Shown piece by piece: positions 1 to 32,000 of a stretch of 32,000 bases of DNA. Where the stretch lies: the NCBI GenBank assembly GCA_021498095.1, contig JAIZWK010000001.1:3000001-3032000 (forward strand), read 5' to 3'. The notes below the pieces were generated by a model, which did not search any database, was not told the DNA's origin, and was given only the letters and a program-made list of their open reading frames with translations. A program made the position numbers and the translations under genes. Positions within the stretch are counted from its first letter, which is position 1. Every line of letters starts with the position of its first letter. Source of the DNA: Candidatus Harpocratesius repetitus (lineage in GTDB: Archaea > Asgardarchaeota > Lokiarchaeia > Sigyniarchaeales > Promethearchaeaceae).

Positions 1-1694
1 TGGAGGGGTGTTGAAGGAGATTGCTGATGCCCGGTCATGGCACAGTAGAAATTATCTAAGATGACAACCAGTACGTCTACTTTGTTCTTTATCAGATTTA
101 TTATTCCATGAATTCCAGAATGGAAAAACGTACTATCTCCAACCATGGCAATGACATGTTGTTTGTCTGGATCTATAATATGTGAAACTCCATTAGCGAT
201 TCCAACTCCTGCACCCATACAGATAAGCCAATCCATAGTTTCATATGGTTTTGACATACTCATAGTATAACATCCAATATCACCACCAAAGATGGGTTCT
301 TTTCCTGTTTTTTTATAATAAAGATTAACTGCTTTTCGAAGTGAATAAAAAACATTGCGATGGGAACAACCAGGGCAAAAAGTTGGTTCTCTTACTGGAA
401 TTTGAGAAGCAATATGATTAAGTGATGAGGATGGTTCGATTAAATGATCTTGAAATTCTTGGAAAAAAAAGGTTTCATCTTGAATTACTAAGGGATTAGC
501 TAAAATATTATGAATAATATCTGGTGTTAACACACCGACTCTGGGAAAGGATTTCTTTCCAATAATAGGAATAAATACAGGAATTTGATAAAGAATTTCT
601 TGAATTTCCTTTTCTAAAAATGGTTCTAAATCTTCCACAATAACCAATAATTCTGGTTCAAATTGTTCGATAAAATTTAGTATAGCTTCAATTGGAAAAG
701 GATAGGTGAGTTTAAGGCGAAGTCGAGGAAAATCAACAGAAACACGCAATGAGAGTTCTTCAATCAATGACCAACCTAATCCTGAACCAATAAATCCAAC
801 TAATATTGGTTCACGTTCGAAAGAAACTTGATCTTCAACTTTATTTAAATTATCTATTGATTCTGAATCTTGCAAAGGTTCGTTTATGATTATCCGATTT
901 TTTGTAAGTATGCTCGTATTCTTTCCCTTGATTTCCCATCGTAAATCATGGGATTTTAGTTTATAATATCCATGAGCTAATTTGAAGATTTTAGAATACA
1001 ACATTGATTGATTCTTCTTAGCCCAATGTATTGCATTTAAAAGTTTTTCTGGATTTTTCTGAAATTTTCGCTTTAACTTAGAAATAAGTTCAATTTTTAC
1101 TTCAGAAATATTCACTACTCCTGATGCATGTGCAATCTGACTGGGAAAATAGATCATTACTGGCAAATCAATCATTTCAGATAGATTAAAAGCATCTTTC
1201 ACAATATCCTTACATTCTTGGATGGAACTAGGCTCTAGAATAGGAAGTTGACTATGATATGAAAAAAGTCTAATATCTACAGCATTGGTAGATGAATTAA
1301 TGTCGGGATCTCCACCACAAAGAATAACTAAGCCTGCTTTACGCTTTCCATCAATTCCTGAATACATAACAGCATGAAGTGCATCTGAGATTAAATTCAT
1401 TCCAAGATGTTTAAATGAAACAGCAGCACGTACTCCCGACCACGCTGCCCCAACTGCAGCTTCAAACGCAATAGTTTCATTAACAGATAAATCATAAAAA
1501 ATTTCAGGATTTTCATCAGCATACCATTCCCATAAGTCACCAATTTCTGAAGCGGGAGTACCAGGATACGTGGCAAGAAATTGCACATTTGCTTCAAATA
1601 ATCCTCGAACAAATGCCTCATTTCCTGTTAATATTCGAGATCCATTCAAATCTGAGATAAATAACTCTTTTGGATGTGATAAGTGATACTTCAT
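1..1694 (-). CDS. iorA: Indolepyruvate ferredoxin oxidoreductase alpha subunit (3' end runs off the window)
   Basis: Not in the ORF track; translated by hand from ATG at 1694: MKYHLSHPKEF...LTGNEAFVRGLFEANVQFLATYPGTPASEI. Later motifs include FCPGCSHR, the TPP-binding GDSTFFHSG and LDNFYCAMTGHQ. A GAGGTG Shine-Dalgarno-like site lies at 1699-1704 (-). Confidence 0.93.
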   Translation of the reverse strand, partial: MKYHLSHPKELFISDLNGSRILTGNEAFVRGLFEANVQFLATYPGTPASEIGDLWEWYADENPEIFYDLSVNETIAFEAAVGAAWSGVRAAVSFKHLGMNLISDALHAVMYSGIDGKRKAGLVILCGGDPDINSSTNAVDIRLFSYHSQLPILEPSSIQECKDIVKDAFNLSEMIDLPVMIYFPSQIAHASGVVNISEVKIELISKLKRKFQKNPEKLLNAIHWAKKNQSMLYSKIFKLAHGYYKLKSHDLRWEIKGKNTSILTKNRIIINEPLQDSESIDNLNKVEDQVSFEREPILVGFIGSGLGWSLIEELSLRVSVDFPRLRLKLTYPFPIEAILNFIEQFEPELLVIVEDLEPFLEKEIQEILYQIPVFIPIIGKKSFPRVGVLTPDIIHNILANPLVIQDETFFFQEFQDHLIEPSSSLNHIASQIPVREPTFCPGCSHRNVFYSLRKAVNLYYKKTGKEPIFGGDIGCYTMSMSKPYETMDWLICMGAGVGIANGVSHIIDPDKQHVIAMVGDSTFFHSGIHGIINLIKNKVDVLVVILDNFYCAMTGHQQSPSTPL

Positions 1695-1814
1695 TTTACA
1701 CCTCAAGCTTTACACTTCATAAGCATCATTATAATATGAAATCTCCTCTATTCTACTAAATTAGCTGCCAGTTAAAATTTTTCCACAAGAGTTTCCAACT
1801 CACTTTGAGGAAGA

Positions 1815-4244
1815 ATGCGAAAAAGAAACGTGCTTGATCCTTGTTGGATATTAGATGCAAATCCACATCCTCAAGGCATTGAATTATGGCTTAAAGATCA
1901 GAAAGGCACTTGTCAAAGTGCGATATATCCTTTCTTTCCCTCATTTTACGCCGTATTTTCTCCGACAAAATATCGTATTCTCGATTTTTCTTCGATACGC
2001 AAAAAATACCATTATTTTGCCCTAAAATTTTCAGAACATGAAGAGATAAGGAAAGTTTCAGTTGTTGAACGTCGAATTCATGCACATGATAATTTCACAT
2101 CTCCTTGTTTGAAAATAACACCAATCTCTCCCACCAAATTCAAACACTTAATTCAATTTTTTCGTTCGTTTGATTTTTTTGATCTATATAATACAGATGT
2201 TCCAGTGGTTCAATTATTCTTTTATGAATCGAAGTTTTTTCCTTTTGCCCGCTGTCGTGCGGAATTTAGCGAAAATGAACAAAATAACTACCTTAAAAAT
2301 CTTGTTTTGCTCGATTCAAATGAATCTATCGATTATGATCTTCCACCTTTACGTATTCTATGGTTTGAAATAAAATTAAAATCAGAAGGAGTTGCTCGAA
2401 AAATCAATGATCAAATTTGTGAATGTCGCCTGACTTGGGATCCCGATAGTAAAAAAATTAGTTTTCATCGATTTTTCCCTGAAGATATGATATGGAATGA
2501 TAATTACGGAAATCCTCAACTTCGTATTGCAGAAGCAACAGAATATGAGACAATGCTTGAACTTGAACGCGCTGTTAAGCTGCTAGATCCAGATATTATT
2601 TTTACAACAAAAGGCGATGAACGAATTTTCCCACATCTAATTAGAAGATTAAGAGTGCATCATTTAGATCGTCGCTATTCACTTTCACGAAAGAATGTTC
2701 CAATCTTCCGCGCGTTACTTTCTTTTGATGGTTCAAGTTCGTATATGTCATACGGCCAAATTTTTCATCGTTCAAAAACCCAATTCTATCTCCACGGCAG
2801 GTTACACATTGATTCTGCAATAATGGGGGGTTTACACTTCTCTGATGGAAATCTTTATGGAATTGTGGAAGTAGCACGAATTTCGTATGTAACTTTACAA
2901 CGTTTGACCCGAATTACAATCGGCGGAGCGTTACAGTCCATGCAATTTTTCCACGCTTATCAACAAGATGTTTTAATTCCAGAAGAAAAAAAAAATGTAG
3001 AACACTTTCGTCGAGCATCAACCTTACTCTTTTCTGATCGCGGTGGTCATATATTAAACCCAATAGTTGGAATGTTTGATAATGTGGCAGAACTCGATTT
3101 TACTTCAATGTATCCGGCACTCATGGTTAAATATAATGTGTCACCTGAAAAAATTAACTGTAAATGCTGTGATCCCATCAAAAACAAGGTTCCAGGGTTG
3201 CCATATCACCTTTGTCAAAAAAAGAAAGGAATTGTTCCACTTTCTTTAGAACTTCCTTTAAAAAAGCGCATTGAATACAAAAAAAAAATTAAAGAAAGCC
3301 CTCCTGATGTGGCTAAGCGTTATTCTCAAATGCAAAGTGCATTAAAATGGATTTTAGTCGTATGTTTTGGTTATCTGGGATTCAAAAATGCTAGGTTTGG
3401 TCGCATTGAAGCACATCAAGCAGTATGTGCATACTCTCGTGAATTTCTCTTGAAAGCAATGGAAATTGTAGAAAAACATGGAATTATTTTTTTACATGGA
3501 ATTGTTGATTCACTATATGTTCAAGCGCCGAAAAATATGTCGATTTCCAAATTCCATCAACAATGTAATATAATTGTAGAAGAAATCAAGAAGAAATCTG
3601 GAATTCCGATTGAATATGATCCTACTTCAGATTTTTTCAGATTTATTACCTTTCTTCCAACAAAAGACCAACCTAAAATAGGTGCACTTAATCGATACTG
3701 GGGTGTAAAGTCAGATGATAGAATAAAAGTGCGTGGAATCGAACTTAGACGCCATGATTCGCCCCCATTCATCAAATCTTTTCAACAAAATCTTATCGTG
3801 GCGATTGCAAATTCAACATATAGAAATGATTGGAATAAACTCTTTGAACGGACAATATTGCCAATTTTATTTCACTTTTTTAAACGATTAGATTCTCACG
3901 ATATCTCAATAGATGAATTAGCAATAACAATACGATTGACTCGAAATTTAGATGAATACAAAGTTAATAATTATCAAGTTATTGCTGCACACCATTTAGC
4001 AGATCGCGGAAAACTTATTGAGCCAGGACAGAAAATTTCGTTTATCATTACTGATGATCAAGCGCAAAATCCTCTGGATAAAGCATTACCCATTCAATTA
4101 TGTCAAGAACAGAACAAAACCTATGATACAGTGAAATATAGAGAACTCTTAGTACGAGCGATGAATAATCTTCTTCCAGAACCATTAAATAAAAGCGAGC
4201 AAAAGATCTTATCAAAATATGGAAGATTTCAAAGAGAAGAATGA
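1815..4244 (+). CDS. polB2: Family B DNA polymerase of the archaeal PolB2 (Dpo2-like) type, with degenerate 3'-5' exonuclease
   Basis: Motif A ELDFTSMYP, motif B LKWILVVCFGYLG, motif C HGIVDSLY in place of YGDTDS, Cys cluster NCKCC...HLC and KVRGIELRRHD. Exonuclease acidic motifs are altered (WFEI instead of FDIE). Confidence 0.88.
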   Translation: MRKRNVLDPCWILDANPHPQGIELWLKDQKGTCQSAIYPFFPSFYAVFSPTKYRILDFSSIRKKYHYFALKFSEHEEIRKVSVVERRIHAHDNFTSPCLKITPISPTKFKHLIQFFRSFDFFDLYNTDVPVVQLFFYESKFFPFARCRAEFSENEQNNYLKNLVLLDSNESIDYDLPPLRILWFEIKLKSEGVARKINDQICECRLTWDPDSKKISFHRFFPEDMIWNDNYGNPQLRIAEATEYETMLELERAVKLLDPDIIFTTKGDERIFPHLIRRLRVHHLDRRYSLSRKNVPIFRALLSFDGSSSYMSYGQIFHRSKTQFYLHGRLHIDSAIMGGLHFSDGNLYGIVEVARISYVTLQRLTRITIGGALQSMQFFHAYQQDVLIPEEKKNVEHFRRASTLLFSDRGGHILNPIVGMFDNVAELDFTSMYPALMVKYNVSPEKINCKCCDPIKNKVPGLPYHLCQKKKGIVPLSLELPLKKRIEYKKKIKESPPDVAKRYSQMQSALKWILVVCFGYLGFKNARFGRIEAHQAVCAYSREFLLKAMEIVEKHGIIFLHGIVDSLYVQAPKNMSISKFHQQCNIIVEEIKKKSGIPIEYDPTSDFFRFITFLPTKDQPKIGALNRYWGVKSDDRIKVRGIELRRHDSPPFIKSFQQNLIVAIANSTYRNDWNKLFERTILPILFHFFKRLDSHDISIDELAITIRLTRNLDEYKVNNYQVIAAHHLADRGKLIEPGQKISFIITDDQAQNPLDKALPIQLCQEQNKTYDTVKYRELLVRAMNNLLPEPLNKSEQKILSKYGRFQREE

Positions 4245-4258
4245 ATTGATAATAAAAT

Positions 4259-5737
4259 ATGAAAAAGTTATCACCAATAATTTGGAAAGATATTCTGAAG
4301 GTTGCAGAAAGACCAGATATTTCATTAAAACTTCGAAAAATGCGTGAAATTGGGTTGAAGGCATTCATAACTGGAATAGAAAGTGTCCTTCCATACAATA
4401 TAATGCAAAATGCAATCAAATTTCTAAATTATCATTTAGTAATTCAAAATAAATCCTTTGATCTTCGAAAATATAACCATATTCTTATTATTGGTGGTGG
4501 AAAAGCAACAGGATTAATGGCTGAATGCTTAATTGATCTTCTTCCGAAAGAAATACAATTTTCGGGAATTATTAATATTCCCTATGGTCAAGATATTCCA
4601 AAACAATTGAAATCATCTAAGAATAAATCAGAAATAACAGTAAATTTTGCACGACATCCAATACCAGATTCTTCAGGAATTAAAGGTGTATTTGAAATGA
4701 TTAAGCAAATTGAAAAAAAAACACCAGAAACATTGATTATTGCATTAATAAGTGGAGGAGGAAGTGCTTTACTGACTGCACCTGCTGAAGATATTACATT
4801 AAAAGAATTACAGATAACAAATCAAATTTTGCTTGAATCTGGAGCATCTATTAATGAAATTAATTGTATTCGAAAACATCTTTCGATATTAAAAGGAGGG
4901 CAACTTGCAAAAAAATGTTATCCGAATCCATTAATTTCGTTAATAATTTCTGATGTTGTTGGAAATCAACTTGATGTAATTGCCTCAGGTCCCACTGTTC
5001 CTGATAGTTCGACATTTCAAGATGCAATAAAAATTGCTCAACAATATCATTTCTGGGAAAAACTTCCCAATTCGGTTAAAAATCATCTTATATTAGGATT
5101 AAATAAAAAAATTGATGAAACACCAAAAAAAAACTCATCTATTTTTACAAATACATATAATTTTTTAATTGGGAGTGCTATTAATTCAGCAAATGCAGTT
5201 CAAGATTTCCTAACTCAAAAGAATTATTCAGTTAGTTTTTTCAATTCAGCTTTACAAGGTGAAGCAAAAGAATTTGGAAAAAATTTAGTAAATAAGGATT
5301 TATCTTCACTCTTTAATAAATTTCCATTTGCATTAATAGAAACGGGAGAATTAACAGTTACCCTCAAAGGAGACGGAATAGGTGGTAGAAATCAAGAAAT
5401 GTTGCTTTCATTTCTACTGAATTTATTCCGAAATAAAACAAAAACACACTCATCTTTTTGGAATACATATGATTTTGTAATAATAGCAGGCGCTTATGAT
5501 GGCATAGAAGGTAATAGCCCTGCTATGGGGGCTATTATTGATTCAAACACTTTAGAAAGAATGGAAAAATCCCATAAAGATTTAGAACAATATCTACTCC
5601 AAAATTTAGATAATAACAATTCTTATGAAGTTTTTAAAAAAATAGGTGATGCTTTAATAACAGGTCAAACTGGAACGAATGTAAATGACATGATTTTAAT
5701 TCTTCTAAATTCAATAGGTAATACGAGAATATTTTAA
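4259..5737 (+). CDS. Glycerate 2-kinase (MOFRL/GckA/TtuD family)
   Basis: IGGGKA, ARHPIPD, LISGGGSAL, RKHLSILKGGQLA, IASGPT, GGRNQE and the C-terminal TGQTGTNVND (MOFRL) motif. Confidence 0.92.
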   Translation: MKKLSPIIWKDILKVAERPDISLKLRKMREIGLKAFITGIESVLPYNIMQNAIKFLNYHLVIQNKSFDLRKYNHILIIGGGKATGLMAECLIDLLPKEIQFSGIINIPYGQDIPKQLKSSKNKSEITVNFARHPIPDSSGIKGVFEMIKQIEKKTPETLIIALISGGGSALLTAPAEDITLKELQITNQILLESGASINEINCIRKHLSILKGGQLAKKCYPNPLISLIISDVVGNQLDVIASGPTVPDSSTFQDAIKIAQQYHFWEKLPNSVKNHLILGLNKKIDETPKKNSSIFTNTYNFLIGSAINSANAVQDFLTQKNYSVSFFNSALQGEAKEFGKNLVNKDLSSLFNKFPFALIETGELTVTLKGDGIGGRNQEMLLSFLLNLFRNKTKTHSSFWNTYDFVIIAGAYDGIEGNSPAMGAIIDSNTLERMEKSHKDLEQYLLQNLDNNNSYEVFKKIGDALITGQTGTNVNDMILILLNSIGNTRIF

Positions 5738-5770
5738 TATTGCACCTTTTATTCAATCAATTGAATAACC

Positions 5771-6352
5771 ATGAGCTTATATGTGCAAATAGCTGGTGCT
5801 TTAGGATTTTTATTTCGTTTTTGGTTATGTGAATTTAAGTTAGACCAAGATTTGAACCAAAAGAGGGGTCATACAAGCCGATTCATTAATTATTACTTTT
5901 TAATCGCCATGATCACAGGATTTGATAATAATCTCTTTACATTAATTACAGTAGTGTCTGCGCCAGCAATGGTAATGGCATTTATATTTTTCGATTTACC
6001 ATTCTATTTTCAAGATTGTCGTTATTCAATGCCCAATAAAGGGTGGTTAATTTTGGAGAGATTGACAGTACACCCACCAGTTTTTCTCTATACTGTTTAT
6101 TTTTATGCAACTCAAAGTCGACTATTTTATTTTCAACTTTTTACTTTTCATAATTTAATCTTAGCGATAGTTTTAGTTCTTATCCCACTATTTGCATTTG
6201 ATCCACGAGTGACTAAAAAAGAAGATTGGCCTCGTGGTTTATTCATGGTTATTGGAGCAATTATTGATATCATCGGAAATATTTGGTTTTATTCAAATTT
6301 GGCTTTAGAAAGTCATTATCCAAGGTTTTTTGATCAAATAAATATATTTTAA
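5771..6352 (+). CDS. Hypothetical multi-pass membrane protein
   Basis: 193-aa ATG ORF 33 bp after the glycerate kinase on the same strand, with about 5-6 hydrophobic segments. No family recognised. Confidence 0.7.
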   Translation: MSLYVQIAGALGFLFRFWLCEFKLDQDLNQKRGHTSRFINYYFLIAMITGFDNNLFTLITVVSAPAMVMAFIFFDLPFYFQDCRYSMPNKGWLILERLTVHPPVFLYTVYFYATQSRLFYFQLFTFHNLILAIVLVLIPLFAFDPRVTKKEDWPRGLFMVIGAIIDIIGNIWFYSNLALESHYPRFFDQINIF

Positions 6353-6703
6353 ATATGGGAATTTTCAAAGATTATTTATGAGGCTTTAGTAATTTTTTTT
6401 ATTTTAATCAAAATCTATCTTTTGAGCCAATTTTCTCGACAATACTTCCGTGCATCCAATTACTATTTGAGTCGGTATTTTTACGCTCTTAAATTCGGTC
6501 AAGATTTTCATATTTTCATCATTTTTCTTTGAATTATTGACTTAATGATATTTTTTTTCTTTAACCATCTTTCGACAAATTTAAAATTAGAATAGATTTA
6601 GGAATTGTGGAAAATTGAGATAAGATTTTTGGATTTCCTTCAATTTTCCGAATTCTGCTATAACCTCTTATAATTTTCATTAAAATTCTTTGAAATGAAA
6701 TAT

Positions 6704-6928
6704 TTATTCAAAAATGGTAACTAGTACAAGAAGAACACCAATAAGAATCCCAACACCACCAACCCAAAAAGAAATTGTAATAAATAATTGCCCAATACTC
6801 GGAATCGGGTCATATAAGGCAAGATATTGGGCTCTACCCCAAAATGTAATTAATAACCAAGTTATAGATGTAATAAAAATATACACCAAATGTTCAATTT
6901 CAAGTTGGATATCCACCATTATAATCAA
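6704..6928 (-). CDS. Small hypothetical membrane protein (two predicted TM helices)
   Basis: Two clear hydrophobic stretches. Co-directional with, and 45 bp downstream of, the 6974..8113 gene. The start may be the later Met (MVDIQ). Confidence 0.55.
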   Translation of the reverse strand: MIIMVDIQLEIEHLVYIFITSITWLLITFWGRAQYLALYDPIPSIGQLFITISFWVGGVGILIGVLLVLVTIFE

Positions 6929-6973
6929 CTAGTTCTATATATACGCTTTAGGAATAATAAAGCTTTAGTATGT

Positions 6974-8113
6974 TTATAAAGGAATATAATTTATTGGTGG
7001 AATTCCACAAAGGGCAAGAATAATATAAGCTATTGTAATTATTATTGGTAATAAAAGATTATCTGAGAGTTGGATCGGTTTTGGAGTAAAAAGATCAACA
7101 ATTACGAAACATAGTGCCCCTACAACAGCATATATTGGGCCTACAAACCAAAACATGCTGATAATAGCGAAGAAAAATCCTGCTAGAGTACCTTCCAAAG
7201 ATTTAGAATTCCATTTATATTTTATTTTTCCAAATTTCAATCCAAAAATACTCGCTGCTGGATCTGCAAAACTCCCCAGACATAATGCGGCCAAAAATAG
7301 CATGGGAGGCAATATAATAGAAGAAAATAAGTAAGCCACAGCAAAATGAGTGTAAGATGCCAGTGTATCTAATTCTTTATATCGCATTATTTTTTGAGAT
7401 TCCTTATGCATAATAAACTGAAGATTTTGGGATAATCGGGTAAGATCATTAAAAAGGAGAACAATCATTGCACCATACATAAAAAGAAATGTAATAGTTT
7501 GACCCAAAGGTAATGATTGTCGAATAAAAATAATTTTGATGAAAAATAATGGATCTTCAAATCCCCAAAATGAACTAAGTAGATCTTGATGTAAATCTGA
7601 ATCTGGAACTTTATTTGCATTTGATTGTAAAATAAGATTAGAAGATAGAAGAAAACCAAAGATTAAACAGAAAACAAAAATATGATAAAATTTTCGTTTA
7701 AGATCAATTTTTAATTCCTGGGCATTTGCGGTGTGAGCAATTTCATTAATCAAACCATATCGTCTAACCTTTTTCTTCCCTCTCAGTTTTTGAAAAATAC
7801 TATTAATAAGAATAAGTAAACTGAATATTGCAGGTATTAATGCTAGAATCTTTCCTGGAAGATCTCCTTCAGTGCCATCAAACTCAAAACCTACTTTAAT
7901 ATTAATAAGAATAAAAATAAATAAAAGAACAAGTATCATTCCAATTAGATTAAGAGGTTCTTGACGAGTCTCTAATTTTTTCAGAGAATCTATATCTCCC
8001 TGTTTTAAACTATTTTGATATTTGAAAATATTCAAGGAGATCTTTAATATTGAGAAAATAAGCATTCCAAATATAATATAAACAAACAATCTTGCAATAA
8101 TTCCCGTAATCAT
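6974..8113 (-). CDS. SEC59/DGK1/VTE5-family CTP-dependent polyprenol or lipid kinase-like membrane protein
   Basis: DLKRKFYH, ADPAASIFGLKFGK, KSLEGTLAG and SDNLLLP motifs typical of the dolichol/phytol kinase and cytidylyltransferase family; many TM helices. Confidence 0.8.
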   Translation of the reverse strand: MITGIIARLFVYIIFGMLIFSILKISLNIFKYQNSLKQGDIDSLKKLETRQEPLNLIGMILVLLFIFILINIKVGFEFDGTEGDLPGKILALIPAIFSLLILINSIFQKLRGKKKVRRYGLINEIAHTANAQELKIDLKRKFYHIFVFCLIFGFLLSSNLILQSNANKVPDSDLHQDLLSSFWGFEDPLFFIKIIFIRQSLPLGQTITFLFMYGAMIVLLFNDLTRLSQNLQFIMHKESQKIMRYKELDTLASYTHFAVAYLFSSIILPPMLFLAALCLGSFADPAASIFGLKFGKIKYKWNSKSLEGTLAGFFFAIISMFWFVGPIYAVVGALCFVIVDLFTPKPIQLSDNLLLPIIITIAYIILALCGIPPINYIPL

Positions 8114-8330
8114 AAATATTATCTCTTTTTTAAAACTCGTTAATTTCCTCTATTTTTAAAAGAATCACTTTAGGAAACATTAATTATTTATTATAATGAA
8201 GATTTTACACAAAAAAAGATTTTTGAAAAGTGAAAATACTATCAAGTAAATAATTTATAGAAGGATTCCTATTAAAAAATATAACAGATATGCAAAGTAA
8301 ACATCTAAATAATTTGATAAATAATTTCAT

Positions 8331-8633
8331 GTGAAGAGAAGAATGGAGAGAGAAAAAGAAAGAAAAAATTTATTTGATAAATTAAATCAAGCAGTATTGG
8401 ATATGACAGAACAAGTTTTCGGTCAAAAAGGAAGAGAATTTGTAGAAAATACTCAATATCAGATAAAAGAATTTAATATTAGTGCAATTCGCGCTTGGGT
8501 AAATTTTACAGATAAGTTTCTTGAAGATTCAAAACTTATTGATAATGAAATTGTGAAAAAAACAAGTTCAACAGTAAAGGATCTGTTGAAACAACTAAAA
8601 ATTTTAGAAGAAGATTCAGAAGAAGATTTCTAA
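8331..8633 (+). CDS. Hypothetical helical, charged protein
   Basis: 100-aa ORF (GTG start; alternative ATG at 8343) filling an otherwise empty interval; amphipathic helices and an acidic C-terminus. Confidence 0.65.
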   Translation: MKRRMEREKERKNLFDKLNQAVLDMTEQVFGQKGREFVENTQYQIKEFNISAIRAWVNFTDKFLEDSKLIDNEIVKKTSSTVKDLLKQLKILEEDSEEDF

Positions 8634-8672
8634 AAAATTCTTCAGTTTTTTTCAATTTTTTTAATCTTTTTC

Positions 8673-9131
8673 CTATACATCCTTTAATCCATTAAATTTA
8701 TTGTCGATAACTCGATCTATGATATTTGCAACAATTTTCGTTTCTGGAGTCTGATTTTTAAATGCAATTTTTGCTTCCATGAAAATCATAGTGGTTAGTG
8801 ATCTAAGTATTTTTAAATTTATTGTTCCTGTATAGAAAAACACAAAAAAAATCTGTCGATTTGTGGAAAATAAATCACGTGAGATAACTAAAATGCGTGA
8901 AATCTCATTTCCTTCACCAAATTTAATTGTGGCAATATCTTGTTTGAAAAGTGTTTTTCCTATTGTTCCAATAGCACTAAGTAAACCAGATAATAATGCA
9001 TCGTCGATTTGAATAAATTCATCAAAATTTCGTGAATAGAAAGGTAATCCCCCATTATCACATATTAACATAGATTTTAAACCCATAAAATACCCTCTTC
9101 CATAAAAACTATTTTTATTATCGATAACCAC
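8673..9131 (-). CDS. Stand-alone longin-like domain protein
   Basis: Beta-beta-alpha pattern MLICDNGGLPFYSR...DDALLSGLLSAIGTIGKTLF followed by beta strands and a C-terminal helix. The GLP(F/L)YSR...LLSGLLSAI pattern is typical of Asgard longins. The start may be ATG at 9086. Confidence 0.65.
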   Translation of the reverse strand: MVIDNKNSFYGRGYFMGLKSMLICDNGGLPFYSRNFDEFIQIDDALLSGLLSAIGTIGKTLFKQDIATIKFGEGNEISRILVISRDLFSTNRQIFFVFFYTGTINLKILRSLTTMIFMEAKIAFKNQTPETKIVANIIDRVIDNKFNGLKDV

Positions 9132-9551
9132 TTTTTAACTTTTAACCTATTTATTAGTGTGATCTAACATTATTTGAATTTTATTCTATTAGCATCGCGA
9201 TTTGATAGAAGTCTTTTCTTTATCTATTTTTTTAACAAAAGATGATATGAGATAATTCACAAGTATTAATAATAATTAGAGAAATTAAAGTATTTTATCC
9301 TTATTTAAAAACATTTGATTAATTAAGTTAGAAAACTTCAAATATTAATTTTCCAATTAAAAACATTAATAGTATAGTGTTCAAAAAAATTTTCTTAATA
9401 TTTCATTTATGAATTTTCTTTTTTTCTGTAAGAATAAGAACAAAACATTTTTTAACCGAAGAATAAAAAGTAAATTTGCTGAAGTTAAAAGGATCGAATT
9501 TGATTCTTTTGACCAACATTTTTCAAAAATAAAATTGCAGAGTGATAAATA

Positions 9552-10088
9552 ATGATGAAAATAACTAAATGGTTTTCCAAAGAAGAATGCTTAGAAGCAA
9601 TGAAACAATTTCCTAACAGATTCGAAGCAAAAGATCTTGATGGATTGAAAGATGCAGTTTTTTATTTCCAAGCCACATTTGGGACGATTTATTCATCTAA
9701 AGAAATGGATGAAGACGATGACAAATATGAATTATGGGAAAACCTTGCCGACAATTTAGAAGAATATGAATCTATTGCTTATTTCATTGAAATTCGCGCT
9801 GAAGGTGGACCAAAAATTATCTTCTACTTAAGCGAAGATGAACAAAAGATAGGATTATGGGAAGGAGAATGGGATAAAGAAGCAGCTAAAGAAGCTATTG
9901 AAGCAAAGAATTATGTTTGGATGGATTGGGTTCCAAGCTGTCAACTTCAAATTATGATGGGAAATCCAAATACAGATGCTCAATTCTTTAGTGGAGAATT
10001 AAAAGTAGACGGTTCAATTAAACTTGCTTCAATGCCTAGACAACTCGGTTATGATTTCTTTGAATTTTTAGATATAGAAATTGATTGA
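9552..10088 (+). CDS. SCP2 sterol/lipid-binding domain-containing protein
   Basis: C-terminal IMMGNPNTDAQFFSGELKVDGSIKLA resembles the SCP2 signature (AFMxGKLKIxGD); very acidic protein. Confidence 0.65.
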   Translation: MMKITKWFSKEECLEAMKQFPNRFEAKDLDGLKDAVFYFQATFGTIYSSKEMDEDDDKYELWENLADNLEEYESIAYFIEIRAEGGPKIIFYLSEDEQKIGLWEGEWDKEAAKEAIEAKNYVWMDWVPSCQLQIMMGNPNTDAQFFSGELKVDGSIKLASMPRQLGYDFFEFLDIEID

Positions 10089-10119
10089 AACATCAAAAGT
10101 TAAGAATATTTTTTTAATC

Positions 10120-11634
10120 TTATTTTTCTTTCAATAGATTTTTTTTATTTTGAATTCTTTGTTGTTTTTTGATTTTTCGATAAAAATCTGGATTGATCCA
10201 ATATTTCCTGTTTAAATCTACACTTTGAAATTTGGATTTTTCTGGATCATAATAAAATTTGAAGTTCTTTAGTATCCCAAAATCGATAAATTTTAAGGGA
10301 GAAATCATTTTTAGAGTTCCTTTATTGAGAACTGTTGATTCTTCATAAAAAATATCACAGTATTTACTTCCGACGCGTGCACCAACATAAGCAAAAATCT
10401 TACCTAATGAATAACCTCGGAACTGTTCCCCAATAATTATTCCATTAAATATTTGTCTAGAATGATATTCAGGATTCTTTTTTAAAAAAGCATTTGAATA
10501 ACCTAAACATATCTGGTCTTCGTTGTCAAGTTCTAAGAATAGAAGAACAGCATAATTTCCAAAAATTTTTTCTAAAAAAGAAATATCGAATAAATCAGGA
10601 TTGATTTCACCATTTCTTTTAATAATTTTTGTGAATAGTGATCCTTGTGTTGGAATCGATTCTATAATATATATTATCAAATCTAGCTGAAAATCTTTTA
10701 TTAATTGACGATTCGATGGATTATTAATGGGAATTTTTAGAATTTGAAAAGTTAATCTAATTTCTTTCATTATAGAAATGATCATTTGAAAAAAATTTGG
10801 ATCAGAAAAATTCTTTTTAAAGCAAAATTTGATTTTTTCTAATTTTTTCTGTATAATCTTTGCTTTTTTTTTATGGAACTTTTTTCTTCTTAATACTATA
10901 TTCCATTTATCTCTCATAATAGGTGAATCTAAATCAATTCCATTTTTAAAGTGATAATAGAGAGTATTTGCCTTTTCCCATAGAGATATAATATCAGATG
11001 GCACATCCAGTGGATTAAATTTAGGATTACTCCAAATAAAACCATAAGTGCTCCTATAATAAAAACGATTGCTATTTTTTCGAAGAAATTTTTCATTATA
11101 TGGATATAAATACACTGATAAATTAGTTGATAAAGAGTTTTTATTTTTCTGATAAAAATCTTGTAATATTGAAGATTCAGGGAACTCCCAAAAAATGTAT
11201 GAAATATTTGATCTATAGGTAAGAATTATTTTAGAAAAAAAAGAAGAGAAAAATGATTTTTGAAAATTTTTGATTAAGGTTGGTAATTCTGTAGGATCGA
11301 TCATCCATATACAATTTATCCACTCTGTTTGAGTTTCACCAAATTTTCTTGGAATATGCCTAAATATTAAAAGCCCAACAAATCTTACTTCATTCGGTAA
11401 AATTTTATTTTGAATGACTACTCTAATAGAAGAGATTTCAATAAATCTTTTATTTGTTTTTATTCTTTTCATATTTTCTAAAAAACTAAGTGCTTTTTCT
11501 CTATTAATAAACGAGATATTTTCTAAAACTTTCTTTTCTAAAAGATGTAGGTTTTCTGAATTTCCAAGAAAAATTTCTTTAAATTTATAATTTATACTAT
11601 GATACGTTTCTAAAGATTGAATTTCAATTTTCAT
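10120..11634 (-). CDS. Hypothetical protein with a probable C-terminal GNAT acetyltransferase domain
   Basis: 504-aa ORF. The C-terminal IIIGEQFRGYSLGK resembles acetyl-CoA binding motif A, followed by STVLNKGTLKM (motif B-like). The N-terminal ~330 aa are unrecognised. Confidence 0.55.
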   Translation of the reverse strand: MKIEIQSLETYHSINYKFKEIFLGNSENLHLLEKKVLENISFINREKALSFLENMKRIKTNKRFIEISSIRVVIQNKILPNEVRFVGLLIFRHIPRKFGETQTEWINCIWMIDPTELPTLIKNFQKSFFSSFFSKIILTYRSNISYIFWEFPESSILQDFYQKNKNSLSTNLSVYLYPYNEKFLRKNSNRFYYRSTYGFIWSNPKFNPLDVPSDIISLWEKANTLYYHFKNGIDLDSPIMRDKWNIVLRRKKFHKKKAKIIQKKLEKIKFCFKKNFSDPNFFQMIISIMKEIRLTFQILKIPINNPSNRQLIKDFQLDLIIYIIESIPTQGSLFTKIIKRNGEINPDLFDISFLEKIFGNYAVLLFLELDNEDQICLGYSNAFLKKNPEYHSRQIFNGIIIGEQFRGYSLGKIFAYVGARVGSKYCDIFYEESTVLNKGTLKMISPLKFIDFGILKNFKFYYDPEKSKFQSVDLNRKYWINPDFYRKIKKQQRIQNKKNLLKEK

Positions 11635-11700
11635 ATTAGTTTTTTATATATGAAGTTTTAAATTACGAAAAAATAACCAATAAATAGAGATCAAGTAATT

Positions 11701-12549
11701 TTGTTGAAAAAAATGATTATTGGTTTAACCATTCAAAATTATAAAAATATCAAACCTTCTTTATATACAAAAATTGTACTAAAAATGGGTATTGATCACA
11801 TTGAATATGATCCATCAATTTTTTTCGATCTTAACGATATCTTATTGTTAATTAAAAATACAAAAAAAAAATCTGTAATTCTTCATTCACCATATTATTC
11901 AGATTGGGGATATGATTTATCCAGCAAGCAACAACATGATAAAATAGAAAAATTCCTTCAAAATCTTAATGAATTTTACAAAGAACTTAGAATCAAAGCT
12001 GTTGTTGTCCATCCTCCAAAAGATCCAAATTCAGATGAAAAATTTTTTCTCCAAAATATTAATCAAATCCCAGTAACTGTTTTGTTGGAAAATTTACCTG
12101 GACAATCTTGGAAAAATTTTGAAAATTGGTATTTTTCCATAAAAAACATGGCAAAATCTAAAATTAAAGTTTGTTTTGATATTCCACATAGTTATCTAGC
12201 AAATGGAAAATCTCATATCTTTGATATTCCAGAAAAGATTTTGAATGAAATTGTTTATATTCACATTTCAGAATTGGATGGAATAAGTGATTGCCATTGG
12301 CCGTTTTATACAGCAGGAGGGAGTCTACCCATTGATAAATTTAAGGATTTTCTAAAACAAACACAATTCTCAGGAATTATTAATATGGAAATGCGACCTA
12401 TCAATAAAGTAGATATGATTAATTTAGTCCGGTCTTTTTTACTTTTGCATAGATTAACTAATAAGCGAATCTATGTCCAGAAATTATTTCGATTAGGAAT
12501 AAATCTAATCCCAATTCTATATTTTTTAATGAAAAATAAATTATTCTAA
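11701..12549 (+). CDS. Sugar phosphate isomerase/epimerase / AP endonuclease family 2 (xylose isomerase-like TIM barrel)
   Basis: Metal-ligand pattern LHSP, VVVHP, LLENL, CFDIPH, YIHISE, DCHWP, INME. The likely start is ATG at 11713. Confidence 0.8.
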   Translation: MLKKMIIGLTIQNYKNIKPSLYTKIVLKMGIDHIEYDPSIFFDLNDILLLIKNTKKKSVILHSPYYSDWGYDLSSKQQHDKIEKFLQNLNEFYKELRIKAVVVHPPKDPNSDEKFFLQNINQIPVTVLLENLPGQSWKNFENWYFSIKNMAKSKIKVCFDIPHSYLANGKSHIFDIPEKILNEIVYIHISELDGISDCHWPFYTAGGSLPIDKFKDFLKQTQFSGIINMEMRPINKVDMINLVRSFLLLHRLTNKRIYVQKLFRLGINLIPILYFLMKNKLF

Positions 12550-13364
12550 ATTGAAATCGATATTGGATGCAACATTTGCCGGTATTCATCAAAATTTTTA
12601 ATAAAATCATCTAATAATGAATAATCAAGAATTACACCCTCATTGTTAATTATAACCTCTGATATTTTATTAGATACTAAGATTATTGGATATAAATTAA
12701 GCAGTTTATATGAATTTACATTTGAATTTTGGTTTTTATTTCGATAAGTTCTTTTTATTTTTAGATGAAATTTAGAAAGAAGATTACTCAAAATCATGGG
12801 AATTGATGAAAGTACTTTTACACGTTCAAATTGATTTTGTAATGCATTTTTTAATTTTAAAGGAGAAATTGTTGAATTCTTCCATTTTTTGCCATCTATA
12901 AATAAAATATGATTATTTTTAAGTGCAACACAATCAATCTCATATTTTCGGTTGTTTGCAGAAAATCTAAATGATCTAAAGGCTTGATAACCAATTGATT
13001 CAAGTAATTCAACCAAGTATTTTTCAAATTCTTGCCATGAAATTGAAGAAAAAATGTTAGAATATGAATAATTTTTAGCTAAATCTTGGATACATTCAAA
13101 AAGTGAAGGATACTGCATCGATGTTGGGCGAAAAACATAGAACCCTTCTTTAGTACAAATTAAATCTTGAGGAATAAATGATTTCACTTCTTTTACCCTA
13201 AGTAGATCAGAAGGTAAACCATTCAAATTTAGGCTTATATTACTGTATTCGCGAAGTTCTTGTGCAGTTATATAAGTAAGAGGAAAAATCTTTGGGGGAT
13301 CATATTCTTCTACGATGATTAACTTCTTTTTTAATTCAGTAATAGATAATGAAGGATCCGTCAT
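12546..13364 (-). CDS. PD-(D/E)xK nuclease of the Mrr-cat/NERD-like archaeal family
   Basis: SWQEFEKYLVELLESIGY...EIDCVA...FIDGKKW catalytic pattern. GGAGTG SD-like site upstream. 4-bp convergent stop overlap with the TIM-barrel gene. Confidence 0.75.
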   Translation of the reverse strand: MTDPSLSITELKKKLIIVEEYDPPKIFPLTYITAQELREYSNISLNLNGLPSDLLRVKEVKSFIPQDLICTKEGFYVFRPTSMQYPSLFECIQDLAKNYSYSNIFSSISWQEFEKYLVELLESIGYQAFRSFRFSANNRKYEIDCVALKNNHILFIDGKKWKNSTISPLKLKNALQNQFERVKVLSSIPMILSNLLSKFHLKIKRTYRNKNQNSNVNSYKLLNLYPIILVSNKISEVIINNEGVILDYSLLDDFIKNFDEYRQMLHPISISI

Positions 13365-13449
13365 AATTACACTCCAAATCTATTAAAGAAACCCGAAATA
13401 TTATTTTTAATATATATTAGAAAAAAAAAATTTATATATCTTAAAAGGA

Positions 13450-14859
13450 ATGGTGAATATTCTGCAAAAATCGAGTGAAAACATAATCAAAGGTATAATA
13501 TTCTCGGTTTTTGAAAGTGAAGGTCCAATTCCAATTGTTTGTATTCCAGAAATCATCCCTGAACATCAACAACTTTTGATTTCCATGAAATCAATTAGTT
13601 TATTAATGGGAGAACAAGTTTATCAAGATGGACAAGAGATTGATTCGATAAAGTATTTTGGGATATTGCCTTTCCCAGATATGCAATTTACAGGATTAAC
13701 TTACTTTTTCTTAATTAGTGACGAATCAGCCCGTGGTAAAGCAAAAGCAGCCACAATTTCATTATTAATTAAAGACTCTATGGCTTCAATTTTATATGAA
13801 CAAATGAAAGATCTGTCCATTTTTATCTCTGAAAGTGCTAATCAAATAAATAAAATGACCACATCAGAACAAACATATGAAATAATTTTAAGATTATATG
13901 AAACCATCGATTCTTTTTTGAATAAAGTTAGGACTCCAATTAGTAGTGAAAGAAATTTAAAAATCCTTTTTACTGGACTTGATGCATCAGGAAAAACTAG
14001 TTATTTACGAGCAATCAAACAAAAATATAGCGAATTAACCAATATTAAACCAACCCGTGGAGTTGATCGCTATGAAGAACAAATATTAGGTAAAGACCTG
14101 ATGGAGTGGGATGTTGGAGGTCAAATTAAATATCGCCAATTTTTCCTTAAACAAGCAGATCTTTATTTATTTGATACAAATCTATTATTTTTCTTAGTAG
14201 ATATGCGTGATAGCAAACGGTTTCCTGAAATGTATGAGTTTTTTGGTAAAATTATTTCAATCTTGGAAGCTTTTAATCAGTATCCACCAATTATAGTTAA
14301 TTTGCATAAAATCGATCCTGATATAGAATGCGATCAAGAAATAATACAAAATATTCCAATTGTAATAGAAGAATTGCTTAAAATTGGAAAGAAATTTCAA
14401 ATAAAATTCTTTAAAACTTCCATATTCAATCCATATTCTTTAACCAAGTCATTTTCTGAAGGTTTGAGCGCCATGAGCCCAAACCGAGAAATATTACGCA
14501 GCCAAATTCGTTGGTTGGCACATAACATAAATGCTGAAGCAATTTTATTACTAAATAATAGTTCAATTATATTATCTGATTACTCTGTTGATGAACTCAC
14601 TAAAAGAGTTTCAGAGATTTCTGCACCACATTTTCAGAATTTGTATAGGACATTTTCAGAGTTTAAATTATTACGGAAAAGTCAAGCAATTTGGCAAATG
14701 GATGAAAAAGTAATTCTTTTTATTCGATTAAATTTACCTCAAGAACCTGTTTTTTTAATGTGTTTAGTAAAGAACAATGCAAAAGTTTTTTCAGATTTAG
14801 ATAAAGTATTACCTGAATTTGAGAGCCGAATTTTCCCTCTATTAAAATCATTTTTGTAA
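13450..14859 (+). CDS. Longin (FLCN/SMCR8/NPRL2-like) - Rag-like small GTPase - roadblock fusion protein
   Basis: N-terminal FSVFESEGPIPIVCIP and DESARG; G1 GLDASGKT (aa176-183), G2 PT, G3 WDVGGQ, G4 HKID, G5 TSIF; C-terminal ~125-aa alpha/beta domain resembling the Rag C-terminal roadblock domain. Confidence 0.8.
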   Translation: MVNILQKSSENIIKGIIFSVFESEGPIPIVCIPEIIPEHQQLLISMKSISLLMGEQVYQDGQEIDSIKYFGILPFPDMQFTGLTYFFLISDESARGKAKAATISLLIKDSMASILYEQMKDLSIFISESANQINKMTTSEQTYEIILRLYETIDSFLNKVRTPISSERNLKILFTGLDASGKTSYLRAIKQKYSELTNIKPTRGVDRYEEQILGKDLMEWDVGGQIKYRQFFLKQADLYLFDTNLLFFLVDMRDSKRFPEMYEFFGKIISILEAFNQYPPIIVNLHKIDPDIECDQEIIQNIPIVIEELLKIGKKFQIKFFKTSIFNPYSLTKSFSEGLSAMSPNREILRSQIRWLAHNINAEAILLLNNSSIILSDYSVDELTKRVSEISAPHFQNLYRTFSEFKLLRKSQAIWQMDEKVILFIRLNLPQEPVFLMCLVKNNAKVFSDLDKVLPEFESRIFPLLKSFL

Positions 14860-14898
14860 TAAATCAATTTCTTTATGGAAAATCAGAAAAAAATAGGA

Positions 14899-15519
14899 TT
14901 AAGGCCAATTTTCATATTTTTCAATAATTTTTACGAAACTCTCATAGATATTTTTATGTTGCTCATATAGTGCTATTGTTTCAAATATTTGGGGATTTTT
15001 AGAAGCATTTATATGATTTTCTGGAAAATAAAGGTTATACTTGCTTAATAAAGTAATTACTTCTTCTTTTGAAATAATATTTTGCAAATCTTGCTTATTT
15101 ATCATAACAACTAATGGAATTTTTTCAACTATAGGCAATTCAGAAATTTCTGTCAATTCAGCAATAGAATCTTCATTTGCATTCATTTTTTCTTTTTGAC
15201 CATCAAGTACCAAAACTACTGCATCTGCCCCAAAAAAAACTTTTGTTCGTAATGGTAAGAACCTTTTCTGCCCAGCTACAGTATAAATATGATAAAATAA
15301 TTGGTTTTGTTTCACACTTTTAACGATTCCGCGATCAAAGTAATTTGTGGCACCAGATGGTGTTGCGATTTTTGTTAATTCTCCTTCAGGATTAATTAAA
15401 GAATCGGGAATTTCTTGTATGATCTTGAATAATGTGTCGACTGCAGTTGTTTTTCCACTTGCATAACAACCCCAATATACGATTTTTAGATATTTATCTC
15501 CAGTTTCTGTTTTTCTCAC
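14899..15519 (-). CDS. MglA-like small GTPase
   Basis: KIVYWGCYASGKTT (G1), ATNYFD (G2 region), YTVAGQ (MglA-type G3 without Asp), GADAVVLVLD and NKQD (G4). GTG start. Confidence 0.78.
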   Translation of the reverse strand: MRKTETGDKYLKIVYWGCYASGKTTAVDTLFKIIQEIPDSLINPEGELTKIATPSGATNYFDRGIVKSVKQNQLFYHIYTVAGQKRFLPLRTKVFFGADAVVLVLDGQKEKMNANEDSIAELTEISELPIVEKIPLVVMINKQDLQNIISKEEVITLLSKYNLYFPENHINASKNPQIFETIALYEQHKNIYESFVKIIEKYENWP

Positions 15520-15604
15520 TTTATTTAATCTCCCAAATTATATGGTCTTAATTCTTCATTTATCTTTGAAAATTATAAATTTTTTAGTATTTAACAAAAT
15601 TTCT

Positions 15605-16912
15605 TCATTGCTTACGTTTTCTTATGTATAATCCAAAAATCAAAGAAATAAATAGAAAAGATCCTAAACTTAAAATAATTTTCAACCAATTGCTAAAAAT
15701 TAATACTGATTGAGGTTCTATTGTTGTATTTTTTACTTCAAAATCCATTTGAAAATCGAAATAATATTTTTGAGAATTTCCAAGCGGATATAAAAATGGA
15801 AATTCAGGAATTCCATCAGTATCATTCGTTATCAGATCTAAAGGTGGATCAATTCCTTCTTCATACCATCCACCTATAGTTGTAATCAAATGAACATAAT
15901 CCATTTGATATAAATACTGCAAAGCGGATTCATTTCCATAATGAAAATAAGGTTTCCCCCATGTTGGATCGGCACTAACCCAACCTAAAGTTGGCAAATA
16001 GTATTGCACCCAAGCATGACCTGGAATTTCATTATCAGAATTAATAGAATAACTCCATTTATCTCCAGACGAAAGAGTATATTTTGGAATTGGATCTGAT
16101 AATGAGCCATCAATTAGAGCAATTCCCAAAACTTTTCGCGCAGGAATTCCCGCTGCACGTAATAAACCAACCATCAATGTTGAAAATTCAGAACAATCAC
16201 CTGAAAATGTGTTTATTATTTCCTTTAATGTCAAAACTTCTATAGAATCTGTGTAGTTCATAGATTTTTCAATAAAAAGATATATTGATTCAACAACTTG
16301 CTTTATATTTGTTGAATTATGAGTAATAGAATAAACCAGTGATTGCACTTGTGAATCATTTATTTCATAATATGGTTGTTGTGAAGTGTAAAATTGATAA
16401 AGCCAATCAGATGTGTTATAATCAGATAAAGATAAATTTGAAGGAATTATGTAAGAAGTTGATTTTAGGGTTACGTTATAGGTTGCAGAAAATGAAAATT
16501 CAGTGAGATCTTGATATGGATTCATATTAACTTCATAATAATCGAATGAATTATTGTAGACATCACTGGGATCAAATGAATAATTTTGATAAAATGCAGG
16601 GGGATTAAAATCTATCAATTTAGACGATTGAATATATGTATGATTTTCATTTCCAGTTTCCCATGATTTCAATCGAGGAATCCATATTTTAAATGTACTT
16701 CGATAGGGAGATTGAGCTATATAATCAATGTTATAGGTTATTTCCATGTTAACAGATTCATCTGATTGAAAAGGAACAGGAATAAAAGAAGAAGATGCTT
16801 GTACTGAAGGAATTAATGAAAGTAACAAAACTTGAATTAAAAATATAACAAAGAAGAATAAAAATTTTTTATCAAAATCATAGTAAAGTGATTTCTTTAT
16901 TGTTTTATGCAT
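15605..16912 (-). CDS. Membrane-anchored, exported transglutaminase-like domain protein
   Basis: Cys-His-Asp triad in GDCSEF...RAAGIPAR...GHAWVQ...WVSADPTW. N-terminal hydrophobic signal segment; C-terminal TM helix with a basic tail (RKRKQ). Confidence 0.85.
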   Translation of the reverse strand: MHKTIKKSLYYDFDKKFLFFFVIFLIQVLLLSLIPSVQASSSFIPVPFQSDESVNMEITYNIDYIAQSPYRSTFKIWIPRLKSWETGNENHTYIQSSKLIDFNPPAFYQNYSFDPSDVYNNSFDYYEVNMNPYQDLTEFSFSATYNVTLKSTSYIIPSNLSLSDYNTSDWLYQFYTSQQPYYEINDSQVQSLVYSITHNSTNIKQVVESIYLFIEKSMNYTDSIEVLTLKEIINTFSGDCSEFSTLMVGLLRAAGIPARKVLGIALIDGSLSDPIPKYTLSSGDKWSYSINSDNEIPGHAWVQYYLPTLGWVSADPTWGKPYFHYGNESALQYLYQMDYVHLITTIGGWYEEGIDPPLDLITNDTDGIPEFPFLYPLGNSQKYYFDFQMDFEVKNTTIEPQSVLIFSNWLKIILSLGSFLFISLIFGLYIRKRKQ

Positions 16913-16926
16913 ATCTGATCAAGCTA

Positions 16927-17679
16927 TTAAAATTTTCCCTCCTTTTTTTTTTGTGGGTTATTTCCTATAAAAAGAAAGTTATTTTTTTCCTTACGTGCTC
17001 CAAATGCTTGTATTAAGATTGGAGTAAAGTTTTTAGTTAATTTTCTAAATTCAACAGCTCTAAATAAATGATAAAATCGATTAACGGTCAAATTTCCTTG
17101 GGAACTTGATAATTTCCAAGGAACAATTACATCACCTACTTCAAAATCAATAGTATTGTTAAAATAAGGTTTGTCTTTACATGCATCATAAGTCATTTTT
17201 GTTATTTGATGTATATATTCTTTGATAAATCTTTTTTGTTTAAATCTCCATACAGTAATTACTATTAAGGCATTCATTGTAGATATTCGTTGAAACTCAA
17301 CCATGACATTTTCTCTAGTAATACTACCTTTAATATGATGAATGCTGGCAATTGCGAAAATTCCATCTAAAGAATCTGATCGAAATGGAAGAGCACATAT
17401 ATCTGCTTGGATTTTCATACTATTTGATTGATTTCTTTTAAGCATTTCTCTTGATTGATCAAGATCGATTAAGATTCGGCAGTATTTTAATAAATATTCT
17501 GAATGTCGCCCAGAACCTGAACCTAAATCAGCAAAAATATATGATTTTTGATTACTTTTTTGATCAAAGTATTGATTCTTTTGAAAATATTTAGTTAAAT
17601 AAGGTGTTAAAATGGAAATCAAAGGTGGCCATGGATGTTGGCGTTTATTACTCCAATCTTGTGCAATTCTATCAAACAT
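16927..17679 (-). CDS. Class I SAM-dependent methyltransferase, Trm9/ALKBH8-MT-like
   Basis: FDRIAQDWS..RQHPWP, DLGSGSG, ADICALPF, AIASIHH, ITVW, GDVIVPW, RFYHLF..VEF. Confidence 0.75.
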   Translation of the reverse strand: MFDRIAQDWSNKRQHPWPPLISILTPYLTKYFQKNQYFDQKSNQKSYIFADLGSGSGRHSEYLLKYCRILIDLDQSREMLKRNQSNSMKIQADICALPFRSDSLDGIFAIASIHHIKGSITRENVMVEFQRISTMNALIVITVWRFKQKRFIKEYIHQITKMTYDACKDKPYFNNTIDFEVGDVIVPWKLSSSQGNLTVNRFYHLFRAVEFRKLTKNFTPILIQAFGARKEKNNFLFIGNNPQKKKEGKF

Positions 17680-17731
17680 TTCTCTTCATTAAATTAATTA
17701 ATATACTTTAATATTTTAAATTAAAGTTATC

Positions 17732-18475
17732 GTGGCGATCAACTTGGAAAAAAAAAAAACCGAATCTAAAAATCTTGGCCCCCCATATCATTTTGAATGC
17801 ACACAATGTGGAAGATGTTGTTCTGATCCAGATACAATTGTAAATTTAACTTACAGTGATATTTTACGCATGCAAGAAGAATTAAACTATAATTTAAATG
17901 ATTTTTTAAAAATAATCGGATTCTACCACTTTGACCATATACCAACTGAAAAAGAATTAGAACAAATGGTCATCCCTCCAATTCAAACTGAACGAGGATT
18001 AGCCTTTGTTGGACTTCGTAAAAAATCTAATGGTAGATGTATTTTTTTATCAAAAAAAAATAAATGCAAAATCTATTCTGCCAGACCTAATTTATGTCGC
18101 ACATTTCCTTTTCATTTTCATTCTCATCCTATTTCTCAACCAAAAAAGGGATTGGATATCAAAATGAATTTTACTCAAAAAGCTATCGAATATTGTCCTG
18201 GACTATCTTCAAATACGGAAATTGATAAAGTTTATTGGTTAGATATAGGAAAAATGGCAACAGCAGCCATTTTAAAAGAAGTAATATTGGTGAAAAAATG
18301 GAATAAAGCAGTTGAAGAAAAAAAAATTAAACCAATAGCAGAAAATTATTTACGAATAGTTTTAAACTTGTTTGAAAACAAAAAGAAGATAAAAATTAAT
18401 AAAAAAACAATAAAAAAGAATTATCAATCAATTATTAAACGAAAATTGAAAGAAAAAAGCGTAAACAATAAATAG
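17732..18475 (+). CDS. YkgJ-family cysteine cluster (Fe-S/Zn-binding) protein
   Basis: FECTQCGRCC...CIFL...CKIYSARPNLCRTFPF...CPG. GTG start. Confidence 0.88.
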   Translation: MAINLEKKKTESKNLGPPYHFECTQCGRCCSDPDTIVNLTYSDILRMQEELNYNLNDFLKIIGFYHFDHIPTEKELEQMVIPPIQTERGLAFVGLRKKSNGRCIFLSKKNKCKIYSARPNLCRTFPFHFHSHPISQPKKGLDIKMNFTQKAIEYCPGLSSNTEIDKVYWLDIGKMATAAILKEVILVKKWNKAVEEKKIKPIAENYLRIVLNLFENKKKIKINKKTIKKNYQSIIKRKLKEKSVNNK

Positions 18476-18493
18476 ATTATTATGAATGATTTT

Positions 18494-19942
18494 TTATTCT
18501 TTAATTTTTAATGGAATTAAAGAATTTACAGTGTCAATCCCAATTTGGACCAATTTCTCTGTTTCATTCATAGATGTTTGTGATTCGGCAGTTATACGTA
18601 AAATTGGAGTTGTTCCAGATTTCCTTATTAATATCCATCCACCTTTAAAACGTAAATGTACTCCATCAACTAACGTACGTTTGAAGTCGCTGTATCCAGC
18701 TTTTTTTAAATTGTTTTCTAATTTCTCAGCTATTGTGAGATAATCTTGAGATCTAAAATGTAAATCTTCTTCGAGCTCAACATTCTTTTTCAGATATGGA
18801 AACTCTGGTATGTCTGCAAATAATTCACTAAACTTACATTTATAATGTGAAAGATATTTTAACAGAATCGCAATAGTAGCTAAACTATCTGGTGCTTTAT
18901 GATCAGTTTTTTCTGGCCAAATATAAACGCCACAATTTTCCCCTCCTAAAAATGCATTATTTTTTAACATTGCTTGTGAAACGTTTATATCGCCGACTTT
19001 TGTTCGATATACATTCACTCCCAAAGGTTCTAAAACTGCTTCAATAACTCCAGATGAATTAACAGGTGTTACAACGGACAATTGTGGTCTAGATGATTTA
19101 GTAGGGTATTTTGAATTAATATATTCTTTTGCTAAAAAGGTCAAAATTCGTATAGGTTCAACAACATTACCTTTTTCATCCAAAAATACTACCCGATCTG
19201 CATCTCCATCGAATGCAATACCCATTTGTATTTTTGATGAATGTTGAATAAATAAACGTAAATCTTCTAAATTTTTTGGACTTGGCTCAGAGAGTCTACC
19301 TGGAAAAGTACCATCTGGTTGTGAATTCAAAGTAATAAAATCTAAACCTAATGCACTAAGCAATTTTGGACCTATTTCAGATGCACTACCATTTCCTGGA
19401 TCGACAATAACTGTAAAATGATCATCTTCACAATGATATTGAATTCGTTTCATTATGTGTTCAATATGTCTATCATTAATACCAAAGATCTGAGTAACTG
19501 TTCCAAGTCTATTATATTCTTTTCGAACAAAAGCTCTCTCGTTGTAAATTGTTTCAATCTCAGCTTCTTGTTCTGGACTAAAGCCTAAACCCCCTTTATT
19601 CCAAAGTTTAACACCAATATATTCTGGAGGATTGTGAGACGCTGTAATCATCACTCCACAATCTGCATCGAGGAAATCAATAGACATAGCTAAAGTTGGG
19701 GTTGTAACCATTCCTATAGTATATACCTTGCATCCAGTACTTACTAAACCACTTATAATCGCATATTCAATTGCAAGTGCAGCTGTGCGAATATCCCTAC
19801 CAATAACAACTTTACCAGAATTAATAGCGGTTCCAATTGCTTCACCAAGGCGAAGTGCCATATTTGGGGTAAAAGTTTGTTCTGATTTATCATATGTTGA
19901 AAATTTTTTTCGTATTCCACATGTTCCAAACATTGCATTCAA
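18494..19942 (-). CDS. Alpha-D-phosphohexomutase (phosphoglucosamine mutase / PGM-PMM)
   Basis: MFGTCGIR, catalytic ITASHNP, metal-binding FDGDADR, GGENCG and WILIRKSGT. Confidence 0.93.
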   Translation of the reverse strand: MNAMFGTCGIRKKFSTYDKSEQTFTPNMALRLGEAIGTAINSGKVVIGRDIRTAALAIEYAIISGLVSTGCKVYTIGMVTTPTLAMSIDFLDADCGVMITASHNPPEYIGVKLWNKGGLGFSPEQEAEIETIYNERAFVRKEYNRLGTVTQIFGINDRHIEHIMKRIQYHCEDDHFTVIVDPGNGSASEIGPKLLSALGLDFITLNSQPDGTFPGRLSEPSPKNLEDLRLFIQHSSKIQMGIAFDGDADRVVFLDEKGNVVEPIRILTFLAKEYINSKYPTKSSRPQLSVVTPVNSSGVIEAVLEPLGVNVYRTKVGDINVSQAMLKNNAFLGGENCGVYIWPEKTDHKAPDSLATIAILLKYLSHYKCKFSELFADIPEFPYLKKNVELEEDLHFRSQDYLTIAEKLENNLKKAGYSDFKRTLVDGVHLRFKGGWILIRKSGTTPILRITAESQTSMNETEKLVQIGIDTVNSLIPLKIKE

Positions 19943-20033
19943 ATAAATGGAATATTTAAAAAAAGAAAAATGTTTGGATATTTAAGCTCGCAATCTTAAT
20001 CTCTCTTATTATTCTTTATCTCTTTGTATCCAT

Positions 20034-21515
20034 TTATTCTATTTTAAATTCAAAAAGTGTATATAAAATTATAGAAATGTAAAAAATACAAACAATTATC
20101 CAAGATGATCTATTATTTTTTTCTATTTGATGAATTTTAGATGATACTGTTTCAGATTTACTAAAATAGAGTGAATTATAAATCCAAATGATACTTAAGG
20201 TTTTAAAAATAACCAATCCAATTCCAATAATCAAAATAATCCATAGAATAATAAGATCAATTGAATTTGGTAACAAATTTTGCGCTGTACTAAGCAAACT
20301 TGAATAATACATTTCAAAAAACTGGTAACCGGGAGAATTCTTAAAAAAGAACATTCCAGGAACCAATAATATAAATACTAACTCTACACTTGTCTTTTTA
20401 AATATTATTAATTTACCTACATCATTCTTATCATAAGCATTGATAATAGGTTCAAGCAAAGCAAATAAAATACTGTTTATTACAAGAGTTAGAATATAAA
20501 AGATTATTGCTGTCGTATAAAATAATGATTTAGCTTGAGCAGAAAAATAATAACCAGAAAGAATTAACAAAAATACTTGAAACTCGATTCCCGATATAAG
20601 GATTAAGATTCCTGCAAATTTTAGCCGATCTTGCGCCATCTTTTTACTATATTCTCTAATTAATTCAGCAAACAGCCATATTAAATCTATAATTGCCACT
20701 CCAAAAAAGATATATCCCAAAGTATGATCAAAACTTATAAAAATTGTTAGTAGTTGAAAAATAAATAATCCCATTAATGGGAAAAAAACCAAAGTTAATA
20801 TACCAACAGTAAAAGAAGATGAATTTACGAAATTTTTTCTAATGGATCGTGAAAATATAAAACTAAATCCAGAAAATAAACCCAAGGTTATAAAGAATCC
20901 AAAATAATTCAAATATTTTCGAATTGATGGAATGGATGTAAAACTATATGAAAGATCTTTTAAATTATAAGAAAAATAGTCAAAAGCGACCGATAATATC
21001 AGAATAATTAATAAAAAGGTAACAAAAGAAACCATTTCTCTAAATTCTTTAAAGTAAATTGGATCTTTTTTATAATCTCCTGTGAAACTGAGAAAATATA
21101 TTGAATTTAGCAAGATGATATAAGAAAGTGCAATTATAAAAATACTAGAAGATAATTCAATCAAAAGAGTCGAAATTACGATAAGCATGAACAAGAGAGA
21201 TATACTTTGATTTGAATGTGAGCGTAGGATCTGATGTTTACTCACAATATGAAGAATTAAAAAGATTGTCAAAATTATGTCAGTAATTAACCAATTCGTT
21301 GAATCTTCAGGTAAAAAAATGGTTAAAAAATCTAAAAATCGGAAAGCCGGAGAAATGAGAATTAAATTTTGCATAATTAATGCAAGAATCAAACCTGTGT
21401 TTACAAGATAAAAAGAATACTTTGGTTGATGCATAAATGGAAAGATTAACAATAAAGAAAGAAATAATATCATAATTGGTAAATTATTTAAAATAACTTC
21501 AAACATTTTTTTCAT
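20034..21515 (-). CDS. Multi-pass membrane protein; possible degenerate NuoN/MrpD-like (proton-conducting transporter fold) subunit
   Basis: About 13-14 hydrophobic segments, with helix spacing and weak local similarity to antiporter-like subunits, but lacking their conserved Glu/Lys residues. The ORF is solid; the family call is tentative. Confidence 0.5.
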   Translation of the reverse strand: MKKMFEVILNNLPIMILFLSLLLIFPFMHQPKYSFYLVNTGLILALIMQNLILISPAFRFLDFLTIFLPEDSTNWLITDIILTIFLILHIVSKHQILRSHSNQSISLLFMLIVISTLLIELSSSIFIIALSYIILLNSIYFLSFTGDYKKDPIYFKEFREMVSFVTFLLIILILSVAFDYFSYNLKDLSYSFTSIPSIRKYLNYFGFFITLGLFSGFSFIFSRSIRKNFVNSSSFTVGILTLVFFPLMGLFIFQLLTIFISFDHTLGYIFFGVAIIDLIWLFAELIREYSKKMAQDRLKFAGILILISGIEFQVFLLILSGYYFSAQAKSLFYTTAIIFYILTLVINSILFALLEPIINAYDKNDVGKLIIFKKTSVELVFILLVPGMFFFKNSPGYQFFEMYYSSLLSTAQNLLPNSIDLIILWIILIIGIGLVIFKTLSIIWIYNSLYFSKSETVSSKIHQIEKNNRSSWIIVCIFYISIILYTLFEFKIE

Positions 21516-21858
21516 CTCCTCTTTTTTTTAATTCTGGAGCTACTGCAAATTTCTCCCAAATAACAGATTCATTTTCATTAAATAACTCATTTTCTTCAAT
21601 GGTAATTAAAGAGTGAAAATTCTTGTCATTAAAGATGTTTTGGATAAAGAAGATAAAAAAAGGTAATAGAATGAATACAAAGCTATTCTGAATTAGAAAA
21701 ATAATAATCATAATTACTGTGAGAAAGAAAACGGAATGGAATAATGGTCGATATTTTCGTTTAGTTATTGAATTTAAGAAGAGAAAAATAATTCCTAAAC
21801 CCATAAAAAGATAAATATATTCTAAATTAGCAATAATAAATTCTTGAATCGATCCCAT
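21499..21858 (-). CDS. Small hypothetical membrane protein
   Basis: Two to three TM segments and a charged C-terminal tail. Overlaps the next gene by 17 bp and supplies its AGGAG SD-like site. Confidence 0.65.
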   Translation of the reverse strand: MGSIQEFIIANLEYIYLFMGLGIIFLFLNSITKRKYRPLFHSVFFLTVIMIIIFLIQNSFVFILLPFFIFFIQNIFNDKNFHSLITIEENELFNENESVIWEKFAVAPELKKRGDEKNV

Positions 21859-21887
21859 GGTACATGTTTATTTTGTCCTAAGATTTC

Positions 21888-23357
21888 TTAAAATTTTCGC
21901 ATTTCTTTAAAAAAAATTTGCTCATATGTGAGTGAAAATATTTTAAATTCTCTAAATGAGGATTTTATTTCATGATTATAAAAATCAATTAATAGAAGAT
22001 AACATTTCTTAGGATTGAAAAAATCCTTTATAAAAGAAAGTGAAGCAGATATCTCATCCAAAATAATTGAAATTGGCCGATTATCATACCATAAGCATTT
22101 ACCAATCAATAACTCTTGATTTTTTGTATTCCAAGCAACAATAGGATAATATCGAGACCTTACCCACCAGGAACCAATTTTGTCAAAATTAAACCAAGTT
22201 AAAGCCATTTTTGGAAGATATATCAAAACTTGTTCAGAAATTACGTCAACAATCTGTAAACTTAAACTTTGGTGAAGAGAATTTATAGAAAATTTATGCA
22301 TAGCAATATTACTAAAATTTGGAAAAATAAATCCAAAATAAAATTGCAAAAAAGGAACTTGAATAAAATAAAGCCCAATACGTGAATTTTTTTTTGCTAA
22401 AAGAGGTAATTCACGCTTAATAATTGAAGATTGCATCAAATTTTGAAGATATTGAGACAGATCAGAACTTTTCATATTCAATTGCAATCGTATTTCTTTC
22501 AGAGTTTTCTTATTTTGTGCAATACATGCTAAAATTTCTATATATACATTTAGATTTTTGAAATATTGTAATAAAAAGTACTCCACTTCCATTTTCCATA
22601 AAGGTGCTTGTATAGATAAATTAGAATGTAAAAACTGCCATATTGGAATCGAAATTTGGTTTAAGTACTTAGGAATTCCTCCAAATAAGGCAAATGTTAT
22701 TAGAGCTTCATCTTGTGAAATTGTTGGATGAAAAAGAAATAATTCATGTATTTTTATAGGCGATAATTGAAATTTGATTTGAGTAAACGATGATTGAGGG
22801 AAAACTTGATCTAAATACAGCCGGTTGATCGATAAACTATGAATAAATATGATTTTAATTGAAGTATTAGAAAGTAATTGGATGAAGAATTCGTTAAAAA
22901 TTTTCGAATTCAAAATATCGAATTTATCGACATTATCAATTATAATATATTGAATTTTTTTTCCTAAAGTTTTGAAAAATGGAACTTTATAAGGCTCCAA
23001 TAACTGCAAATCAGGATGAAGATAGAAGATTGATTTAAGAAAGCTATCAAACTCATCTTTTTTTCGTATATAGAAATAGAAATATGGATTATTGTTTACT
23101 ATGTTCAAAACAGAAGTCGTTTTCCCCACTTGGAAAAATCCAAATATATGAATTACAGAATAATTTGATTCTTGAATTAAATCTTTTAATTGTTGATATT
23201 GATCTGTTTCGATAAATTTCAAGGGAAAATCTTCATTTTTTTGTTTTTGGGCAATAATACTTCTTTTCTTCTTTACAACATGTTCTTTCTTTGATGTTTT
23301 CCTTTTTGTTACCATTGATGTGCTTTTTAATTTCTCTAGATCATCCAAGAAACTCAA
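21888..23357 (-). CDS. Archaeal ATPase (AAA + winged helix + DUF234/PD-(D/E)xK-like C-terminus), apparently degenerate
   Basis: Walker A GFFQVGKT, FGGIPKYL, YIEILACIA, LSQYLQNL...IIKRELP, FLQFYFGFIFP, GSWW and LLIGKCLW follow the DUF234 ATPase architecture. The TTG start overlaps the upstream stop (TTGA). Confidence 0.72.
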   Translation of the reverse strand: MSFLDDLEKLKSTSMVTKRKTSKKEHVVKKKRSIIAQKQKNEDFPLKFIETDQYQQLKDLIQESNYSVIHIFGFFQVGKTTSVLNIVNNNPYFYFYIRKKDEFDSFLKSIFYLHPDLQLLEPYKVPFFKTLGKKIQYIIIDNVDKFDILNSKIFNEFFIQLLSNTSIKIIFIHSLSINRLYLDQVFPQSSFTQIKFQLSPIKIHELFLFHPTISQDEALITFALFGGIPKYLNQISIPIWQFLHSNLSIQAPLWKMEVEYFLLQYFKNLNVYIEILACIAQNKKTLKEIRLQLNMKSSDLSQYLQNLMQSSIIKRELPLLAKKNSRIGLYFIQVPFLQFYFGFIFPNFSNIAMHKFSINSLHQSLSLQIVDVISEQVLIYLPKMALTWFNFDKIGSWWVRSRYYPIVAWNTKNQELLIGKCLWYDNRPISIILDEISASLSFIKDFFNPKKCYLLLIDFYNHEIKSSFREFKIFSLTYEQIFFKEMRKF

Positions 23358-23581
23358 CTTTTTACCACATCCTGCTCAATAAGTTTCAATAAATCTCGAT
23401 CCAATATTTCACTGGCTTTTAAAAAAGAGTCTATTGTTATTTTATTAGAATTATGTAAAAGTTGAGTCAAGCGCTCATAAAATTCATATAATTGAGCGAT
23501 ACCTTTTTTTAAGTTTCTTCCTGTTAAATTCGATTGAATCGGAACGAGTATACCTATTGTTTTCTTATCCTTTGGATTCAA
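23354..23581 (-). CDS. Small hypothetical protein (75 aa)
   Basis: TTG start preceded by an AGGTG SD-like site (23590-23594, -). The stop overlaps the ATPase start by 4 bp, suggesting translational coupling. Confidence 0.6.
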   Translation of the reverse strand: MNPKDKKTIGILVPIQSNLTGRNLKKGIAQLYEFYERLTQLLHNSNKITIDSFLKASEILDRDLLKLIEQDVVKS

Positions 23582-23589
23582 AATATCTA

Positions 23590-23612
23590 CACCTAAAAAA
23601 TATATTATAATC
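23590..23612 (-). promoter_or_regulatory. Putative TATA box (TTATAATA, about 23603-23610) and SD-like AGGTG for the 75-aa/ATPase unit
   Basis: The minus strand reads ...TACTTAAGTAGATTATAATATATTTTTTAGGTGTAGATATT-TTG. TATA assignment is weak in AT-rich DNA. Confidence 0.4.
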
Positions 23613-23725
23613 TACTTAAGTATTACTTAAGTAAACTTAAGTATATTAATCTAAGTGTTTTTTTTTTAGAAATTAGAATCTAATAAATTCCATTTACTTA
23701 AGTTAATGAAAATTATACTTAAGTA
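23613..23725. repeat. Cluster of five ACTTAAGT palindromes (three are full TACTTAAGTA); candidate operator array
   Basis: Cores start at 23614, 23625, 23635, 23696 and 23717 in the intergenic region between the PfkB kinase and the 75-aa gene. Confidence 0.85.
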
Positions 23726-23816
23726 AAAAAGAAGGAAGTATTTATATCAATTAAACAAGAAGAAAAGTAAAATATAGAATAGAAGATGATCCAGATAATA
23801 TGTGAAGAATCCTTAA

Positions 23817-24854
23817 TTAAAAAGAAGATAAGAGCTTATTTGGCTTAAATTTAAAATTCGGAACACCCAATACCTCGCATTTCTTTGATCCAAGAAAAAC
23901 AGCCAAGTTTAACGCTCGTTCTAACGAAAATGAATTAAGTATACCAAATATTATTCCTGCATTAAATGCATCTCCAGCTCCTGTAGTATCTTTAATTATT
24001 AAATTTTCAGGTGGTTTCTGAAAATAATATGTTTTTTTATCAACTAATATTGCTCCTTTCTTGCCACATTTCATGCAAAGATATCCAATATTAACAATTT
24101 TTATAAAATCATGTAAAATACGTAATTTTTCGAAAGTTGAAAGAATGAGGAATGATTTTAATGTTTTTACATTCCCTAATAAGAAAAAAAGGATTCCAAA
24201 TTCTTCTTCATTTCCCAACAATATTCTCAAAGATATTTTTTCAAATAGGGATAATAATGCATTTCTTAAATAATCTTTATTTATATCATTCAAATCATCA
24301 ACTTTCGGTAAAATACCACTAATATCCATTGAAAATAAGTGAGGTTGTATCTGTACTAGGTTTTCAAGCGTTTTTTGGGAATGATTAAAATGAATCAAGC
24401 CATTTTTAAGAAGTTTAGAATAAGACGAATCGCAAATTATTTCTGATAATTTGGAAGATACAGATGGAAATCGTTTAATTGATCGTTCACCTTGAAAATC
24501 CAATCTAATTTCGGTTCTACCTGAATTTCCTTCAAGTATTTTGATATTAGCCGCACTAATTTCTACTGATTTCAAGGCAGATATAATTTTTTCAGCCAAT
24601 TTATCAGTTCCAATTGTAGAAATGAGATTCACCTCATAATCAAGCGGATAAAGCGTATTTTTCATTAACTGAAGTAGAAAAAAACAAGTATTTGCAGCAC
24701 TCCCTCCTAAAAAAGAAACACTTTCCCCATTCGCAAGCATGTATTGATCCCAATTCAACGATCCGATACAAAAAAAAATGTTTTTCATGAAATCACGATA
24801 ATCCTGTAATTTTGTTAAAAGATTTTTAAAAACTTTTTTTATTTTATTCTTCAA
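23817..24854 (-). CDS. PfkB/ribokinase-family carbohydrate or nucleoside kinase
   Basis: IGSLNWD, LGGSAANT, GNEEE, KCGKKGA and DTTGAGDAFNAG. The real start may be ATG at 24788. Confidence 0.9.
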   Translation of the reverse strand: MKNKIKKVFKNLLTKLQDYRDFMKNIFFCIGSLNWDQYMLANGESVSFLGGSAANTCFFLLQLMKNTLYPLDYEVNLISTIGTDKLAEKIISALKSVEISAANIKILEGNSGRTEIRLDFQGERSIKRFPSVSSKLSEIICDSSYSKLLKNGLIHFNHSQKTLENLVQIQPHLFSMDISGILPKVDDLNDINKDYLRNALLSLFEKISLRILLGNEEEFGILFFLLGNVKTLKSFLILSTFEKLRILHDFIKIVNIGYLCMKCGKKGAILVDKKTYYFQKPPENLIIKDTTGAGDAFNAGIIFGILNSFSLERALNLAVFLGSKKCEVLGVPNFKFKPNKLLSSF

Positions 24855-25623
24855 GAGTTAATCGAATTGGGCAATGATCAGATCCATAAATTTGATCTAG
24901 TATTTCACTAGCTTTAACTTGTGGAAGAAATTCATGATTTACAATAAAATAATCAAGCCGCCAGCCAACATTTCGTTCTCGCGCGTTTGATCGATAAGAC
25001 CAATATGTATAATGCCCCCCATCAGAATTAAAATATCGAAATGTATCAATGTAGCCGCGATTTAAGAGTTCGGAAAAAGAAGTCCGTTCTTCGATAGTAA
25101 AACCAGCATGTTTTTTATTTGATGCAGGATTTGCAAGATCTATTTCTTTATGTGCAACATTAAGATCTCCGGTTAGAATTATCGGCTTTTTATCTTTCAA
25201 TTCATCAATAAAATCCCATAATGCTTGATTATAGCGCAATTTATATTCCAATCTTTTTAATCCATAGCCTGCATTTGGAAGATAGCCATTGATGAGAAAG
25301 AATTTTTCATATTCCATTGTGATTAAACGTCCTTCGAGATCTAGATCTTCTTCATGATTTATTCCGAACATTACAGCTTTTGGTTCCATCTTGGTTAATA
25401 TCATAGTTCCCGAATAACCATTTTTTTTGGCAGGATTCCAAAACATCTGATAGTTCTTCATAATGGGATGTTCTATAAAATTAGGATCAAGAGTTTTTTC
25501 AGACACTTTTACTTCTTGAAGGCAATAGATATCTGCACCTTCTTCTTTTAGAAAATTCAGTAAACCTTTCTTTAAAGCAGAATTTAAGCCATTTACATTC
25601 CAAGAAATAATTTTCATGCGCAT
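24844..25623 (-). CDS. xth: Exodeoxyribonuclease III / AP endonuclease
   Basis: ISWNVNG, CLQEVK, GYSGT, EGRLIT, GDLNVAH, YTYWSYR, GWRLDY and GSDHCP. Confidence 0.96.
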   Translation of the reverse strand: MRMKIISWNVNGLNSALKKGLLNFLKEEGADIYCLQEVKVSEKTLDPNFIEHPIMKNYQMFWNPAKKNGYSGTMILTKMEPKAVMFGINHEEDLDLEGRLITMEYEKFFLINGYLPNAGYGLKRLEYKLRYNQALWDFIDELKDKKPIILTGDLNVAHKEIDLANPASNKKHAGFTIEERTSFSELLNRGYIDTFRYFNSDGGHYTYWSYRSNARERNVGWRLDYFIVNHEFLPQVKASEILDQIYGSDHCPIRLTLEE

Positions 25624-25723
25624 TTAACTATATCACTCAAATATAGAAAAAAGTTTTTGATAACTCAACCATAAAATTACCTATAAAATTGATTTTTTGA
25701 TCAGTCACTAATTCACTTTTAAG

Positions 25724-27055
25724 ATGATAAATATGACTAAAATTCTTTTAATTGGTAATGGTGCCCGTGAACATGCAATTGCAGAGGCACTTGTCAAAGG
25801 TGGTGCTGAAATTTGTGCCTTTATGGCTAAAATGAATCCAGGTATTTCAGCACTCTGTAATAAAAACGTAGAATTGGGAAAATTAACAAACTTTGCAGCA
25901 ATTACAACTTTTGGAAACAAAAATAAGGTTGAATTTGCAGTTGTAGGTCCAGAAGCACCGCTAGCGATGGGAATTGTCGATGCATTAAAAGCTCAAGGAA
26001 TTCCAACAGTAGGACCCACTATTGAATGCGCCCAATTAGAAAGCTCTAAAATTTTTGCCAGATCCTTATTAAAAAAATATCACATTGAATCAAATATTCA
26101 ATTTGAAACATTCAAAAAAATGGAATCTATACCAGAATTTGTTGAGAAAATAGGCAAAGAAAACGTGGTTGTTAAACCTGATGGTTTAACTGGTGGAAAA
26201 GGCGTGAAAGTATGGGGAGATCACCTTCATTCTGAAAAGGAGATCTATGATTATTGCCAAGAAATTTTTGATCAAAATGGGCGCGTTGTTATTGAAGAAA
26301 AATTAGAAGGAGAAGAATTTACTTATATTTGTTTTGTTGATGGAAAACACGTGGTTGGAACTCCAATAGTTCAAGATAACAAACGAGCATATAATGGAGA
26401 CAAAGGTCCAAATACAGGAGGAATGGGATCAATTTCTTTTAGTGATCATTTACTTCCATTTATTACAGCTGAAGATGTAGAATATGCCAGAAATCAACTG
26501 GAAAAAGTAATTCAAGCAGTTTATAACGAAACTGGAGTTGAATACAAAGGATTTCTTTATGGTCAATTTATGAAATCCAATAAGGGTATAAAAGTTGTTG
26601 AATTCAATATCCGGTTTGGAGATCCTGAAGCTATGAATATTCTACCCATTTTGTCATCAAATTTCGTGGAAATATGCCGGCAAATTTTAGCAGGAACACT
26701 TAAAAATGAAATAATTTTTGATACAAAAGCAACAGTATGTAAATACTTAGTACCAGATGGATATCCAATAAATCCTAAGGCGAATAGTGAAATAATAATT
26801 GATGAAAAAGCCTTGAAAGAAATTGGTGCAAAAATTTATTATGCATCAGTTAGTGAAGAAGAAGGAAAGATTTACACTTCCACTTCCCGCGCTATTGCTG
26901 TACTGGGAATTGCTGATTCGATTGATGAAGCTGAAAAAATAGCAGAAAAAGCCACTCAATATATTCAAGGTGATTTATTTCACAGAACAGATATCGGAAC
27001 TCAAGCAGTAATCGATAAAAGAACCCAGCATATGAATCTTATATTGCAGAAATAA
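25724..27055 (+). CDS. purD: Phosphoribosylamine-glycine ligase
   Basis: IGNGAREHA, VVGPEAPL, AQLESSK, VVKPDGLTGGKGV, QDNKR...GDKGPNTGGMGS and EFNIRFGDPE. The likely start is ATG at 25733. Confidence 0.96.
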   Translation: MINMTKILLIGNGAREHAIAEALVKGGAEICAFMAKMNPGISALCNKNVELGKLTNFAAITTFGNKNKVEFAVVGPEAPLAMGIVDALKAQGIPTVGPTIECAQLESSKIFARSLLKKYHIESNIQFETFKKMESIPEFVEKIGKENVVVKPDGLTGGKGVKVWGDHLHSEKEIYDYCQEIFDQNGRVVIEEKLEGEEFTYICFVDGKHVVGTPIVQDNKRAYNGDKGPNTGGMGSISFSDHLLPFITAEDVEYARNQLEKVIQAVYNETGVEYKGFLYGQFMKSNKGIKVVEFNIRFGDPEAMNILPILSSNFVEICRQILAGTLKNEIIFDTKATVCKYLVPDGYPINPKANSEIIIDEKALKEIGAKIYYASVSEEEGKIYTSTSRAIAVLGIADSIDEAEKIAEKATQYIQGDLFHRTDIGTQAVIDKRTQHMNLILQK

Positions 27056-27082
27056 AAATATCAATTCATTTTATATCTTTTT

Positions 27083-27571
27083 TTATAATAATTCCTTCAT
27101 AAAATGAGCATTTTCACTATCTTTAAAGATAATGTGATAGTTTTCTTTTTGGTAAAAATTCATAGCAGAAATCCAATTATGGCATGTCTCAAGCACTATT
27201 TGATTATATCCTTCTGAAATTGCAAAATTTTCTAAAAAAATAAGAATTCTATGGGCAATTTTTTGTCTTCGATATTCTTTCATTACATACATGCGAACAA
27301 TTCGTGCTGTATTAACCGATTCCTTTATTATTGCACCTGTACCTATCATTTTACTTTGATAGATTGCTACCACAAATATTTGACGATTTGTGTAATAAAA
27401 AACATAAATATTATTTAAATCAGGATTTTTTGACATATCCAAAGCACCCCATCGCTCCTTCAATCCTTTCATTATTATATTCTGAGCTAATTTTGTCTCA
27501 TTTCTTTGAATTTGCCTAATAATTAGGTTTTTTTCTTCTTTTTGGGTGTTTTTCGAAATCATTTCCAACAA
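27083..27571 (-). CDS. GNAT-family N-acetyltransferase
   Basis: IGTGAI...ARIVRMYVMKEYRRQKIA...LET...AMNFYQKENY. The likely start is ATG at 27562. Confidence 0.88.
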   Translation of the reverse strand: MLEMISKNTQKEEKNLIIRQIQRNETKLAQNIIMKGLKERWGALDMSKNPDLNNIYVFYYTNRQIFVVAIYQSKMIGTGAIIKESVNTARIVRMYVMKEYRRQKIAHRILIFLENFAISEGYNQIVLETCHNWISAMNFYQKENYHIIFKDSENAHFMKELL

Positions 27572-27630
27572 AAAGTAATATTTAATTTACCATAAAATTC
27601 TAATGGATCTCTTCTCATTAAACATATATT

Positions 27631-28722
27631 ATGAATGGATTAGATCCTACCATCCATCAACGAAAAGATGAGCATATTTTAATTTCATTGGAGAATAATG
27701 GATATACTACTGGAACTACATGGTTGGATCTTGTGAAATTAATTCATGATCCGTTACCACTATTAGATTTCTCAGAAATTTACACATCAACCTATTTTTT
27801 AAAAAAAAAAATTTCTTCACCTATTTTTATTGATGCCCTTACAGGAGGAACTGATCTAGCATACAAAATTAATCTTTCTTTATCAAAATTAGCTGAAAGA
27901 AAAAATATACCAATTGCAGTTGGAAGTCAACGTATATGCTTAACAAACAGTGATTGTCTGGAAAGCTTTAAAATAGTTCGAAAAACAAATCCCACTGGTG
28001 TTGTCTTAGGAAATATTGGAATATCTCAAATAATTGAAATGAAATCTTTTGAAAATATTGATAAAATTATTTCTTTAATCGACGCAGACGGTATTTGTAT
28101 TCATTTAAATCCATTACAAGAATTAATTCAAAAAAAAGGAAATCTACACTTAAAACAAGGAATTGAAAAATTAATTCAATTACAAGATTATTTAAAAGTT
28201 CCAATTATTTTAAAAGAAGTCGGCGCAGGGATGTCAAAAGAATTTATCTTAAGAGCTTTTAATCAAGGTTTTAACTTATTCAATGTATCAGGTTTTGGTG
28301 GTACGAATTTTACTTTGATAGAAAGTGATAGAGCTAAGAAGAAACATGAAATAATTAATTATTATTCTGGCCAAACTTTTGCCCATTGGGGAATCCCTAC
28401 TGCAGCAAGTATTTTAGAAGCAAAATCAGTACTTCAAGATAAAGCTTATTTAATTGCAAGTGGAGGAATACGAACAGGACTGGATGTTGGAAAATGTCTT
28501 AGTTTAGGCGCTAATCTTTGTGGACTAGCTTTTCCATTTCTAAAATATGCTCAACAAAGCGAGAATGCATTAGAAGATTTTTTTGATAAATTACTATATG
28601 AATTACAAATCTTAATGGCTCTTTCAGGAACTAAAGAACTTTCACAAATTCAAAATATTCCAAAAGTTTTATTGCCTCCATTAGATATTTGGGTTAAGCA
28701 AAGAAATTTATTTCTAAAATAA
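27631..28722 (+). CDS. fni: Type 2 (FMN-dependent) isopentenyl-diphosphate delta-isomerase
   Basis: RKDEHI, LTGG, VGSQR, HLNPLQE, KEVGAG, GFGGTNF, WGIPT and ASGGIRTGLD. Confidence 0.94.
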   Translation: MNGLDPTIHQRKDEHILISLENNGYTTGTTWLDLVKLIHDPLPLLDFSEIYTSTYFLKKKISSPIFIDALTGGTDLAYKINLSLSKLAERKNIPIAVGSQRICLTNSDCLESFKIVRKTNPTGVVLGNIGISQIIEMKSFENIDKIISLIDADGICIHLNPLQELIQKKGNLHLKQGIEKLIQLQDYLKVPIILKEVGAGMSKEFILRAFNQGFNLFNVSGFGGTNFTLIESDRAKKKHEIINYYSGQTFAHWGIPTAASILEAKSVLQDKAYLIASGGIRTGLDVGKCLSLGANLCGLAFPFLKYAQQSENALEDFFDKLLYELQILMALSGTKELSQIQNIPKVLLPPLDIWVKQRNLFLK

Positions 28723-28817
28723 GAGTTATTGTTAGATAAAATAAAAAAATATAGAATTAAAATTTAAAGAATTTAGTTATAAAGAATCAAAGATAAAAAA
28801 AATGAGGAAAGATCATA

Positions 28818-29807
28818 ATGGATTTTCAAGAATTGCAAGAGGACATTAAACAGAATATAAAATATATTAATGAATATATCATAAATAACATCAGAATTGA
28901 AAATGAAACTCTTTTTCAAGCTTGTATTCATTTATTTAATGCTGGAGGAAAAAGAATTCGACCTTATATTATGAGAACTGTATACTCGTTATTTAAAAAA
29001 GATAATTCTCTTATTACTCCTATTGCTTCAGCTATTGAAATATTACATACTTTTACTTTGATTCATGATGATATTATGGATCAAGATGAATTCAGGCGAG
29101 GATTTCCCACAGTGCATACAAAATGGGATGAAAATATTGCAATTCTTGCGGGAGATGTCTTACACTCTTTGGTATTTTCAATAATTGGCCAATCAGATTT
29201 TAGAAAAGAAATCCAGACTCGAATAATGATAGATTTTTCTAAGACTTTAATTAAGATTTGTGAAGGTCAAACCATGGATCTTCAATTTGAAAAACAAGAA
29301 AATGTCACTATCAATGAATATTTAAAAATGATTTCTCTTAAAACTGGAGAACTTCTTGCATTAAGCGCTCGTACTGGCGGAATTGCTGCTGAAGTTGATG
29401 AAGATTTGATCAATCATCTTAGTAACTTTGGATTGAATTACGGCCTTGCATTTCAAATTATTGATGATATTCTAGGAATTATAGGGGAACAAAGCAAATT
29501 GGGTAAACCAATTGGAAGTGATCTTAGACAAGGAAAAAAAACATTTGTGATTTTTTATGCTTTAGAAAACTCTTCTGAGGATGAACAAAAAATATTAAAA
29601 GATATATTACGAACTCATAATTTATCAGAAGAAAAACTAAAAAAAGGAATTGAAATAATTTCAAAATCAGGGGCAATTGATACTGCACGAAATTTGGCAA
29701 ATAAATATCTTCAATCAGCTCTTGACAATTTGGAAAAGTTACCATCAAGTAATGGTAAAAATAATCTAATTCAATTAACTAAAAAATCACTAAATAGAAA
29801 ATTTTGA
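28818..29807 (+). CDS. idsA: Geranylgeranyl diphosphate synthase (polyprenyl synthetase)
   Basis: GGKRIRP, first Asp-rich motif HTFTLIHDDIMD with Phe at -5 (short-chain, archaeal GGPPS-type), RRG, AILAGD, GQTMD, KTG, FQIIDDILG and GSDLRQGKKT. Confidence 0.92.
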   Translation: MDFQELQEDIKQNIKYINEYIINNIRIENETLFQACIHLFNAGGKRIRPYIMRTVYSLFKKDNSLITPIASAIEILHTFTLIHDDIMDQDEFRRGFPTVHTKWDENIAILAGDVLHSLVFSIIGQSDFRKEIQTRIMIDFSKTLIKICEGQTMDLQFEKQENVTINEYLKMISLKTGELLALSARTGGIAAEVDEDLINHLSNFGLNYGLAFQIIDDILGIIGEQSKLGKPIGSDLRQGKKTFVIFYALENSSEDEQKILKDILRTHNLSEEKLKKGIEIISKSGAIDTARNLANKYLQSALDNLEKLPSSNGKNNLIQLTKKSLNRKF

Positions 29808-29923
29808 TAATGATTTAATTAAAATACAGTAGGAAAACAAACAAAAATTTCAAATTCATCTTTGAATCAACTGATTTATGGTAAAATTTAAAAAATCAAT
29901 GGGATCATAATATTATTGGTAAA

Positions 29924-32000
29924 ATGATTGATTTTTCAGATGAAGAATCCAACTTTGATTATAAACCGAAATATGAAATCTTCCATAGTTTGATGAAGAA
30001 TCGTATAAAGGAGATTTTACTGGTATCAAGTGCATATGATAATTTTATCTTGGAAGAAGATGGTAGATTATCTGACCAAATATATGCAGAATTTCACGAT
30101 CTAAACTTAAGGACATTACCCCATATTACTAGAGTTTCATCTGTAAACGAAGCAATTAATCAACTTAAGGAAAAAAAATTTGATTTAGTTGTTACTATGA
30201 GAAGGCTATTTGAGATAGATCCATATGAATTTGGAAAACAACTTAAAGAGATACAAGACATTCCTGTTGTTCTATTGCTTACAAGTCTTTCAGAAATCAA
30301 TTTTTTCCCAGATTTTTGTAAAAAGAGAGAAGGTATAGATCTAACATTCCTATGGAACGGAGATAGCGCTATATTTATCTCATTAACAAAATTGATTGAA
30401 GATCGAATGAATTTGAAATATGATACAGAACATGGGCTTGTCCGTGTTATTATTATTATCGAAGATTCCATTAGATTCTATTCATTATATCTTCCTCTGA
30501 TATACAGCGAAATTATGCGGCAAGTTCAATTTTTAATTCACGAAGGTGTAAATGATTACTATCGACTGTTACAAATGAAAGCACGACCGAAAATTGTTTT
30601 AACACATACCTATGAAGAAGCAATGAAGTTTTATGAAGAATATAAAGAATATATAATAGGAATAATCTCAGATATTGAATTTCCACGAAATAACAAAATC
30701 GATAAAAATGCAGGAATTGATTTCATTAAAATGGTAAAAGATGAAGCTCCAACAATTCCTGCGATTTTACAATCTAGCAATATCCAATATGAGAAAAAAG
30801 CGCATGAGATCAATGCTTATTTCATTCATAAAGAATCTAAGACACTATTAGAAGATATAAGGAATTTTATGATTCAATACATGGGTTTTGGTGATTTCAT
30901 CTTCAGATTAAAAAATGGCAAACAAGTAGGCAAGGCATCTAATTTACGGGAATTTAAAGAGGAAATAGAACATATTCCAATTGAATCTCTATATTTTCAT
31001 GCAACTCATGATAATTTTTCTGGATGGTTAATGGCCAGGGGAGAATTTAGAGTTGCTTCAATACTAAAATCAAAACATATCGAGGATTTTAAATCATTAG
31101 AAATGATCAGAAAATTCTTACTTGAATCTGTTCAATATTTGCTAGTTCAACAGAAAAATGTCGTAACTGATTTTAGAAGAAACAATTATAATCCAGAATC
31201 AAATTTTATAAGATTAAGACCTGGTTCTTTAGGAGGAAAGGGAAGAGGGCTTGCATTTCTCATGTTTATTTTGAATCCATACAATCTTACTCATTTTCCA
31301 ACAGTTGAAATTTCAATTCCGCAAACGATTGCTATTGGTACTGATGAATTCGATAATTTTATGAAAAGAAACCATTTGTATGAAATTTCTCTATCCAATG
31401 AGTTGGAAGAAGAAGAACTTTTTAAAATTTTTAAAAAAGCCAAATTATCTAAAAGTTTGAAAGAAGATCTAAAAATTATTTTAAAAGATTGGAAAAATCA
31501 TCCAATTGCTGTAAGAAGCTCATCTATAGTCGAAGACTCACAATTTCAACCATTTGCTGGAGTATTTGGAACCTACATGATATCAAACCAAGAACGAGAC
31601 CTAAATTCACGTTTAGAGCGAGTTCTTGAAGCAATTAAAATGGTTTATGCATCTACTTTCTCGAAAATGGCAAAAACTAATAGTAAAGCACTAAATTTGC
31701 GTATAGATGAAGTAAAAATGGGAGTTTTAATTCAGAAAGTTGTTGGTCGAAAATATGCAGAGAGCCAGCATTATTATCCAAATTTTTCAGGAATTGCAAG
31801 TAGTTACAATTATTATCCCGTAGGTAAAATGAAGTCGCATGATGGTATTGCTTTTTTAGCGTTAGGTTTAGGAAGAACAATTGTTAATGGAGGTTTAGCG
31901 AGAACTTTCTGTCCAAATTATCCAAAACTTCAGATTTGTTCTGATGTAAAAGAACAATTAAAAAGTAGTCAAACAGAATTTTTTGCGATTGATTTAAACA
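29924..32000 (+). CDS. PEP/pyruvate-binding domain protein (PEP synthase/PPDK-like ATP-grasp domain with N-terminal receiver-like regions); 3' end runs off the window
   Basis: Not in the ORF track; translated from ATG at 29924: MIDFSDEES...IFHSLMKNRIKEILLVSSAYDNFILEEDG. In-frame GGKGRGLAF (31232), IGTDEFD, AVRSSSIVEDSQFQPFAG (31508), YYPNFSG and ALGLG. Confidence 0.85.
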   Translation, partial: MIDFSDEESNFDYKPKYEIFHSLMKNRIKEILLVSSAYDNFILEEDGRLSDQIYAEFHDLNLRTLPHITRVSSVNEAINQLKEKKFDLVVTMRRLFEIDPYEFGKQLKEIQDIPVVLLLTSLSEINFFPDFCKKREGIDLTFLWNGDSAIFISLTKLIEDRMNLKYDTEHGLVRVIIIIEDSIRFYSLYLPLIYSEIMRQVQFLIHEGVNDYYRLLQMKARPKIVLTHTYEEAMKFYEEYKEYIIGIISDIEFPRNNKIDKNAGIDFIKMVKDEAPTIPAILQSSNIQYEKKAHEINAYFIHKESKTLLEDIRNFMIQYMGFGDFIFRLKNGKQVGKASNLREFKEEIEHIPIESLYFHATHDNFSGWLMARGEFRVASILKSKHIEDFKSLEMIRKFLLESVQYLLVQQKNVVTDFRRNNYNPESNFIRLRPGSLGGKGRGLAFLMFILNPYNLTHFPTVEISIPQTIAIGTDEFDNFMKRNHLYEISLSNELEEEELFKIFKKAKLSKSLKEDLKIILKDWKNHPIAVRSSSIVEDSQFQPFAGVFGTYMISNQERDLNSRLERVLEAIKMVYASTFSKMAKTNSKALNLRIDEVKMGVLIQKVVGRKYAESQHYYPNFSGIASSYNYYPVGKMKSHDGIAFLALGLGRTIVNGGLARTFCPNYPKLQICSDVKEQLKSSQTEFFAIDLN

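Follow-up and report, generated by a model that had tools for sequence, protein, structure and literature searches.

A conserved, helically phased palindrome array as a candidate autorepression operator of a two-gene cassette in Candidatus Harpocratesius repetitus

Why should five copies of one short palindrome be gathered in a single intergenic gap of a Lokiarchaeial chromosome, and which protein would recognize them? This question is raised by a locus of Candidatus Harpocratesius repetitus, whose genome comprises 4.36 Mb in one scaffold with 31% GC. The locus lies in a stretch of 32,000 nucleotides (GenBank assembly GCA_021498095.1, contig JAIZWK010000001.1, positions 3,000,001 to 3,032,000), hereafter the window. 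In the gap between pfkB (end at 23817) and a 75-aa ORF, ACTTAAGT occurs exactly at 23614, 23625, 23635, 23696 and 23717, with spacings of 11, 10, 61 and 21 bp, just as a preliminary description of the sequence had listed them, and three of the five copies have the full 10-mer form that it ascribed to them (at 23613, 23624 and 23716). By chance, 0.48 ± 0.70 copies are expected per window, and five or more were obtained in none of 100 shuffles. The copies form a proximal candidate operator cluster of three palindromic sites (23613..23643; cores 23614, 23625 and 23635), bounded by the putative TATA box on one side and the putative start site on the other, and a distal pair (23695..23725; cores 23696 and 23717, 21 bp apart) whose members are 61 and 82 bp away from the first site of that cluster. 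A partial copy, CTAAGT at 23651, is present as described, but it is probably not a site, since it lies 14 bp off register, is altered in the related locus L038 and is missing from another, L039.

The word itself is ordinary, whereas its clustering is not. Genome-wide, 50 copies of ACTTAAGT were observed against 52-57 expected under Markov models of order 4-6, i.e., no enrichment; 45 of them are singletons, and the window array is the sole cluster. When a degenerate motif with 387 genomic sites was used, pairs spaced by 9-12 or 20-23 bp were likewise found only there, so that the genome-wide count proposed in the preliminary description returned a motif that is clustered at this one array without being enriched. 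A genome-wide regulon was considered and rejected, given the expected motif frequency, the intergenic position of only 10 of the 45 outside copies and the lack of tandem copies among the three solo intergenic 10-mers. These solo TACTTAAGTA sites (G000:C1 positions 3372627, 3523726 and 3829512; L156-L158) are possible secondary targets or chance occurrences; the first is operator-like, with a TATA-like run immediately 5', and the second lies about 100 bp ahead of an RNase III-like gene. The tandem pattern was not found in 13 family genomes (74-92% completeness). On the other hand, tandem TACTTAAGTA-type arrays are also present in unrelated phage contigs with no member of the 75-aa protein family encoded nearby, so the motif by itself is not diagnostic, and motif-first scans of 87 viral and 10 genome stretches recovered no gene of this family. 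In five phage contigs (L074, L081, L083, L129 and L130), a conserved 83-aa ORF starting with MSKPK is preceded, at a distance of about 80 bp, by dense TACTTAAGTA arrays, and many further viral contigs have arrays of this type but no family gene. In another phage contig (L096:5192-5413; also L085), four TACTYRAGTGG-type repeats of 11 bp separate a sigma-70 -10 box from the ribosome site of a 51-aa ORF, which is RHH-like by eye and gave no Pfam RHH match. This ORF was rejected as a relative of the 75-aa family (no detectable relation; hhalign probability 0.2%), and its repeats are possibly a convergent operator.

The array stands at the head of a short gene series. The 75-aa ORF (23581-23354, minus strand, TTG start) is followed by a 489-aa ORF (21888..23357, minus strand) whose start overlaps its stop, and then by genes for 119-aa and 493-aa membrane proteins and phosphoglucomutase. 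Two elements delimit the segment of interest: upstream, a pyrimidine/oligo-T tract 3' of pfkB (23725..23738, minus strand), a likely terminator that is kept with and without the intervening genes; and downstream, a conserved AT-rich element (21883..21897, minus strand; present in G000, G002 and G001), which is the likely BRE/TATA of the 119-aa gene. As both edge elements are retained in G002 and G001, the array, the small gene and the ATPase gene behind it make up one cassette of about 1.8 kb. The 119-aa gene directly follows pfkB in G002, G006 and G010 and the exonuclease III gene in G001, and the motif is absent from the corresponding gaps in all four genomes. At the G001 locus (L028), pfkB is missing as well as the cassette. 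In G002 (L021:2478-2663), about 55 bp are left between the terminator and the 119-aa promoter after cassette loss, and TCTTTAATTA, with 3 mismatches, stands in place of the distal site, of which it is perhaps a decayed form. The 119-aa and 493-aa genes (20034-21858 of the window), neither of which has a Pfam or NCBIfam assignment above cut-off, are an older pair with its own conserved upstream element; of the 12 family genomes searched, 8 have this conserved pair, in most cases ahead of phosphoglucomutase. The unit under control of the array would be the two-gene cassette.

The same cassette occupies the same site in L038 (Ca. Harpocratesius sp., with dS of about 0.3-0.4 in most genes; ATPase 83% identical) and in L039 (ATPase 32% identical), and both retain the array; the nearest named homologue of the 489-aa ATPase is likewise from Ca. 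Harpocratesius sp. Between L038 and the window, 40 of 40 core bases are identical, including all 24 in the proximal cluster, whereas the spacers agree at 59 of 71 positions (Fisher p 0.003), and L039 has kept four sites, arranged as two tandem pairs. With this conservation, recent tandem slippage, named earlier as an observation that would count against a bound array, is not borne out and is excluded as the origin of the repeats. A tree from four neighbouring genes groups the genomes as ((G000,L038),G002),(L039,G001) with support of 98-100, which implies two cassette losses; ATPase divergence is in line with that of the neighbouring genes, and both cassette-loss genomes also lack the sites. 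On the simplest reading, the cassette would have been present in the common ancestor of these genomes and lost twice together with its palindromes. Between the window and L038, the 75-aa gene shows a synonymous divergence of 0.09 compared with 0.18-0.42 in its neighbours, which may reflect extra constraint, recent exchange or small-number noise; its dN/dS of 0.12 comes from 6 changes only.

Beyond the genus, sensitive searches with the 75-aa protein yielded ten homologues, giving a family of 11 proteins in about seven independent lineages with DNA, with 26-58% identity between lineages. The array accompanies all homologues with DNA, so that the conservation upstream of orthologues, a check proposed in the preliminary description, extends from L038 and L039 to distant relatives, and six further lineages bear 3-4 TACT-YR-AGTA-type sites in their own promoters. 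The loci L040, L041, L045/L051, L046 and L047/L050 have 3-4 sites each within 160 bp upstream: three ACTCGAGT in L040, four ACTCRAGT in L041, three ACTTAAGT in both L045 and L051, three odd-centred ACTTWAAGT in L046 and three ACYTARGT in L047/L050. The observed number of degenerate sites was matched in 0 of 2000 shuffles, with a motif that was defined after the loci had been seen and fitted, like the period, on the same loci; the window-derived 10-mer with at most 2 mismatches gave p ≤0.011 in 8 of 9 loci, the exception being L046 with its odd-centred variant. A search of 41 relatives and 161 class genomes returned no further regulator gene (one match at E 9e-4 contained two stops), protein-based scans of viral and genome contigs found no further family member, and the L041 element was the only match in a metagenome scan. 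Several homologues reside in element-like contexts: L044 has an integrase gene, and L041 has genes for HNH, glutaredoxin and HMG-box proteins. Published gene lists of Asgard elements include HNH, thioredoxin and HMG genes (bioRxiv 2021.07.29.453957). The L041/L052 contigs (29-39 kb, about 51% GC) carry, besides a possible C25-protease-like ORF, genes for glutaredoxin, HMG-box, HNH and Zn-ribbon proteins, and this set is similar to that of published Asgard mobile elements; a neighbour gene of L050 has 61-65% identity to Lokiarchaeial genomes. These contexts suggest a module that may have arisen in mobile elements and later captured a host-type ATPase.

Which gene the array belongs to can be read from its partners. 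The gene after the small gene is not an ATPase in L041, L045, L046, L047 and L051, and among 17 ATPase homologues without the small gene, none has ACTTAAGT and none has a tandem site, which assigns the array to the small gene. The 75-aa protein, which had been suggested as a possible binder, is indeed the best candidate, with sites that follow its gene across lineages.

This predicted DNA-binding protein (23354..23581, minus strand) represents a new family with the signature MNPKxKKxI and is predicted to form a homodimer that would bind the array. A single-sequence model was poor (pLDDT 66) and was replaced by an alignment-based monomer model (pLDDT 91) with a strand at 7-13, a loop at 14-20 and helices at 21-45, 50-57 and 62-73. 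The homodimer prediction reached an ipSAE of 0.87, compared with 0.01 for the best control, with pLDDT of at least 91 and at least 96% of contacts agreeing between runs; the ipSAE mark was attained by 20 of 30 solved pairs and by 1 of 23 single chains. Its predicted contacts 13-7', 12-8', 10-10' and 14-7' describe an antiparallel beta-ribbon on the two-fold axis, and 28-28', 31-31' and 38-38' a parallel helix pair behind it. Such a two-fold ribbon would be suited to palindromic DNA. Positions I9, I/L11 and V/I13 are conserved and hydrophobic, K6 and K7 do not vary within the family, residues 1-27 have a basic net charge, and the outward positions 8, 10 and 12 differ between members. At these three positions, the residues T-G-L occur in three lineages (G000/L038, L039 and L045/L051), all with pure (A)CTTAAGT-core sites, and four other residue sets accompany variant sites. 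The T-G-L rows cluster weakly in the tree (63/70), and the cases are few and partly related; the covariation of residues 8, 10 and 12 with the site sequence is thus suggestive only.

No RHH family was detected for the 11 members in Pfam or PHROGs (E up to 1), nor for four members in NCBIfam, and more generally the family had no match in Pfam, PHROGs, PDB sequences, PADLOC or NCBIfam. Foldseek against PDB and BFVD and a wide VIA-align search gave nothing above background (best Z 5.5, generic helical bundles), a result that neither proves a new fold nor excludes RHH; fold searches with the monomer likewise returned no clear match, with weak MobC-type rows only (TM 0.50-0.54). Considering that RHH sequences diverge strongly, the missing match weakens the proposal that the protein is a member of this class rather than the proposal that it works like one. 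As modelled, the protein would function in an RHH-like manner, and the layout of its sites would suit the cooperative occupation of tandem promoter subsites that is typical of RHH regulators, yet it is not classed as RHH, because there is no sequence match and the helix A region is apparently replaced by a loop. An R-M controller (C) protein with an HTH_3/XRE fold was rejected: there is no HTH_3 match and there are no adjacent R-M genes, and Atlas XRE rows of 0.91-0.92 (148-154 shared features only) were not upheld by the structure models.

The second gene of the cassette encodes different proteins at different loci. In nine loci it overlaps the small gene or follows it after 0-2 bp, and in P0014 it lies 81 bp away. 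Except in P0014, the partners start with MSF- or MP(S/T)-hydrophobic-acidic residues, followed by a Lys/Pro/Glu-rich linker and then an unrelated domain; they are either unrelated proteins of 80-186 aa or a catalytically degenerate ATPase (the L040 partner sequence is truncated at 20 aa). None matches a toxin family, and the small partners could not be confirmed as SAP/HeH-like. In Harpocratesius, an N-terminal extension of about 45 aa, MSFLDD plus a Lys-rich segment, is fused to an ATPase_2/wHTH/DUF234 protein of PDC-S27-like type, with E-values to PDC-S27 of 2.8e-7 (window) and 8.6e-19 (L039 orthologue) in the domain order ATPase, wHTH, nuclease-like and a Pfam HTH_45 match in the L039 orthologue. 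The 489-aa protein lacks the Glu of Walker B, the arginine conserved in SPL(Y/F)xR and the D/ExK residues of the nuclease: compared with 12 intact homologues, DEF/DEY has become DNV, SPL(Y/F)xR is gone, and EID...ECKW/ECEW reads ...GKCLW/GRCIW. These catalytic motifs are missing from all three cassette copies, and the dN/dS of 0.24 indicates purifying selection. A second ATPase_2/DUF234 paralogue in G000 (G000:C1:70652-71947, L013) has intact catalytic motifs and no array. Taken at sequence level, these features suggest that a mobile module captured a host-type gene whose product now has a non-catalytic role; that the leader peptide of the partner docks on the regulator is a hypothesis.

The promoter layout gives the array a plausible point of action. 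In all nine aligned loci, the first proximal site has a TATA-like run directly on its 5' side, which in L046 lies 7 bp farther off. A tandem pair like that of the window, with the second site 10-11 bp on, is found in L039, L040, L041, L045, L047 and L051, and the L046 pair is spaced by 21 bp; the third proximal site occurs in G000 and L038, and one or more distal sites lie 60-81 bp upstream in L039, L040, L045, L046, L047 and L051. The L041 layout differs, with two pairs 21 bp apart flanking the TATA run. A TATA box downstream of the last site would have no space in four of seven lineages, where only 15-18 bp separate that site from the ATG; the box of the window would therefore lie, judged by position, at 23649-23642 (minus strand; TTAATATA), overlapping the first proximal site, with transcription starting near 23620 and a 5' leader of about 38 nt. 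A Shine-Dalgarno-like AGGTGT (23589..23594, minus strand), 8-13 nt before the TTG start, is consistent with this start site, and GGTG/GATTGATG-type elements occupy its position in L047, L040 and L041. The preliminary description had instead put the TATA box 2 bp from the proximal copy, on the downstream side of the last site. An AT-rich box does exist there (23603..23611, minus strand), but it is not conserved beyond G000/L038 and would mean a leaderless transcript with a TTG start, so that the conserved promoter position is assigned 5' of the proximal sites; the box may be a second, local promoter.

Spacings above 15 bp (21, 21, 21, 60, 61, 71, 71, 80 and 81) are consistent with a period of 10.1 bp (p 5e-5 against the best-period null), as are the six spacings of at least 55 bp taken separately (p 3e-4); at a 10.5-bp period, the long spacings are not significant (p 0.14). 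The usual helical period is 10.5 bp, and 10.1 lies below it. DNA loops of 60-80 bp are short and would require a bending factor.

Good support for the proposal that a dimeric DNA-binding protein uses the sites as a cooperative array comes from the only genomic cluster of the motif, its conservation and phasing, and the predicted homodimer. From the computed clustering, conservation, co-occurrence and co-loss with the gene and phasing, together with the predicted dimer and ribbon, we infer binding, repression, the TATA and start-site positions and looping. The array is, in our judgement, likely a cooperative autorepression operator that acts by promoter occlusion and is helped by its distal sites through looping, wrapping or spreading. 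One 75-aa homodimer would bind each 10-bp palindrome (TACT-YR-AGTA) through its two-fold beta-ribbon, and dimers at adjacent sites 10-11 bp apart would bind cooperatively on the same helix face. As the proximal sites would span the region from the TATA 3' edge to the start site, their occupancy would block assembly of the pre-initiation complex, and the two-gene cassette would thereby repress itself. The distal site or sites, an integral 6-8 turns upstream, would reinforce repression by promoter looping or wrapping or by seeded spreading, and a host factor or the downstream partner could add to binding.

Other readings account for part of these observations. An array that serves as a centromere-like, parC-like nucleoprotein-assembly site, at which 75-aa dimers wrap DNA and recruit the partner via its N-terminal MSF-type peptide for mobile-element inheritance, with autorepression secondary and the chromosomal copy domesticated, would explain why the repeat blocks are split by the promoter as in R1 parC (PMC5016525), why distant homologues such as L044 and L041 sit in element-like contexts, and why a translationally coupled partner always has a similar amphipathic start peptide and low-complexity linker. 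However, no copy is adjoined by a ParA or ParM motor, the partners are unrelated small proteins or a catalytically degenerate ATPase, only 3-5 sites are present compared with 8-10 or more in known centromeres, and the single array per genome was lost in two congeners; we regard this reading as unlikely. Less likely still is a type II toxin-antitoxin-like or addiction module, in which the 75-aa protein would be antitoxin and repressor and the overlapping gene a toxin or co-repressor. The small gene coming first, the 4-bp overlap, the autoregulatory phased sites, the element-like contexts and the patchy loss all resemble such modules, and conditional cooperativity is known at ccd and maz operators, but the partners have no toxin family match and are mutually unrelated past the first few residues, the chromosomal partner lacks its ATPase and nuclease residues, and the predicted fold of the 75-aa protein extends as far as the C-terminus.

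Two further readings are scarcely credible. If the wHTH of the 489-aa ATPase-nuclease were the binder and the small ORF incidental, the retention of the wHTH in a PDC-S27-like protein under purifying selection would be accounted for; sites that precede the small gene in five loci with a non-ATPase partner, and their absence from the 17 ATPase homologues, largely refute this idea. Nor does it seem at all probable that the repeats lack a dedicated binder and reflect slippage or chance in AT-rich DNA, or restriction or methylation sites (CTTAAG, CTYRAG). The contiguous run of three copies at 10-11 bp, the similar arrays of unrelated phages and a genomic count of CTTAAG slightly below expectation (614 vs 706) would suit this explanation, but the isolated distal copies lie in integral-turn phase, the sites are conserved across the diverged family and co-lost with the gene, the variants are lineage-specific and internally uniform, including the odd-centred L046, and the cassette contains no methyltransferase or restriction gene. 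A replication origin was also rejected (no cdc6 among ten neighbouring genes scanned; array lost in congeners). The autorepression operator is retained as the preferred reading. A more far-reaching version, put forward as a doubtful conjecture, would combine a new beta-ribbon/coiled-coil fold, short (6-8 turn) loop or wrap repression and an adaptor domesticated from Asgard mobile elements, on which varied cargo (a Zn-ribbon, small helical domains or the dead ATPase-nuclease) would dock via the conserved N-terminal peptide of the partner.

The literature searched contained no paper on the motif, the 75-aa family or the locus, and no mapped transcription-factor operator in Lokiarchaeia; it also described neither the protein family with its operator, nor the distal site conserved at an integral number of turns, nor the domesticated pseudoenzyme cassette. 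The regulator-operator pair comes with natural variants in which strand residues and sites appear to vary together. Its conserved distal site offers a test case for repression by looping or wrapping at an archaeal TATA promoter, a mode that is, to our knowledge, little documented, and the 10.1-bp period suggests that wrapping by histones may play a role. The locus would further document how a mobile regulatory module took over a defence-candidate gene of host type, with catalytic residues lost and selection kept.

The regulatory logic of a ribbon dimer and cooperative autorepression is already known, and its closest parallels are the archaeal viral RHH repressors F55 (SSV1), AvtR (AFV6) and SvtR (SIRV1) (PMC5569661). 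As is proposed for the window array, F55 has tandem sites of about 11 bp over the TSS/BRE and represses its own gene by promoter occlusion, and the distal high-affinity sites of AvtR and SvtR, with oligomerization over about 80-100 bp, resemble the distal sites described here (PMC5569661). A small dimer with an intersubunit beta-ribbon, predicted in the present case, and an association with mobile elements are shared with all three. In contrast to them, the 75-aa protein has no detectable sequence similarity and belongs to Asgard hosts, the short helix A-turn-helix B is replaced in the model by a 7-residue loop and a 25-residue helix parallel with its mate, and its sites, all perfect palindromes, include a distal one at an integral number of turns. 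The ParR-parC systems of R1 and pSK41 resemble the proposed operator in having repeats upstream of the operon in two blocks flanking the promoter, a dimer per repeat of about 10 bp, a promoter that is looped out and repressed, and a ribbon domain followed by extra helices, as in the predicted 75-aa model (PMC5016525), whereas the present locus has no ParM or ParA motor, fewer sites, palindromic instead of direct repeats and a chromosomal location in Harpocratesius. The Sulfolobales RHH protein aCcr1 shares an archaeal host-and-virus distribution, and its motif AGTATTA (PMC9976892) is contained in the junction of two 11-bp-spaced window sites, but the isolated distal copies identify TACT-YR-AGTA as the unit here, the window motif has no genome-wide enrichment and no homology was detected. 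Finally, compared with PADLOC PDC-S27 proteins, the cassette ATPase has lost its catalytic motifs, has gained a module-derived N-terminal extension and stands under a separate regulator.
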